Of a stretch of DNA of 64,000 nt, positions 1 through 64,000 are shown piece by piece. Numbering within the stretch: position 1 is the stretch's first letter; each line of letters opens with the position of its first letter. The notes beneath the pieces were generated by a model. The model was not told where the DNA came from, did not search any database, and saw nothing but the letters and a program-made list of their open reading frames with translations. A program made the translations under genes and the position numbers. Origin of the DNA: Alphaproteobacteria bacterium (GTDB lineage: Bacteria > Pseudomonadota > Alphaproteobacteria > CALKHQ01); contig CBDDFZ010000002.1 in the NCBI GenBank assembly GCA_965227515.1, positions 128,001 through 192,000 of the forward strand, read 5' to 3'.

Positions 1-301
1 CGTCGGTCGGCGATTCCGAGCCGAGCAGCAGGATGTTCGCGCCGATCATGTTGCCGGCCACGGTCGCCCCCACATAGACCGGGTCGAAGAAGCCGTTACC
101 GGCGGTGTGGGTGACGATGGCGAAGGTCAGCACGCCGTCGTTGGAGTGAAAGTTCTTGGTGTCCGGGTGCTCCTGTGCCGCGTCCTCGAAGCTGTAGCCG
201 CCGACGGCGGAGTCCACACTGCCCGACTGTGCCCATGCCGCCGTCGCCGTTGCCGCGACGATGATCCCGGCCAACGCACCGATGTTCCAATGGTTTCGCA
301 A
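1..301 (-). CDS. Sugar ABC transporter substrate-binding protein (RbsB-like), 5' part; runs off the left edge
   Basis: Not in the ORF track. Manual translation from TTG at 301 (GGGAGG RBS upstream) gives LRNHWNIGALAGIIVAATATAAWAQ (signal peptide ending AWA), then ...TFAIVTHTAGNGFFDPVYVGA..., typical of type 1 periplasmic binding proteins. Confidence 0.75.
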   Translation of the reverse strand, partial: MRNHWNIGALAGIIVAATATAAWAQSGSVDSAVGGYSFEDAAQEHPDTKNFHSNDGVLTFAIVTHTAGNGFFDPVYVGATVAGNMIGANILLLGSESPTD

Positions 302-846
302 CGTATCCTCCCTTTGCTTGATTGCTGTTGTTTGGTTGCTGCGGGCTTTTGTACCCATTCTTCTGGTATTAAGGCCAGACTATGCGGGATTGGGAAAACC
401 TTTGCAACGGTCGGAATTGCCAGGAATTCATGATTCGCCATGCTGTTCGAAGAATCGCCGGCAGGGCGATGCCTTATGGCCGGCCCGCGCGCGGACCACC
501 CGTCGCTGGCGGGCTAGTCCAATGATTTCGAACGATTCCAAGCCATGAGAGGTGCGTGGCCCGGCGCCCGCGCGATGTCAGGCTGGCAATACGCCGACAT
601 TGCGCCGCGACGTGGTGTCCGGATTGCACCGGGCACTGGCGCCAGCACAAGGCCGTAACAATAATTATCCGATCAGTCGGTACGCATCCTTGCTCTTGAT
701 CTAATTTCCATTGGCAAGCTATGGTTTTGGGTACGTCGGGCGGTCGCGGGAGCGGTGTTCCGTGCCCGTCCGGGTGAGACGCCGGCAACCAAGAATAGTG
801 GGCCAAAAGGCCACAACCGGTCGGGCACGAAAACGGGAGGATTACG

Positions 847-2124
847 TTGGCACACTTCAACCGCATTATTGCCGTGGCCGCGGGCGGCCTGGTGGCGACG
901 ACGATGGCTGCCGAGGCGCAGCAGACCGTAGTCTGGTGGGACTTTCTGGCCGGCGGCGACGGCGTGCGTATGCGCACGCTGATCGACGAGTTCAATGCCG
1001 AGCACGACGGCGAGATCCTGATCGAGCCGACGACGCTGGAATGGGGCGTGCCCTACTACTCGAAAGTCCAGACGTCCACCGCGGTCGGCGAGGGGCCGGA
1101 CATGATGACGTACCACACGTCGCGCATTCCGCTCGCGGTGGACAACGACATCCTGGATCCGATCACCGCCGACGACATGGCCGCCATGGGCCTGGGCCAG
1201 TCCGATTTCGCATCGGCCCTGTGGGACGCCGTGCAGCTTGATGGGCAGCAATATGCGGTGCCGTTCGATACCCATCCGATCGTGCTCTACTACAACAAGG
1301 AGAAGTTGGCCGAAGCTGGTCTGCTGGGCGACGATGGCCTGCCCACCGGCCTGGACGGCATCGACAACTTCAATGCCGCCCTGCAGGCCCTGCAGGACGG
1401 CGGCACCACCTGGGGCATGTCGACCTTCACCGCCGGCGGCAACTTCCAGTTCCGAACCATCTATTCCCTGCTGTGCCAGCAGGACGGTGAGATGCTGACC
1501 GACGGCGAATGGCTGGCCGGCGACAATTACGACAAGCTGGTCAATGCCCTGCGCGTCGTGTCCGACTGGGTCGGCGATGGGCACGTGCCGGAATATACCG
1601 AATATCCGGCCGCGATTGCGCTGTTCACCTCTGGCGAATCCGCCATGCACATCAACGGTGTGTGGGAAGTGCCGACCATGGTCGACCTGCAGGAGAAGGG
1701 TGAGCTGTTCGAATGGGGCGCGGTCGAGCTGCCGGTGTTCTTCGACCACCCGTGCACCTATGCCGACTCCCACGCGTTCGCCATTCCCAACAACCAGGGC
1801 AACGAAATCTCCGCCGAGAAGCGCGCCGCGGTGCTGACCGTGATCGCGTGGATGCTGGAGCACGGCCTGTTCTGGGCCACCGCCGGCCACATCCCGGCGC
1901 TGAACGCCGTGACCTCGTCGGATGACTACCAGGCGATGGAGCCGAACGCGACCTATGCCGTGCTGTCGGCGAACATGATCTTCGACCCCAAGTCGATTTT
2001 TGCCGGCGTGGCCGGGCCAATGTTCGAAGCGGCGGGCAACAGCTTCACCGCCAGCGTCAATGGCGAGATGGATGCCGAAGAAGCGGTCGCGCTGATGAAG
2101 GACGAGCTGGAATTCATGCAGTAG
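847..2124 (+). CDS. CUT1 sugar ABC transporter substrate-binding protein
   Basis: GGGAGG RBS before TTG; Sec signal ending AEA; VVWWDF start and YAVPFD..PIVLYYNK motif; followed by two permeases. Confidence 0.9.
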   Translation: MAHFNRIIAVAAGGLVATTMAAEAQQTVVWWDFLAGGDGVRMRTLIDEFNAEHDGEILIEPTTLEWGVPYYSKVQTSTAVGEGPDMMTYHTSRIPLAVDNDILDPITADDMAAMGLGQSDFASALWDAVQLDGQQYAVPFDTHPIVLYYNKEKLAEAGLLGDDGLPTGLDGIDNFNAALQALQDGGTTWGMSTFTAGGNFQFRTIYSLLCQQDGEMLTDGEWLAGDNYDKLVNALRVVSDWVGDGHVPEYTEYPAAIALFTSGESAMHINGVWEVPTMVDLQEKGELFEWGAVELPVFFDHPCTYADSHAFAIPNNQGNEISAEKRAAVLTVIAWMLEHGLFWATAGHIPALNAVTSSDDYQAMEPNATYAVLSANMIFDPKSIFAGVAGPMFEAAGNSFTASVNGEMDAEEAVALMKDELEFMQ

Positions 2125-2204
2125 CGGGCAGGTGAACCGATGCGGGCCGGGGTCGATGTTGGACGCCGGCCCATTGTGCATGCCACGGGCGGCAGATCCT
2201 CAGC

Positions 2205-3083
2205 ATGACAGGTAGCCGACGCAGCGAAGGGCTCGTCGCGCTGGTGCTGGTGGCACCATTCGTCATCATCTACGGGTGGATGTTCATCTATCCGACCGTG
2301 CAGATGGTCGGGCTCAGTTTCACCGACGCCAAGCTCATCGGCGGCGGCGAGTGGAACGACTTCTGGAATTACGACCGCCTGTTCAACGACCGCACGTTCG
2401 GCGTTGCGGTCTGGAACACGCTCTATTTCGTGCTGCTGACGGTGATCCCCGGCACCCTGACGGCGCTCGGCATCGCGCTGATGGTCAGCCGTCTGAAGGG
2501 CTGGATGCAAAGCGGCATCCTGGCCGCGTTCTTCCTGCCGTTCATCCTTCCGGTCTCGGTCGTCTATCGGATCTGGGAATGGGTGTTCAACCTGCAGTTC
2601 GGCATCGGGCAATACGTCATCGAGCCGATCGTCGGCGAGCCGGTCGCGGTTTGGCGGCGGTACGAATGGTTCATGCCCATGGCCGGCCTCGTCACCATCT
2701 GGTGGACGTGCGGCTTCAGCGTCTTGTTGTTCCTGGCCGGTCTGCGCAACATTCCGCAGGAGATGTACGAGGCCGCGTCGCTGGACGGCGCCAACCGCTG
2801 GCTCAAGTTCCTGCGCATCACCTGGCCCTTGATCTGGCCGGTGACCGTGCTGGTGCTGACCATCCAGCTCATCCTCCAGCTCAAGATCTTCGACCAGATC
2901 TATCTGTTCGCACAGGGCGGGCGCACCAACTCCACGATGGTCCTGGTGCAGTACATCTACGAGCAGGCATTCGTGCACAACCGCGGCGGCTACGCGGCCA
3001 CCGTGGCCCTGGCGCTGTTCGTGCTGATCGTTGTCGTCTCCGTGCTGCAGTTCCAAGCCTTGCGCGTACGGGGCGCGCGATGA
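2205..3083 (+). CDS. Carbohydrate ABC transporter permease (MalF-like)
   Basis: Multiple TM segments; EAA loop YEAASLDGA. Confidence 0.92.
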   Translation: MTGSRRSEGLVALVLVAPFVIIYGWMFIYPTVQMVGLSFTDAKLIGGGEWNDFWNYDRLFNDRTFGVAVWNTLYFVLLTVIPGTLTALGIALMVSRLKGWMQSGILAAFFLPFILPVSVVYRIWEWVFNLQFGIGQYVIEPIVGEPVAVWRRYEWFMPMAGLVTIWWTCGFSVLLFLAGLRNIPQEMYEAASLDGANRWLKFLRITWPLIWPVTVLVLTIQLILQLKIFDQIYLFAQGGRTNSTMVLVQYIYEQAFVHNRGGYAATVALALFVLIVVVSVLQFQALRVRGAR

Positions 3084-3967
3084 GCGCGTCCGCAGCAGGG
3101 ACACGGACTTCGGCCATGACGGAGGCGCAGGCCCGACGCATCCGCCGGTTCGACATCGCCGGCCTGGCGCTGACGCTGCTGACCGTTTTGTGCGCCATCA
3201 TCTGGGCCTTTCCACTGTACTGGGCGATTGTCACCACACTGAAGCCCGAACACGAGGTGACCCGTCCCTATATCGAGATGCTGCCGGAGACCTGGAGCAT
3301 CGAAGCCTATGTCCACGTTCTGACCAACACCAAGATCGGCTACTGGTACATCAACTCGCTTGCAACGTCGGCCGCGATCACGGTGGTCGTCATCCTGATG
3401 GGAATGATGGCGGGCTATGCCATCTCGCGGCTGAATTTTCCGGGCCGGCGGGTGTTGTGGTGGACGATCCTGGCCAGCTTCATGATCCCGATCCCGGCGT
3501 TGATCGTGAACCACTACATCCTGATGTCGGACGTGGGGTTCCTGAACTCCTGGCTCGGCATCATCGTGCCCCAGCTCATCGCGCCGGTGGTCGTCATTGT
3601 CTACAAGCAGTTCTTCGATTCTGTTCCGAGGGAGTTCAGCGAGGCGGCCATCATCGATGGGGCCAACCACTTCCAGCTGCTGTTTCGAATCTACGTACCG
3701 ACCAACTGGGGCGTGACCACCGCGCTGGCCGTTATCACTTTCATCGGTGGCTGGAATGCGTTCCTGTGGCCATTCCTGGCGGCAACGACCGAGGACATGA
3801 TGACGATCACCGTCGGCATTACCCAGGTGAATGATGCCTTCGGTGTCTTCTATGCGCGCGACCTCGCCGCCGCCGTCATGGCCGGGCTGCCGGTGGCGAT
3901 CATCTACCTGATTTTCCAGCGCCGGGTGACCCAGGCGATCACGCTCTCGGCGGGGATCAAGGGGTAA
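3080..3967 (+). CDS. Carbohydrate ABC transporter permease (MalG-like)
   Basis: ATGA overlap with the upstream gene; EAAIIDGA loop; WNAFLWP motif. Confidence 0.92.
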   Translation: MSASAAGTRTSAMTEAQARRIRRFDIAGLALTLLTVLCAIIWAFPLYWAIVTTLKPEHEVTRPYIEMLPETWSIEAYVHVLTNTKIGYWYINSLATSAAITVVVILMGMMAGYAISRLNFPGRRVLWWTILASFMIPIPALIVNHYILMSDVGFLNSWLGIIVPQLIAPVVVIVYKQFFDSVPREFSEAAIIDGANHFQLLFRIYVPTNWGVTTALAVITFIGGWNAFLWPFLAATTEDMMTITVGITQVNDAFGVFYARDLAAAVMAGLPVAIIYLIFQRRVTQAITLSAGIKG

Positions 3968-3994
3968 GGCTCCGCTCTAAGAATTGAATATTCC

Positions 3995-4172
3995 TGTCTC
4001 CCTCGCCCTTGTGGCGAGGGCCCATTCAAATGCCATTCTCAGCGCATCCGATGTTCACTTGACGGCAGTGCCGCAACGTCTGCCGAGCGGCCGCCACATC
4101 GACCAGCAGTACCGCTTATGATTTCGGCGTATTGGACAACAATGGGTCCTCGCCACAAGGGCGAGGACGACA
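3995..4172. repeat. Inverted doublet of REP-like palindromic units between convergent genes
   Basis: 3995-4026 (tgtctccctcgcccttgtggcgagggcccatt) matches the reverse complement of 4141-4172 at 29 of 32 positions; each unit is itself a hairpin with a CTTGT/ACAAG loop. Confidence 0.75.
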
Positions 4173-4239
4173 ACGGTATTTTCGGCTTCAGGCCGTCGCC
4201 CAAATGCGTAAGGCCAGCCACGACACGGACGGAGGCATC

Positions 4240-5751
4240 TCAGCCCACCTTCACCCGCAGCAGGTGATAGGACAGCGGCGGCAGCGACGCCTTCACACGC
4301 CCGTCTTCAACGATTGCGCCGGTCCCGTCTACCGGGGCGACATTGTCCGGATCGTCCGCCGTGTTGACCGCCTCCAGGTCGTCGTGGCGGATCATCTTGT
4401 GCATGTCCACACGCGCGTCGCCGAACCCCTCAAGCGCGATGTCCAGATCAAGGCTTTCGGTGCCGTGACGGTTGACGGCAAAGAATGTCACCGTGCCGCC
4501 CGCGGCATCGCGCACCCCGGCGATGTCGATATAGGGCACGTCGCCCACATCGACCGTGTCGTACGTGGGGCAGTCGACCGCCAGCCGCAGCGCCTCGCCA
4601 CGCCCATAGATCGATGCGTATAGGTACGGGTAGTAGATCGTCTGCCGCCAGGCGCGCCCGCCCGGCTCGGTCATAATAGGCGCGATCACGTTGACGAGCT
4701 GGGCGATGCAGCCGATCTTCACCACGTCGGCGCGGCGGATGAACGTGTTCAGGATGGCGCCGACCTGCAGCACATCCTCGAAATTGTAGATGTCCTCCAG
4801 CACTGGCGGGGCATGCGGCCAGTCGACACCATGCAGGATCGCTTTGTCCTGCTCGCGGGTGTGGTACCAGACGTTCCATTCGTCGAACGAGATGTATACC
4901 TGCCGCTTGGAGCGTTTCTTCGCCTTCACATAGTCGATGATGCCGGCGACGGTGCCGATATAGGTGTCGAGCTTCTTGGCGAGCCCGAGGAAGCGCTGAT
5001 TGTCCTTCTCGTTGTTCGCGAAGTACATGTGGAGCGAGATGTAGTCGACCTCGTCATAGCTCTGGTCGAGCACCGTGGCCTCCCACTCTGGATAGGTCGG
5101 CATGTCGGAGTTCGACGAACCGCAGACCACCAGCTCCAGCGATGGGTCGAAGGCGCGGATCGCCTTTGCAGTGTTGTTGGCCAGCTTGCCGTATTCCGCC
5201 GCCGACTTGTTGCCGATCTGCCAGGGCCCGTCCATCTCGTTGCCCAGGCACCACAGCCGGCAGTTCCAGGGCTCGGTCTGCCCGTTCTTCTTGCGCAGGT
5301 CGCTCCAATAGCTGCCGCCGGGGTGATTGACGTACTCCACGAAATTGCGTGCCGCATCCAGCCCGCGCGAGCCCAGATTGACTGCCAGCATCATCTCCGT
5401 GCCGACGGTGTCGCACCAATTTGCGAACTCGTGGATGCCGACGTGGTTCGACTCCGATGTGTGCCAGGCCAGGTCCAGGCGCGTCGGCCGCTCTTCGCGC
5501 GGCCCGATGCCGTCCTCCCAATTGTAGGCTGAGACGAAGTTGCCGCCGGGATAGCGCACCATCGGGATGTTCAGTGCGCGCACCAGGTCCGCCACGTCGC
5601 CGCGCATGCCGTCGGAGTCGGCACTCGGGTGGTCGGGCTCGTAGATGCCGCTGTAGACGGCCCGGCCCAGATGCTCGAGGAAGGCCCCGTAGAGACGATC
5701 GTCGATCGCGGCGATCACATAGTCCCTGTGCGCCGTGACGCGCGCCCGCAT
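4240..5751 (-). CDS. abfA: Alpha-L-arabinofuranosidase, glycoside hydrolase family 51
   Basis: FLEHLGRAVYSG, RYPGGNFVS.Y.WEDG.GP, WCLGNEMDG (acid/base Glu), SFDEWNVW (nucleophile Glu), AQLVNVIAP; no signal peptide; GGAGGA RBS before ATG 5751. Confidence 0.95.
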   Translation of the reverse strand: MRARVTAHRDYVIAAIDDRLYGAFLEHLGRAVYSGIYEPDHPSADSDGMRGDVADLVRALNIPMVRYPGGNFVSAYNWEDGIGPREERPTRLDLAWHTSESNHVGIHEFANWCDTVGTEMMLAVNLGSRGLDAARNFVEYVNHPGGSYWSDLRKKNGQTEPWNCRLWCLGNEMDGPWQIGNKSAAEYGKLANNTAKAIRAFDPSLELVVCGSSNSDMPTYPEWEATVLDQSYDEVDYISLHMYFANNEKDNQRFLGLAKKLDTYIGTVAGIIDYVKAKKRSKRQVYISFDEWNVWYHTREQDKAILHGVDWPHAPPVLEDIYNFEDVLQVGAILNTFIRRADVVKIGCIAQLVNVIAPIMTEPGGRAWRQTIYYPYLYASIYGRGEALRLAVDCPTYDTVDVGDVPYIDIAGVRDAAGGTVTFFAVNRHGTESLDLDIALEGFGDARVDMHKMIRHDDLEAVNTADDPDNVAPVDGTGAIVEDGRVKASLPPLSYHLLRVKVG

Positions 5752-5838
5752 GGGTTCCTCCATACATGTTTAATTCAACATTACCCGTTTTGTATCGGAT
5801 TTGTCGGTATGGAGGAAGGCCGATGAGCAGCGTGCGCG

Positions 5839-6768
5839 CTATTTCCGCGTGCTGAGGCGCAGGATGATGTCCTGGTCGTAATTGCCGAATCCCCGGCCGA
5901 ACAGGTTCATGCCGCCGGGATTGCGCGCATCCGGCCGGACACCGACCCGCACGCGGATGGAATGGTGATTGGCGACCTCCAGGTCCGCCAGCGAAACATC
6001 CGATATGCGCACGCCGTCGACATAGGTACCGTCGCCGTTGATCCGCCAGCTCTTCAACTTGCCGTACTGGGAGCCGGCGAGTTTCCACCAGGCGGGCGTG
6101 TAGACGCCGCGCTTGTCGCCGAAGTCCCCCGGCGAGGTCCAGGTGCCGGCGTCGATACCGTTCACCGATAGCGTGATGTCCGACGGCCAGTCGGCACTGG
6201 TGCCCGGCACCTCCGAACTCAGCTCCATTACGACTTCCAGTTGTTCGATCTCCTCCATGCTGGAGCGCGCGTTGTTCGGGAACTGGTACTCGACATAGCC
6301 GCGCGTGAACCACAGCAGTCCCGTCTTCATCCGCGCCGGCTCCAGGAAGGAGTCCGGCACGTCGAGCAGGCCGATGATGCCTTCGGTGGAGCAGAGCCCG
6401 CACGGCGCGCTGACCTCGCAACTGGTGTAGAGGCCGAGCGGCATCGACACCTCGATGGCATCGGATTTCAGGCTGTCCAGGTCCTCCTTGAAGACGACGA
6501 GCACCTCGTCGAAGGTTGATCGGCACACCTTCTGGTTGCCCTTGCGCGCCTTCTGCGTCTCCGACCGGACGAGCCCAGCGTCCTCCAGAATCTGCACGTT
6601 TGCCGAGACCGTGGACTGTGGAAGCGACAGTTTGGCCGCAATCTCGTTGACGTTCAGGGCACCGTTCTGGTGCAGCACCTTCAGGATGCCGACCCGTGGG
6701 GCGGAAGCGAGGCTCTTCAGGACATGCAGGCCATCTTCAGGGTCGATCACCAGGAAGTTGCGGCTCAT
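5839..6768 (-). CDS. ArsR-type winged-helix regulator with a large C-terminal beta-rich domain (COG4189-like)
   Basis: N-terminal LKSLAS..R..IL..L...LNVNEIA..L.LPQSTVS HTH; C-terminal PCGL, ELSSEVPG, WPSDI, WTSPGDFG..RG..TP.WW, GG.NLFG.GFGNY motifs. Confidence 0.85.
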   Translation of the reverse strand: MSRNFLVIDPEDGLHVLKSLASAPRVGILKVLHQNGALNVNEIAAKLSLPQSTVSANVQILEDAGLVRSETQKARKGNQKVCRSTFDEVLVVFKEDLDSLKSDAIEVSMPLGLYTSCEVSAPCGLCSTEGIIGLLDVPDSFLEPARMKTGLLWFTRGYVEYQFPNNARSSMEEIEQLEVVMELSSEVPGTSADWPSDITLSVNGIDAGTWTSPGDFGDKRGVYTPAWWKLAGSQYGKLKSWRINGDGTYVDGVRISDVSLADLEVANHHSIRVRVGVRPDARNPGGMNLFGRGFGNYDQDIILRLSTRK

Positions 6769-6994
6769 TAAGGCTCCATACAATTGTCGCGCGGTTTTGC
6801 GCGCGCAGCGTTTTTTGTTCCCATTTTGCCGATGCAGTCAATGGTGCGCTGACCGCCGAGCCGGTCCGCAGCCATGTTTGGTCATGGCTATGACCTGGCG
6901 CGCTCCAGCACGAAACACACCGCACGAGACGGCAATTCCGCCCGCATTCTCCAGCTTATTCGCACTTGTGGTGCAACCCAAGGCGGGGTAATCT

Positions 6995-7018
6995 AACTAG
7001 GAAAACGTTTTCCTAGTT
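6995..7018. promoter_or_regulatory. LacI-family operator (perfect 24-bp palindrome)
   Basis: AACTAGGAAAACGTTTTCCTAGTT is its own reverse complement, has a central CG, and lies about 95 bp upstream of the SBP at 7114. Confidence 0.85.
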
Positions 7019-7113
7019 TCCTAATGCGGTTCCTTCACGCAGTGCCGTCGAAGCCGACCATTGGCACCGGTGGGGATCGCGGAACGAAGAAATAACGACA
7101 AGCAAGGGAGGAC

Positions 7114-8382
7114 ATGATGGGCAACCAGCTATCAAGGCGCCGATTGATCACTTCGTCTGCGGCAGCATTTGGCGCGGGGTCCGTTGCCGCGCCTTTCATC
7201 AATCGTGCCCGTGCCCAGGAGAACAGGATCACGATTGGCATGGAGGTTGGATCGCCCTACGACACCTTCTACCGGGATCATGCCACCACCTTCACCGAGG
7301 CGACCGGTGTAGATGTGGAGTTCATCTCGATACCGCACGACAACATCCGCCAGCAGTTCGTGCTGGACGCATTGTCTGGCGCCGGCGGTTTCGACGTCTA
7401 CATTGCGGATCAGGTCTGGCTGCCTGAATTCTACGAGAAAGGGTTCATCACGGACCTGACCGATGCGGTCGCGGCAGACGACCTCGCCGATTTCTCCGCC
7501 ACGGCCATCGACACCGTCAGCTATCAGGGGGCGCTGGTGGCGTTGCCGATCATGGTCCACAACTGTGCCATGTACTGGCGGACCGATCTGCTGCAGGCGG
7601 CCGGGTTCGCCGCGCCTCCCGCAAGCTGGGAGGAATATCGCGAGGTTGCGCGCGCCACCACGTCCGGCGACGTGTGGGGCACGATGATTCTGTCCAAGCA
7701 GGGTATCGAGGCGGCAACCCGCCTGAACGCGTTCTATCAGCAGAGCGGCAGCGACATTGTCGATGCGAGCGGTAATGCCACTATCGACACAGAGGCGGGG
7801 CGCGCCGCGCTGGAGTTCATGACCGCCTTGGTGTTCGAAGACAAGGCTGCGCCGGAAGGCGTGCTCGAACTGCCGGACATGCAAGGTGCCTGGCTGGAGG
7901 GCGAGCTCGCGCTGGCGCCGGTATGGCCCTACCTCTATTCGCTGTCGAAGGAGCCGCTCGGCGACACATTCGCCATCGGCACGGCGCCGGGCAACCCGGA
8001 CGATGGCGGCACGGTCTATTCGTGGGGGTTCGCCGCAGCCGCCGGTGCGCCGAACCCAGACGCGGCACTCGAATGGGTGAGATGGGCCACCAGCACGGAG
8101 ACGCTGTATCAGTTCGGCAAGGAGTGGCTGAATCCGGTGCCGCGCCAGTCGGCCATCGATCTGGTCAACGCGGACGCCGACATTGGCGACGACGACAAGG
8201 CCGCGATCTCGGCCTTTGCCGCCTCCGCCGCCGCCGGCACCAGCATGCCGATGATCCCGCAATATGCGCAGCTTCTTGACGTGCTGGGCATCATGCAGTC
8301 GGGCGTCATGTCCGGTGCATTGACGATCGATGAGGCGCTGGCCGAGGGCCAGGAGCGCGCGGATGCCATCATGGCGGGCTGA
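7114..8382 (+). CDS. CUT1 sugar ABC transporter substrate-binding protein, Tat-exported
   Basis: GGGAGG RBS; SRRRLI twin-arginine signal ending ARA; ALP......YWRTDLL motif. Confidence 0.9.
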   Translation: MMGNQLSRRRLITSSAAAFGAGSVAAPFINRARAQENRITIGMEVGSPYDTFYRDHATTFTEATGVDVEFISIPHDNIRQQFVLDALSGAGGFDVYIADQVWLPEFYEKGFITDLTDAVAADDLADFSATAIDTVSYQGALVALPIMVHNCAMYWRTDLLQAAGFAAPPASWEEYREVARATTSGDVWGTMILSKQGIEAATRLNAFYQQSGSDIVDASGNATIDTEAGRAALEFMTALVFEDKAAPEGVLELPDMQGAWLEGELALAPVWPYLYSLSKEPLGDTFAIGTAPGNPDDGGTVYSWGFAAAAGAPNPDAALEWVRWATSTETLYQFGKEWLNPVPRQSAIDLVNADADIGDDDKAAISAFAASAAAGTSMPMIPQYAQLLDVLGIMQSGVMSGALTIDEALAEGQERADAIMAG

Positions 8383-8403
8383 CGCTTTCGTTGCGAGGCG
8401 GTC

Positions 8404-9315
8404 GTGCCGCATCAAATCGCCTCTCGCGGCACCGATCTGGGGCGCCGGCGCCGTGTGACGGGCATACTGCTCACGGCGCCCGCGCTCGTCGCCATTGCGG
8501 CGACCATCGTCTACCCGATCGGGTGGACCCTGTTCATCAGTATGAACCATGCCGACTACGCCATGACCGGCGTGGCGGACCTTGTGGGGCCCGACCACTA
8601 TGTGCGCATAGCCGGCCTGGTCGACTTCCAGCGCGCGTTGTTGCAAACGCTTGGCTTCGTCGCCACCGCATTCTTGCTCGAAGCGGTGCTGGCGCTGCCC
8701 ATCGCGTTGGCCCTGCATCGCGGGCTGCGCGGCCATCGCGTTTTCCGGGCGCTGATCGCTCTGCCATTGATGGTCGCGCCCGTGGTCGGTGCCCTGGCTT
8801 GGCGGTTCGTGTTCGTCGATGGCTACGGCATGGTGGATTCGATCGCCGCCTGGCTTGGTACCGACGGGCCGCTATGGTTCTCCGACGTGTGGTTGGCGCG
8901 GGTGGCAATCCTGATCGCGAACCTGTGGCTGGCCCTGCCGTTCGACGTGCTGATGCTGCTGGCCGGTCTGGCAAGCCTGCCGTCGGAGCCCGTCGAGGCC
9001 GCACGGATCGATGGTGCCAGTACCCTCCAGACCTTGATCAGGGTCACCCTGCCGTTGCTGCGTTCGGTGATCCTGATCATCGTGGTTGTGCGGCTGGCGG
9101 ATGCATTCCGAATCTTCGACGTGTCCTACGTGCTGACCGCGGGCGGACCCGCAAACAGCACCGATGTGCTGTCGACGTTCATCTACCGCCAAATGTTCAC
9201 GTCCTTCGATTTCGCCGGAGGCTCGGCGGCATCGATCATGCTGGTGGCGATCACCGCCGCAGCTTCGTTGTTGGCCGTCTTCCTGCTGCGCGAGAAGTGG
9301 CGGTCGGCGACATGA
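8404..9315 (+). CDS. Carbohydrate ABC transporter permease (MalF-like)
   Basis: EAARIDGA loop; FRIFD....LT.GGP motif. Confidence 0.9.
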   Translation: MPHQIASRGTDLGRRRRVTGILLTAPALVAIAATIVYPIGWTLFISMNHADYAMTGVADLVGPDHYVRIAGLVDFQRALLQTLGFVATAFLLEAVLALPIALALHRGLRGHRVFRALIALPLMVAPVVGALAWRFVFVDGYGMVDSIAAWLGTDGPLWFSDVWLARVAILIANLWLALPFDVLMLLAGLASLPSEPVEAARIDGASTLQTLIRVTLPLLRSVILIIVVVRLADAFRIFDVSYVLTAGGPANSTDVLSTFIYRQMFTSFDFAGGSAASIMLVAITAAASLLAVFLLREKWRSAT

Positions 9316-10163
9316 CCGTTCTCGGCGCACGACCCCGTCCGGGCCCGAACCTGGCGGATTACGCTCGCTGGGGCGGGCTTGCGTTGACCTGCCTGCTGAT
9401 GCTGGTGCCCGTCTTCTGGATCCTCTCGACATCGTTCAAGAGCGACGCTGAGGTGCTGGTCACGCCAAGCACGCTGTTGCCCCGCGATCCGATACTGGAC
9501 AATTATGCCACCGCGCTGGGGGGCGACTTCCTCAGCTTCATGTCCAACAGCTTGATCGCGGCCAGCGGCGCAACTCTGCTGTGCCTTGTCCTCGGCATTC
9601 CCGCTGCCTTCGGGTTCGCGAAATTCGGCTATCGAGGGTCCGGGGGCCTGCTGGCGTTCATCGTGGTCACCCGTGTTTTCCCGCCGATCGCCTTGGCGCT
9701 GCCGTTCTTCCTGCAGTTCGGGGCGATCGGCCTGATCGATACGCCGTTCGGTCTCATCGTCGCCTATGTCCCCATCGTCCTTCCCCTGATGATCTGGATA
9801 CTGCACGGCTTCTTTCGCAACTTTCCCGATGAGCTGCTAGAGGCGGCCCGGGTCGATGGCCTCGGGGTCTTGCCGACCCTGATCCGCATCGTCATTCCGC
9901 TGTCACTGCCGGCCATCGGCACGGCAACTCTGTTCGGCTTCCTGGTTGCCTGGAACGAGTTCGTCATCGCGCTGACGCTGACACGCACGCCGGCGGGCCA
10001 GACCATGCCTGTCGGTATCTCGGGGCTGATCACCCAATTCACTGTGCTGTGGGGCGAGATGATGGCAGCGGCGGCGGTCTACCTGCTGCCAGTGCTGGTG
10101 GTCACGGTGCTGACACAGCGCGGTCTCGTCAGCGGCCTGATGGCTGGGGCGACCAAACACTAG
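9312..10163 (+). CDS. Carbohydrate ABC transporter permease (MalG-like)
   Basis: ATGA overlap; LLEAARVDG loop; AWNEF motif. Confidence 0.9.
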   Translation: MTVLGARPRPGPNLADYARWGGLALTCLLMLVPVFWILSTSFKSDAEVLVTPSTLLPRDPILDNYATALGGDFLSFMSNSLIAASGATLLCLVLGIPAAFGFAKFGYRGSGGLLAFIVVTRVFPPIALALPFFLQFGAIGLIDTPFGLIVAYVPIVLPLMIWILHGFFRNFPDELLEAARVDGLGVLPTLIRIVIPLSLPAIGTATLFGFLVAWNEFVIALTLTRTPAGQTMPVGISGLITQFTVLWGEMMAAAAVYLLPVLVVTVLTQRGLVSGLMAGATKH

Positions 10164-10222
10164 CAACCGACTATGAGAAGTGCGGGCCGGAAGCGCCGCA
10201 CAATCGGGGAGAAGAGAAGCAG

Positions 10223-11074
10223 ATGAACCAGGTCATAGCCCATAAGACGCCATGCGTGCTGGCCCATGGCGCGGAGATACCGGCAATCGGACTCGGCACT
10301 TATCCCATGCGCGGCGAACGTTGCGTCGCCGCGGTCGAGACCGCGCTCGTCTACGGCTACAGGCATATCGACACGGCATCCGGCTATCAGAACGAGGCCG
10401 AGGTCGGACAGGGCATCCGCGGCGCTGGCATCCCGCGCGAGGACATATTCGTCACCACCAAGATCACGCCATGGGACCTGGCGGAGGGTGACATGCAAAG
10501 GGCCGTTGAACGGAGCCTCAAGGCACTGGGGCTCGACGTCGCCGACCTGATCCTGATCCATTGGCCCTCGCGCACCATCCCTGCGGCCGAAACGGTGCGC
10601 ACGCTCAACGACGTCAAGCGCCGGGGGCTGGCGCGCCACATCGGCGTCTCCAACTACACGGTGGCGTTGCTTGAGGAAGCGTGGGCCGCGACCGAGGAAC
10701 CGCTGGCGGTGAACCAGTGCGAGTTCCATCCCTATCTCGACCAGCAACGACTACGCGCGGCGTGTCGCGCGCGCGGCATGGCGTTCACCGCCTATGCCCC
10801 GCTCGGCCAGGGCGCCGAACTGAAGGACCCGGCGGTGACTGGAATCGCCAGGGCGCTCGGCCGCACGCCGGCGCAGGTGTTGCTGCGCTGGGCCTTGCAG
10901 CACGAGGGAACGTGCGCAATTCCGAAGAGTGCGACGCCAAGCCGTATCCGAGAGAACCTGGCCGTGTTCGACTTCAGCCTATCGGCGGAACAGATGGACG
11001 TGTTGTCGGGGTTGGCGCGGCCGGGCAGCCGCATCATCGCAGATCCGGATTTGGCGCCAGCATGGGACGAGTGA
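10223..11074 (+). CDS. Aldo/keto reductase (DkgA/DkgB-like)
   Basis: IGLGTY; catalytic tetrad in IDTASGY, VTTK and IHWP; IGVSNY; IPKS. Confidence 0.92.
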   Translation: MNQVIAHKTPCVLAHGAEIPAIGLGTYPMRGERCVAAVETALVYGYRHIDTASGYQNEAEVGQGIRGAGIPREDIFVTTKITPWDLAEGDMQRAVERSLKALGLDVADLILIHWPSRTIPAAETVRTLNDVKRRGLARHIGVSNYTVALLEEAWAATEEPLAVNQCEFHPYLDQQRLRAACRARGMAFTAYAPLGQGAELKDPAVTGIARALGRTPAQVLLRWALQHEGTCAIPKSATPSRIRENLAVFDFSLSAEQMDVLSGLARPGSRIIADPDLAPAWDE

Positions 11075-11087
11075 TGGAGCGCGCTCG

Positions 11088-12992
11088 TCAGGTTTCCGGC
11101 AGCCACACCCGCATTTCACCTGGGCCGCGATTGCACCACAGGTAGTAGGGGATCGCGGTGAGCCTGGCGGGCACCAGCCGGGCCGGCGAGTCGCGATAGA
11201 GCGAACTGTCCCATTCGCTGCCATCCGCCAGCGCACCGTCGACCGTGATGGCAACCGCGCCGTCGAACAGCTCTGCGTGCACGGCGGCGTCTGCCTTTGC
11301 GTCGCGCGGCACCCGCGCAAGCGCAAGCGCTATGTCGTGATTGTCGGCGTGCTCCACGCAATAGACCAATGGGCCGCGCTTCAGGCACACCCGTCCGGCA
11401 TCCGCCCCGACACTGGGATGAGCGTATACACGGGTGACCGGCATCGGCAGGTCGAGCGCGACGCGGTCGCCGGGCTGCCATTCCCGCTGAATGGTGAGAT
11501 AGCCGTTGTGGAGGTTTGGCGCCATGTCCACAGGCGCGCCGTTGACCGAGGCCGTGGCCCCCTCGGCCCATCCCGGAATGCGTAGTTTGAGTGCGAAGTC
11601 GAGCGCTGCTTCGAGCTCCATCGTGATCGAGATGTCCCCAGACCAGGGATAGGTGCTCTCTTCCACCAACGTCACCGGTGTGTCGCCGATCTTGAGGTGC
11701 GCGCGGGTACCGCCGTAGATGTGGATCGCAATGCTGTCGGCGCTGGTCGAGTAGAAATAGCCGCTGACAGAGGCGATCAGCCGCGAGGCGTTCATGGTGC
11801 AGCACGGGCAAGGATGCCACGCCCAGCGGCTGTGGCTGCCATCGCTTTCCAGCTTGTTGTCGTAGAAATAGTGCTCGCCGTCGCGGGCCAGCCCGCTCAT
11901 CGTGTTGTTGAACAGGGCGAGCTCCAGGACATCGGCATAAGCGCCGTCGAGGTCCAGATTCAGCATGCGTTGCGCCCAGAAGATCATCGCCACCGACGCG
12001 CAGGTCTCCGCGTAGGCGGTGTCGTTGGGCAGGTCGTAGTCGGCGGTGAAGCCCTCGTTGTCGGCGGATGGCCCGAACCCGCCGGTGATGTACATGCGCG
12101 CCCGGGTCACGTCCTGCCACAGCACTTCGCAGGCGCGCTTCAGGCTTTCGTCGCCCAGGTCGGCGGCGAGGTCGGCCATGGCGGTGTACATGTACATGGC
12201 GCGCACGGCGTGCCCCACAACCTTGGTCTGCTCGCGCACCGGCTTGTGCGCCTGACCGTATTCGTAGGTGCCGGCCCAATAATCTGCCGGATCGGCTCCG
12301 CGCGCCCGCGCTTCAAGGTCGAAATAGTGCGGTGAGCTGCCACGCTCGTCGATGAAGTACGCGGCCAGGTCCAACCGCCGCCGGTCGCCGGTCAGGTGGT
12401 AGAGCTTGATCAGCGCGATCTCGATCTCCTGATGGCCGGGATAGCCGCGCTTCTGCCCCTCGCCATGCCCGAACACCTCGCCAATGTGGTCGATATAGCG
12501 CTCCATGATGTCGAGCAGGCGCCGGCGGCCGGTGGCCTGGAAATAGGCGATCGCACCTTCCAGCAGGTGGCCGGCGCAATAGAGCTCGTGGTTGTCGCGC
12601 AGATTGGTCCAGCGGTTCTCCGGCTCGCGCGACAGGTACCAGCAGTTGAGATAGCCGTTGGGTTCCTGCGTTTCGGCCAGCGTCTCGGCGATCTCGTCGA
12701 TGCGGCGCTCTATCTCCGCATCGCGTCGATGATGCAGCGCGTAGCTGGCGGCTTCGATCCATTTGCCGACATCGGAATCCCAGAAGATCTGGGTGGTGAA
12801 GTTCTTGTTGTTGCGTGGAATGCGCAGTGGCGGCGCCGGCCGGGGCGCGGTGAGCGAGTCGAGGATGCCGTACTCCTGCAGTTTCACGTACTGGCTCGGG
12901 ATCGTGCGCGTCAGCACCGTCTCCAGGCGTTCCCGCCAGAAGGCGCCGGTCAGGTCGACCGCAGTGAAGTTGGCTGGCATGTAGGTTCGCAT
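11088..12992 (-). CDS. Glycoside hydrolase family 127 (beta-L-arabinofuranosidase-like)
   Basis: FWDSDVGKWIEA, HELYCAGHL, GHQEIE, GHAVRAMY, YAETCASV and CPCC Zn/Cys motifs; no signal peptide. Confidence 0.93.
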   Translation of the reverse strand: MRTYMPANFTAVDLTGAFWRERLETVLTRTIPSQYVKLQEYGILDSLTAPRPAPPLRIPRNNKNFTTQIFWDSDVGKWIEAASYALHHRRDAEIERRIDEIAETLAETQEPNGYLNCWYLSREPENRWTNLRDNHELYCAGHLLEGAIAYFQATGRRRLLDIMERYIDHIGEVFGHGEGQKRGYPGHQEIEIALIKLYHLTGDRRRLDLAAYFIDERGSSPHYFDLEARARGADPADYWAGTYEYGQAHKPVREQTKVVGHAVRAMYMYTAMADLAADLGDESLKRACEVLWQDVTRARMYITGGFGPSADNEGFTADYDLPNDTAYAETCASVAMIFWAQRMLNLDLDGAYADVLELALFNNTMSGLARDGEHYFYDNKLESDGSHSRWAWHPCPCCTMNASRLIASVSGYFYSTSADSIAIHIYGGTRAHLKIGDTPVTLVEESTYPWSGDISITMELEAALDFALKLRIPGWAEGATASVNGAPVDMAPNLHNGYLTIQREWQPGDRVALDLPMPVTRVYAHPSVGADAGRVCLKRGPLVYCVEHADNHDIALALARVPRDAKADAAVHAELFDGAVAITVDGALADGSEWDSSLYRDSPARLVPARLTAIPYYLWCNRGPGEMRVWLPET

Positions 12993-13024
12993 GGAGCAGG
13001 CTCCGGTTGGCTGAACGTTGGCGG

Positions 13025-14098
13025 TCAGGCGCGGCGGCCGCCGCAGGATTCGCGCACGACCAGGGTGCAGGGCATGCGGCTGACGCCGCTGAAGTGCTCG
13101 CCGCGGATCATCTTCAGCAACCGTTGGCCCGCTTCCCGGCCGAGGTCTGCCAGGTTCATGTCGACGCTGGTCAGTGCGGGCCGCGCGGCGTCGGTCATCA
13201 CCGTCCAGTTGTCGAAGCCCACGATGGCAACGTCGCCGGGCACGGCGATGCCGCGCTCGCGCAGCGCCTCCGCCGCACCGCGCGCAATCTGGTCGTTGCC
13301 GCAGAACAGGGCGTCGGGCGGCCGATCGGATGACCCGAATAGCTCGGTGACGGCCTCGCGCGCCCACGCTTCCGACCACACGCCGGGCATGTAGAACGCG
13401 TCGGGCACAGCGATGTCCGCGTCAGCCAGGGTCTTTTGCCAACCGGCACGGCGCAGCCGAACCGCCTCGAAGCCCTCCGGCCCGGTCAGGTGGGCGATAC
13501 GTTTCCGGCCGAGCCCGACCAAATGCTGTGTCGCCAGTGCGGCACCGCCCTCATCGTCGGGCAGCAGCGAGAAGGCGTTGGGGTCGTCGGACTGGGCGAA
13601 AACATTGATGACAGGCAGGCCGGTGATGCCAAGGTCGACATATGGCCGGCGGTCGGCACGACGGGCGGTGAACACCAGCCCATCGACCCGCTTGCGCAGC
13701 AACTGCTCCAGATGCTGGCTCTCGCGCTCCGGGTCGTCGGTGGCGTTGCACATGAACACCGCGATGCCCTCGTCGGCCAGCGTCGCCTCCAGACCTTCCA
13801 AGATCGGCATCGTGAACCGGCCGAAACTGTCATTGGAAATCAGACCGACGGTGTAGCTGTGCGCGCGGTGCAGGCTCTGCGCCAGGCTGTTTGGGCGAAA
13901 CCCGATTTCCGCGGCGACTTCGGCGATGCGGTCGCGGGTTTCCTGTTTCAGGCTGCCGCTGTTGTTGAGCGCCTTCGAAACGGTGCCGATGCTGACCTTG
14001 GCAAGCCGTGCCACGTCGCGGATCGTCGGCCCCGGCCGGGTCGGCCGGCTGCCGCGTCCGCCGCGCGGCGGCTCATCTCCGTTCTCGGTATCCATCAT
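13025..14098 (-). CDS. LacI-family transcriptional regulator
   Basis: TIRDVARLAKVSIGTVSKALN HTH; FRPNSLAQSL hinge; VGFDN; ATGA overlap with the upstream permease. Confidence 0.95.
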   Translation of the reverse strand: MMDTENGDEPPRGGRGSRPTRPGPTIRDVARLAKVSIGTVSKALNNSGSLKQETRDRIAEVAAEIGFRPNSLAQSLHRAHSYTVGLISNDSFGRFTMPILEGLEATLADEGIAVFMCNATDDPERESQHLEQLLRKRVDGLVFTARRADRRPYVDLGITGLPVINVFAQSDDPNAFSLLPDDEGGAALATQHLVGLGRKRIAHLTGPEGFEAVRLRRAGWQKTLADADIAVPDAFYMPGVWSEAWAREAVTELFGSSDRPPDALFCGNDQIARGAAEALRERGIAVPGDVAIVGFDNWTVMTDAARPALTSVDMNLADLGREAGQRLLKMIRGEHFSGVSRMPCTLVVRESCGGRRA

Positions 14099-15006
14099 TT
14101 CACCGCACCGCTGAGGAAACCGGAGACGTAGTACCTCTGGAGCAGCAGGTAAAACAGCACGCAGGGAATGATCGAGACGAACACGCCGGCTTCCAACATG
14201 CCCCAGTCGGTGCCGCCGAGGATGGTCTGTTGCCGCGCTGTCGATAGTGCCAGCGGAAGCGTGAAGGCGTCGCCCCGGTTCATGATCACCAGCGCGGCCA
14301 GGAACTCGTTCCACGACATGATGAAGGCGAACAGCGAGACGGTGACGATGGCTGGCTTGATCGCCGGCAAGTAGATGCGCAGCAGGAGCTGGAAGCTGCC
14401 GGCGCCGTCGACAACGGCCGCCTCCTCCAGTTCTCGCGGCACCGCCTCGAAGCTGTTGCGCATGATGTAGACGCTGAACGGAATCTGCACCGCAGTGTGC
14501 ACGATCGCCAGCCCGACGAGCGAGTTCTGCAGCCCGATCTCGGCGAACATGAAGAATATCGGCGTCAGCAGTGCCTGGTAGGGGATGATCAGCGCCAGCA
14601 GCAGGACGACGAACAGCCCCTCCTTGAACGGGATCGGGAAGCGGGCCAGCGCATAGCCGGCCGGGATGGTCAGCGCCAGGCAGAACACGATAGTGAGTAG
14701 TGCCGCGCCGCCGCTGTTGGCCAGGTAGGTGAGCAGGCCGGCCTGGTAATTCCACAGCCGATCGTAGGCATCGATGTCGAAGGTCTCGGCGACGTAGGTC
14801 GGTGGTGTGCGGTTGGCTTCCTCGGTCGTCTTGACCGAGGCCATCAGCGCGAAGAACAACGGCGCGATCATCACTGCGCAGACCGCCATGCAGACCGCAC
14901 CCAATAGCAGCCGAGTCCGCGCTTCGCATAGGCGCACCCAAAGCCTCCGCAGGTCGAGGCCATCGGCGCGTTGCCCCTGCAGTTCGTGATGCACGGCGCT
15001 GCTCAT
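14095..15006 (-). CDS. Carbohydrate ABC transporter permease (MalG-like)
   Basis: LEEAAVVDGA loop; SWNEF motif; ATGA overlap. Confidence 0.9.
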   Translation of the reverse strand: MSSAVHHELQGQRADGLDLRRLWVRLCEARTRLLLGAVCMAVCAVMIAPLFFALMASVKTTEEANRTPPTYVAETFDIDAYDRLWNYQAGLLTYLANSGGAALLTIVFCLALTIPAGYALARFPIPFKEGLFVVLLLALIIPYQALLTPIFFMFAEIGLQNSLVGLAIVHTAVQIPFSVYIMRNSFEAVPRELEEAAVVDGAGSFQLLLRIYLPAIKPAIVTVSLFAFIMSWNEFLAALVIMNRGDAFTLPLALSTARQQTILGGTDWGMLEAGVFVSIIPCVLFYLLLQRYYVSGFLSGAVK

Positions 15007-15878
15007 CCGCGCGCCCGCTTGCTCAGGAAGATCTGCAGGACCGTGAAGCACAGGATGACGGCGGCCAGGATCAGCGACAGGGCGGAGCCGTAGCCGAGCT
15101 TCAGGAACGGGAAGGCATTGAGGTAGATGTGGAACACCGATGTCGCGGTCTCGTTGAACGGCTGGCCGGCGGTCATGATGTAGAACTGGTCGAACGCGAG
15201 CAGCGAGCCGATGGCGCTGACCAGGGTGACCAGCAGCACGGTCTTCAGCGTCAGCGGCAGAATGATGGACCACACGCGCCGCCAGTAGGACGCACCGTCG
15301 ACCAGCGCCGCCTCGGTGATCTCGCTCGGGATCGCGTGGATGGCGGCAACGAACAACAGCATGCCGAAGCCAACGACCTTCCACACCACCGAAACGATCA
15401 CCGCCCACAGGGAGGTGTCGGCATCGGCGCCGAACCAGATGATGGGCTGGTCGACGATGCCCAGGTCGACCAGCATGCGGTTGATCAGCCCGAAGTCGTA
15501 GCTGAACAGCCAGTACCAGAGCAGGCTGGAGATCGAGAGCCCGATCACCACCGGCACGAAGACGACGGCACGGGTGAACTTGCGCAGAGGCGTGTTGCGC
15601 GCGGTCAACAGGGCCAGCAGGTAGCCGAGGATCATCAGGATCGGCGTGATCAGCAACGTGTACGTGAGGGTGAACCAAAGAGAGACCCAAAACTGGCGTT
15701 CGTTAAACGCCTTCTCGAAATTGCCGAGGCCGATGAACGTCTCCTCCTCCATCAACGGCCATTTGTGCAGCGACATCCAGCCCATCTGGATCAGCGGGTA
15801 GACCGTGAACGCCAGCACGAACAGCAGTGCCGGCGCCAGGTACAGTAGCCCGATCCATTTGCTCTTGCTGGCGTACAC
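15003..15878 (-). CDS. Carbohydrate ABC transporter permease (MalF-like)
   Basis: EAALVDGA loop; TM pattern. Confidence 0.9.
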   Translation of the reverse strand: MYASKSKWIGLLYLAPALLFVLAFTVYPLIQMGWMSLHKWPLMEEETFIGLGNFEKAFNERQFWVSLWFTLTYTLLITPILMILGYLLALLTARNTPLRKFTRAVVFVPVVIGLSISSLLWYWLFSYDFGLINRMLVDLGIVDQPIIWFGADADTSLWAVIVSVVWKVVGFGMLLFVAAIHAIPSEITEAALVDGASYWRRVWSIILPLTLKTVLLVTLVSAIGSLLAFDQFYIMTAGQPFNETATSVFHIYLNAFPFLKLGYGSALSLILAAVILCFTVLQIFLSKRARG

Positions 15879-15908
15879 GTAGGCCCCTCGATTGCGTGCG
15901 CGTCAGGC

Positions 15909-15934
15909 GCCGGCGCCAAGGTGGTGGCGCCGGC
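15909..15934. terminator. GC-rich hairpin between SBP and permease (mRNA stabiliser or attenuator)
   Basis: gccggcgcca-aggtgg-tggcgccggc stem-loop just downstream of the SBP stop; no U-tract. Confidence 0.5.
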
Positions 15935-15958
15935 CCTGGACGGTTCAGACGACTGCGG

Positions 15959-17215
15959 CTATTCGGCCATGATGGCGCGCATCTGCTCCTTGGCGTCGGC
16001 GATAATCTCGTCGATCGGATCGTCGGTGTAGTACGCGCGTTGCAGCATCTGCAGCCACGGGCCTTGCGGCGAGTTGATCAGTTCGAAGAACTTGAGGGTG
16101 TAGGGCGTCTGCGCCACCGCGATGGCCTCGGCCACGTTCTGCACCCGCGGGTCGGAGCGGAAATACTCGTTGTCGGCCATGTCGGACCGGGTGGTCATGT
16201 TCAGGACGGCGGCATAGCCCTCGATCTGGACCTCGTCGGTCAGCAGCCACTTCATGAAGTCGATGGCGTCGTCGACCCGGTCGCTGCCGTTCGGGATCAC
16301 GACGATGTCGCCGCCGGCGAACGAGGACGCGGAGCGGGGCTCGACGCCGGGCAGGGTGGTGACGCCGAAGTCCATCTCCGGGTTCTGCTCCATCGCCAGC
16401 GTGATGTTGAAGTTGCCGGTGCCCATCATGCCGATTTTGCCGGTGCCGAACTGCAGGATGAACGTCTCGCCGGTTTCCGACCGCGCCGCCGGGTTGACGT
16501 TGCCGTCGGCAATCATCTGGCGCGCCCATGCCAGCACCTGCGCGACGCCCTCGCCGGTCAACGGCTCGTCATCGGCGTCCTGCGGCGCGATCTTTGCGCC
16601 TGATGCCCACATCAGCGGGCCGACAGTGAAGATGTTGCAGCCGGCGCACGACCCCGGCAGGTAGTATCCGTAGATGTCGTCACCCAGTGCGCTGATCTGT
16701 GCCGCGTATTCGGCAATCTCGGCCAAGCTGTCCGGCGGATCCTCCGGGTCCAGCCCGGCCTCTCGAAACAGGTCCTTGTTGTAGAACAGCGCCGACACGT
16801 CGGCATAGAGCGGCACGCCGTAGAGCCGGCCCTCGTAAGTCGAGACCGCCATGTGGCCGGGGCTCGCGGTCTTCAGGTTCGGGTCATCGCCGATCAGGTC
16901 GGTGATGTCGACAAGCTGGCCTGCAGCCTCGAACTGCGGGCCGTAGATCAGGTCCAGGCCCATCAGGTCCGGCGGGTCGCCCGCGGCGATCGCCTGCGCC
17001 AACTTCGGCACCATTTCCGCGTGTGGGATGTAGGTGAGCTCGATGGGTCGGTCCGGGTTGGCCTCGTTCCACATCGCGGCCAACCGGTCGGTCATTGGCG
17101 CGTTACCGCCGGTCCGCTCCCAAAACACCAGTGGTTCCTGCGCCAGCGCCGGCAGCGTCAGCAATCCGGCCAGGCCCCCAAGCACCGCAAGTCCGAGTCT
17201 CTTATTCGCACCCAT
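15959..17215 (-). CDS. CUT1 sugar ABC transporter substrate-binding protein
   Basis: GGGAGGA RBS before ATG 17215; Sec signal ending ALA; LYGVPLYADVSALFYNKDLF motif. Confidence 0.9.
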   Translation of the reverse strand: MGANKRLGLAVLGGLAGLLTLPALAQEPLVFWERTGGNAPMTDRLAAMWNEANPDRPIELTYIPHAEMVPKLAQAIAAGDPPDLMGLDLIYGPQFEAAGQLVDITDLIGDDPNLKTASPGHMAVSTYEGRLYGVPLYADVSALFYNKDLFREAGLDPEDPPDSLAEIAEYAAQISALGDDIYGYYLPGSCAGCNIFTVGPLMWASGAKIAPQDADDEPLTGEGVAQVLAWARQMIADGNVNPAARSETGETFILQFGTGKIGMMGTGNFNITLAMEQNPEMDFGVTTLPGVEPRSASSFAGGDIVVIPNGSDRVDDAIDFMKWLLTDEVQIEGYAAVLNMTTRSDMADNEYFRSDPRVQNVAEAIAVAQTPYTLKFFELINSPQGPWLQMLQRAYYTDDPIDEIIADAKEQMRAIMAE

Positions 17216-17340
17216 GTCCATTCCTCCCATTGCCGTTGTGCCCATTACGGTTCTGCCGGGGTCGTTCTTTGCGCCCCGATTTCCCGGCGAGCCGTCTCGC
17301 CCGCCGTTGCTGCCTTGCCCCAGCCATGCGAGAGCATGAT

Positions 17341-17356
17341 TAGGAAAACGTTTTCC
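17341..17356. promoter_or_regulatory. LacI-family operator, second copy
   Basis: TAGGAAAACGTTTTCC is identical to 6998-7013 and lies upstream of the minus-strand ABC/LacI/GH127 operon. Confidence 0.85.
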
Positions 17357-17420
17357 CGAGAGATTAGGCCATATCGAAGCGGCATGCGCAAGAGAGATGT
17401 CGAGCCAGGAGGACGTCGCG

Positions 17421-17945
17421 TGACCTGCCCCCGTTAACCGGATCCAGGGGCTGCATTAGAGGATAGCTCCTGGGTCGCACTGGAAGGGAGCTAAGGCATG
17501 GCCAAGTGACGTTCTGTTGAACAGATCATCCACGATATTCGCGAGGCGGATGTGCTGCTGTCGCGGGGTCAGACTGTCGGTGAGGTTTGCCGTCGGCTCG
17601 GTGTTTCCGAACAGAGCTACTACCGATGGCGCAAGGAGTATGGCCTGTATGGCTACCGCCGGATGACGGCTCTGCTGGGTGCCGAGGGCTGGCACGTGAA
17701 CCACAAGCGGGTTGAGCGTATCTGGCGGTGTGAGGGGCTGAAGGGCCCGCAGAAGCAGCCGAAGCGGGGCCGGCGGTGGCTGAACGATGGATCGCGCATC
17801 CGTCTGCGGCCATGCTGGTGCAATCATGTTTGGGCGTATGACTTCGTGCAGGGCCGAACGCACGATGGCCGGGCGTTCCGGATGCTGACAGTGATCGACG
17901 AGTTCACCCGGGAGTGTCTGGCGATCGAGGTCGCGCGGCGCTTGC
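17421..17945 (+). mobile_element. IS3-family (IS407-group-like) remnant, internally deleted and right-truncated
   Basis: Left end TGACCTGCCCCC; orfA ATG at 17498 has TGA at codon 4; orfA motif GVSEQSYYRWRKEYG joined directly to orfB YGYRR..VNHKRVERIW..NHVWAYDF..DGR.FR.LTVIDEFTRECLA; rest of the DDE domain and right IR absent. Confidence 0.9.
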
Positions 17946-18187
17946 GCCGCCGGGCTTACTGCCCGAGCGGCGGCACGGATGCTGTAACGGAGGTCCGCGC
18001 TGGCTTCCGGGACCAAGCCGTCAAGAAGCAGCGCATCGAGGCGTTCCGCACGGGCGAGCATGGTGGCCGCGGCGGTCGATTGTTCGGCAAGCGCAACGGC
18101 GTCATTGCGCAGGCGATCCGGCCAGCGGGCGGGATCGGCGCCGTGCGTGTCGAGCAAGTGGCGAAAGGTATCGAGATCCATGGTCAT
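17935..18187 (-). pseudogene. Putative anti-sigma factor, 3' end lost at the IS3 junction
   Basis: MTMDLDTFRHLLDTHGADPARWP resembles the small proteins encoded after alphaproteobacterial ECF sigmas; ATGA-coupled to the sigma gene; after about 84 codons the frame runs into antisense IS3 sequence with no TM helix. Confidence 0.7.
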
Positions 18188-18738
18188 GCCTCGACGTTCA
18201 ACAATTTGGCGCGAAGGGAGCGGCGCGCGCGTGCGAGCAGCTGTTCGACGGCGCCGACGGTGACGCCCAGTGTCGCCGCGGCCTCGGCATTGGAGGCGCC
18301 GGCGCCTTAGACCAGGGCGACGGCTGCCTGCTGACGCTCCGGAAGCACGGATACGGCCGCGGCAACGTCGCGTTCCTCCTCGGCCGACACTAGCAGCGCT
18401 TCCTGGTTGGCACTCTCGTCAGCCGGCTCGCTTACCTGGTCGAGCGCGACGCCCGAAGGCCGGCGTTTCAGGTCCAGGCACTGGTTCACAACGACCCTCC
18501 AGAGCCAAGTAGAGAACGCACCGCGACCGGGTCGCCAGCGTTCAGCCTTGCGCCAGATTTTGAGGAACACTTCCTGCACCGTATCCTCCGCGTCAGCCCG
18601 GGATCCCAGCATGCGCTGCGCCAATCGCAACGTGCGATCAAGGTGTCGGTCGACAAGCATGCCGAAGGCCCGATCGTCGCCATCGACGATCATCGCCATC
18701 AGCGCTTCATCCGTTTCGGCATCGTTTGTATGTGCCAC
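18184..18738 (-). pseudogene. ECF sigma-70 factor with an in-frame TAA in region 4
   Basis: Region 2 DAEDTVQEVFLKIW..FSTWLWRVVVNQCLD; LPERQQAAVALV then TAA (18307-18309), after which the same frame continues GAGASNAEAAATLGVTVGAVEQLLARARRSLR to TGA at 18184. Confidence 0.88.
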
Positions 18739-18978
18739 ATGTGACCCTTGTTACGCGCCAACTCGATTGAGCAAGCCGGGACGATTTGTGGTGCCTCGTA
18801 CGTTGCTTGTCTGGAGAAGGCAGACATGGGCAAAGTCCGTACATCATTGAACGGACCGACGCGGCAAACCTGACGCGCGACGTTGTATTTTCTTTCTCGG
18901 ACAGGTTTCCCGCCCGCTCCCTGGCCCGTTGAGGGCCACTCTCCGGCATCGGGCAATGCGGCTACACGGGCGTGTCTG

Positions 18979-19749
18979 TCAAGTGATATCCACCAACTTC
19001 TCCGCAGCGCAGCGCAGGTGCGGCAGGAAGTTGCGCAAGATGTGCGACTTGGAGATCCGCGCCGAGTGCGCGCTGATATTGAGCGCCGCCACCACGTTCC
19101 CGGCGCGGTTGCGCACCGGCACTGCCAGCGATCGCAGCCCTGGCTCTAGCTCCTGATCAACCAATGAATATCCGTGCCGACGCACCATCCTCAATCGCTC
19201 GTGCAAGTCCTCCGCCGTCGAGATGGTCCGGCGGGTGTAGGCGGGGAGGCCGTAGGTCTCGATGAAGGTGTCGACTGCCGGGTCCGGGTGCGCCGCCAGC
19301 AGCACCTGTCCCATCGACGTGGCATGCGCTGGCAGCCGCGCGCCCGCATGCAGGGCCACCGACATCAGCCGATGCGGCGCCGACGACCGGCAGACATAGA
19401 CCACCTCGCCGCCATCGAGCACGGCGACACTGCTCGATTCCCGGGTCTGCCGCGTCACCTCCTCCAGATAGTGCCGTGCCAAATCCCAAAAGCTGAGCGA
19501 CGACAGATAGGCGTGGCCCAGCGTCAACACCTTCGGGGTCAGGCGAAAGTGCTTGCTGTCGCCGGTGACATAGCCAAGCGTCTTGAGCGTCAGCAGGAAG
19601 CGTCGGGCGGTCGCGCGCGAGAACCCGGTCTTGTTGGCGATATCGCTGACCGTCAGGCTGTCGGCCTGGTCGCCGAAGCAGCGGATAACCTCCAGCCCCT
19701 TGGCCAGGGATGCCACGAAGGTCGAGCTGTCGGAAGCGATGTCGGACAT
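18979..19749 (-). CDS. IclR-family regulator, PcaR/PcaU/PobR-like
   Basis: FVASLAKGLEVI, SRATARRFLLTL..LGYV, F.LTPKVL.LG, G.RLPAHATSMG, DQELE.GLRSLAVP. Confidence 0.92.
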   Translation of the reverse strand: MSDIASDSSTFVASLAKGLEVIRCFGDQADSLTVSDIANKTGFSRATARRFLLTLKTLGYVTGDSKHFRLTPKVLTLGHAYLSSLSFWDLARHYLEEVTRQTRESSSVAVLDGGEVVYVCRSSAPHRLMSVALHAGARLPAHATSMGQVLLAAHPDPAVDTFIETYGLPAYTRRTISTAEDLHERLRMVRRHGYSLVDQELEPGLRSLAVPVRNRAGNVVAALNISAHSARISKSHILRNFLPHLRCAAEKLVDIT

Positions 19750-19789
19750 GATTATACGGGCCTGCCAGGTCGCGGCGAAATCGCCATTC

Positions 19790-19823
19790 GTTCGTATTGC
19801 GAACATATGATTGATATACGAAC
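19790..19823. promoter_or_regulatory. PcaR/PcaU/PobR-type operator: palindrome plus repeated half-site
   Basis: GTTCGTATTGCGAAC (19790-19804) followed by a second CGAAC half-site at 19819-19823, between the divergent IclR and dioxygenase genes. Confidence 0.7.
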
Positions 19824-19902
19824 ACTGTTCTTGTGGCAACCAAGCGGTTTGGCTATCGTCGCCGACAACCAACAATCAACGTTCGCTTATGCGGGGGAAA
19901 CC

Positions 19903-20415
19903 ATGCCGGTCGAACAGGCAACGGCAACCGTGTTCGGTAGCTTGAACGACTTTGCCAAGGGCGGCGTTCAGGTCGTCGACGACGATGCCAAGAACTATGT
20001 CTTCTCGAACATTTTCGAAGTGGCGGGCAGTTCTGCGCCGTATGAGCGGGTCGCAGTCGCCAAGAACTTCGAGTACGTGATCGAGGCTGCGCGCGCCGAG
20101 GGCGTGTCCGGTTGGTACACGGCCGCCCACGACGAGTTTGCCGTCTGCATGGACGGTGAGATCCGCGTCGATCTGGTCAAGCTCGACGACCCGGATGCCG
20201 CGGTCGACCCGGAGAGCCAGGGCGCGCACGCCCTGGAGGGCGAGCCGGCGGGCCGCAAGATGGGCCATGTCGTGCTGCGCCAGGGCCACATGGCGCTGCT
20301 GCCCGTGGGTGCCGCCTACCGCTTCACGGCCGACAATCCTTCGGTGATGATCGTCCAGACGATTGTCGGGCCGGTGACCGTCGAAAAATGGGACGAGATC
20401 TGCCAGCAGTCGTAA
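19903..20415 (+). CDS. hapC: Hydroquinone 1,2-dioxygenase small subunit (HapC/HqdA-type cupin)
   Basis: TVFGSL....KGGV......NYVFSNIFEVA....PYERVAVAKN.EYVIE, WY..AHDEF, GHMALLP.G.AYRF, VEKW.EIC match this family. Confidence 0.9.
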   Translation: MPVEQATATVFGSLNDFAKGGVQVVDDDAKNYVFSNIFEVAGSSAPYERVAVAKNFEYVIEAARAEGVSGWYTAAHDEFAVCMDGEIRVDLVKLDDPDAAVDPESQGAHALEGEPAGRKMGHVVLRQGHMALLPVGAAYRFTADNPSVMIVQTIVGPVTVEKWDEICQQS

Positions 20416-20475
20416 AGGCCGGCTGACGAACGCGCGCCTCAACCGGCGCAGCTTTGGATATTGGAGGAACTGGAC

Positions 20476-21513
20476 ATGGCGATGGTCGAGCGCGCTGCCG
20501 AAGCGCCGCAAGTCTCCAACCCGCGCGGGCTTCCCCTCACCACTGGCAGCGAGGTCATGCCGCCGGACAACGTCAACGGCTACAAGGCGTTCAAGGTCGG
20601 TGACTTCCAGTTCCGGCGTGACAGCTATTTCGCGCACATCGAATGGCCCGGCGGCCGCCACCAGATGGCGATCGACGCCTTCCTACGCGCGCTGATGCGC
20701 GACGTCGCCTGGGGCTTCTTCTACGGCACCGTGAACTTCGATGGCGTGTTCGGCACCACCAACTATTACGGCGAGGTCGAGATGTTCGCCGGCGCGATGA
20801 ACGACGCCTACACGTCGGCCGGACAGGACTTCATTCAGCGCTTCGAATCAGGCGAACTGGCGAGCGTGTTCCGCGACATGATCGCCGACTGGACCAACGA
20901 GGGCTACGACCCGTTCGCCGCCCCGCTGGAGACCGAGGTGCCATGGGGCGTGAAGAGCGGCAACAATGACGAGGCGGTCTCGCGCCAGCGGGTCACCGCC
21001 AAGCGCATGGTCGGCCTGCCCGGCGACACGCCTGTGCGCAGCGACGACATGGGCATGCCGGTCAACCGCATGTTCACTGACGTCGACCAGTCGCAGCCCG
21101 AGGTCCACGCCGAGCCGGGCTTCGAGCATGAGGTCAGTGCCTACAACCTGTTCGGCTACCTCTCACGTTCCGACGTGACCTGGAACCCGTCGGTCTGCTC
21201 GGTGGTGAAGGAGAGCCTGTTCTGCCCGACGACCGAGGAGTTCATTCTGCCGGTCGAGCATGGCAATGACCGCGTCGAGTGGTTCCTGCAGATGAGCGAT
21301 GAGATCATCTGGGACGTGAAGGACGGCAAGTCCGGCAAGCCGCGCGCGGTGGTCACCATGAAGGCGGGCGACGTGGCCGCGATGCCGGCGGACATCCGTC
21401 ATACCGGCTATTCGCCGAAGCGATCGATGCTGCTGGTGTGGGAAAACGCCTCGCCGAAGATCCCGGACCTGGTGCGCTCGGGCAAGGCACCGACCGTGCC
21501 CGTGACCTGGTAG
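20476..21513 (+). CDS. hapD: Hydroquinone 1,2-dioxygenase large subunit (HapD/HqdB-type)
   Basis: FLRALMRDVAWGFFYG.VNFD.V.GT.N.YG, YLSRSDVTWNPSV.S, CPTTEE.ILPVEHGNDR.EWF, MPADIRH.GYS..RSMLLVWEN. Confidence 0.92.
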   Translation: MAMVERAAEAPQVSNPRGLPLTTGSEVMPPDNVNGYKAFKVGDFQFRRDSYFAHIEWPGGRHQMAIDAFLRALMRDVAWGFFYGTVNFDGVFGTTNYYGEVEMFAGAMNDAYTSAGQDFIQRFESGELASVFRDMIADWTNEGYDPFAAPLETEVPWGVKSGNNDEAVSRQRVTAKRMVGLPGDTPVRSDDMGMPVNRMFTDVDQSQPEVHAEPGFEHEVSAYNLFGYLSRSDVTWNPSVCSVVKESLFCPTTEEFILPVEHGNDRVEWFLQMSDEIIWDVKDGKSGKPRAVVTMKAGDVAAMPADIRHTGYSPKRSMLLVWENASPKIPDLVRSGKAPTVPVTW

Positions 21514-21545
21514 GCGTCGGGCCGGCACCGAACAACCGCACAGCC

Positions 21546-23009
21546 ATGCAGGACAAGCTCTTCATCGGCGGCGCCTTCGTCGATGCCGCCGCGGGCGGTA
21601 CCATCGAGGTGCTGAACCCGTTCGACAACTCACCGATCGCCCAGGTCGCCGAAGCGCGCGCCGAGGACGTCGACCGCGCGGTCGAGGCCGCGACCGACGC
21701 GTTCCCGGCCTGGAGCCGCATGGACGCGGCCGACCGCGGCCAGTTGCTGACCCGGCTCGCCGACGCCATCGAGGCCCATGCCGAAGAGCTGATCGTGCTG
21801 GAGGCCACAGACACCGGCCACCCGGTACGCGATGCCCGCAAGCTGGACGTGCCGCGCACCGCGCGCTGCTTCCGCTATTTCGGCGGCATGGCCGACAAGG
21901 TGGAGGGCTTCCTGCCGCCGGTCTATCCGGGCTTCATCAACTACGTGCAACGCGAGCCGGTCGGCGTTGTCGGCCAGATCGTACCCTGGAACTTTCCGCT
22001 CATGTTCACGAGCTGGAAGATGGCGCCGGCACTGGCGGCCGGCAACACCATCGTCATCAAGCCGGCCGAGCTGACGCCGCTGTCCACGCTGCGGATCGCA
22101 GAACTGATGCAGGAGGTCGGCATTCCTGATGGGGTGGTCAACGTGGTGCCAGGCTACGGCCAGACCGCGGGCCAGCGCATCGCCGAGCACGAGGGCATCG
22201 CCAAGGTCGCCTTCACCGGTTCCACCGCCACCGGCCGCAAGGTCGTGGAAGCCAGCGCCGGCAATTTGAAGAAGGTGCAGCTCGAACTGGGCGGCAAGGG
22301 CCCCAACATCGTGTTCGAGGATGCGTTCATCCCGGCCGCTGTCGGTGGCTCGGCCTGGGCGATATTCCACAACCAGGGCCAGGCCTGTATCGCCGGTTCG
22401 CGGCTGATCTTGCACGAGAAGGTCGCCGACGAGTTTCTGGAGAAGTTCATCGGGCTCGCAAGGTCGATACGGCTCGGCAACCCGCTAGACGAGGCGACCG
22501 AGATGGGGCCGCTGACCTCCCAGCACCACCAGGAGCGCGTGCTGCACTTCTGCGATGTTGCCACCAAGGAAGGCGGCGAAATTCTGACCGGCGGCAAGGC
22601 ACCCGACAGCGACGAGCTGGCGGCCGGCTGCTTCGTGGAGCCGACGGTGGTGCGCGCCAAGCCAGGCGACACGGTGTCGAAGGAAGAGGTGTTTGGCCCA
22701 TTTGTCAGCGTCACCACCTTCAGCGACGACGACGAGGCACTGGCGATCGCCAACGACGTGCGCTACGGCCTCGGCTCCGGCCTGTGGACATCGAACCTGT
22801 CGCGCGCCCACCGCATGGCGCGCGAAATCCATGCCGGCATGGTCTGGATCAACTCCTACAAGGTCGTGCACCCGGCGAGCCCGTTCGGCGGTATGGGCGA
22901 GAGCGGCTATGGCCGTGAGATGGGTTTCGAGGTGATGCGCGAATATACCCAGCCGAAGTCGGTCTGGGTCAACGTCGACGCGCAGATCCCACCGCATTAC
23001 CAGCGGTAG
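21546..23009 (+). CDS. hapE: 4-hydroxymuconic semialdehyde dehydrogenase (aldehyde dehydrogenase)
   Basis: PWNFPLMFTSWK, FTGST, LELGGK, FHNQGQACIAGSR, EEVFGP; position directly after the dioxygenase subunits. Confidence 0.88.
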   Translation: MQDKLFIGGAFVDAAAGGTIEVLNPFDNSPIAQVAEARAEDVDRAVEAATDAFPAWSRMDAADRGQLLTRLADAIEAHAEELIVLEATDTGHPVRDARKLDVPRTARCFRYFGGMADKVEGFLPPVYPGFINYVQREPVGVVGQIVPWNFPLMFTSWKMAPALAAGNTIVIKPAELTPLSTLRIAELMQEVGIPDGVVNVVPGYGQTAGQRIAEHEGIAKVAFTGSTATGRKVVEASAGNLKKVQLELGGKGPNIVFEDAFIPAAVGGSAWAIFHNQGQACIAGSRLILHEKVADEFLEKFIGLARSIRLGNPLDEATEMGPLTSQHHQERVLHFCDVATKEGGEILTGGKAPDSDELAAGCFVEPTVVRAKPGDTVSKEEVFGPFVSVTTFSDDDEALAIANDVRYGLGSGLWTSNLSRAHRMAREIHAGMVWINSYKVVHPASPFGGMGESGYGREMGFEVMREYTQPKSVWVNVDAQIPPHYQR

Positions 23010-23015
23010 GCGGCG

Positions 23016-23876
23016 ATGGTGCAGATCACAGACCTGGCGACGGCGGTTCGCGACAACATCAACAGCGGCGACACGGTCGCGTTCGAGGGGTTTACGCATC
23101 TGATCCCGCACGCCGCCGCGCACGAGGTGATCCGGCAGGGCATCACCGACCTGACCGTCACCCGGATGACGCCCGACCTGATCTACGACCAGTTGATCGG
23201 CATGGGGCGGGTGAAGAAGCTGATCTTCTCCTATGCCGGTAATCCGGGCGTCGGCCTGCTGAGGCGGCTGCGCGACGCGGTGGAGAACGGCTGGCCACGG
23301 CCCATCGAGCTGGAGGAGCATTCCCACGCCGCCATGGCGCACGCTTACGAGGCCGGGGCGTCCGGCCTGCCCTGCGCGGTGCTGCGCGCCTACAAGGGCG
23401 CCGACTTGGCCAAGGTCAATCCCAACATCAAGTCGCTGACCTGCCCGTTCACCGGAGAGGAACTCGCGGCGGTGCCGGCGATCCGCCCCGACGTGGCGGT
23501 GATCCACGCCCAGCAGGCGAACCGGCGCGGCGACGTGATGATCGAGGGCATTCTCGGCGTGCAGAAGGAAGCGGTTCTGGCCGCCAAGCGCGCGGTGGTG
23601 ACGGTTGAGGAGATCGTCGACGAGTTCGTCGATCCGCACATGAACGCGTGCATCCTGCCGCGCTGGACCGTCGACGCGGTGGTCGAGGTGCCGGGCGGCG
23701 CCAACCCGTCCTACGCCCACGGATACTATGAGCGCGACAACGCGGCCTATCTGGAGTGGGACCGCATCTCCGCCGACCGCGAGGCCTTCACTGCCTGGAT
23801 GCAGGCCAACGTGCTGGAGGCGGGGCCGGAGCGGTTCGCCGCCCGCGTGGAACTGCTGCGCAGGAGGGCCGCCTGA
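23016..23876 (+). CDS. 3-oxoadipate CoA-transferase subunit A (CatI/GctA-like)
   Basis: EGFTHLIP.AA.HE, RMTPDLIYDQLIG, GNPGVG, HAQQA.R.G.V...GI.GVQKE; pathway context. Confidence 0.85.
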   Translation: MVQITDLATAVRDNINSGDTVAFEGFTHLIPHAAAHEVIRQGITDLTVTRMTPDLIYDQLIGMGRVKKLIFSYAGNPGVGLLRRLRDAVENGWPRPIELEEHSHAAMAHAYEAGASGLPCAVLRAYKGADLAKVNPNIKSLTCPFTGEELAAVPAIRPDVAVIHAQQANRRGDVMIEGILGVQKEAVLAAKRAVVTVEEIVDEFVDPHMNACILPRWTVDAVVEVPGGANPSYAHGYYERDNAAYLEWDRISADREAFTAWMQANVLEAGPERFAARVELLRRRAA

Positions 23877-24679
23877 TGGACTTCACGCCTGCCGAGATGA
23901 TGACGGTGGCCGCCGCCCGGGCGCTGACCGGCGACGACGTGGTCTTCGTCGGCATCGGCGCGCCGTCGGCGGCCTGCAACCTGGCGCGGCTGACCCATGC
24001 CCCCGACATCACCCTGATCTATGAGAGCGGCACCATCGGCACTGCGCCGAACGTGCTGCCGCTGTCCATCGGCGACGGCGAGTTGGCGGAAACCGCGCTG
24101 ACCACCGTGCCGGTGACGGAGATGTTCCGCTACTGGCTGCAGGGCGGACGGATTTCCGTTGGGTTCCTGGGCGCGGCGCAGATCGACCGCTTCGGCAACA
24201 TCAACACCACCGTCATCGGCGACTACGCGCATCCAAAGGTGCGGCTGCCCGGTGGCGGCGGCGCGCCGGAGATCGCGAGCTGCTGCCACAAGGTGTTCGT
24301 CACCATGAAGCAGTCGAACCGCAGCTTCGTGCAGAAAATCGACTTCTTCACCTCGTTTGGCCACGGCAATGGCGGCAACGACCGCGCGGAGCTGGGGATC
24401 ACGACCGAGGGGCCGGTCCTGCTGGTCACCGATCTTGCGGTGTGGAAGCCGGACCCGGTGACCAAGGAGTTCACAGTGGTCTCGCTCCACCCCGGCGTCA
24501 CTTTCGCTATGGTGGAGGAGACATGCGGCTGGCCGGTGCGGTTTGCGGAGAGCGTCGTCGTCACCCGGCCGCCGACCCGCGAGGAGTTGGACGTGCTGCG
24601 CGACCTGCATGCGCGCACCGAGGCGGCGCATCGGCGCGCCGAGGCGGCGCCGTCCAAGCCGCTGGCCGCGGCCGGCTGA
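23876..24679 (+). CDS. 3-oxoadipate CoA-transferase subunit B (CatJ/GctB-like)
   Basis: EMMTVAAAR, FVGIG.PS, LIYESG (catalytic Glu), AQIDRFGNINTT, RLPG.GGAPEI; TGATG overlap. Confidence 0.87.
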   Translation: MDFTPAEMMTVAAARALTGDDVVFVGIGAPSAACNLARLTHAPDITLIYESGTIGTAPNVLPLSIGDGELAETALTTVPVTEMFRYWLQGGRISVGFLGAAQIDRFGNINTTVIGDYAHPKVRLPGGGGAPEIASCCHKVFVTMKQSNRSFVQKIDFFTSFGHGNGGNDRAELGITTEGPVLLVTDLAVWKPDPVTKEFTVVSLHPGVTFAMVEETCGWPVRFAESVVVTRPPTREELDVLRDLHARTEAAHRRAEAAPSKPLAAAG

Positions 24680-24688
24680 GCCCGGGCG

Positions 24689-25753
24689 ATGCAGCCCTTC
24701 GTCTACAATGCGCTGTCCGGCCGGGTGGTGTTTGGGTCCGGCACCCTGGGCGAGGCCGGTGCGGAGGTTGAGCGGCTGGGCTTCGGCCGTGTCGTCGTGC
24801 TGACCACGCCGCAACAGGAGCAGCAGGGCCAGGACCTGGCACAGGCGCTGGGCAGCCGCGCGGTCGGTGTGTTCGCCGAGGCCGCCATGCACACGCCGAT
24901 CGAGGTCACCCGGCGCGCGGTCACCTTCGCCGAGAAGGCGAGGGCGGACGCGACGGTGTCCATCGGCGGCGGCTCGACCACCGGTCTCGGCAAGGCGTTG
25001 GCGTTGCATGTCGGGCTGCCGCAGATCGCCATACCCACCACCTACGCCGGTTCGGAGATGACCAACATCTTGGGCCAGACCGAAGGCGGCAAGAAGACCA
25101 CGCTGCGCGACGACAAGCTGCGCCCGAAGACCGTGATCTACGATGTCGACCTGACCATTGGCCTGCCGGTCGCCATGAGCATGACCTCGGGCCTGAACGC
25201 CATCGCCCATGCCATGGAGGCGCTCTATGCGCCCGACGGCAACCCGGTGATCGCGCTGATGGCGGAGGAAGGCACGCGTGCGCTCGGCACGGCGCTGCCG
25301 ACCATCAAGGCCGACCCGGCGAACGCGGAGGCGCGTTCCGACGCGCTGTACGGCGCCTGGCTGTGCTCGATCTGCCTGGCCTCCACGTCGATGGCGCTGC
25401 ACCACAAGCTCTGCCACACGCTGGGCGGCACCTTCGACCTGCCGCATGCCGAGACCCACGCCATCGTCCTGCCGCACGCCGCCGCCTACAACGCGCCGGC
25501 GGCGCCGGACGCGATGGCCCGCATTGCCCGTGCGCTTGGCCGCAGCGACGGTGACGGCGCGGCAGCGCTATTCGACCTGACTGGCACGATCGGCGCGCCC
25601 AATGCGCTGAAGGACTTCGGCATGCCCGAGGACGGCATCGACAGGGCGGCCGACATCGCGACCGAGAACCCCTACCAGAACCCGCGTGCGATCGAGCGCG
25701 GCGCCATCCGCGCCATGATCGCGAACGCCTGGGCCGGCGCGCCGCCGGCCTGA
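24689..25753 (+). CDS. hapF: Maleylacetate reductase (Fe-ADH family)
   Basis: RVVFG.G, AAMHTP, GGGSTTGL.KA, PTTYAGSE.T, SG.NAIAH..EALY, MALHHKLCHTLGG.F.LPHAETH. Confidence 0.93.
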   Translation: MQPFVYNALSGRVVFGSGTLGEAGAEVERLGFGRVVVLTTPQQEQQGQDLAQALGSRAVGVFAEAAMHTPIEVTRRAVTFAEKARADATVSIGGGSTTGLGKALALHVGLPQIAIPTTYAGSEMTNILGQTEGGKKTTLRDDKLRPKTVIYDVDLTIGLPVAMSMTSGLNAIAHAMEALYAPDGNPVIALMAEEGTRALGTALPTIKADPANAEARSDALYGAWLCSICLASTSMALHHKLCHTLGGTFDLPHAETHAIVLPHAAAYNAPAAPDAMARIARALGRSDGDGAAALFDLTGTIGAPNALKDFGMPEDGIDRAADIATENPYQNPRAIERGAIRAMIANAWAGAPPA

Positions 25754-25787
25754 CCTCAACGAGCGATACCACCTGGGGAGGAGAAAT

Positions 25788-27086
25788 ATGCACCGTTCAA
25801 AGCTTACACGGCGTCGGTTCGTCGGAACGTCCGCGGCCGGTATCGCTGGTGGGGCCGCGCTGTCCAGCGGCGTTGCCGCGCCGGCGATCGCGCAGGACCG
25901 CACCATCAAGCTCGGCTATGTCAGCCCGCAGACCGGTCCGCTTGCCCCGTTCGGCGAGGCCGACAGCTATGTGGTGGGCGCCGTGCAGGAAGCGCTGGCC
26001 GGCGGGCTAAGTGCCGGCGGCCAGTCCTATCCTGTCGAGATCATCGTCAAGGACAGCCAGTCCAACCCCAACCGCGCGGCCGAGGTGGCGAGCGAGCTGA
26101 TTCTCGACGACGAGGTCGACATCATGCTGGTCGCCTCGACGCCGGAGACCACCAATCCCGTCTCCGACCAGTGCGAGATCAACGGTGTGCCCTGCATCTC
26201 GTCGGTGGCGCCGTGGCAGCCCTGGTTCTTCACCCGTGGCGGCGATCCGGCAGTGGGCTTCGAGTACACCTACCACTTCTTCTGGGGCCTGGAGGACGTG
26301 ATCGCCGTGTTCCTGAACATGTGGAACAAGGTGGACACCAACAAGTCGGTCGGCGGGCTGTTCCCGAACGACGGCGACGGCAATGCATGGGGCGACCCGG
26401 AACTCGGCTTCCCCAAGCCGCTGGCCGATGCCGGCTATTCGCTTGCCGACCCGGGCCGCTACCAGAACCTGAACGACGACTTCACCGCCTACATCTCCGC
26501 GTTCCAGGAGGCTAATGCAGAGATCATCACTGGCGTGATGATCCCGCCCGACTTCACCACTTTCTGGACCCAGTCCAAGCAACAGGGCTACACGCCGAAG
26601 GTGGCGTCTGTGGGCAAGGCGATCCTGTTCCCGGTGGCGGTGGAAGCGCTGGGCGACCAGGGTCACAACCTGTCGTCGGAGGTCTGGTGGACACCGTCCC
26701 ATCCATTCTCGTCGTCGCTGACCGGCCAGTCGGCCGGCGACCTGGCGGCGGCGTTCGAGGCCGGCACCGGCAAGCAATGGACTCAGCCGATCGGCTTCGT
26801 GCACGCGTTGTTCGAGGTTGCGGCGGCGGCGCTGGACGCGGCGGGCGGCCCCGGCGATCCCGACGCCTTGATCGCGGCACTGAAGGGCCTGCAACTCGAC
26901 ACCGTCGTCGGCCCCGTCGATTGGACCGCCGGCCCGGTGCCGACGGTCGCCAAGACGCCGCTGGTCGGCGGCCAGTGGCGGCTGACCGAGGGCGGTGAGC
27001 ACCAGTACGATATCGTCGTCACCGCCAACGAGACCGCACCCGACATTCCGCTCGGCGGGGACATGGAGGCGATCCCACAGGGCTGA
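25788..27086 (+). CDS. Liv-type ABC substrate-binding protein, Tat-exported (probably for an aromatic compound)
   Basis: TRRRFV signal; IKLGYVSPQTGPLA.FGE; DSQSNPNRAA. Confidence 0.88.
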   Translation: MHRSKLTRRRFVGTSAAGIAGGAALSSGVAAPAIAQDRTIKLGYVSPQTGPLAPFGEADSYVVGAVQEALAGGLSAGGQSYPVEIIVKDSQSNPNRAAEVASELILDDEVDIMLVASTPETTNPVSDQCEINGVPCISSVAPWQPWFFTRGGDPAVGFEYTYHFFWGLEDVIAVFLNMWNKVDTNKSVGGLFPNDGDGNAWGDPELGFPKPLADAGYSLADPGRYQNLNDDFTAYISAFQEANAEIITGVMIPPDFTTFWTQSKQQGYTPKVASVGKAILFPVAVEALGDQGHNLSSEVWWTPSHPFSSSLTGQSAGDLAAAFEAGTGKQWTQPIGFVHALFEVAAAALDAAGGPGDPDALIAALKGLQLDTVVGPVDWTAGPVPTVAKTPLVGGQWRLTEGGEHQYDIVVTANETAPDIPLGGDMEAIPQG

Positions 27087-27147
27087 CGCGCTAGCCTCCG
27101 GTACCATATGTGCCGGCGGACGGGCATGGCCGGGATCGGGCGTTGTT

Positions 27148-27890
<743 letters not shown>

Positions 27891-27894
<4 letters not shown>

Positions 27895-28628
27895 GCGCCG
27901 CCACCGATACCATGGCCGACACCATGGCCGAGATCGTGCTGGAGACCCGCGGGCTGGAGGCGTTTTACGGCGACTTTCAGGCCCTGTTCGGTATCGACTT
28001 CATGATTGCGGCCGGGGAGACCATTGCCATCATCGGCGCAAATGGCGCCGGCAAGTCGACGTTCCTGCGCACGATCACCGGTTTGCTGTCCGCGCCGACC
28101 GATGCCGTGCACTTCCAGGGCACCGCCATCGGTGGCGCCTCGGCCCACCGTATCGCGCGCCAAGGGGTCGCGATGGTGCCGGAAGGCCGCCAGCTTTTCC
28201 CCTCGTTGACCGTCGAGGAAAACCTGCTGATGGGGCTGGAGGCCGGGCGCGCCGGCCACTGGACCAAGGAGAGAGTGTTCGAACTGTTCCCGGTCCTGGA
28301 GGAGCGGCGCGCGGCGCCGGGCACGGCGCTTTCCGGCGGCCAGCAGCAGATGGTCGCCATCGGCCGTGCGCTGCTGGCCAATCCGGTGCTGCTGCTCTGC
28401 GACGAGGTCAGCCTCGGACTGGCGCCCATCGTGATCAAGGACATCTACGCCGCCCTGCCTGCGATCCAGGCCCAGGGCACCAGTGTCGTCGTGGTCGAGC
28501 AGGACATCGGCCAGGCGATGGCGGTTGCCGACCGGGTCTACTGCTTCCAGGAGGGGCGGGTGTCGCTGACCGGGCGCCCGTCCGAGCTGACCCGCGACGC
28601 CATCACTCAAGCGTACTTCGGCGTGTGA
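27891..28628 (+). CDS. Liv-type ABC ATP-binding protein (LivF-like)
   Basis: GANGAGKST; VPEGR.LF; LSGGQQQM; VEQ. Confidence 0.92.
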
Positions 28629-28632
28629 CAGC

Positions 28633-29499
28633 ATGGAGTGGGTAAACGCCATCGTGCAGGGGGTCATGACCGGCGGGCTGTTCGCGCTGTTCGCGGCCGG
28701 CCTGTCGTTGATCTTCGGCGTCATGCGGCTGGTCAACCTGGCGCACGGCGACTTCATCATCCTGGGCTCGTTCATCGCCATTGCCGTCGTCGAGGCGGTT
28801 GCCGTCCACCCGCTGCTGACGCTGGTCATCGTCGTGCCGGTGATGTTCGCCATCGGCTACGCCCTGCAGAAGGGTCTGCTGAACCTGACGCTCGGCGACG
28901 ACATCATGCCGCCGTTGCTGGTGACGTTCGGGTTGTCGATCATCATCCAGAACGCGTTGCAGGAAACGTTCAGCGCCGATACCAGGCGGCTGCAGGCCGG
29001 CGGGCTGGAGACGGCGAGCCTGGATATCGCCGACGGGCTCGCCATCGGCTGGTTCCCGCTGTTGATCTTCGTGACCGCGATTGCCGTGATCGGCGGCCTT
29101 CAAGTCCTGTTCACCCGCACGTCCATAGGCCGCGTGTTCCGCGCCACATCCGACAACCAGACCACCGTCCAGTTGATGGGTGTCGACAACCGGCGCGTGT
29201 TCGCGCTGGCGATGGGGCTGGCGCTCGCCATCTGCGGCATCGCCGGCGTGCTGCTGGCGATCCGCACCAACGTCGCCCCGAACGTCGGGCCGGGCCGGCT
29301 GTTGTTCGCCTTCGAGGCGGTGATCATCGGCGGCCTCGGCAATCTGTGGGGCACCCTCGCCGGCGGGGTCATCCTGGGTGTCGCACAATCCATCGGCGCC
29401 AAGATCCACCCTGGCGTACAGATCCTGGCCGGCCACTTGGTATTCCTTGCTATCCTGGTGGTGCGGCCGGCTGGCATCTTCCCGAAGACGAGGGACTGA
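28633..29499 (+). CDS. Liv-type ABC permease (LivH-like)
   Basis: GLSLIFGVM..VNLAHG; IIGGLG. Confidence 0.92.
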   Translation: MEWVNAIVQGVMTGGLFALFAAGLSLIFGVMRLVNLAHGDFIILGSFIAIAVVEAVAVHPLLTLVIVVPVMFAIGYALQKGLLNLTLGDDIMPPLLVTFGLSIIIQNALQETFSADTRRLQAGGLETASLDIADGLAIGWFPLLIFVTAIAVIGGLQVLFTRTSIGRVFRATSDNQTTVQLMGVDNRRVFALAMGLALAICGIAGVLLAIRTNVAPNVGPGRLLFAFEAVIIGGLGNLWGTLAGGVILGVAQSIGAKIHPGVQILAGHLVFLAILVVRPAGIFPKTRD

Positions 29500-29503
29500 G
29501 GCG

Positions 29504-30526
29504 GTGGCGGCCTATCGTATCGTCGTCATCGACCGCCGCAGCCGACTGGCGCTGATTGGCGTCGCGATCCTGCTGGCCGCGATCCTGAGCGGGCCGCTGT
29601 GGCTGGGCCGCGCAGACATGCGGCTCGCCATCGAGATCGCGAGTTACCTGACGCTGGCGACGATGTGGAACCTGCTCGCGGGCTATGCCGGCCTGGTGTC
29701 GGTTGGCCAGCAGGCGTTTGTTGGCCTCGGTGGATATGCCCTGTTCGCCGTGGTGGTCTTCCTCGGCTTCAACCCGCTGCTCGGGCTAGTGGTGGCGGGG
29801 CTGGCCGCCGCCGTGATCGCGGTGCCGACGGCCGCCGTCGCGTTCCGGCTGAAAGGCGCCTACTTCGCCATCGGAACCTGGGTCATCGCCGAGGTGTTCA
29901 TGCTCTCCATCGCCCAGGTCACCGCGCTCGGCGGCGGCTCCGGCATGTCGCTGCCGGCGGCGGCCGTCAGGGGGATTGCCGCAGACGCCGGGTGGCGCGA
30001 GGCGATCATGTACTTCGTCGCCGTGGGCATCGCCGCAGGCGCCATCGGCTTCGTCTACTGGCTGCTGCGGTCGCGCCAAGGTCTGGCCCTGACCGCGATC
30101 CGCGACAGCGAGGTGGCGTCTTCCAGCGTCGGTGTCGACACCGCGCGCACCAAGTACCTGATCTACATCGTGGCCGCCTTCGTCACCGGCATCGCCGGCG
30201 GCCTGATTTTCCTGTCCAAGCTGCGCATCTCGCCCGATGCCGCGTTCAACGTGGTCGACTGGACCGCCTATGTGATCTTCATCGTCGTTATCGGCGGGAT
30301 CGGGCGCATCGAGGGGCCCATCGTCGGCACGATTGTGTTCTTCGTCCTACGCGGCCTACTGGCCGACGAAGGCGCGATCTACCTGATCATCCTCGGCGCG
30401 TTGGCGCTGGTGGTGATGCTGAAGGCGCCGGTCGGGCTGTGGGGCCTGTTGTTGGAGCGAACCGGGTTCGAGGTGTTCCCGACCCGCCGTCGACTGGTAC
30501 GGACAGGCCCTGAGGACGGAACATGA
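29504..30526 (+). CDS. Liv-type ABC permease (LivM-like)
   Basis: WNLLAGYAGLVS.GQ; RL.GAYFAI.T; AIRDSE.A. Confidence 0.92.
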   Translation: MAAYRIVVIDRRSRLALIGVAILLAAILSGPLWLGRADMRLAIEIASYLTLATMWNLLAGYAGLVSVGQQAFVGLGGYALFAVVVFLGFNPLLGLVVAGLAAAVIAVPTAAVAFRLKGAYFAIGTWVIAEVFMLSIAQVTALGGGSGMSLPAAAVRGIAADAGWREAIMYFVAVGIAAGAIGFVYWLLRSRQGLALTAIRDSEVASSSVGVDTARTKYLIYIVAAFVTGIAGGLIFLSKLRISPDAAFNVVDWTAYVIFIVVIGGIGRIEGPIVGTIVFFVLRGLLADEGAIYLIILGALALVVMLKAPVGLWGLLLERTGFEVFPTRRRLVRTGPEDGT

Positions 30527-30915
30527 CGGCGACCGACGCGCCCAACCGCGACTACTGGCGGCTGCGTCCCCGCGCGCCGATGCCGGGCACAGACCTGTGC
30601 GCGGTCGACGAGATCGAGGAGCCCGGCGCGCGCGAGTTCACCTTCGGCCGTGGCACCACTCAGTTTTCCATGTTCGTGGTGCGCGCGAACGGCGGCGTCT
30701 TCGGCTACGTCAACATCTGCCCGCACTACTCGTCGGCCTTGAACGCGCGCGCGAACGCGTTCCTGAACACGGACAAGACGCGCATCCGCTGCACCATGCA
30801 CTTCGCGGAGTTCCGTATCGAGGACGGCTTCGGCGTGGCCGGCGCGGCGGAGAACTGTTGGCTGGACCCGGTCCCGGTGGTCGAACGCGACGGCCGGCTG
30901 ATGATCGGGGATTAG
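30523..30915 (+). CDS. Stand-alone Rieske [2Fe-2S] ferredoxin-like protein
   Basis: CPH and CTMH ligand motifs in 130 aa; ATGA-coupled to the permease. Confidence 0.85.
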   Translation: MTATDAPNRDYWRLRPRAPMPGTDLCAVDEIEEPGAREFTFGRGTTQFSMFVVRANGGVFGYVNICPHYSSALNARANAFLNTDKTRIRCTMHFAEFRIEDGFGVAGAAENCWLDPVPVVERDGRLMIGD

Positions 30916-31943
30916 GTCCCGCGGCTGGGCAGGCGCAGGCGGGCGACCGCCATGCCGAGCGCGATGGCGACGCCCTCGATGACGAGCTGCACCGCCGTGG
31001 ACACGCCCAACATCTGCAGCACCTGGTTGAGATGGACCAGGAATAGCGCGGCGCCGGCGACCGAGATCATGCTGCCGATGCCACCGCTCATGGCGGTGCC
31101 GCCCAGCACGGCGGCTGCGATGGGCGCCAACAGGTACGGTGTGCCGACCTCCAGCGTCGGGTTGCGGATGAACGCCGACAGCAGGATGCCGACGATACCG
31201 TACAGAAGGCCGGCCATCGCATAGGCCGCGATCTGGTAGCCGGCGACGTTGACCCCGACGATGTGGGCGGCGCGCGGGTTGGCGCCCATGGCGCAGAAGC
31301 GCCGGCCGATCACCGACTTGCGCAGGATCAGAGTCATGGCGGCGACCAGCACCACCGCGGCCCAGACCGAGAAGTTGACACCGATCAGCCGCCACTCGCC
31401 CAGGTCGGCCAGCATCGGCGGCACCCGTGCCTCCGGCGGCAGGCCCTGCCGGTACCAGAGGGTCAATCCGCCCACCACCGCACCGATGGCGAGCGTGACG
31501 ATCAGGGCGTTGAGCTGCAGCACGCCGATCAGGAAGCCGTTGACCAGGCCCACCGCCACCGCCAGGGCCAGGGCCGCCAGTACCGCGGTGGCGACGTCGC
31601 TGTCCGCCCCGCCCGACACGCCGAGCAGGACCGTGCTCGACAGCGTGACGATCGCCGGTACCGACAGGTCGATGCCGCGCGCCATCAGCACGATGGCCTG
31701 GCCCATCGAGGCGATGGTCAGGAATGCGGCGAGCGGCAGGACCGCCAGCAGCGACGTGCCGAGCAGGCTGCGCGGCACGAAGATCGCGCTGAGGGCAATC
31801 AGGAGTGCAAGCGCGATCCAGATCGCCGCGAACTGCATCCGGAAGATGCTGCCGGCGGGGATGACATGCTGCTGCGATTGGGTGCGCGCGACCTCCGCCG
31901 ATGTCTCCGATGCGCCGAGGGGCGACTGCACGGCCGCGCCCAC
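30912..31943 (-). CDS. CUT2 (ribose-type) ABC permease
   Basis: GIDLSV; IVTLA; G.N..AA...GV; IAAAVLGG.AM.GG.G. Confidence 0.9.
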   Translation of the reverse strand: MGAAVQSPLGASETSAEVARTQSQQHVIPAGSIFRMQFAAIWIALALLIALSAIFVPRSLLGTSLLAVLPLAAFLTIASMGQAIVLMARGIDLSVPAIVTLSSTVLLGVSGGADSDVATAVLAALALAVAVGLVNGFLIGVLQLNALIVTLAIGAVVGGLTLWYRQGLPPEARVPPMLADLGEWRLIGVNFSVWAAVVLVAAMTLILRKSVIGRRFCAMGANPRAAHIVGVNVAGYQIAAYAMAGLLYGIVGILLSAFIRNPTLEVGTPYLLAPIAAAVLGGTAMSGGIGSMISVAGAALFLVHLNQVLQMLGVSTAVQLVIEGVAIALGMAVARLRLPSRGT

Positions 31944-31944
31944 G

Positions 31945-34500
31945 CTACGCCGTGGCCCTGGCGCGACGAACGCCTGGCCCGCGCAGGCGCCGTACGACGC
32001 GTTTCGCCAGTTGCTCGGCCGGCTTCAGGCCGGAGTACAGGAACACCGCCAGGAGCGTCAGCACACCGCTGGCGATAATGCCGACCGCGGTGTTGAAGCC
32101 CAGGAGCGAGATCACGTTCACCGTCAGGGCGAAGAAGAAGGCGCCGAACAACGCGCCTGAGAACGACCCACGTCCACCTGATAGTGCGGCCCCACCCAGC
32201 ACCGCTGCGGTGATGCTGGACAGCGCATAGGAGCCGCCGGCTGTGGGGTGCCCGACCCCGACCTCTGAGGCGAGGAAGAAGCCTGCCAGCGTCGCGAGCA
32301 GCGACGACAGGATGTAGGCGCGCATATGCACGAAATTGACCGCGACCCCGTTGCGCTTCGCCGCCTGCTCACGGAACCCGACGGCCTTCAGCTTCAGCCC
32401 GCTGCGCGTGCGATGCAGCCAGAAGTCGAACATGACCGCGACCGCGATCAGGAACAGGGCGGAGGTCGGTATGAAGCCGACGCGGTGGCGCAGCGCCCCA
32501 GTGACCGCCTGATGGATCAGGCCGTCGGGGGTCGGGCGGATCATCAGCGCGATGCCCTGCAGCACGCTCAGCATGGCGATGGTCGCGATGACCGGATTGA
32601 CCCGGGCGAAACGCACCATCGAGCCATTGATCGCGCCGACCATCACCCCGAGGGCGAGGCACGCCAGGATGCCGACCACCAGCATCGCCGGCCCGGTCTC
32701 GAACCCGACCAGGAACGAGGCGGTCACCACCGTCAGGCTCATCATGGAGCCGACGGAGACGTCGAACCCGCGCACCAGCAACACGTTGAACTGTGCCATG
32801 GCCACCATCGCCAGCGGCGCGGTTGCCAGAAGAATGTGGCGGATGTTGACCTGGCGCAGGAAGACGTCGCTCTCCGCCATCGCGTAACCGCCGACAGCAA
32901 GCGTCAGCACGAACAGGAAGATCAGCGGCACCCACCAGGTGACGCTGCCCGCCGCCAGCATCGCCATCGCGCGCGAGATGCCCGGGCGCGGTTTCTCCTC
33001 GGTGGCCGCCGTCGTGCGGCCCTGGCGCGCGGTCAGGAACGAGGAGACGATCTTGGACTCCGTCACCTCGTCGCCAGTGAGTTCGCGCACAATGCGTCCG
33101 CGCGAGAAGACCAGCACCCGGTCGCAGACCCCGGCGAGTTCCAGCGCGTCGGACGAGTTGACGACACAGGTGGCGCCATCGCGCACCTTGGCGCGGATCG
33201 CGCGGTAGATATCGAAGCGGGCCCCGGCATCGACGCCTTGGGTCGGCTCGTCGATGAGCACCGCATTGGCGCCGAAGTGGAAGCTGCGCGCCAGCACCGA
33301 TTTCTGCTGGTTGCCGCCGGACAGGCCGTTGATCGCCTGGTCCAGGGTTGCTGTGACGATGCCGTAGTCGGCGATCAGTCCGCGCGCGTCATGGTGCTCG
33401 CGCTGCCGCGAGACCAGCCCTCCGGTGGCATAGTCGCCGAGCTTCTGCAGCGTCATGTTCTCGCGCACGCCGAGCTCGGGGAAAGTGGACTCCTGGCCTC
33501 GGTCTGCGCTGAGGAACAGCACGCCGGCGCGCAGGGCGTCCGCCGGCGCGGCGAGCCCCATGGCGCGGGCACCGCACGACACCTTGCCTGTGGCCTCAAC
33601 CAGGCCCGCCAGCGCCCGCAACACCTCACGCTGGCCGTTGCCTTCCGCCCCGGCGAGACCGACGATCTCGCCCTCCCGCGCGACGAAGGAGACGTCGTGG
33701 AAGCCGGCGCCGGTCAGACCCTCGACACTCAGCACAGGGCGGTCGACCAGTCCCTCGCCCTTCGGCGGATACTCCGCCTCGATCGAGCGGCCGACCATCA
33801 GCGCGATCAGGTCATGCTCCGACAGGGCGTCGGTCACGTCGAAGGTACCACGGCCGACGCCGTCGCGCAGGATCGTCACCCGGTCGGCGAGGTCGAGGAT
33901 TTCCGGCAGGCGATGGCTGACGTAGACGATTGCCGTACCGCGCGCGGCCAACTCGCGCACGATGCCGGAGAGCTTCTCCACGCCCTCGATGTCGAGAGTC
34001 GATGTCGGCTCGTCCAGCAGCAAGACCTTGGGCTCGGCGATCAGCGCCTTGACGATTTCGAGGAACTGCCGGTGCGCCGGCGTCAGGTCGCCGACAAGCG
34101 TGTCGGGGGCGATACTGAGGTCGTAGGCGCCGAGTTGAGCGCGCGCCCATTCATTCATCCGTCGGAACGAGACCTCGCCCGTGGCCGACGCGAGATAGAG
34201 GTTTTGCGCCACGCTCAGTTCGCGCACCAGGCTGTCATCCTGATAGACCGTGGCCAGCCCCAGCGAACGCGCAAGCAACGGATCGGCGGCGCTGAGCGTG
34301 TGCCCGGCGATCTCGACCGAGCCGGCGTCCGCCGTCACCGTGCCGCTGGCAATGCCGAGGAGCGTGCTCTTGCCAGAGCCGTTCTCGCCAAGAATGGCGT
34401 GGATCTCGCCGGCCAGGCATTCCAGGTCCATCCCGTCCAGCGCGTGCACGCCGGGATAGGTCTTGGACACGCCAGCCAGCTTGAGTGCGACGTCAGACAT
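31945..34500 (-). CDS. Fused CUT2 ABC protein: two ATPase domains plus a C-terminal permease
   Basis: One 851-codon frame: GENGSGKST, LLLDEPT, YVSHRL, LSGGNQQK, IDEPTQGVD, then permease motifs FDVSVG, IATIA, AAVLGG..LSGG.G. Confidence 0.88.
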   Translation of the reverse strand: MSDVALKLAGVSKTYPGVHALDGMDLECLAGEIHAILGENGSGKSTLLGIASGTVTADAGSVEIAGHTLSAADPLLARSLGLATVYQDDSLVRELSVAQNLYLASATGEVSFRRMNEWARAQLGAYDLSIAPDTLVGDLTPAHRQFLEIVKALIAEPKVLLLDEPTSTLDIEGVEKLSGIVRELAARGTAIVYVSHRLPEILDLADRVTILRDGVGRGTFDVTDALSEHDLIALMVGRSIEAEYPPKGEGLVDRPVLSVEGLTGAGFHDVSFVAREGEIVGLAGAEGNGQREVLRALAGLVEATGKVSCGARAMGLAAPADALRAGVLFLSADRGQESTFPELGVRENMTLQKLGDYATGGLVSRQREHHDARGLIADYGIVTATLDQAINGLSGGNQQKSVLARSFHFGANAVLIDEPTQGVDAGARFDIYRAIRAKVRDGATCVVNSSDALELAGVCDRVLVFSRGRIVRELTGDEVTESKIVSSFLTARQGRTTAATEEKPRPGISRAMAMLAAGSVTWWVPLIFLFVLTLAVGGYAMAESDVFLRQVNIRHILLATAPLAMVAMAQFNVLLVRGFDVSVGSMMSLTVVTASFLVGFETGPAMLVVGILACLALGVMVGAINGSMVRFARVNPVIATIAMLSVLQGIALMIRPTPDGLIHQAVTGALRHRVGFIPTSALFLIAVAVMFDFWLHRTRSGLKLKAVGFREQAAKRNGVAVNFVHMRAYILSSLLATLAGFFLASEVGVGHPTAGGSYALSSITAAVLGGAALSGGRGSFSGALFGAFFFALTVNVISLLGFNTAVGIIASGVLTLLAVFLYSGLKPAEQLAKRVVRRLRGPGVRRARATA

Positions 34501-34584
34501 CGGATCGACCGCTGTAGGCGGATGCGCGGCGAGCGCCGGTTTCAGCCGACACCCACCGCGCCGCAATCGGGTTCGCGACTGCGC

Positions 34585-35766
34585 TCAACCGCCGAACATC
34601 GCTTGCAGCATCGCGTCGTCGATCAGCGTCGACACCGATGTCTCCTGCGGCAGGTCCGGATTGCACAGGCCCTCGGTGACCTGCTTCATGGAGAACGGCA
34701 CGTCGATGTGCGGGTCTACCTCGCCGCCGGCCAGCGACATCATCGCTGCCGTCAGGGCAAACCGGGACTGATAGTTCTGGCCCGAGGAGTAGTAGATCTT
34801 GAAGTCCGGGTCGCCCGCGGCCTCCCAGTCGCAGAACAGGCCCTGCTCGTCGGTGCGCAGCGCGACAATCATGTCCATGTCGCGATTGGCCGACTGGTAG
34901 GCGCGGACGCCACCGCGGAAGCCGTCGGCATACTCGTACAGATAGGCGTCGACGTCGTCGTATTGGGCCAGGAAGCTGGAGACCGCCTCGAACGTGCCTT
35001 CCTGGGTCCAGTTGGTGTCGGCCACGCCCAGGAGCGTGATGTCGGCATTCGCTTCGATCTCTTCTTCGGCGCAGGCCTGCCAGGTGGCGCTCAGCGGGTT
35101 GCCGGGCGTGCCGCCCAACTCGACCACGTTTGCCGCTCCGTCCGAGTTCTCTGCCACCACATGCACGAACGCACGGCCCAGGCCGCAGATGTCTTCCGCG
35201 ATGTCTGCCAGGTAGTCGCTGCCGGCCTCGCCGCCGACCTGCGTGCCGTTGTGCGCCACGACGACGATGCCTTCCTCGGTCGCCTCTTGCACGGTCGGCA
35301 GCAAAGCGGCGCCGTGATCGGCAAACACCACGATGACATCGACGCCTTGGGCGATGTAGGCGCGCATATCCGCGATCGCCTTCGATGCATCGCCACGCGC
35401 GGAGGTGTAGATGATCCGCCCGACCTCGGGATAGGTCAGCGCCTGCATGATGAATTCCATGGCGGTCACGCGCCGCCAGACGTTCTCGCCGAAGCCATCC
35501 GCATAGGCGACGGTGATCTCGCCCCCGGTGCCGGTGTCGCAGGAATTCTCCTCCCAGCACTGCAGTGCCGTTGCGCGTTGCTCGTCGGTCAGAGCCTGGC
35601 CTGCGCGGTTGAACGATTCCACGATGACCGGATTGACGCCCTCGGTGGTGCCAAGAGCGCGCATCATCAGGTCCTCGGCACTCTCCTGCGCGCTTGCGGC
35701 CCCGGGCAGTGCCACGGCAGCCACGATCGCGGCGATCGTCGTGTTGCGTCGCCAGTCATTCAGCAT
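34585..35766 (-). CDS. RbsB-like ABC substrate-binding protein with an N-terminal extension
   Basis: GGGAGGA RBS; signal peptide ending ASA; YADGFGENVWRR, QGVDVIVVF, LGGTPGNP. Confidence 0.85.
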   Translation of the reverse strand: MLNDWRRNTTIAAIVAAVALPGAASAQESAEDLMMRALGTTEGVNPVIVESFNRAGQALTDEQRATALQCWEENSCDTGTGGEITVAYADGFGENVWRRVTAMEFIMQALTYPEVGRIIYTSARGDASKAIADMRAYIAQGVDVIVVFADHGAALLPTVQEATEEGIVVVAHNGTQVGGEAGSDYLADIAEDICGLGRAFVHVVAENSDGAANVVELGGTPGNPLSATWQACAEEEIEANADITLLGVADTNWTQEGTFEAVSSFLAQYDDVDAYLYEYADGFRGGVRAYQSANRDMDMIVALRTDEQGLFCDWEAAGDPDFKIYYSSGQNYQSRFALTAAMMSLAGGEVDPHIDVPFSMKQVTEGLCNPDLPQETSVSTLIDDAMLQAMFGG

Positions 35767-35830
35767 TGCCATTCCTCCCAGTTGTACGGCGCCCTGTCGC
35801 GCCGCCATTTGCCCGTGTTCAGACGGGTGG

Positions 35831-36292
35831 CTATTTCTCGATCCACGGATAGCGGGCCGTGTCCCCGCCGGCGTAGTCGGGGTCCAGGTAGATGAAGCAG
35901 CGCTGGATCTTGAAGTCGCGGATCTCGAACACGTCGCACCAGTTGCCGGCGCCCCATTCCGGCACGCCCGCGCGCCAGGGGCCGTCATTGTGCTCGCCGT
36001 GGCTGGTGCCCTCGCACACGATCACGTCGCTGCCCGAGAACACCCAGTTGAACAGCGAATAATGGTGCTGGATGCTCTTCAGCGTGCCGCCGACATCGCC
36101 GAACAGCTTGCCGATCTGGTCCTTGCCGGTGGCGATGCCCCATTTCGGGAAATAGACCTGCGCGTCGTCGGCGAACAGGTCCAGGATCGACCCGCCAGTG
36201 GATGTGACGCCGCCGTTGTCGAATGCCTTCAGGTATTCCATCGCGACCGACTTGCGCTGCTCGTCGGTCATCGTCTGGGTGGCCACGGCCAT
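35831..36292 (-). CDS. NTF2/SnoaL-like (ketosteroid-isomerase fold) protein
   Basis: 153 aa; Y..AFD....LDLFADDA.V.FP.....G...I; V.CEG...G; CDVFEIRD.KI.R..IYLD. Confidence 0.82.
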   Translation of the reverse strand: MAVATQTMTDEQRKSVAMEYLKAFDNGGVTSTGGSILDLFADDAQVYFPKWGIATGKDQIGKLFGDVGGTLKSIQHHYSLFNWVFSGSDVIVCEGTSHGEHNDGPWRAGVPEWGAGNWCDVFEIRDFKIQRCFIYLDPDYAGGDTARYPWIEK

Positions 36293-36327
36293 GGTCGCTT
36301 CCTCCTGTCAGTGGTGGGCCGGCTGGC

Positions 36328-37977
36328 TCAGCGCGGCGTTTCGGCATGGGCGGCGTTGGCCGCCAGATAGGCAAAGGCGAGGATCGGACCCAGGGTGGCG
36401 CCACCGGCCCAGTAGGCCCGGGCGGACGCCGATGCGACGCAGTTGCCGACGCCGTAGAGGCCCGGAATGGTCGCACCGCTGGAAGTCATCACCTTGCCGT
36501 CCGGCGTGGTCGCCGGCCCGCCCTTGGTGTCCAGATTGCCGCCGGTCAAAAGGGCCGCGTAGTAAGGCCCCTCGCTCGAGATCGGGTACATGGTGGGGTT
36601 GGGCGCGGCCGGGCTTTCCGCCGCCGGGCCATTGAACAGCAGCTCGACGGGACGCTCGCCGCGATTGAAGTCGTCATCCTTGCCCGCCTCAGCGAACCGA
36701 TTGAAGCGCGCGATGGTGGCGTCCAGGTTCGACGCGAAATCGTCGGCCAATTCCATCCCGCCGATGCGGTGGGACAGGATCTTCACCCGCGCGCGCAGAT
36801 TGTCCGCCAGCGCCGCCAGGGTGTCGCCTTTCACCACATGGCTGTCGTCGGCCAGGTCGCCGACGATGAAGCGCCCGTATTCGTCGCTGGCCGAGTTGTC
36901 CTGCGCGCGTTGATCCCAGATCGCCGCCAGCACAAGGTTGGGGTACTCGCCGCGCGCCGGGTCCCAGGCGAAGAAAGCCTGGGCGGACTCGTTGTAGGCC
37001 AGCTTCTCGTTGGTGCAGCGCCGCCCGTGCTTGTCGACGTAGATCATGCTGTCGCCCGAGGGCGAGAAAGTGCCGATCAGGTCAGGGTCGCCGTTCAGTG
37101 CCTTCTCCAACACGATCGGGCACATCCATGCGTAGTTCATGTTGCGCAGCTCGGCGCCGACAGCCGCGCCGATGTTGACGAAGTCGCCTTCGTTGGTGCG
37201 CGCGGCGCACCCGCCGAGCACCGGCTGAGACAGGAAGTTCTTGCGCATCACCGGGTCGTGGGTGAATCCGCCCGAGGCGAAGATCACCGCCTTGTTGGCA
37301 CGGAAGCTGACGGTCTTGCCGTCGGCGATGTCGGCCTGCAGGCCGATGACAGCGCCACCGGCATTGGTGACGACACGCTGGGCGCGCATGCCGGTGCGGA
37401 TTTCGACGCCCGCCGCGCGCGCCGCCGCCGACATGGTGAGGATCGCGACCTCTCCGCCATCCGACATGGTCTCGCGCGCGTCCTTGGGCAGCAGCACGCG
37501 GCCGTTCGGGGCCTTGTCCTCCGGCAGTTCGGCCCAGTAGTCGGGCACGAAATCGCAGTGGCGATATTCCAGTGCGCCTTTCTCGGCCAGCAACTCGGTC
37601 GCGGTGGAGGCGTTGTCGTAGATCGCCTCGCACATGGCGTATTCCCAGTCGGTCAGGCCGAATTGGCGGTCGTCGGCATCATAGGCCTCCGGCCGCGACA
37701 GGCGCGCCATGTAGCGGATGCAGTCATCCTTGGGGTCTTCGAGCCCCATGGCGCGCATTGCCTTGTTGTTGGGCACCCAGTACCAGAACGCCGCCTTCTT
37801 GGTGGTGCCGCCCAGCTTCGGAGCCTTCTCGATCAGGAGGACGCTGTTGCCGTGCCAGGCCGTGAAGCACGCCGACGCCAGGCCAGCCGCACCGCCGCCG
37901 ACGACAACGATGTCGAAGTGCGCGTCGAAGTCCTGCGTCTGCACCGGTTGCGCCGATGCGCGTGCGATTGCCGCCAT
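36328..37977 (-). CDS. FAD-dependent oxidoreductase, 3-ketosteroid-delta1-dehydrogenase / cyclic ketone desaturase-like
   Basis: VVVGGGAAG, EK...LGGTT, PDYW, ASGGF, NE..AY, TKGG, IPGLY.VGN, YWAGGATLG. Confidence 0.85.
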   Translation of the reverse strand: MAAIARASAQPVQTQDFDAHFDIVVVGGGAAGLASACFTAWHGNSVLLIEKAPKLGGTTKKAAFWYWVPNNKAMRAMGLEDPKDDCIRYMARLSRPEAYDADDRQFGLTDWEYAMCEAIYDNASTATELLAEKGALEYRHCDFVPDYWAELPEDKAPNGRVLLPKDARETMSDGGEVAILTMSAAARAAGVEIRTGMRAQRVVTNAGGAVIGLQADIADGKTVSFRANKAVIFASGGFTHDPVMRKNFLSQPVLGGCAARTNEGDFVNIGAAVGAELRNMNYAWMCPIVLEKALNGDPDLIGTFSPSGDSMIYVDKHGRRCTNEKLAYNESAQAFFAWDPARGEYPNLVLAAIWDQRAQDNSASDEYGRFIVGDLADDSHVVKGDTLAALADNLRARVKILSHRIGGMELADDFASNLDATIARFNRFAEAGKDDDFNRGERPVELLFNGPAAESPAAPNPTMYPISSEGPYYAALLTGGNLDTKGGPATTPDGKVMTSSGATIPGLYGVGNCVASASARAYWAGGATLGPILAFAYLAANAAHAETPR

Positions 37978-38247
37978 TGTGCGTGCCCCTGTTTCGGTGA
38001 CCGCCTTGCGGCGATCCGACCGTTCAGTGGGCTACGGCAATGGCCGCTGCCGGTCTTACAGATTTCGTCGTTTACAGATTTTGCGCGCACGCAATCGTGG
38101 GCCAGGCACGTCGAGTGTGCAGGGGTGCTTCAACAATAGGCGTCGTTGTATTCGACTCGAAATCGACATACGCTGACGCGTGTTTTGACTGCCATAGCCG
38201 CACGTGAACAGCAGAACATAAGGGCGGCCGTGGATGGGGGAGGAACG

Positions 38248-39114
38248 ATGGGAGGCATCGCACGTTCTCCGGCAAACGCGGAATACGCGGGCCTGACACA
38301 GTTTCCAGTGACCGGAAATCTGAACGGCATGTCGTACTGCATCTCGCACGACCGGCCGTATGCGCTTGACCTCGACACGGACCGCGACGTCGTCTGCCTT
38401 CTGTTGGGCGACATCCAATCGGTGTCGTGTTTCGAAGGCGACCGCGAGGCGGAGTTCACCTTCTTCGGGGACAGCGCCGCCATTCATCCGCGCGAAGGCC
38501 ACATCCGCGTGCGAGCGTCGGAAGTCAGGCACGGGTTCATTGCGTTCGGCTACCAGCGCGGCTTTGAGGAAACGGCGGATCACGGCGACAGCGTCGGCCG
38601 GAAGATCACGCATTCCTGCAACAACATGCAGAACCAGCAGATCCAGCACCTGGCGCGATATGCGCGCAGCCGGTGCCGTTCCGGTCGGGCTTTCGAACTC
38701 CTGGAGCTGCAATGCCTGGGGTCGTTGGTCTACCTGGAGGCCACGCAGCAGGCCTGTCAGGTGCCGGAGCCGCGGCCGGAGCACCTCTCCGACCGTGCCT
38801 TCGACCGCATCGTCGAGTACGTCGACGATCGGCTGGACGGCCCGATCGCGTGCCCTGACCTGGCGCTGGCAGTCGACCTGCCGATGCGCGTCGTGTTTCA
38901 GGGCATCAGGTCGCGCACGGGCAAGACGCCCTACCGCTTTATCCTCGACAAGCGGACCGCCCGGGCGGAGGATCTGCTGATCAACACCGCACTGCCGATT
39001 GCCGAGATTGCGTACGCCTGCGGCTTCTCCTCCCAGCAGCACCTCACCTCTACCCTGACCCGGACGATCGGCCAGTCGCCGAGTGCCATTCGGCGCCGCC
39101 CGTCTCGCGCTTGA
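38248..39114 (+). CDS. AraC-family transcriptional regulator
   Basis: GGAGG RBS; C-terminal G.TPYRFI...R...A..LL.....IAEIAYACGFSSQQHLT...IG.SP..IR; divergent from the flavoprotein gene. Confidence 0.88.
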   Translation: MGGIARSPANAEYAGLTQFPVTGNLNGMSYCISHDRPYALDLDTDRDVVCLLLGDIQSVSCFEGDREAEFTFFGDSAAIHPREGHIRVRASEVRHGFIAFGYQRGFEETADHGDSVGRKITHSCNNMQNQQIQHLARYARSRCRSGRAFELLELQCLGSLVYLEATQQACQVPEPRPEHLSDRAFDRIVEYVDDRLDGPIACPDLALAVDLPMRVVFQGIRSRTGKTPYRFILDKRTARAEDLLINTALPIAEIAYACGFSSQQHLTSTLTRTIGQSPSAIRRRPSRA

Positions 39115-39304
39115 AACGCTGTGCTCGCGGCTGCCGCGATCGCTTCCTAATTTGATCTTGCAAAGTGCATCCGCGGACTGCAGCGGTTGTCAACGATCCG
39201 CCGAGATATGCCGACTCACGTGGTCGATTTGAGCGCCCAGCCGCGTCAATTGGGCAGCCCGCCTCTGGCTTGGATGAGCAAGTGCCGATGGTTTATTCAT
39301 GGTC

Positions 39305-39817
39305 GGCGGCGAGGCGATCGGTCCCGACATCAAGCTGCTGCTCGATGCCAACAATTGCTGGGACGCGGCGACTGCGGTGCAGGTGGCGAACCGGGTGCGG
39401 GAGTTCGATATCTTTCTGTTCGAGGAGCCGGTCTTCGCCGACGACATTCCGGGGCTGGCGCGCTTCAAGCGCGGGACGGACATCCCGCTGGGAACGGGCG
39501 AGCACGAGTACACGCGCTATGGTCTGCGCGACCTGCTGCTGCACGAGGCGGTCGACGTCGTCCAGCTCGACGGTGCGCGCGCCGGCGGCTACACCGAGAT
39601 GCTGAAATGCGCCGCCCTGGCGCAGGCCTGGAACAAGACGCTGGCGCCGCACGCGATGGAGTACGTCCACCGCAGCTTCGCGGCGGCGGTGGAGAACGTC
39701 ATCTCGCTGGAGCGGCTGCGGATCTTCGAGCCGGTCACGATGCACCTGTTCAAGAACGCGACCGCGCCGGAGGACGGCTTCATGGAGGTGCCCGAATTAC
39801 ATAGTTTCGCCGGCTAG
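39305..39817 (+). pseudogene. Mandelate racemase/muconate lactonizing enzyme (enolase superfamily) fragment
   Basis: Barrel motifs LLLDAN, FEEP, TGE and APH present; N-terminal capping domain and final PGLG segment missing. Confidence 0.8.
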
Positions 39818-40084
39818 TGATGGTTCAATGCAATCGGCGGAAAGGCTAGAGATACCAATAGGTGGATTCTAGTGTTCTGCGGCATGTCTAACGAACTGGA
39901 CACCATTGGTCACCGTCAGCGCCAACAGGCGGACGTCTATGCGTCCGAATACTGACTTGCCGCAACAGAACCGACTGTCCTACGCTACGTCATGATTGCA
40001 CCCACGACCAGGGCTAGGCCCTCGCAACCGGGCCTAGCAGTTCGATCCATGCCGGTTCCTGGTAAACCCCTGTGATATGCTGGC

Positions 40085-40852
40085 GTGACTGAACTCCTGA
40101 GCGTAACAGGCGTGACCAAGAAATTCGGCGGCGTGCAGGCGGTCGTCGACGCCAATATCGCCGTTCAGGCTGGGGCGATCACCGGTCTGATCGGCCCGAA
40201 TGGCGCCGGCAAGACCACACTGTTCAATGTCATATCCGGGATGACCCGGCCCGATGCGGGTCGCGTGACGTTCGACGGGCATGACATCACCGGCTGGTCG
40301 CCGGACCGCATCGCCCGTGTTGGGCTGACCCGCAGCTTCCAGATTGCGCGTGGTTTCCCATCGCTGACCGTCCTGGAGAGCCTGATGCTTTATGCGCCGG
40401 GCCAGGCCGGAGACAGTCTGGTGCCAGCCGTATTTCGGCCTGGTGCTTGGCGCGCCCAGGACCGTACGATCGCTGGCCGTGCGGCGCAGGTTGCGCAGAA
40501 ACTGAAGCTGGACCATGTCCTGGACAACCTGACGACGGCACTGTCCGGCGGCCAGAAGAAGTTGCTGGAAATCGGCCGAGCGCTGATGGCCGAGCCGAAG
40601 ATGATTCTGCTCGATGAACCGGTGGCCGGCGTCAACCCTAGCCTGTCGCGGGAGATCGCCGACGTTTTGGCAGGCCTGCGCGACGAGGGCTACACCTTCC
40701 TGGTCATCGAGCACGACATGGATACGGTGGCGCGCATCTGCGACCCGGTCGTCGTCATGGCGGAAGGCCGAGACCTGAAGGCCGGAAGCTTCGCCGACAT
40801 CGCCGAGGATACCGTGGTGCAGGATGCCTATCTAGGCCGGGCGGCCTCGTGA
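40085..40852 (+). CDS. Liv-type ABC ATP-binding protein (LivG-like)
   Basis: GPNGAGKTT; LSGGQ; LLDEP; AYLG. Confidence 0.92.
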   Translation: MTELLSVTGVTKKFGGVQAVVDANIAVQAGAITGLIGPNGAGKTTLFNVISGMTRPDAGRVTFDGHDITGWSPDRIARVGLTRSFQIARGFPSLTVLESLMLYAPGQAGDSLVPAVFRPGAWRAQDRTIAGRAAQVAQKLKLDHVLDNLTTALSGGQKKLLEIGRALMAEPKMILLDEPVAGVNPSLSREIADVLAGLRDEGYTFLVIEHDMDTVARICDPVVVMAEGRDLKAGSFADIAEDTVVQDAYLGRAAS

Positions 40853-41577
40853 GCAGGTTGACTGTCACCGGGCTTGCCGGCGGATATACCCTCGCAGACA
40901 GCATCCTGCGGGGCATCGACCTGACGGTTCAGGCCGGCCGACTGACGGCGATCATCGGGCCGAACGGCGCCGGCAAGTCGACCCTCTTGAAGGCGGTCGC
41001 CGGGCTGATCAAGATCACCGGGGGGACCATACGGTTCGACGAACGCGACATCACGCGAGCGGCCCCAGGCACCATCGCCGGGCTCGGCATCGGTTTCGTG
41101 CCGCAGGAAGCCAACGTGTTCGCCTCGCTCAGCGTGGCGGAGAATTTGGAAATGGCGGGCTGGCTGGAGCCGAAGCGAACCAGGGCGCGTCTGGCGGAAC
41201 TTTATGGGCGCTTTCCTGTCTTGGCCGAGAAGCGGCGTGAGATCTCGCGCCACCTCTCTGGCGGCCAGCGCCAGATCCTGGCCATGGCGATGGCGATGAT
41301 GACCGCGCCGACGATCCTGCTGCTCGACGAACCGACCGCGGGACTGAGCCCGGTCGCTGCCGCCGAGCTGTTTTCCGTCGTTGGCGGGATCAGGGCCGAT
41401 GGTGTCGGCATCGCCATGGTCGAGCAGAACGCCGTGTCCGCCTTGGAACACGCCGACGATGCCTATCTGCTGGTCGACGGTCGCAACGCCAAGACCGGCT
41501 CCGCCGCCGACTTTTTGGCCGACGAAAGCGTGCGACGGATGTTTCTTGGCAAGACGCATGAGGGCATGCCAGCTTAG
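40849..41577 (+). CDS. Liv-type ABC ATP-binding protein (LivF-like)
   Basis: GPNGAGKST; LSGGQRQ; LLDEPTAGLSP; VEQN. Confidence 0.92.
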   Translation: MSRLTVTGLAGGYTLADSILRGIDLTVQAGRLTAIIGPNGAGKSTLLKAVAGLIKITGGTIRFDERDITRAAPGTIAGLGIGFVPQEANVFASLSVAENLEMAGWLEPKRTRARLAELYGRFPVLAEKRREISRHLSGGQRQILAMAMAMMTAPTILLLDEPTAGLSPVAAAELFSVVGGIRADGVGIAMVEQNAVSALEHADDAYLLVDGRNAKTGSAADFLADESVRRMFLGKTHEGMPA

Positions 41578-41624
41578 CTTCGAACTGTAATATCTCCTAC
41601 CAAGCTCAACGAGGAGGACTCATC

Positions 41625-42833
41625 ATGCACAAGCGGTTCACATTCCACCGGCGTGGACTACTCGCGGGAACGGCCGCCGCCGCTGGTGTTGCCGCGCTGC
41701 CCGTTACCGCGCGCGCTCAATCCTCCGAGCCGGTGCGACTGGGCACCCTGACCCCGCTTACCGGCGTCGGCGGCAGTTATGGCCCGTCGATGCGCGATGC
41801 GGTCGTCGGCGTGGTCGATCAGGTCAACGCTGCTGGCGGCGTGCTCGGCCGTCAGATCGAAATCACATCGGAAGACACCCAGACCAACCCGGAAGCCGCC
41901 GTGCGCGCGGCGCGCAAGCTGATCGACGTCGACGACGTTTCGGCGATCATCGGCACTTGGGCATCGGCCTGCACCACCGCCGTGGCACCGAACTGTTGGG
42001 AGAGCCAGGTGATGTTGTTCACGGTGTCCGGCGCGGACTCGATCACCCAATTGCCGCATGAGGGCTACATCATCCGCACCCAGCCCAATAGCCAACTGCA
42101 GATCCAGGTCGGTTCCGAGTTCATGGTCCGCGAGGGGGCGACGCGCATGGCGTGGATCGGCCCGCAGACACCGTTTGCCGAGTCCTCGATCGCGATCATG
42201 CAGGAGGTGGCGGACGCCAACGGTCTCTCGATGGAAAGCCTGATCTACGAGGCCGACAAGACCACCTACCGCTCCGAGGTCGATCAACTTCTGGCTGGCG
42301 ACCCGGACTTCCTGCTGCTCGGAGGCTATGTCGGCGACACGACCGTGTTGCTGCGCGACCTTTATCAGGCGGGATACGAAGGCAAGCAGTTGGGCCCGGC
42401 CTACGCCGTCAACCAGAGCCTGCTCGACGCGGTACCACCGGAAGTGGCCGAGGGTGTCTTCACGTGGGAGGGTACGCCCGATGTGGGTTCCGGCGCTTAT
42501 GCGCGGGTGCAGGAGATCCTCGGTGTCGACACCATCGACCCCTATTCAGCGCAGACCTACGACCATGCCAACCTCGCCATCCTGTCAATCGCCGCCGCCG
42601 GATCGGCCGAGGGTAGCGCGATGAACGGCGCGGTCAGGACCATCAGCCAGGGCGATGGCGAGGCCGTGGATAATGCAGTCGACGGCCTTGCCGTTCTCGC
42701 CGACGGCGGTGCCATAAACTACCAGGGCGCCAGTGGCCCGTGCGATTTCAACGACATCGGCGACATAACCGGCACCCAGTTCCTGTTCAACCGAATCGAG
42801 GGTGGCGCTCACGTCGAGTATGAGCGGGTGTAG
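41625..42833 (+). CDS. Liv-type ABC substrate-binding protein, Tat-exported
   Basis: GAGGAGG RBS; HRRGLL signal; PLTG; VNAAGGVLGR; D.QT.P. Confidence 0.9.
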   Translation: MHKRFTFHRRGLLAGTAAAAGVAALPVTARAQSSEPVRLGTLTPLTGVGGSYGPSMRDAVVGVVDQVNAAGGVLGRQIEITSEDTQTNPEAAVRAARKLIDVDDVSAIIGTWASACTTAVAPNCWESQVMLFTVSGADSITQLPHEGYIIRTQPNSQLQIQVGSEFMVREGATRMAWIGPQTPFAESSIAIMQEVADANGLSMESLIYEADKTTYRSEVDQLLAGDPDFLLLGGYVGDTTVLLRDLYQAGYEGKQLGPAYAVNQSLLDAVPPEVAEGVFTWEGTPDVGSGAYARVQEILGVDTIDPYSAQTYDHANLAILSIAAAGSAEGSAMNGAVRTISQGDGEAVDNAVDGLAVLADGGAINYQGASGPCDFNDIGDITGTQFLFNRIEGGAHVEYERV

Positions 42834-42861
42834 GTCCCCGAAAGACTCAATGCACCTCGTT

Positions 42862-42890
42862 TGTCGCCCTCGGCCTTGTGTCGGGGGCGA
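42862..42890. repeat. Single degenerate REP-like hairpin after the SBP gene
   Basis: tgtcgccctcggc-cttgt-gtcgggggcga shares the TGTC start and CTTGT loop with the unit at 3995. Confidence 0.5.
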
Positions 42891-42937
42891 ATGCGCGGCC
42901 CACGTGACCGCGTCGGCGGCCCAACACCGGAACCCTC

Positions 42938-43801
42938 ATGGAGTTGATCCCTCAGCTTCTGATCAACGGCATCCTCTACGGCAGCTTGCTCACGCTGCCG
43001 GCCATCGGCTTCACCACGATATTTGCCGTCCAGCGATTCCCTAATTTCTCCGTCGCCTCCATCGCGACCGTCGGCGCGTTCGCCGGTTGGGTCGCCAATG
43101 TCTCCCTCGGCCTGCCCATCATCCCCGCCATCCTGATGGCGTTCATCATCGCTGGCGTCGTCGGCGTCCTCTGCGACGAAATCGTGCTGAAGCCGATGCG
43201 GCCCTATGGGGCGCTGACCACGGCCATCGCCTCCATCGCGCTGACTGTGGTTCTGGAGAACATGATCCGCTTCGGCTTCGGCAATGACCTGCGCGGCTAC
43301 GACCTGCCGCTGGTGCGCGACTGGCGTTTCTGGGGCGTGCGGGTCGGCCCGCAGCAGGTCGAGAACCTGGTCCTCGCCACCGTTGCGATGGCGGCCTTGT
43401 TCCTGTTCCTGCGCTTCGGGCGCCTCGGCAAGGCGATGCGCGCCGTTGCCGACAACCCCCAGCTTGCGACCCTGAAGGGCATTCCGGCGGCCAACGTGAC
43501 CCGGCTGGCGGTGTTTATTGCCATGGGACTGGTGGGCGTCGGCGGCATCCTGCAAGGGCTCGGCACCTCGATCGACCCGCTGACCGGTTTCCGCTTCATC
43601 CTTTCCATCTTCGCGGCCGCCGTTGTCGGCGGCCTCGGCAGCATTCCCGGCGCGGTGCTCGGTGCCTTCATCATCGGTATCGGCGAGGACCTGTCGCTGG
43701 TGGTGCTGGACCCGACGTACAAGAGCGCGATCGGCTTTCTCGCCATTCTGATCGTGCTCACGCTCAGGCCGCAGGGCCTGCTCGGGCGGCGCACGACGTG
43801 A
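42938..43801 (+). CDS. Liv-type ABC permease (LivH-like)
   Basis: GKAMRAVADN..LA...GI; AAVVGGLGSIPGA. Confidence 0.92.
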   Translation: MELIPQLLINGILYGSLLTLPAIGFTTIFAVQRFPNFSVASIATVGAFAGWVANVSLGLPIIPAILMAFIIAGVVGVLCDEIVLKPMRPYGALTTAIASIALTVVLENMIRFGFGNDLRGYDLPLVRDWRFWGVRVGPQQVENLVLATVAMAALFLFLRFGRLGKAMRAVADNPQLATLKGIPAANVTRLAVFIAMGLVGVGGILQGLGTSIDPLTGFRFILSIFAAAVVGGLGSIPGAVLGAFIIGIGEDLSLVVLDPTYKSAIGFLAILIVLTLRPQGLLGRRTT

Positions 43802-44736
43802 TCAGCTACCTCGCCTCGCTCGGTGTTACGGTCGGTATCTATGCCCTCCTCGCGCTCGGCATCAATGTCGCGTGGGGCATGACCGGCATGATCAACCTGG
43901 GCATGGCCGGGTTCTTCGCCCTCGGCGCCTACGCCAGCGCCATCGCCACCACGACCGGGGACCAGCCGATCGTACTCGGCGTGATCATTGGTGCGGTATT
44001 CGCCACCGCCGGCGGGTTGCTGCTGGCCGCCGTCACCCTTCGCCTCAGGGGCGATTATCTGGCGATCGTCACCCTCGGGTTTTCGGAGAGCGTGCGACTG
44101 TTCGTGACCAACGAGATCTGGCTGACCAAGGGGCCGGACGGCATCTCGAACATCCCGGGCCCGTGGCGTGGCGAGATCACGCCGTTCGAGTTTAACCTGC
44201 TGTTCCTCGGCCTGATGGTGGCGGTGCTAATTACCGTGGTGGTGCTGTTGCGCAATCTTGCCAACGGGCCGTACGGTCGGGCCTTGCGCGCGATCCGTGA
44301 CGATGACGCGGTGGCCGCTGTGGCTGGTAAGCCGGTGCCGCGGCTGAGGTTGGAGGCGTTCGCGCTCGGCGCCGGATTGCTCGGGCTCGCGGGCGCGCTA
44401 TTCGGTCACTACAACAGCTACATTGCGCCAGATATCTTTCGCCCGCTGATCACCATCTACATTTTCCTGGCACTGACCGCCGGCGGCCCGGGAAACATCT
44501 TGGGTGCGGTGGCCGGCGCCTTCATTGTGGTCGCCGTGCTCGAGGGCACCCGCTTCCTGGGCGAAGCGGTACCCGGGCTGTCGGGGGTTCAGGTCGCCGC
44601 ATTGCGTGAGATGGCCATCGGCGTGCTGCTGATCCTTGCCTTGCGCTTCCGGCCGCGCGGGCTGATACCGGAGCGGCCGCTGCGCGCCCGCGAGGTCGGC
44701 ATCGCCATACCCGGCGGCGACACCAAGAGGTCCTGA
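43798..44736 (+). CDS. Liv-type ABC permease (LivM-like)
   Basis: G.TG.INLG.AGFF..GAY; LRLRGDYLAIVTLGF; RAIRDD. Confidence 0.92.
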   Translation: MISYLASLGVTVGIYALLALGINVAWGMTGMINLGMAGFFALGAYASAIATTTGDQPIVLGVIIGAVFATAGGLLLAAVTLRLRGDYLAIVTLGFSESVRLFVTNEIWLTKGPDGISNIPGPWRGEITPFEFNLLFLGLMVAVLITVVVLLRNLANGPYGRALRAIRDDDAVAAVAGKPVPRLRLEAFALGAGLLGLAGALFGHYNSYIAPDIFRPLITIYIFLALTAGGPGNILGAVAGAFIVVAVLEGTRFLGEAVPGLSGVQVAALREMAIGVLLILALRFRPRGLIPERPLRAREVGIAIPGGDTKRS

Positions 44737-44739
44737 CCG

Positions 44740-45282
44740 ATGACAGGAGACACTTCGCTTGCCGATGCCATGATGGGCCTCGCCGAAGTTGCCGCGGTCC
44801 CCGGCCAGCCGCTGCCATTCTATGACAAGCTGTCCGCGACCGTGGCCGCGCTGATCGGGCACCGCCTGTTCACCCTGATGGTGCTGGACATGGCGGCCGA
44901 CGAGGCGGCGCGCATCTACTCCAGCGACCCGCAATCCTATCCAGTGGGCGGGCGCAAACCCCTGGGCGAGATGACCGGCTGGGGCGAAGTCGTGATCGTC
45001 GGCCGTCGGCCCTATCTTGGACGTACCGCAGCCGACATCCGGTGGGCGTTCTTCGACCATGAGCTGATCGAAAGCCTGGGCTGCGGCGCGGTAATCAACG
45101 TGCCCGTGCAATGGGACGGCCAGATCCTCGGCACGATGAACATCCTGGATGCCGAATATGCCTATGACGAAACGCACCTCGCGCGGGTCCTGCCGCTTGC
45201 GCCGGTGCTTGTTGGGCCGTTTCTACAGGCGATCGCGTCGCCTGGCCTTCATCCGGAACCCGTCGGGACGACCATGCCATGA
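44740..45282 (+). CDS. Stand-alone GAF-domain protein
   Basis: GHRLFT, RIYSS.P..YPVGGRK, FFDHELI.SLG...VINVPV..DG..LGT.N.L. Confidence 0.75.
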   Translation: MTGDTSLADAMMGLAEVAAVPGQPLPFYDKLSATVAALIGHRLFTLMVLDMAADEAARIYSSDPQSYPVGGRKPLGEMTGWGEVVIVGRRPYLGRTAADIRWAFFDHELIESLGCGAVINVPVQWDGQILGTMNILDAEYAYDETHLARVLPLAPVLVGPFLQAIASPGLHPEPVGTTMP

Positions 45283-46514
45283 CCACGCTTCTGTTTCGCA
45301 ATGCCGCCGTTTTCGACGGCACCACCGATCACCTGCGCGAAGGGTGTGACGTTGCGATTGAGGATGACCGGATCGTGGAGGTTTCGGAGACGCCTATTAC
45401 AACCACGGTCGACGCCACCATCGACCTTCGGGGCAAGACCCTGATGCCGGGCCTGATCGACTGCCATTTCCATGCAATCGCGGTTGACCCTGATATCGCG
45501 GCTATCGAGCGCATGGCGCCGTCGACCCTGGCGTTACGGGCGGGGCGGCTGCTGGAGGGCGCGCTGATGCGCGGCTTCACCACCCTGCGCGATGCCGGCG
45601 GTGCCGACTACGGCCTCGCTCGCGCCATCGAGGATGGGGTGATCAAAGGGCCGCGCCTGTTCTATTCCGGCAAGGCGCTGTCGCAGTCCGGCGGCCATGG
45701 CGATTTCAGCCTATTCGAGGGAGGCACGGTATGCCACTGCTGCGCCTTCAGCGGCCACGGTCTGACCCACATCGCCGATGGTGTCGACGAGGTGCGCAAG
45801 GCCGCCCGGCAGGAACTCCGGCGTGGCGCCACCCAGATCAAGATCATGGCGTCGGGCGGCGTTGCCTCGCCGACCGATCCGATCTGGAACCTGCAATACT
45901 CAGAGGACGAAATCCGCGCTGCGGTGTGGGAAGCGAAGAGCTGGCGCACCTACGTCATGGCCCATGCCTACACCCCAGAGGCGATCGACCGCTGCGTGCG
46001 CTATGGCGTGCGCACCATCGAGCACGGCAACCTGATCGACGACGAAACCGCGGCGGTGGTGGCCGAACATGGCGCATACGTGGTGCCTACCCTGGTGACC
46101 TATGAGGCGATGAGCAAGTTCGGCGCTGAGCAGGGGCTTCCTGAGGCCAGTCTCGCCAAGCTCGGCGACGTATCCGAGGCCGGGCTCGGCGCACTGGAGA
46201 TTCTGAAACGCGCCGGCGTGAGGATGGGGCTCGGGACCGACCTCCTTGGTGAGATGCATGCCCACCAGTCGCGGGAGCTTTCACTACGCGCCGAGGTGCT
46301 GTCGCCGTTCGAGGTGCTGCATTCGGCCACCGCGATGAACGCGGAAATCGTGCAGCGCAGCGGCGAGCTCGGCGTGGTTGCCGCCGGGGCGCTCGCCGAT
46401 CTCCTGGTCATTGATGGAGATCCCCTCGCCGACATCGCAGTGCTGGAGCGCCACGACGCTGCGCTTAGCGCGATCATGAAGGGCGGGGAATTCGTCAGGA
46501 CGAGCCTAGCCTAG
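45279..46514 (+). CDS. Metal-dependent amidohydrolase (prolidase/carboxypeptidase-like subgroup)
   Basis: PGLIDCHFH, GFTT.RDAGG, IKIMASGG, MAHAY, IEHGN, GTD. Confidence 0.92.
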   Translation: MTTLLFRNAAVFDGTTDHLREGCDVAIEDDRIVEVSETPITTTVDATIDLRGKTLMPGLIDCHFHAIAVDPDIAAIERMAPSTLALRAGRLLEGALMRGFTTLRDAGGADYGLARAIEDGVIKGPRLFYSGKALSQSGGHGDFSLFEGGTVCHCCAFSGHGLTHIADGVDEVRKAARQELRRGATQIKIMASGGVASPTDPIWNLQYSEDEIRAAVWEAKSWRTYVMAHAYTPEAIDRCVRYGVRTIEHGNLIDDETAAVVAEHGAYVVPTLVTYEAMSKFGAEQGLPEASLAKLGDVSEAGLGALEILKRAGVRMGLGTDLLGEMHAHQSRELSLRAEVLSPFEVLHSATAMNAEIVQRSGELGVVAAGALADLLVIDGDPLADIAVLERHDAALSAIMKGGEFVRTSLA

Positions 46515-46565
46515 ATCGTTTCCCTTTCCCTGAGCCGGCACCGGGCCAAATGATCGGCGCTTGGC

Positions 46566-47078
46566 GGCATTGCCACGTGAATGATAGCGATCGGGGGGCA
46601 ACTAAGGCATGCGCCGATGCAGCCAATGTCCTATGCACGCCACCAGTTTCCGCCTGATTCGATCCAGCAGGCGATCTGGCTTTGCCTCCGTTTCACGCTC
46701 AGCTACCGCGATGTGGAGGGGCTGCTCGCCGCGTGCGGGCTCGATGTCGGCTATGAATCGATCCGTCGCTGGGTGCTGAAGTTCGGGGCGATTGTTGCGC
46801 GCTGGCTGCGGCGGCTTCGTCCCAAACCCAGCCCGCGCTGGCACCTCGACGAAATGGTCGTGTGTATCGCTGGGGGACAGATGTACTTGTGGCGGGCCGT
46901 CGACGATGAAGGCGAGGTATTGGACGTCCTCGTCCAGCGTCATCTCACTTGCCGCCGCACCCTGCGCGTCTTCAGAGCCCAGTCCATAGATCAATGGCAC
47001 GCGGCAAAAGTGGCAGCATGAGGTCTAAACGTGAGACTGTGGCAACCACGACGTCAATCCGGTTCCCGTGACAATGCC
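46566..47078 (+). mobile_element. IS6-family element, internally deleted, both inverted repeats retained
   Basis: Left GGCATTGCCACG versus right-end reverse complement GGCATTGTCACG (11 of 12); transposase FPP..I..A.W...RF.LSYRDVE, WHLDE, YLWRAVD.EGE.LD then jumps in frame to the C-terminal RHL..R...R.FR segment; 513 bp in total. Confidence 0.88.
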
Positions 47079-47402
47079 TTCCCACCGGGTTCTGCTTGCC
47101 CTGGGCACGTTTGTCTCGCGTCCAAAAAGGCGCGCCAAGACCGGCGGGCTCGCGACGCCGCCATTGCCGCGAATACGACAACTGGCCAAATGTAACTTGG
47201 AAAGATCTCATTCAGAACCTGAATGCTTGTATTTTGTGGATTCATGAACTTCCCATTGACGCACGCGCCCACTGTTGACGAACTCCTGCCGGGGCTCGTG
47301 GCAAGCGAGAGCGAAACAAGGATGTAGGTGCAACAGGAAGCTGGCGAAGCGTCGGCATCCGCGAGGCAGGCGCCGTTCGGTGCGTCGGGCGGGATGCCGC
47401 CG

Positions 47403-48431
47403 TCAGGTCGACGCCGCTTGGTCGGAAGACTTGCGGAGGATGAGCCTCGGCTCGTGGACATGCCGGCCGATCGGGGCATCGGGGCTTTCAATGCGCTTGA
47501 TCAGAAGCTCCGCCGCCATGCGCCCCACATCCCGCGCATCCATGGAAACCGTGGACAGCGGCGGGTAGGACATCTCGGTCTCGGGCATGCCGTCGAAGCC
47601 GATCAGCGCCATGTCCCGCCCGGGCTCCAGGTTGTGCCGCCGCAGTCCGTGCATGACCGAGATGGCCACGAAATCGTTGTAGCAGAGCGCCGCCGTGGGA
47701 CGACTGTCCAGCGACAGCACTTTCTCCACATCCGAAACGCCGCTGGTCCGCGACGGCCTGCTCTCGACGACCAGCGATGGGTCGTAGGCGATGCCGGCTT
47801 TCTGCAACGCGCTGAAGTATCCGGAGACGCGATCCGCCCGAGAGGGATTGCCCGGCTGGCCGCCAAGAAATGCGATCCGCCGGTGCCCCATGCGCAGGAG
47901 TTCCGCCGTCGCCATCTGCCCGGCGCGAAAATTGTCCGGCCCGCAAAAGTCGAACCTGTCGTCGGGCCACGGCCGCACGGCAATGCACGTCGGGACGCGT
48001 TGGGCATGAAGGCGGTCGAACGTCTTGTGGTGGGTGCCCGTGGCCGGGCAGATGATAAGGCCCGCCACGCCATGCTCGATCAGCGAGGTGGCGATGTCGT
48101 GCTGATGGTCGGGGTCCTCGCCGGACTGGACCAGGTAAACGAAGTAGTCTTCCTTCTCCGCCTGCCCCTCGATCGCCGCGGTCAGCTCCGCGAAGAACGG
48201 GTTGGTCAGGTCATTGATGATCAGCCCGATCGCCTGTGAGGACTGGGTGCGCAGGTTGGCCGCGTTCCGGTTGTAGGTGTAGCCGAGCAACTGCATCGAG
48301 GCATTGACGCGGTCTCGCGTGCCAGCGCTTATCCGGCTGTTGCCGCGCAGGACGAGCGACACCGTGGAGCGCGAAACCCCGGCGTGGTTGGCGATATCGT
48401 TGATCGTGACGCGTTTCTGGCGGGCAACCAT
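47403..48431 (-). CDS. LacI-family transcriptional regulator
   Basis: VTINDIA..AGVSRSTVSLVL HTH; Y.YNR.AA.LR hinge; NPFF; IGFDG. Confidence 0.95.
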   Translation of the reverse strand: MVARQKRVTINDIANHAGVSRSTVSLVLRGNSRISAGTRDRVNASMQLLGYTYNRNAANLRTQSSQAIGLIINDLTNPFFAELTAAIEGQAEKEDYFVYLVQSGEDPDHQHDIATSLIEHGVAGLIICPATGTHHKTFDRLHAQRVPTCIAVRPWPDDRFDFCGPDNFRAGQMATAELLRMGHRRIAFLGGQPGNPSRADRVSGYFSALQKAGIAYDPSLVVESRPSRTSGVSDVEKVLSLDSRPTAALCYNDFVAISVMHGLRRHNLEPGRDMALIGFDGMPETEMSYPPLSTVSMDARDVGRMAAELLIKRIESPDAPIGRHVHEPRLILRKSSDQAAST

Positions 48432-48434
48432 GCA

Positions 48435-49229
48435 TCAGGCACCGGTGAAGTGCGGGCTCCGCTTGGCATGGAACGCCGCAATGCCCTCCTTCATATCATC
48501 AGTTGCCTGGGTCGCAATGCCGCCCAGCAGCTCCAGGGAAAATGCGGCATCGCTGCCGGCGTCCCCATCGACGATACGTTTGGCCAGCTGAACGGCGACC
48601 GGCGCGAGCCCGGCGATACGGGCCGCGATGTCGCGGGCGGTGGCCAGCGCCGCGCCCGGCGCGCACAGCGTGTTGACCAGGCCCCAGGCCTCGGCACGGT
48701 CGGCGCGCACCTGCTCGGCCGCCAGGATGATCTGCTTTGCACGCGACCGTCCCACCAGTTCGGCGAGCCGCCGCGTGCCGCCCCAGCCAGGCACGGTCCC
48801 CAAACTGACCTCGGGCAGCCCCAGCAGCGCGTCGTTCTCGGCCACCCTGAGGTCGGCGGCCAGCGCCAGTTCCAGGCCGCCGCCGAACGCCATGCCGTGG
48901 ATAGCGGCGATGACCGGCACCCGGCACCTGGCGACGGCGTCGAACACGCGATGGCCGGTGCCGATCCAACCGGTGCGGAATTCCTGTGGCGACAGTGCGG
49001 ACCAGGCATTGACATCGGCGCCGACGCTGAAGCAGCGACCATTGCCGCCGATGACCAGCGCCCTGATGTCGGCGTCGGCGTCGACGCGGCGAAGCATCGC
49101 TTCCAGCGTTTCCAGCATCTCGGGGGTCAGCGCGTTCAGCTTGGCCGGGCGATCCAGCGCCACGTGCGCAATGCCGTCCGTCGCCTCGAAAGCAATGTTC
49201 GTCAATCTCTCACCCCTTGGTGAATCCAA
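48435..49229 (-). CDS. Enoyl-CoA hydratase/isomerase (crotonase family)
   Basis: RP.KLNAL, FSVGAD, GGGLELAL and LPEV.LG.VPGWGG with both catalytic Glu; exact start uncertain. Confidence 0.92.
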   Translation of the reverse strand: MDSPRGERLTNIAFEATDGIAHVALDRPAKLNALTPEMLETLEAMLRRVDADADIRALVIGGNGRCFSVGADVNAWSALSPQEFRTGWIGTGHRVFDAVARCRVPVIAAIHGMAFGGGLELALAADLRVAENDALLGLPEVSLGTVPGWGGTRRLAELVGRSRAKQIILAAEQVRADRAEAWGLVNTLCAPGAALATARDIAARIAGLAPVAVQLAKRIVDGDAGSDAAFSLELLGGIATQATDDMKEGIAAFHAKRSPHFTGA

Positions 49230-49232
49230 TGA

Positions 49233-49246
49233 TAGAACGATCTACT
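49233..49246. promoter_or_regulatory. LacI-type operator, copy 1
   Basis: TAGAACGATCTACT, near-palindromic around a central CG, immediately upstream of the crotonase gene. Confidence 0.75.
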
Positions 49247-49366
49247 TTGCATGCTATGAGTGAAGAGCTTGCATGGCAATCGAATTTTCCGGTTGGGATA
49301 AGAGAAATAGACTTCTGAAATAGTGGTTTTGGGCGGTCACGGATCAAGCGATTGCTTGATTCGCGA

Positions 49367-49410
49367 TTGACACCCCATTCTGGCTGCGATAGCACGTAGA
49401 ACGATCTACT
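49367..49410 (+). promoter_or_regulatory. Sigma70-like promoter with adjacent LacI-type operator, copy 2
   Basis: TTGACA (49367-49372), 17 bp, TAGCAC, then the identical TAGAACGATCTACT at 49397-49410. Confidence 0.72.
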
Positions 49411-49442
49411 AAGCATGAATGGTGTGAATGGGAGGAAATATC

Positions 49443-50411
49443 GTGAGGAAACTGCATCTTTCCGTGGTTGTCGGGGCGTTGGTGGCCGGTGCGCCAGCCG
49501 CATCTGCCCAGGACGACCTGCTCTACGGCGCCATCTTGAAGACGCTTGCCAATGCGCACTGGAATGCGATGACCCAGGGCATTGAGGAAGCCGGCAACGC
49601 CAGCGGCGTCGAGGTGGTGATTTCGACCGTCGCCAACGAGAGCGCCGCCGAACAGCAGCTCAACAATTGCGAATCCATGCTGCTGCGCGAGCCGGATGCG
49701 CTGATCGTTGGCGCCATCAACTCCAACATCCTGCTGCCGTGCCTGCAAAAGGCGACCGAGGCGGGCATTGCCATCGTCGACCTCGACTACAACCTGGATC
49801 GGGCAATCGCGAACGATGCTGGTGTCGAGGTCACCTTTACCGCCGGCAACGACGGCGCTGCGACAGGCGCGGTGGGTGCGGACTATATCGCCGGCGAGCT
49901 CGGCGACGGCGCCAGCGGCCCGGTGCTGGTTCTGGAGGGCCTGCCCGGCAATCCGGTCGGCGCGGCGCGCGGTGAAGGTTTCCGCGAGCGCTTGGCGGAG
50001 ATCGCACCCGACCTGGAGCCGTCCACGTTCAATGGCGACTGGGACCGGGGCAAGTCGGCGAACATCACCAACGACATGCTGCAGCGCAACCCCGGTCTGC
50101 TGGCGGTGTTCGCCGCCAACGACACCATGGCGCTGGGTGCCATCGAGGCGGTCATCGCCGCCGGACGTGATGACATCATCGTGCTCGGTGTCGACGGCAC
50201 GTCCGATGCGATCCAGTCGATCGAGTCCGGTCGGCTGACGGCCACCGTTGGGCAATTCCCCTATCTGGTCGGCAAGCGCTCCGTCGAACTCCTCAATGAG
50301 ATCCTGCGGGACGGTGCCGAGCTCGACTCCTACCAGGAGACGGGCCAGATGGTGATCGACCAGCCCATGCTGGAGAGCGGCGAAGAGGAAATGTTGCAGT
50401 ACCTTCGCTAG
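49443..50411 (+). CDS. CUT2 (RbsB/AlsB-like) ABC substrate-binding protein
   Basis: GGAGG RBS before GTG; signal ending ASA; LKTLAN.HW, LEG.PG, R..GF, ANDTMALG, GVDG. Confidence 0.9.
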   Translation: MRKLHLSVVVGALVAGAPAASAQDDLLYGAILKTLANAHWNAMTQGIEEAGNASGVEVVISTVANESAAEQQLNNCESMLLREPDALIVGAINSNILLPCLQKATEAGIAIVDLDYNLDRAIANDAGVEVTFTAGNDGAATGAVGADYIAGELGDGASGPVLVLEGLPGNPVGAARGEGFRERLAEIAPDLEPSTFNGDWDRGKSANITNDMLQRNPGLLAVFAANDTMALGAIEAVIAAGRDDIIVLGVDGTSDAIQSIESGRLTATVGQFPYLVGKRSVELLNEILRDGAELDSYQETGQMVIDQPMLESGEEEMLQYLR

Positions 50412-50486
50412 CCGCTGGCATCGGCAAGACATTGTATGGGCGCCCTGTCAGGGGCGCCCGCTCCACGCCCGAACGGAATTCCTGAC

Positions 50487-51476
50487 ATGCCAACTCGCAA
50501 CGCGGCAGAGGCCGCGGCCGCGCCGACGCGACCCGCGCGGTCGGTGAAACCCGGTGCCCTGCGTCTCGAATCGCTGGTGGTGCTGGCCGTTCTGGTGCTG
50601 GTGATGTCGCTCGGCTCGCCGTTCTTCTTCACCGTGGCGAACCTGTTCAACATCATCCTCGCTACCTCGACGATCGGCATACTGGCCCTGGGCGCCACGT
50701 TCGTGATCGGGTCGGCCGGCATCGACCTGTCGGTCGGGTCCGTCATGGCGTTTGGCGGCGTGATCGGCGCCATCGTCGCGGCCAGGCTGGGCCTGCCGTG
50801 GTGGTTCGGCATTCCGGCGTGCCTGCTGGCGGGCGCGTTTGCCGGCGCAATCAACGGGCTGGTCATCAACCACGGCCGGGTGCCCGCATTCGTGGTCACC
50901 CTCGGCATGATGGGGGTCGCGCGCGGCGTTGCCCTGCTGATCACCGACGGGCAGGCGGTCTACGGCATGCCGGAACCCCTGCTCTGGCTTGGCCAGGGGC
51001 GGCCGCTTGGCATTCCGGTGCCGGCGATCGTGTTCGTCGTCACGGCGATCATGCTGCACTTCGTGCTGTCCAACACCCGGTTCGGCCGCCACACCCTGGT
51101 GATCGGCGACAACGAACGCGGCGCCAAGGCCATGGGCGTGCCGGTGCGCACCCAGCGCCTGAAGATCTATGTGCTGTCGGGCGTGATGGCCGGGCTGGCC
51201 GGCCTGCTGGTGATGGCGCGGGTCAATGCCGGCGATCCCACTGCCGGCATGAACTTCGAGCTTGCGGCCATCACCGCCGCGATCATCGGCGGCACCAACC
51301 TGTTCGGCGGCCGCGCGACCATTCTGGGCACGGTCATCGGTGCGCTCATCATGGGCGTCTTGCAGAACGGCCTCAACCTGCTCGAGATCCCCTCGTTCTG
51401 GCAGCAGATCTCCATCGGTCTGGTCCTGGTCGCCGCGGTCTGGCTCGACCAGTTGGCCAAGAAGGACAAGGAGTAG
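50487..51476 (+). CDS. CUT2 ABC permease (RbsC-like)
   Basis: GIDLSVG; VPAFVVTLG; ELAAI.AAIIGG. Confidence 0.92.
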   Translation: MPTRNAAEAAAAPTRPARSVKPGALRLESLVVLAVLVLVMSLGSPFFFTVANLFNIILATSTIGILALGATFVIGSAGIDLSVGSVMAFGGVIGAIVAARLGLPWWFGIPACLLAGAFAGAINGLVINHGRVPAFVVTLGMMGVARGVALLITDGQAVYGMPEPLLWLGQGRPLGIPVPAIVFVVTAIMLHFVLSNTRFGRHTLVIGDNERGAKAMGVPVRTQRLKIYVLSGVMAGLAGLLVMARVNAGDPTAGMNFELAAITAAIIGGTNLFGGRATILGTVIGALIMGVLQNGLNLLEIPSFWQQISIGLVLVAAVWLDQLAKKDKE

Positions 51477-51481
51477 GGCCG

Positions 51482-52216
51482 GTGCTGCAGGTTCGCGACA
51501 TCAAGAAGCACTTCGGGCCGGTCGAGGTCCTGCGCGGCGTCTCGTTCGGCCTCGCGGCCGGCGAGTGCGTCGCCGTCGTCGGCGACAACGGTGCGGGCAA
51601 GTCGACGCTGATGAAGATCATCACCGGCGTCTATCGGGCCAGCGAGGGCGCGGTCGACCTCGATGGCGTGACGATCAGCGGGACGCCGCCCGGGGAGATC
51701 CGCCAGCTCGGGATCGAGATGATCTACCAGAACCTGGAGCTTGCGGTTCAGCAGGACGTGACCGCCAACATCTTCCTGGGCCGCGAGCCGACCAAACGGT
51801 TCGGCGGCTTCGACACCGGCATCCTGGACCTGAAGGCGGCGCGCGACCAGGCGGCGGAGATGATCGAGCGGTTGGGCGCTCGGCTGCCGTCCGTCGACAT
51901 CCAGGTCGGCAAGCTGTCGGGCGGGCAGCAGCAGTCGGTGGCGATCGCGCGGGCCCTGACCTTCTCACCCAAGGTGGTGATCATGGACGAGCCGACGGCC
52001 GCACTTGCCGTGCGCGAGATCGAGCATGTTCTGGAACTGATCAAGGGGCTGAAGGGCCGCGGCATCGGCGTGATCCTGATCAGCCACCGGCTGACCGATG
52101 TGTTCGAGGTCGCCGACCGCATCATCGCGATCCGGCAGGGCGTGGTGATCGCCGATGAGAGGACCGAGGAGACGACCATGCAGAACGTCGTCTCCCATAT
52201 CGTCGGCGCGCATTGA
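51482..52216 (+). CDS. Single-domain sugar ABC ATP-binding protein
   Basis: GDNGAGKST; LSGGQQQ; IMDEPTAAL; ISH. Confidence 0.92.
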   Translation: MLQVRDIKKHFGPVEVLRGVSFGLAAGECVAVVGDNGAGKSTLMKIITGVYRASEGAVDLDGVTISGTPPGEIRQLGIEMIYQNLELAVQQDVTANIFLGREPTKRFGGFDTGILDLKAARDQAAEMIERLGARLPSVDIQVGKLSGGQQQSVAIARALTFSPKVVIMDEPTAALAVREIEHVLELIKGLKGRGIGVILISHRLTDVFEVADRIIAIRQGVVIADERTEETTMQNVVSHIVGAH

Positions 52217-52225
52217 GGTGAGGGT

Positions 52226-53773
52226 ATGAAGGTCGTTGACGACACGGAGCTTCGGGAGGTCGTCTCCCGGCTGGGCGATGGTAGCACCGTCGCCATATCC
52301 GGCGCCGGCGGCGGCCTGCTGGAACCTGACGAGGCGTTCCGCGCGTTCGAGGCAGCGTTCCTGGACACAGGCCGCCCGCGTGGCCTGACGCTGGTGCACG
52401 CGCTGGGCATGGGCGACCGCAAGACCAAGGGTGTCAATCGCTTCGCCTATGAAGGCATGGTTTCCAAGGTCATCGGCGGGCACTGGATCTGGTCGCCGCG
52501 CATGCTGACGCTGGCCGAGGAGAACAAGATTGCGGCCTATTGCCTGCCGTCCGGGGTTCTGACCCATCTGTTTCGCGAGATCGGCGCGCGTCGGCCGGGG
52601 CTGTTCACCCATGTCGGATTGGGCACCTTCTGCGACCCGCGCCAGCAGGGTGGGCGCTGCAACGCCGCCGCCGCCGAGCCCATCGTCGAGCTGATGCGGA
52701 TCGACGGCCAGGACGTGCTCCGCTACCTGCCGTTCAACGTGGACGTGGCGGTCGTTCGCGGCACCGTTGCCGACACGCGGGGCAACATCAGCGCGCGGGA
52801 GGAGCCGGCCGATCTGGACAGCTATGCCATCGCGCTCGCCGCCAAGGCGTGCGGCGGCATCGTCATCGCGCAGGTGCGCGAGGTAGTGGATCGCGGTACC
52901 ATCAGGCCGCGCGAAGTCTCCGTGCCGGGCAATCTGGTGGACTATGTGCTGCCGTGCCCGGACCAGGCACAAACCTATCACGGGCGCTACGACCCGGCCC
53001 TGGCCGGGCTGGCCGATGACGGCACGGCGTTCCAGACCCCCGACACCCAGAACCTGGTGCGCCGCATCGTCGCCGAGCGGGCGGCAGCAGAACTGATCGA
53101 CGGCGCAACGGTCAATTTCGGTTTTGGCATGTCGTCGGGGGTCGCCGAAATCGTGTTGAAAGCCGGCACGCGGGACAACTACCGTTTCACCATCGAGCAG
53201 GGCATTCACGGCGGCCAACTCCTGACCGGCGACCTGTTCGGCATCGCGGCGCATCCGTCGGCGATCATGCCGTCGTGCCAGCAGTTCGACCTGTATTCCG
53301 GCGGCGGTCTCGACCAGACCTTCCTGGGGTTGGCCGAGGCGGACGAGAGCGGCTCGGTCAACGTGTCTCACTTCGGCGGCCAGATCAGCGGGCCGGGCGG
53401 CTTCATCGACATATCGCAGGCGGCCCATCGGGTCGTGTTCTGCGGCTCATTCGATGCCAAGGGCACACGGGTCGCGCTGGAAAATGGCAAGCTGCGGATT
53501 TCGTCGCACGGCGAGGTGCGCAAGTTCGTGTCCGCGGTCGAAGGCATCACATTCAGCGGCCCGGAAGCCCTGCGTCGTGGCCAACGGGTGAGCTATGTTA
53601 CCGAGCGCGCCGTCTTCGAGCTGACGCCGGAGGGCGTGGAACTGACCGAAGTTGCGCCGGGCGTGGATGTCAGGTCCGATGTGCTGGAGCGGATGGCGTT
53701 CGCGCCCATAGTGCGCGCACCGAGAACCATGGACCCGGACTGTTTCCGCGACGACGTCGCAGCCACGGGATAG
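52226..53773 (+). CDS. Family I fused CoA-transferase (YdiF/Pct-like)
   Basis: PG..T.VGLGTF.DPR..GG, N.GFG, TIEQG (catalytic Glu), G.VNVS.F, GPGGFIDISQ, YVTERAVF. Confidence 0.9.
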   Translation: MKVVDDTELREVVSRLGDGSTVAISGAGGGLLEPDEAFRAFEAAFLDTGRPRGLTLVHALGMGDRKTKGVNRFAYEGMVSKVIGGHWIWSPRMLTLAEENKIAAYCLPSGVLTHLFREIGARRPGLFTHVGLGTFCDPRQQGGRCNAAAAEPIVELMRIDGQDVLRYLPFNVDVAVVRGTVADTRGNISAREEPADLDSYAIALAAKACGGIVIAQVREVVDRGTIRPREVSVPGNLVDYVLPCPDQAQTYHGRYDPALAGLADDGTAFQTPDTQNLVRRIVAERAAAELIDGATVNFGFGMSSGVAEIVLKAGTRDNYRFTIEQGIHGGQLLTGDLFGIAAHPSAIMPSCQQFDLYSGGGLDQTFLGLAEADESGSVNVSHFGGQISGPGGFIDISQAAHRVVFCGSFDAKGTRVALENGKLRISSHGEVRKFVSAVEGITFSGPEALRRGQRVSYVTERAVFELTPEGVELTEVAPGVDVRSDVLERMAFAPIVRAPRTMDPDCFRDDVAATG

Positions 53774-53782
53774 CGGCAACCA

Positions 53783-55393
53783 ATGGCCAGCACAGGGTAC
53801 GATTACATCATCGCCGGCGGCGGCTCGGCCGGCTGCGTGCTGGCGGCGCGGCTCAGCGCCACAGGCGCCAGCGTGCTGCTGCTGGAGGCGGGATACCCGG
53901 ACAAGCATCCGCTGATCCACGTGCCCGCCGGCTTCACCAAGCTTTCGGGCCCGAAGGTCAACTGGGGCTACCGCACGGTGCCGCAGCAGCACCTGAACGA
54001 CCGTGAGATGTGGTACCCGCAGGGCAAGACCCTGGGCGGCGGCTCATCGATCAACGCGATGATCTATACCCGCGGCCACCGCAACGACTACGACGACTGG
54101 GCGGCCGCCGGCGCCGACGGCTGGTCGTACGAGGACGTGCTGCCATACTTCCGCAAGGCGGAAGACAATGTCCGCCTGTGCAACGCCTATCACGGCACAG
54201 GCGGGCCGCTGCGCGTCTCCGACCCCATCAGCCCGCTGCCGATCACCGCGACGTTCATTCGCGCCGCCCAACAGGCCGGGCTGCCTTACAGTGCCGACTT
54301 CAACGGCGCCGAGCAGGAAGGCGTCGGCTACCACCAGACGACCACCCGCGACGGGCGCCGGGGCAGTGCTGCGGTGTCGTACCTGCGCCCGGCGGCGGGC
54401 CGCAAGAACCTGACCGTCGTGACGCGCTGCCAGGTGTTGCGGGTGGTGGTGGAGAACGGCCGGGCGCGCCAGGTCGAGTTCAAGCCCCACGACGGCCCGG
54501 TCGCCCGCGCGACGGCCGACCGCGAGATCATCGTCACCGCCGGCGCCATCGGCTCGCCCAAGCTAATGATGCTGTCCGGCCTCGGCCCGGCGGACCACCT
54601 TCGGTCCCATGGCATCGACGTCCAGGCCGACATCCCCGGCGTCGGCGAGAATCTGCAGGACCACCTGGACTGCTACACCGTCTATGATCTCAACGGCCCG
54701 CACGCCTATTACGGTGTCGACCAGCATTTGAAACAGGCGGTCTGGGCGCTTCAGTACTGGCTGTTCAAGAACGGCCCGGTGACCACGAACATCGTGGAGG
54801 CCGGCGCGTTTGCGACCGTCGATGCCGACTCTCGCCAGCCCGACATCCAGCTTCACTTCCTGCCGGCATATGTCGTCGACCACGGGATGATGCGGATCAA
54901 GGGCTATGGCGTCAGTCTCTACTCGAACCTGTTGCGGCCGCGCAGCCGTGGCACGGTGCGGCTGCGCAGTGCCGATCCGGCCGAACATCCGCTGATCGAC
55001 CCCAACTACCTGGCCGACCCCTATGACCGCCGCATGGCGGTGGCGGGCCTGAAGCTGGCGCGCGAGGTGATGGCGCAGCCGGCGTTCGCGCCATTGTTGG
55101 AAAAGGAGCGCATGCCCGGCCCCGACGTGACGACCGACGAGGGCTTGAACGAGTATGTTCGCGAATGGGCGAAGACCGACTATCACCCGGTCGGCACCTG
55201 CAAGATGGGCAAGGACGAAATGGCGGTCGTGACGCCGGAACTGAAGGTCGTTGGGGTTGAGGGCTTGCGCATCTGCGACAGCTCGGTGATGCCGAACGAG
55301 ATCAGCGCCAACACCAACGCGCCAACCATCATGATCGCGGAGAAGGCGGCCGATATGATCCTGGGCACCGATACCGCCCCGGTCCATGCATAG
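53783..55393 (+). CDS. GMC-family flavin oxidoreductase (choline/sorbose dehydrogenase-like)
   Basis: GGGSAG, GKTLGGGSSINAM.Y.RG, VGENLQDH, YHPVGTCKMG, NTNAPTIMIAEK (His/Asn pair). Confidence 0.93.
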   Translation: MASTGYDYIIAGGGSAGCVLAARLSATGASVLLLEAGYPDKHPLIHVPAGFTKLSGPKVNWGYRTVPQQHLNDREMWYPQGKTLGGGSSINAMIYTRGHRNDYDDWAAAGADGWSYEDVLPYFRKAEDNVRLCNAYHGTGGPLRVSDPISPLPITATFIRAAQQAGLPYSADFNGAEQEGVGYHQTTTRDGRRGSAAVSYLRPAAGRKNLTVVTRCQVLRVVVENGRARQVEFKPHDGPVARATADREIIVTAGAIGSPKLMMLSGLGPADHLRSHGIDVQADIPGVGENLQDHLDCYTVYDLNGPHAYYGVDQHLKQAVWALQYWLFKNGPVTTNIVEAGAFATVDADSRQPDIQLHFLPAYVVDHGMMRIKGYGVSLYSNLLRPRSRGTVRLRSADPAEHPLIDPNYLADPYDRRMAVAGLKLAREVMAQPAFAPLLEKERMPGPDVTTDEGLNEYVREWAKTDYHPVGTCKMGKDEMAVVTPELKVVGVEGLRICDSSVMPNEISANTNAPTIMIAEKAADMILGTDTAPVHA

Positions 55394-55414
55394 GCGCCGC
55401 AGCAGGCCGGGCCG

Positions 55415-56203
55415 TTGACTCAGAAGATCTACGCCATAATCGGCTATCCAGTGGGGCAGGTGCGCTCGCCCGCGGTGTTCAACGCGCGCTTCGCGGCCGA
55501 GGGCGTGGACGCGATCATGATCCCGTTCCAGGTCGCGCCGGGCGATGTGGCGACGCTGCTGGATGGCTTGCGCAAGGCGGAGAATTGCGCAGGCGTCGTG
55601 GTGACCGTGCCCCACAAGGCCGCCGCCGCAGCGCTTGCCCGGCAGCGCAGCGCGCGTGTCGATTTGCTGGGTGCGGCGAACGTGCTGCGGCCGATCGAGG
55701 GCGGCTGGGAAGCCGATCTGTTCGACGGCGACGGCTTCGTTCGCGGGATGGCATCGCAGGGCCATGACGTGCGCGGCTGCTCGGTGGCTGTCGTTGGCGC
55801 TGGCGGCGCGGGGAGTGCCGTGGCCGAGGCGCTGCTGGCAGCGGGCGCGTCGGTCGCGCTGTCCGACATGGACGAGGCGCGTGCCGGGGCGGTGGTCGAC
55901 CGGCTTGCCACGGCGTTTGCCGACAGGATTGCGCTAGGCGGGCCCGACCGCGGCCATGCCATCGCCGTCAACGCCACGCCGGTCGGCATGGACGGCGACC
56001 CGAACATGCCCTTCGATCCGGCCGATCTGGACAAAGCGGCAATTGTCGCGGATGTCATCATGAAACCGGCGATCACGCCTCTGCTGCGCAAGGCATCCGA
56101 ACTGGGCATGACGACGCAGGAGGGCCGCCACATGCTGGATTGCCAGGCGGACGCGATCTGGTCATTCCTGCAGATGGCGCAAGCCGATGCGACATCGGCA
56201 TGA
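55415..56203 (+). CDS. Shikimate dehydrogenase-family (AroE-like) oxidoreductase
   Basis: IG.PV.Q..SP, VTVPHK, GAAN, DG.GF, GAGGAG, NATPVG; atypical QVRSP in place of HS.SP. Confidence 0.88.
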   Translation: MTQKIYAIIGYPVGQVRSPAVFNARFAAEGVDAIMIPFQVAPGDVATLLDGLRKAENCAGVVVTVPHKAAAAALARQRSARVDLLGAANVLRPIEGGWEADLFDGDGFVRGMASQGHDVRGCSVAVVGAGGAGSAVAEALLAAGASVALSDMDEARAGAVVDRLATAFADRIALGGPDRGHAIAVNATPVGMDGDPNMPFDPADLDKAAIVADVIMKPAITPLLRKASELGMTTQEGRHMLDCQADAIWSFLQMAQADATSA

Positions 56204-56224
56204 TGCGGGCGTCCGGGTGCGGCG

Positions 56225-57226
56225 CTATGCTCGGTTTGCCGCGAGCAGGGCCTGTGGCGCCGGCGCGTGCCAGACCACCTGATAGGACTCGATCACGTTC
56301 TGGCGCGTGACCGCCAGTCCCGGCAGCGCGATCCATGGCGGCGGCTGTTCGTCGACCAGCGCCAGCAAGGTTGCGGTTGCCGCCGCGATGCCCTGAGCGT
56401 ACGGCTGTTGTGCGCCGATCCCTTTGATCATGTTGCCGGAGGCGAGTTCGATCGCCGCATCGTTGCCCAGGTCGACCGTGGTCACCGGGATGTCCAGCGC
56501 GCGCTTGCGCAGCATTGGCACCGCTTGCATCGCCGGTTCGTCCCAGACCACGAACAGCCCGGCACAACCGGCGGAGGTGTCGAGCAGCGCCGCCGTCGCC
56601 CGGCCGGCATCGGCAACATCGGCGAACTTCTGCTGTGCCAACTGGACATCGGGTCGGTTGGCCGCCATCCACTTGCGAAACGCGATCTCGCGCTCATTGG
56701 TGACGAAGAAGTCGGCGCCGTAGGTCAGCATGCCGATGGTCGACCCCTGGTCGACGTGCTCCGACAGCAGGGATGCGCTGATCTGGCCGAGGCCGAAATT
56801 GTCCGCTGAAACGACACTGGCGTAGTTGGTGCCCGGCAGCAGCCCCGTCGGGACGTTGTCGACCAATATCAATTTGATACCGGCGCGCGAGACCTGGTGA
56901 TGGGCGTCGGCCACGGCGGTGTTGCCGATCGGTATGCTGATGATCGCATCCGGCGCTTCGCCGACCAGCCGTTGCAGCTCGCGGATCTGCTTGTCGGCGC
57001 AAAACTGGCAGTCGACCACATCCACCACCGCCGCCGCATAGCGGCCGAGCGTGGCGACGATGCCGGCGATCTGTTGGCGCGACCAGTCGCTCTCGGTGGT
57101 ATGCAGAACGACCGCCACCTTGAACTGGCTTCGCTGCGCCAGCGCCGCGTTCTCCTCGGAGATACTGACATGCTCCGATGGAACGGCGCGCTCACCATGC
57201 GGTCCAAGGCCGGCTATCGACATCAT
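56225..57226 (-). CDS. Signal-peptide-less paralog of the sugar-binding protein at 59892 (putative cytoplasmic sensor)
   Basis: Shares GP.GE, DWS, IISIP, DNVP.G, Y.SVVSADN.G.G, DFFVT..R, VWD.PA, T.DLG, GAQ.PY.QG with 59892-61022; no hydrophobic N-terminus; ATGA-coupled to the ROK gene. Confidence 0.8.
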   Translation of the reverse strand: MMSIAGLGPHGERAVPSEHVSISEENAALAQRSQFKVAVVLHTTESDWSRQQIAGIVATLGRYAAAVVDVVDCQFCADKQIRELQRLVGEAPDAIISIPIGNTAVADAHHQVSRAGIKLILVDNVPTGLLPGTNYASVVSADNFGLGQISASLLSEHVDQGSTIGMLTYGADFFVTNEREIAFRKWMAANRPDVQLAQQKFADVADAGRATAALLDTSAGCAGLFVVWDEPAMQAVPMLRKRALDIPVTTVDLGNDAAIELASGNMIKGIGAQQPYAQGIAAATATLLALVDEQPPPWIALPGLAVTRQNVIESYQVVWHAPAPQALLAANRA

Positions 57227-58662
57227 GTCAGTTTCCCACCCTCGAGCTGGTTGCGCGCGGCCGGCGGCGGCGCTGGGGTCGTGCCATCGTCCGCGGCGTC
57301 GGTTGTCGCCTGCGACAGCCGTGCCGCGAATTCCGGATGATCCAGTGGTGAGCCGTAGGCAATCCAGTTCTCCAACGACGGACCGGCAAACAGGGCGCCG
57401 ACGGCGACTTCGGCCGCGCCCAGAAGCCCGGCTGACCCGCCCATCTGCGATTTGACGATGCGAAGCTCGCGCGTGGTCAGCGGGTGGGCGTGCAGATACA
57501 CTGCTTGGCGCACCGCCGACAGCATCACGTCGCCGGTCTGCACGATGTCGCCGCCAAGCACGATGGTCGACGGATTGACCGTGTTGGCGACTGCGGCCAG
57601 TGCGACGCCAATCATCTGCCCTCGGCGCGCAAGCAGCTCGGTACAGAAGCTGTCGCCCAGTTGCGCCGCCATGCCGACGTCGTTGGCGGTGATCTCGCCC
57701 GACGCCTCTAGCATGCGCGCGAGTTGCGGGCTTTGCCCGTCTCGTGCGGCGTTCGCACCATCGCGCGCGATCGCGTCACCGCCGGCAACGATCTCCAGGC
57801 AACCGGTATTGCCGCAATGGCATACCTCGTCGCTGTTCGGGTCTTGCAGGATGTGTCCCAGCAAACCGCCGGCGCCTTGCGCGCCCCGGACCAGCCGTCC
57901 ATCGGCAAACAGCGCCGTGCTGATCCCGCGGCCAAGCTTCACGAACAAGAAATTGTCGCTGTCTTGCGCGTTGCCGGCCTTGCGCTCGCCCAGCGTCATG
58001 CATTCCACGGCACTGCGCACCCAGACCGGCGCGCGGAAGCGGGCGGCCAACTGCTCGACGAAGTCGAACTCCCACCACGACGGGTCGAAATGGAATACCG
58101 GCGAAGCGAAGGGCTCGCCGGCCGACAGCTCGACCGGGCCCGGCACCGCGACACCGATCGCCCACACGTCGCGATCCGCCTGGTGCTGTTCCAGAGCCCA
58201 GTCGAACAGCGTCATCAACCGACCGAGAACCGCCTGGGGGCCGGTCGACAGCTCGATCGCCTCGTGATGCTCGACAAGCAAGCGCCCATTCAGGTCCGCG
58301 ACGCCGACGCCGAGCACGGATCTGTCGAGGAAGGCGACCAGGATCAGGCCTGAGCCGGCGCGAAACCTGATCAGGCGAGGGGCCCGTCCGCCTTGCGCGG
58401 GGCCAAGCGTGTCCTCGGCCAGCAGGCCGTATCGGGTCAGCGTGGTCAGCCGATCGACGATCGTCGCGCGTCCCAGGCCGGTCGCCTGCTCAAGTGCCAG
58501 GCGCGTGCTCGCGTCCCCGTCCCGCACCAGCGTCAGTATGCCGGCCAGGCTTTGCCGGGTTGCCTCAACACGTCTGGGCCTGATCTCCCCGACCTCTGCG
58601 CGCGGGTTTCGGGTTTGCTGAAACTGAGCGGGAGCGCGGGTCGATTTGCTCTGTTTTGCCAT
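57223..58662 (-). CDS. ROK-family transcriptional regulator
   Basis: N-terminal TR..L...TGL.RATI HTH and GGRAP; IGVAVPGPV; Zn motif GH...CHCGNTGCLE; IVLGG; AGLLGAA. Confidence 0.9.
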   Translation of the reverse strand: MAKQSKSTRAPAQFQQTRNPRAEVGEIRPRRVEATRQSLAGILTLVRDGDASTRLALEQATGLGRATIVDRLTTLTRYGLLAEDTLGPAQGGRAPRLIRFRAGSGLILVAFLDRSVLGVGVADLNGRLLVEHHEAIELSTGPQAVLGRLMTLFDWALEQHQADRDVWAIGVAVPGPVELSAGEPFASPVFHFDPSWWEFDFVEQLAARFRAPVWVRSAVECMTLGERKAGNAQDSDNFLFVKLGRGISTALFADGRLVRGAQGAGGLLGHILQDPNSDEVCHCGNTGCLEIVAGGDAIARDGANAARDGQSPQLARMLEASGEITANDVGMAAQLGDSFCTELLARRGQMIGVALAAVANTVNPSTIVLGGDIVQTGDVMLSAVRQAVYLHAHPLTTRELRIVKSQMGGSAGLLGAAEVAVGALFAGPSLENWIAYGSPLDHPEFAARLSQATTDAADDGTTPAPPPAARNQLEGGKLT

Positions 58663-58889
58663 CAGGGCGCTTGCGACTCACTCTTCACCTGAGCTGGTGA
58701 CCATAGCCCGCTTGTCCAACAATCCAAGTTCCAACCCGAAATCGCGACGCGCGCGTTTGGGACCGGTTCCGCAGCCACACGCACGCAAACGCGCCGGCAG
58801 GCGCTTCCCGGTTCCGGCCGGGGACCGGCCCAGACCGTAGGGTTCAGGCGGCATTATGCCGAAGCCGATCCGTTTTCGCAGCAAATTCA

Positions 58890-58912
58890 TTGACTAATGC
58901 AGATTTTCTGCA
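58890..58912 (+). promoter_or_regulatory. Candidate -35 box with overlapping palindrome (possible ROK operator)
   Basis: TTGACT at 58890 followed by TGCAGA-TTT-TCTGCA (58898-58912) in the AT-rich divergent intergenic region. Confidence 0.45.
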
Positions 58913-58961
58913 ATACGGTTGCGATGTTGTGCAAAAAAAGACGCGGGAGGCAGGCGGCCAC

Positions 58962-59813
58962 ATGACCGGCTGGAAACTTGGCTATCAGGTGAATTGTTGG
59001 GGTGCCCTGGGCGGTGACGGGGTCGGCGTGACCTCGGTCAAGGACCTCTTCTATCGGACCTTCGCCGACATGGGCGCCGCCTTCTCCGAAGCCGCGGACG
59101 CCGGTTTCACCGGTGTCGAGCTTTTCGACGGCAATCTGGTCGACTACGCCGACGATGTGGACGGTTTCCGCCGGTTGCTGACCGATACCGGCGTGTCCCT
59201 GATCGGCGTCTATTCAGGTGGCAACTACATCTATCCCGATATCCTGGAGGAGGAGTTGTGGCGGGCCGAGAAGGCCGCCAGCGTCGCCGCCCAGTGCGGG
59301 GCGGAGTTCCTGGTGGTCGGCGGCGGCGCTCAACGCGCGGGCGGCATCCGCGCCGGCGACCACGAGCAATTGGCGCGGGCGCTCGATCAGGTCTGCACCA
59401 TCGCCGAGCGGCACGGCCTTACGGCGCAGTTCCATCCGCACCTGACGACGATTGCGGAGAACCCGGAGCAGGTCGACCGCGTGTTCGCGCTGTCGCGGAT
59501 CGGGTTCTGCCCGGATACCGCGCATCTGGCGGCCGCGGGCGGCGATCCGGCGGCGATGATCCGCCAGCATTTCGACCGCATCTCCTATGTCCATCTCAAG
59601 GACTTGCGCCGTCAGCCGTTCGCGTTCCTGCCCCTCGGCGAGGGTGAGTTGGACCTGCGCGGGGTCGTGCGCACGCTGGCGGACCTGAACTACGCCGGCT
59701 GGGTGACCGTGGAGCTCGATTCACATCCCGACCCGCTTGCGGCGGCACACACCAGTGCGCGCTTTCTGGCATCCGCGATGGGCGACAACGGCATCGAGCG
59801 TGCCGATGCGTGA
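58962..59813 (+). CDS. Sugar phosphate isomerase/epimerase-family TIM barrel (IolE-like; candidate LgdB-type eliminase/hydratase)
   Basis: GF.GVE, FHPH, PDTAH, YVHLKD, PLGEG, Y.GW.TVELD; co-operonic with lgdA. Confidence 0.82.
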   Translation: MTGWKLGYQVNCWGALGGDGVGVTSVKDLFYRTFADMGAAFSEAADAGFTGVELFDGNLVDYADDVDGFRRLLTDTGVSLIGVYSGGNYIYPDILEEELWRAEKAASVAAQCGAEFLVVGGGAQRAGGIRAGDHEQLARALDQVCTIAERHGLTAQFHPHLTTIAENPEQVDRVFALSRIGFCPDTAHLAAAGGDPAAMIRQHFDRISYVHLKDLRRQPFAFLPLGEGELDLRGVVRTLADLNYAGWVTVELDSHPDPLAAAHTSARFLASAMGDNGIERADA

Positions 59814-59891
59814 CGAGGCCCCGAACACCAAGAACGTACCCAGGCGGCGCGGCTAACCGCGCCAACAACAAACAACGCAAATGGGAGGAAC

Positions 59892-61022
59892 ATGATGAGC
59901 AACCGCAAACTGCAAGATGGGGTTGGGATCATCGCCATGGTGGCGATGGCGACAGCCGTGACGACCACGATGGCGTCCGCCGATCCGCGTGCGGCGCTGG
60001 ATGAGCTGCAGCAGACCGTGCTGAGTACCGGCCCCGGCGGCGAGCAGCCGACCGCGGCGAGCGAGGTGGTGCTGAGTGACGACGAGGTCGCCCAGGTCCA
60101 GGCCATGGGGGCGACCGCCGCGCTGGTCTTCCACTATGGCGGCAACGACTGGTCGCAGGCCCAGCTTGACGGGATGACCGCGCGGTTCGCCGAGCTCGGC
60201 ATTGAGGTCGTCGCGGTCACCGATGCCGGCTTCAAGCCCGAAAAGCAGGTGTCCGACATCGAGACCGTGCTGGCGCAGGAGCCGGACATCATCGTGTCGA
60301 TCCCGGTGGACCCGGTTGCCACGGCGGATGCCTATCAGCGGGCCGCCGATTCCGGCGTGCACCTGGTCTTCATGGACAATGTGCCCGCCGGCATGACCGT
60401 GGGCGAAGACTACGTATCCGTCGTTTCCGCCGACAATTACGGCAACGGCGTTGCGTCCGCGCACCTGATGGCGGAGGCGCTGGACAGTGCCGGCAAGGTC
60501 GGCGTGATCTTTCATGCCGCCGACTTCTTCGTCACCCGCCAGCGTTACGACGCGTTCGTCGCGACCGTCGCCAGCGACTATCCGGACATTGAGATCGTGG
60601 TCGAAACCGGGATCGGCGGACCCGACTTCTCCGGCGAAGCCGAGCGGGCGGCGTCGGCCATGCTGACCGCCAACAGCGACATCGATGGCATCTGGGCGGT
60701 CTGGGACGTGCCGGCCGAGGGCGTTATCGCGGCGGCCCGCGTGGCCGGCCGCGACGATCTGGTCATCACCACCATCGACCTGGGCGAAAACGTCGCCATC
60801 AGCATCGCGCAAGAGAGCTTCGTCTACGGTCTCGGTGCCCAGCGGCCATACGACCAGGGCGTGACGGAGGCCAACCTTGCCGCCTATGCGCTTTTGGGCA
60901 AGGCGGCGCCGGACTATGTCGCGCTGCCTGCCTTGCCGGTCAGCCGTGACAATCTGATCGATGCGTGGAGCACGGTCTATCACGCCGATGCGCCCGACAC
61001 CGTGCAGAGTTCCATGGAATAG
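59892..61022 (+). CDS. CUT2 sugar ABC substrate-binding protein (candidate levoglucosan-binding protein)
   Basis: GGGAGG RBS; hydrophobic signal ending ASA; type 1 PBP motifs; adjacent to lgdA. Confidence 0.85.
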   Translation: MMSNRKLQDGVGIIAMVAMATAVTTTMASADPRAALDELQQTVLSTGPGGEQPTAASEVVLSDDEVAQVQAMGATAALVFHYGGNDWSQAQLDGMTARFAELGIEVVAVTDAGFKPEKQVSDIETVLAQEPDIIVSIPVDPVATADAYQRAADSGVHLVFMDNVPAGMTVGEDYVSVVSADNYGNGVASAHLMAEALDSAGKVGVIFHAADFFVTRQRYDAFVATVASDYPDIEIVVETGIGGPDFSGEAERAASAMLTANSDIDGIWAVWDVPAEGVIAAARVAGRDDLVITTIDLGENVAISIAQESFVYGLGAQRPYDQGVTEANLAAYALLGKAAPDYVALPALPVSRDNLIDAWSTVYHADAPDTVQSSME

Positions 61023-61060
61023 CCCAGACGGCCCCCGGGCCGAACCGCAGACCACCCCGA

Positions 61061-61084
61061 CCCGGGACGCATCGGCGTCCCGGG
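61061..61084. terminator. GC-rich hairpin after the SBP (mRNA stabiliser or attenuator)
   Basis: cccgggacgc-atcg-gcgtcccggg perfect 10-bp stem; no U-tract. Confidence 0.55.
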
Positions 61085-61118
61085 CCCCTCACTCACGTCC
61101 GGGCATGGAGACCGCACA

Positions 61119-62285
61119 ATGAGGACTATCAATATCGGCATGATCGGCAGCGGTTTCATGGGCAAGGCCCACTCGCTCGCCTACGCCGCCATGCCGATGT
61201 TCTTCTGGCCGGCACCCGCCATTCCCGTGCGTGCCATGGTGGCGGACGTGAACGAGGACCTGGCGCGCGACGCCGCCCAACGCTACGGGTACGCGCGTCA
61301 TACCGGGGACTGGCGGCAGATCATCGATGACGACGCTATCGACGTCGTCGATATCGCGACGCCCAATGACCTGCATGAGGAGATCGCGGTTGCCGCGGCA
61401 CAGGCCGGCAAGCACGTCTTCTGCGAGAAGCCGCTGGCACGGACCGCGGCGGAGAGCCGCCGCATGCTGGATGCCGTGAATGCCGCCGGCGTCACCCACA
61501 TGGTGGCATTCAACTATCGCCGCACGCCGGCGGTGACGACCGCTGCGCGTATGATCGCCAAGGGTGAGATCGGTGAGATCCTGAGTTTTCGCGGCACCTA
61601 TCTGCAGGACTGGTCGGCGGACCCCGATGCGCCGCTCTCGTGGCGGTTCCAGAAGTCGGTCGCCGGCTCCGGCGCGATGGGCGACATCGGCACCCACGTG
61701 ATCGATATGGCGCGCATGCTGGTTGGCGAGATTGTCGCGGTCAACGCGATCGCCAAGACCTATGTCCCGACGCGCCCGATTCAGGCCGGCGGGCTCGACA
61801 AGCTGGGCGCGGCCGAGAAGGGCGGCGGCGACACGCCGCGCGGCGAGGTCGATGTCGACGACGAGATCCTGACCCTGGTGCGCTTTGCCAATGGTGCGAC
61901 CGGCACCATCGAGGCCACCCGCAACGCCCATGGCCGCAACAACTTCCTGACCTTCGAAGTGCACGGCACCACGGGCTCGATCCTGTTCGACTACGAGCGC
62001 CGCGACGAACTGCAGATCTGTTTCGCCGATGACCCGGCGGACCGGAAGGGCTTCCGTACGGTCTTCACGGGTCCGTCCCATGCCTATGGCGAGGCATTGT
62101 GGCCGATCCCGGCGCTGGGCATTGGCTATGGCGAAACCAAGATCATCGAGTGCTATGACTTCATGAAGGCCATCGTCGACGGCACCCAACCGTCTCCCAA
62201 TTTCGAGGATGGCCATCGTATCGCGGTGATCACCGACGCCATTCTGGCTTCGGCCGAACAGAAGTGCTGGCTCGATGTCGCCTGA
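61119..62285 (+). CDS. lgdA: Levoglucosan dehydrogenase (Gfo/Idh/MocA family)
   Basis: GFMGKAHSLAYAAMPMFFWPAPA, CEKPLART, AFNYRRTPAV, FRGTYLQDWSADP..PLSWRFQK, EATRNAHGRNN, YERRDELQ, LWPIPALGIGYGETKIIE; these match my recollection of the characterised Pseudarthrobacter LGDH. Confidence 0.85.
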   Translation: MRTINIGMIGSGFMGKAHSLAYAAMPMFFWPAPAIPVRAMVADVNEDLARDAAQRYGYARHTGDWRQIIDDDAIDVVDIATPNDLHEEIAVAAAQAGKHVFCEKPLARTAAESRRMLDAVNAAGVTHMVAFNYRRTPAVTTAARMIAKGEIGEILSFRGTYLQDWSADPDAPLSWRFQKSVAGSGAMGDIGTHVIDMARMLVGEIVAVNAIAKTYVPTRPIQAGGLDKLGAAEKGGGDTPRGEVDVDDEILTLVRFANGATGTIEATRNAHGRNNFLTFEVHGTTGSILFDYERRDELQICFADDPADRKGFRTVFTGPSHAYGEALWPIPALGIGYGETKIIECYDFMKAIVDGTQPSPNFEDGHRIAVITDAILASAEQKCWLDVA

Positions 62286-62286
62286 T

Positions 62287-63882
62287 ATGACGGCGGACAT
62301 GCGCACCGATAACGTGGCTGCGGCGGCCGGCGACGCGCTGGCCGTCGATATGGTGGGTATCTCGAAGGCTTTTGGCGGGGTGCAGGCGTTGAAGGACGTC
62401 AGTTTCTCGGCGGAGTTCGGTGAAATCCACGCCCTGGTCGGCGAGAATGGCGCCGGCAAGTCGACGATCCTGAAGATCTTGCGCGGTGTGCATGTGCCCG
62501 ACAGCGGCGACATCAGCATCGCTGGCGTGCCGCTGACCACCCACGCCGCGGAGGCCTCCCGCCAGATGGGCGTGGCGATGATCTTCCAGGAGATGAGCCT
62601 GGTGCCATCGCTGAGCGTCGCGCAGAACGTGTTCCTGGCCCGCGAAGCGCTGAATGGCATCGGCCTGATCGACGACCGCCAAGCCGAGCGGCGGACTCGT
62701 GCGTTGTTCGAGCAACTGGGCGTGAAGATCGATCCGCGCGCGCCGGTCAGCAGCCTGAGCACCGGTCAGCGCCAGTTGACGGAGATCGCCAAGGCCCTGT
62801 CACAGGACGCGCGGGTCCTGGTGCTCGACGAACCGACGTCGGCGCTGAGTGCCAGCGAGACCGACGTGCTGTTCGCCTTCCTGCAGCGGATTCGCTCAGA
62901 GGGCGTATGTGTGATCTACGTGTCGCACCGGATGGAAGAGGTGTTTGCAATCGCCGACCGGGCAACTGTTTTGCGCGACGGCAGGCACATCATCACGGTG
63001 CCGCTTGCCGAACTGACCATGGAGGAGATGGTCCAGCACATCGTCGGGCGCCGCGTCGGGGCCTTCGCCTGGCGCGCGCACGATGTCGATCGCACCGCTA
63101 CGCCCTTGCTTTCGGTCACCGGGGTTAGTGGGGTGGAAAAGCCCACGGACGTCTCATTCGATCTCCATGCCGGCGAGATTTTGGGGATCGGCGGCCTGTT
63201 GGGCAGCGGGCGCAGCGAGCTGGCGCGCGTGTTGTGCGGCATCGACCCTCTGCGGGCAGGAACCATCCGACTGCGCGGGACGGAGATCCGTGTCTCGACC
63301 CCGCGCGACGCCATCGCACGGGGCATCGCCTTGATCCCCGAGGACCGGGTCCGCCAGGGCCTGATCCCACAGCACGATATCGGCGACAATGTGCGCCTGA
63401 CGGTGCTCGAGCGCATCTGCACCAAGGGCTTCGTCGACGATCGCAGGGGCAGGGCGCTGGTTGACGACCTGATGGGACAACTGCGGATCAAGGCGACGTC
63501 GCAGGACACCCTGGTGCGCAACCTCTCCGGCGGCAACCAGCAAAAGGTGGTGCTCGCCAAATGGCTGGCGGCGACCCCGGACATTCTGGTGCTGGACGAA
63601 CCGACAGCCGGTGTCGACATCGGCAGCAAGGTCGAGATCGTCGACTTGATCCGGGCGATGGCCGATGCCGGCAAGGGCATCATCTTCATCTCGTCGGAGC
63701 TGGCCGAGCTGCTGGCGGCCAGCGACCGCATCGTGGTCCTCAACGACGGTCGGCTGGCCAGGGAGATCAGCCGCGAGGAGATCAATGGCTGGTCGGCGGA
63801 CCTGACCGAGCCGGATGCACGCATTGCGGCTTCGGAGCATGGTTTGCAATTGGCGATGCAGCAGGCGGCCGGTCATGCCTGA
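62287..63882 (+). CDS. CUT2 sugar ABC ATP-binding protein (two ATPase domains, RbsA-like)
   Basis: GENGAGKST; LDEPT; YVSHR; IPEDR; LSGGNQQK; ISSEL; start uncertain (62275-62299). Confidence 0.93.
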   Translation: MTADMRTDNVAAAAGDALAVDMVGISKAFGGVQALKDVSFSAEFGEIHALVGENGAGKSTILKILRGVHVPDSGDISIAGVPLTTHAAEASRQMGVAMIFQEMSLVPSLSVAQNVFLAREALNGIGLIDDRQAERRTRALFEQLGVKIDPRAPVSSLSTGQRQLTEIAKALSQDARVLVLDEPTSALSASETDVLFAFLQRIRSEGVCVIYVSHRMEEVFAIADRATVLRDGRHIITVPLAELTMEEMVQHIVGRRVGAFAWRAHDVDRTATPLLSVTGVSGVEKPTDVSFDLHAGEILGIGGLLGSGRSELARVLCGIDPLRAGTIRLRGTEIRVSTPRDAIARGIALIPEDRVRQGLIPQHDIGDNVRLTVLERICTKGFVDDRRGRALVDDLMGQLRIKATSQDTLVRNLSGGNQQKVVLAKWLAATPDILVLDEPTAGVDIGSKVEIVDLIRAMADAGKGIIFISSELAELLAASDRIVVLNDGRLAREISREEINGWSADLTEPDARIAASEHGLQLAMQQAAGHA

Positions 63883-64000
63883 TATCGGAACGCGGGGCCA
63901 GCGCGCCGATCGGCTCGCATCCATCGATTGGCGGCAATACGTCATCTACATCGGGTTCGTGATCGTTTTCGTGTTCTTCGCGGTCACCCTGTTCGACAAG
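63875..64000 (+). CDS. CUT2 sugar ABC permease, 5' part; runs off the right edge
   Basis: Manual translation MPDIGTRGQRADRLASIDWRQYVIYIGFVIVFVFFAVTLFDK; overlaps the ATPase stop. Confidence 0.75.
   Translation, partial: MPDIGTRGQRADRLASIDWRQYVIYIGFVIVFVFFAVTLFDK

Follow-up and report, generated by a model that had tools for sequence, protein, structure and literature searches.

The analysis presented here suggests that the levoglucosan (lgd) operon in the window, the whole 64,000-nt stretch of alphaproteobacterial DNA under study, is probably controlled by a two-protein sugar sensor-repressor. In this arrangement a ROK-family regulator would bind DNA, and an unexported copy of a transporter's substrate-binding protein (SBP), called SBPcyt in this report, would sense the sugar, which follows the logic of AmiC-AmiR and NasS-NasT on a ROK scaffold. 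The reading draws on sequence comparison, a predicted complex and analogy with those systems. A first-pass annotation of the same DNA had read the locus in this way, as a degenerate ROK protein coupled to a cytoplasmic SBP copy in a candidate sensing system, and that overall reading is supported by computation alone.

The ROK and SBPcyt genes are divergent to an operon that encodes a TIM-barrel protein, the exported SBP, LgdA and an ABC ATPase, and a permease gene lies after the ATPase gene just past the window end (Table 1). The identification of LgdA is based on NCBIfam NF052479, which it matches at 702.3 bits (cut-off 650). The TIM-barrel ORF opens at a TTG at 58890, but the ATG at 58962, which is preceded by GGGAGG, is the likelier start. 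The overlap of the ROK stop with the 333-aa ORF as ATGA, described in the first-pass annotation, was seen at the same place, implying translational coupling of the two genes as far as the sequence can indicate it. SBPcyt is not encoded with a permease or ATPase; it is paired with the ROK gene and divergent from a transporter operon that has its own exported SBP. In public records the two proteins carry just the labels 'ROK family protein' and 'substrate-binding domain-containing protein', and the names in the protein atlas are generic.

Table 1. Coordinates of the features discussed, given as positions in the window.
Feature	Position	Strand	Basis or remark
Unexported PBP type I (Peripla_BP_4) protein SBPcyt, 333 aa	56225..57226	-	ORF, Pfam, BLASTP
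ATGA overlap of ROK stop (TGA) and SBPcyt start (ATG)	57223..57226	-	Read from sequence
ROK-family regulator, 479 aa	57223..58662	-	ORF, Pfam and alignment to solved ROK regulators
Shine-Dalgarno-like GAGGGTGGGA	57234..57243	-	7 nt upstream of SBPcyt start, within the end of the ROK coding region
Divergent intergenic control region, ROK gene / lgd operon	58663..58961	n/a	
Perfect palindrome TGCAGA-TTT-TCTGCA, candidate ROK operator only	58898..58912	n/a	
Xylose-isomerase-like TIM-barrel protein, gene 1 of divergent operon	58962..59813	+	
Exported substrate-binding protein of ABC transporter, 376 aa, hydrophobic leader	59892..61022	+	
Levoglucosan dehydrogenase LgdA	61119..62285	+	NCBIfam NF052479
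Sugar ABC transporter ATPase, two nucleotide-binding domains	62275..63882	+	

SBPcyt is related to the exported receptor of the transporter. Both match Pfam Peripla_BP_4 (PF13407; cut-off 35.1), SBPcyt at 100.3 bits and the exported SBP at 147.3 bits, and BLASTP aligns them at 35% identity over 332 columns (E 9e-75). The four shared motif pairs pointed out earlier (SVVSADNFG/SVVSADNYG, DFFVT in both, VWDEPA/VWDVPA and GAQQPYAQG/GAQRPYDQG) are all visible in that alignment. Matches of SBPcyt to solved ribose-type binding proteins are weak (E 5e-8 and weaker). The alignment with the exported paralogue begins at residue 42 of the latter, past its hydrophobic leader, and no other start codon lies between the SBPcyt start and the in-frame stop ahead of it, so the N-terminus cannot be extended. 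Both observations agree with the claim that the 333-aa ORF begins at the mature domain and has no signal peptide. Orthologs of SBPcyt with 54-67% identity are encoded in 80 alphaproteobacterial loci, and many of the 81 unexported sequences have an in-frame stop 1-30 codons ahead of the start. Leaders were judged by eye and by the hydropathy maximum over the first 45 residues, which is 0.68 in SBPcyt as compared to 2.27 in the exported paralogue; the family medians are 1.15 (unexported, n=81) and 2.10 (exported, n=60), with ranges that overlap. By eye and hydropathy no leader was found in any of the 81 unexported-family sequences, neither on SBPcyt nor on any of its 80 orthologs, whereas the exported paralogues that were inspected have leaders. 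A hidden export signal is ruled out by the in-frame stop, the lack of a leader in the family and the hydropathy values, and by these computations SBPcyt is placed in the cytoplasm.

The unexported family also has features of its own. All 81 members have MxIxGLGPHGE as the N-terminus, with GLGPHGE invariant, and SBPcyt starts about 35 residues ahead of the PBP core. Pfam gives PF13407 alone for SBPcyt, with no DNA-binding domain. When the two families were compared, 45 positions were identical between them with a conservation of at least 95% in each, including D47, W48, N124, D142, N143, F173, R179, W228, D229, D252 and Q273; these shared positions may correspond to the ligand pocket. Because the conserved core positions of the receptor family are kept, SBPcyt probably binds a sugar.

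It is very unlikely that SBPcyt has no regulatory role and is instead a cytoplasmic pathway enzyme or binding protein, or a decaying duplicate that shares the transcript of the regulator. Unassigned pathway steps do exist, since lgdB2 and lgdC homologues are absent beside lgdA in several degraders, according to portions of Kaur et al. (PMC10066097). However, the reading frames are intact, identity is 54-67% over the 80 loci and 53 columns are invariant in a 29-sequence alignment, which rules out a gene in decay. Additionally, the positions that SBPcyt keeps are those common to the transport receptor, enzymes with a PBP fold are rare, and the complex prediction with the ROK protein, described below, passed.

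The ROK protein matches Pfam ROK (PF00480) over residues 156-420 at 153.7 bits (cut-off 22.9) and does not reach the NCBIfam equivalog cut-offs for NagC (141.5 vs 650) or Mlc (125.5 vs 530). From residue 24-29 onward it is colinear with the solved ROK repressors 1z05, Mlc (1z6r) and Lmo0178. The HTH proposed for it earlier is upheld by this colinearity, which covers the N-terminal winged-helix region; matches to the Pfam helix-turn-helix models are sub-threshold (E 0.055 and 0.11). A GLGRA...GGRAPR segment is conserved in 29 ROK orthologs, and EHHE at residues 131-134 is a lineage-specific motif.

The canonical sugar site of this protein is gone. In the alignment to 1z05, PVWVRSAVE stands opposite PVFVANDTR and GLLGH opposite GELGH, which confirms that PVWVRSAVE and GGLLGH are degenerate sugar motifs as the first-pass annotation had stated. 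The canonical Asn-Asp is replaced by S217/A218 and the Glu of ExGH by L267. This loss is family-wide and not peculiar to the window copy: among 73 ROK orthologs the Asn-equivalent is N in four, the Asp-equivalent is D in none, and the Glu of ExGH is found in none (L in 46, M in 26, Q in 1). In the ROK regulators studied by Kazanov et al. (PMC3553997), the corresponding Asn and Glu are absolutely conserved and the family largely retains the zinc motif, as given in part of that paper. The zinc site was said to be kept, and this is true of the window copy, which has H270 and CHCGNTGCLE (opposite CHCGNYGCLE in 1z05), but in the family it is a minority state. All three Cys are present in 22 of the 73 orthologs, the window copy included; the His is kept in 39 and lost in 34, and the zinc loop is deleted in 51.

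The substitutes for the sugar-binding residues are conserved, not drifting (R-S-[S/G]-V-[Q/E] and G-[L/M]-[I/L]-G), so a ROK pocket remodelled for a less polar ligand has to be considered. In that case the ROK protein itself would sense the inducer, perhaps the bicyclic anhydrosugar or its 3-keto product, and SBPcyt would play an accessory part, such as buffering substrate in the cytoplasm or carrying it to LgdA, and would touch the ROK protein or not. An acidic residue (Glu or Asp) still follows the former zinc motif in 71 of the 73 orthologs, which fits such a pocket. However, the deletion of the zinc loop in most orthologs and the loss of the His in nearly half speak against it, and this alternative is judged unlikely.

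The pairing of the two genes argues in the same direction. A ROK gene lies directly upstream of the SBPcyt ortholog, on the same strand, in 77 of the 80 loci; the other three are cut by contig ends, with at most 205 nt upstream. The spacing in the 77 loci ranges from -4 to 196 nt, with the -4 overlap in 13 and gaps of 2-196 nt in the others. This strict pairing (77/77 informative loci) counts against a ROK protein that senses the inducer unaided, and translational coupling to a regulator would not be needed for a simple buffer. The two proteins are never fused; a stop lies between the ORFs in all 77 informative loci, which rules out a single frameshifted gene. Among long homologues there were three ROK-PBP fusions, each a single cluster, and two of them (P0128 and P0129) contain garbled, apparently out-of-frame stretches. 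LgdA (at least 60% identity) is present in 39 of the 42 loci that have at least 6.5 kb on each side, and a TIM-barrel ortholog is adjacent in 40 of these 42. The pair is away from any lgd gene in two of them, both Inquilinus, and one more has no LgdA within the flank. Among 401 genomes sampled evenly from the class, SBPcyt (E 1e-90 or better) and LgdA above cut-off were found in the same 2 genomes.

A complex of the ROK protein and SBPcyt was predicted with a score of 0.87, the median of three runs (0.81, 0.87, 0.88), compared to 0.00 for the best of three controls. The mark used was passed by 116 of 157 solved complexes, compared to 2 of 215 mismatched pairs, in a calibration that is only approximate here because own alignments were used. 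SBPcyt had a pLDDT of at least 91 in these runs, and contacts agreed by at least 76% between runs. The confident predicted contacts include the near-invariant ROK residues E131, H132, H133, E134, W155 and S410 and residues 5-13 of SBPcyt, so that the two lineage-specific motifs, EHHE and GLGPHGE, touch each other in the model. When 34 positions invariant solely in the unexported family were compared with the 30 SBPcyt interface positions, 8 were in common (hypergeometric 0.006, a rough value as positions and sequences are not independent). On the ROK side, overall conservation of the interface did not significantly exceed that of the remaining domain (0.68 vs 0.63, one-sided Mann-Whitney p 0.20), which is a point in favor of inducer sensing by the ROK protein itself, whereas the difference between the complex and control scores is a point against it. 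G8, P9, G11 and E12 of the GLGPHGE segment are common to the exported family, and GLGPHGE is also kept in relatives that are inserted in ATPases, described next. The segment may thus serve some other contact.

In 14 cluster representatives the two nucleotide-binding domains of a sugar ABC ATPase have a PBP domain of the same clade between them, and in three further representatives such a PBP domain lies ahead of a degenerate second ATPase domain. GLGPHGE is present in all ATPase-fused sequences inspected. In a quick tree the ATPase-fused and ROK-partnered forms make up one clade (SH-aLRT 100), and insertion between ABC ATPase domains places this clade in the cytoplasm. A metagenome scan with the fusion protein P0121 did not recover the contig of P0121 itself; its hits were all ordinary operons of ATPase, permease and SBP, in which the SBP shows 40-44% identity to SBPcyt, and a plasmid search with P0127 found no fusion. 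These relatives raise the idea that SBPcyt ties the ROK protein to transporter activity, instead of or besides free sugar, by docking on both the ABC ATPase and the ROK protein, which would be held or freed by the transport state as in Mlc-PtsG or MalT-MalK. The shared clade and the retained GLGPHGE are consistent with this, but contact of a stand-alone SBPcyt with the window ATPase is conjecture here, and the fused domains could equally be ligand-sensing domains for trans-inhibition, as would suit the two-protein sensor-repressor. Control through the transporter is considered improbable.

The sensor-repressor reading would work as follows. The ROK protein would provide DNA binding and oligomerisation, presumably as a repressor and not as an activator, and the translationally coupled SBPcyt would probably bind imported sugar inside the cell, most likely levoglucosan itself. 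In the predicted complex both lobes of SBPcyt, together with its N-terminal GLGPHGE segment, meet the ROK domain at the EHHE hairpin and at neighbouring surfaces of the two ROK lobes. Closure of SBPcyt on its ligand would then alter or break this contact, by a change of shape or by dissociation of the complex, and so alter ROK binding at the divergent promoter and induce the operon.

The closest known systems are NasS-NasT of Paracoccus denitrificans and AmiC-AmiR of Pseudomonas aeruginosa. According to parts of PMC3795266, in both a cytoplasmic SBP homologue without an export signal, with ligand residues kept, forms a sensor complex with a separate regulator that has no sensing domain, and ligand frees or activates the regulator. 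The locus described here is similar in that a cytoplasmic SBP homologue is co-encoded, beside the pathway, with a regulator that lacks a working sensor site. However, NasT and AmiR are ANTAR RNA-binding antiterminators and not ROK-family DNA-binding proteins, their ligands are nitrate/nitrite and amides and not a sugar, and their complexes are ligand-dependent whereas the complex here is a predicted one. The sensors also differ: NasS is NrtA-like, from another SBP family, and AmiC is LivJ-like.

Within the ROK family, E. coli Mlc takes its signal not from sugar but from contact with the EIIB domain of PtsG, and solved Mlc structures match the window ROK protein over its full length (E 1e-25 to 1e-26). 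The Mlc partner is a membrane-tethered PTS domain that acts by sequestration, whereas the partner here would be a soluble, co-translated Venus-flytrap protein that goes with an ABC transporter and not a PTS. As in LacI/GalR repressors, a PBP type I sugar fold would be the cytoplasmic sensor of a transcription factor; the common fold of LacI sugar domains and periplasmic binding proteins is noted in part of Kazanov et al. (PMC3553997). In LacI/GalR, however, the HTH and the PBP fold are fused in one chain, whereas SBPcyt has no DNA-binding domain and a separate ROK protein would bind DNA. With canonical ROK repressors (NagC, Bacillus XylR, Thermotoga ROK regulators) the protein shares a winged-helix N-terminus, a ROK domain and a gene divergent from a sugar catabolism or transport operon. 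In canonical ROK regulators, as covered in part by the same paper (PMC3553997), sugar is bound in the ROK cleft by the conserved Asn and Glu and the zinc motif is kept, whereas this lineage has the Glu in 0/73, the Asn in 4/73 and the Cys triad in 22/73, plus an obligate partner gene.

A literature search with limited coverage of subscription journals found no published account of an unexported SBP as the partner of a ROK regulator. ROK transcription factors are mentioned in passing among lgdA neighbours in the part of Kaur et al. (PMC10066097) that was available. If the reading is true, a dedicated soluble Venus-flytrap subunit would be a third mode of control for the ROK family, after cleft-bound sugar (NagC type) and capture by a PTS domain (Mlc), and the AmiC-AmiR / NasS-NasT principle would extend beyond RNA-binding antiterminators to a family of DNA-binding repressors. 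The regulator of alphaproteobacterial levoglucosan catabolism would then be identified, and its parts could serve in a levoglucosan biosensor, of interest for the use of pyrolysis sugars. The locus would also be a warning that leaderless proteins annotated as transporter binding proteins can be regulators, and the relatives inserted in ATPases hint at a new kind of regulatory domain in ABC importers. A broader proposal, advanced tentatively and with more doubt than belief, is that the pair represents an undescribed class of split transcription factor. In this class the ROK protein would have lost its own site for sugar and zinc and handed sensing over to a cytoplasmic receptor copy, giving uptake and induction a common specificity. 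The unexported clade, also built into ABC ATPases between or after the nucleotide-binding domains, would then point to a wider, so far unrecognised strategy of feedback on both transcription and import by a cytoplasmic receptor copy.

The control region between the divergent genes gave more limited results. A consensus scan of 56100-59000 found no sigma-70 consensus promoter. The palindrome listed in Table 1 sits 2 nt downstream of a TTGACT hexamer (58890-58895), but it is not beyond chance since three palindromes with 6-nt arms occur within the 299-nt intergenic region. The half-site GCANAAG/CTTNTGC has no exact copy in the intergenic region of the window; in the orthologous loci it occurs at 4.42 per kb in the 400 nt upstream of the ROK gene compared to 0.55 per kb elsewhere in the loci.

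The best-supported reading of this gene pair, on support that is all computational, is a two-protein sensor-regulator in which a cytoplasmic copy of the receptor would bind sugar once it is imported and would control, through protein contact, a ROK DNA-binding subunit lacking the canonical sugar site. The two open reading frames claimed by the first-pass annotation are both present (see table), and the ROK stop and partner start share ATGA as it had described, with a Shine-Dalgarno-like run, GAGGGTGGGA, preceding the overlap. The partner is 35% identical over 332 columns (BLASTP, E 9e-75) to the exported binding protein of the divergent operon, and every motif pair quoted as evidence that the two are collinear occurs in that alignment, which begins at residue 42 of the exported protein, past its hydrophobic leader. 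The absence of a signal peptide on the partner was also borne out: its frame opens at the first start codon following an in-frame stop, so no hidden leader is possible upstream.

Features of the ROK-partner region
Feature	Position	Strand	Remarks
CoA-transferase family protein, GMC oxidoreductase, shikimate-dehydrogenase-like protein	52226-56203	+	other flank of the pair; the shikimate-dehydrogenase-like gene is convergent with the partner gene
Partner, Peripla_BP_4 protein, 333 aa	56225-57226	-	PF13407, 100.3 bits
ROK protein, 479 aa	57223-58662	-	Pfam ROK, 153.7 bits
Perfect palindrome TGCAGA-TTT-TCTGCA	58898-58912		beside a TTGACT hexamer
Xylose-isomerase-like TIM barrel	likely start ATG 58962		divergent operon
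Exported binding protein	59892-61022		divergent operon
Levoglucosan dehydrogenase (LgdA)			divergent operon; NCBIfam NF052479, 702.3 bits against a cut-off of 650
Two-domain ABC ATPase			divergent operon
Permease, then IlvD/Edd-family dehydratase	just past window end		permease in divergent operon

Alignment of the ROK protein with the solved regulator 1z05 placed PVWVRSAVE opposite PVFVANDTR and GLLGH opposite GELGH, confirming that the sugar motifs are degenerate. Among 73 ROK orthologs (72 loci and the window), the Asn-equivalent position is N in only 4, the Asp-equivalent is D in none, and the Glu of ExGH is likewise found in none (L 46, M 26, Q 1), with the His of that motif retained in 39. 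Kazanov et al. (PMC3553997) report that the corresponding Asn and Glu are invariant in the ROK regulators that they studied, and describe the zinc motif as largely conserved family-wide. The zinc site was said to be retained, which holds for the window (CHCGNTGCLE opposite CHCGNYGCLE in 1z05) and not for the family: all three Cys are present in 22/73 orthologs and the loop carrying the triad is deleted in the remaining 51, making the window's zinc site the minority state. The residues that replace the sugar ligands are themselves conserved, and this fits a rival explanation in which a remodelled ROK pocket does the sensing and the binding protein is an accessory.

Contact between the two proteins, as the two-protein sensor-regulator would require, was examined by the complex prediction that the first-pass annotation had proposed, using alignments of 29 orthologs per chain. 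The predicted complex scored 0.87 (median of 0.81, 0.87 and 0.88) compared to 0.00 for the best of three controls, with a partner pLDDT of at least 91 and contact agreement between runs of at least 76%. In the calibration of the tool this mark was reached by 116 of 157 solved complexes and 2 of 215 mismatched pairs, counts that apply only roughly here because custom alignments were used. We know of no solved ROK-PBP complex, so it seems unlikely that the pass came from a memorised structure. The confident predicted contacts of the ROK protein are 116, 118, 128-135, 151-152, 155, 159, 229-230, 321-335 (five residues), 372-376 (three residues) and 406-410, and those of the partner are 3-19, 102-103, 127-133, 144, 172, 177-188 and 297. 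Judged by reading them against the ROK and PBP folds rather than from coordinates, the contacts appear to lie on both lobes of each protein; the former sugar residues of ROK are not among the confident contacts. Near-invariant, lineage-specific motifs are predicted to touch, namely E131, H132, H133, E134 and W155 of ROK and GLGPHGE of the partner. Of 34 positions invariant in the unexported family only, 8 fall among 30 interface positions (rough p 0.006); weighing against this enrichment, the ROK interface is not more conserved than the rest of its domain (0.68 vs 0.63, p 0.20).

Mlc, another ROK protein, is controlled by a transport protein, which resembles the ROK side of the proposed system. 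In its overall logic the proposed system is like NasS-NasT and AmiC-AmiR (PMC3795266). A ROK regulator paired with a PBP partner was not found in the literature searched, which included few subscription journals.

The partner belongs to a large family, mostly of about 335 aa, with 60-82% identity within the 120 best matches; where relatives are named at source, they are called "substrate-binding domain-containing protein" or "ribose transport system substrate-binding protein". The N-terminus MxIxGLGPHGE is found in 81/81 members, and many of the loci have an in-frame stop 1-30 codons before the start. Among the 60 exported paralogues, lengths run from 370 to 376 aa, and the 12 inspected all have typical leaders. 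The hydropathy maximum of the first 45 residues has a median of 1.15 in unexported vs 2.10 in exported proteins, with overlapping ranges. Both families share 45 identical positions conserved at 95% or more, including D47, W48, N124, D142, N143, F173, R179, W228, D229, D252 and Q273. Polar and aromatic residues of this kind line sugar clefts in this fold. We infer from sequence that the 45 positions may form the ligand pocket; the nearest solved structures are distant.

Other rivals are that the partner is coupled to the ABC ATPase and that its role is non-regulatory. The long homologues number 24 (509-1621 aa, binding-protein domain match E 1e-30 or better). In 14 of them, cluster representatives that are sugar ABC ATPases of 759-926 aa (P0121-P0123, P0125-P0127, P0130-P0134, P0138-P0140), the domain sits between the two nucleotide-binding domains; it is 46-56% identical to the window partner, and GLGPHGE is present in the four read. 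These relatives lend independent support to a cytoplasmic location of the partner. To our knowledge, insertion of a PBP domain into the ATPase of an ABC importer has not been described; such a domain might serve as a sugar sensor in the cytoplasm for trans-inhibition. Three more (P0135-P0137, 533 aa) carry an unexported-type domain ahead of an apparently degenerate second ATPase domain, judged from the sequence of P0135. In P0144 (864 aa, cluster of 14 members), an exported-type domain comes after a complete two-domain ATPase and begins, without a leader, exactly at the mature N-terminus. Five, within P0141-P0146, are hybrid histidine kinases (HisKA, HATPase, receiver) whose PBP domain is 35-40% identical and C-terminal in the three where it was located (P0141, P0142, P0145); two of the kinases are named Neobacillus at source. 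The one remaining is a ROK fusion, P0124 (638 aa, on a 69-kb contig), with more canonical ROK motifs (VWMDNEV, GDIGH, CRCGNTGCLE); in the broader lineage the sugar site may have eroded gradually.

In a quick maximum-likelihood tree (69 rows: 27 of 81 unexported, 20 of 60 exported, 22 long forms; midpoint root only), a branch with SH-aLRT 100 separated the leaderless forms (stand-alone, ATPase-inserted and ROK-fused) from the exported proteins; P0144 and the three kinase domains in the tree fell on the exported side. In the same midpoint-rooted tree, the ROK-partnered proteins fell together to one side of a branch (support 89).

Upstream of ROK in orthologous loci (L008-L082), a half-site GCANAAG/CTTNTGC occurs at 4.42 per kb within 400 nt compared to 0.55 elsewhere in the loci, an 8-fold enrichment. 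At least one copy is present in 63/72 loci and at least two in 45/72, often as inverted pairs 8-10 nt apart (e.g. CTTTTGC-N9-GCAAAAG), and this repeat is probably the operator of this ROK lineage. The half-sites lie near a conserved AAGTCAA (TTGACTT when read along the operon strand). The window's control region has no exact copy of the half-site; its perfect palindrome is a candidate operator only.

A scan of the genome collection for the partner gave 213 encoding stretches, and the best 80 loci were retained. Among those that carry a name, nearly all come from Alphaproteobacteria (Mesorhizobium, Devosia, Bauldia, Rhizobium, Agrobacterium, Paracoccaceae, Limimaricola, Inquilinus, Acidisoma and others). 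Of these best 80, 77 have a ROK gene immediately upstream in the same orientation, and the other 3 have at most 205 nt of sequence upstream. Gaps range from -4 nt (13 loci, with the same ATGA overlap) to 196 nt, and in the paired loci of this set the two frames are always separated by a stop, which speaks against the suggestion that the split is a frameshift in a routinely fused protein. In L062 (Limimaricola cinnabarinus LL-001, 6640-7910) the ROK match is in two adjacent pieces with the partner intact, which could be a frameshift or assembly error.

Co-occurrence with LgdA was found as anticipated: of the 42 loci flanked by 6.5 kb or more on each side, 39 encode LgdA (at least 60% identity) and 40 the TIM barrel. 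The three LgdA exceptions are one locus lacking LgdA in its flank and two from Inquilinus, in which the pair adjoins a different ABC system and a Gfo/Idh/MocA oxidoreductase. Those two (L058 and L073, 1-8000) have no lgd gene within 8 kb of the pair, which in L058 lies beside an SBP_bac_1-type ABC system, a LysR regulator and the oxidoreductase; the Inquilinus pair may control a distant locus or respond to a different sugar.

Of 401 evenly sampled genomes of the class, 2 encode the partner (E 1e-90 or better), and the same two have LgdA above cut-off. The partner gene is found on plasmids of Shinella sumterensis, Agrobacterium tumefaciens, Sinorhizobium medicae, Ensifer adhaerens and others, and the two plasmid records examined (A. 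tumefaciens and M. loti) contain the pair under generic annotation only. A more divergent pair (52% identity) on the Mesorhizobium loti NZP2037 plasmid (L168) is divergent from a related cluster of TIM barrel, SBP, ABC ATPase and permease that also holds gluconate 2-dehydrogenase subunit-3-like, GMC oxidoreductase and Gfo/Idh/MocA proteins; this cluster may represent a related 3-keto-sugar pathway with a regulator of the same type.
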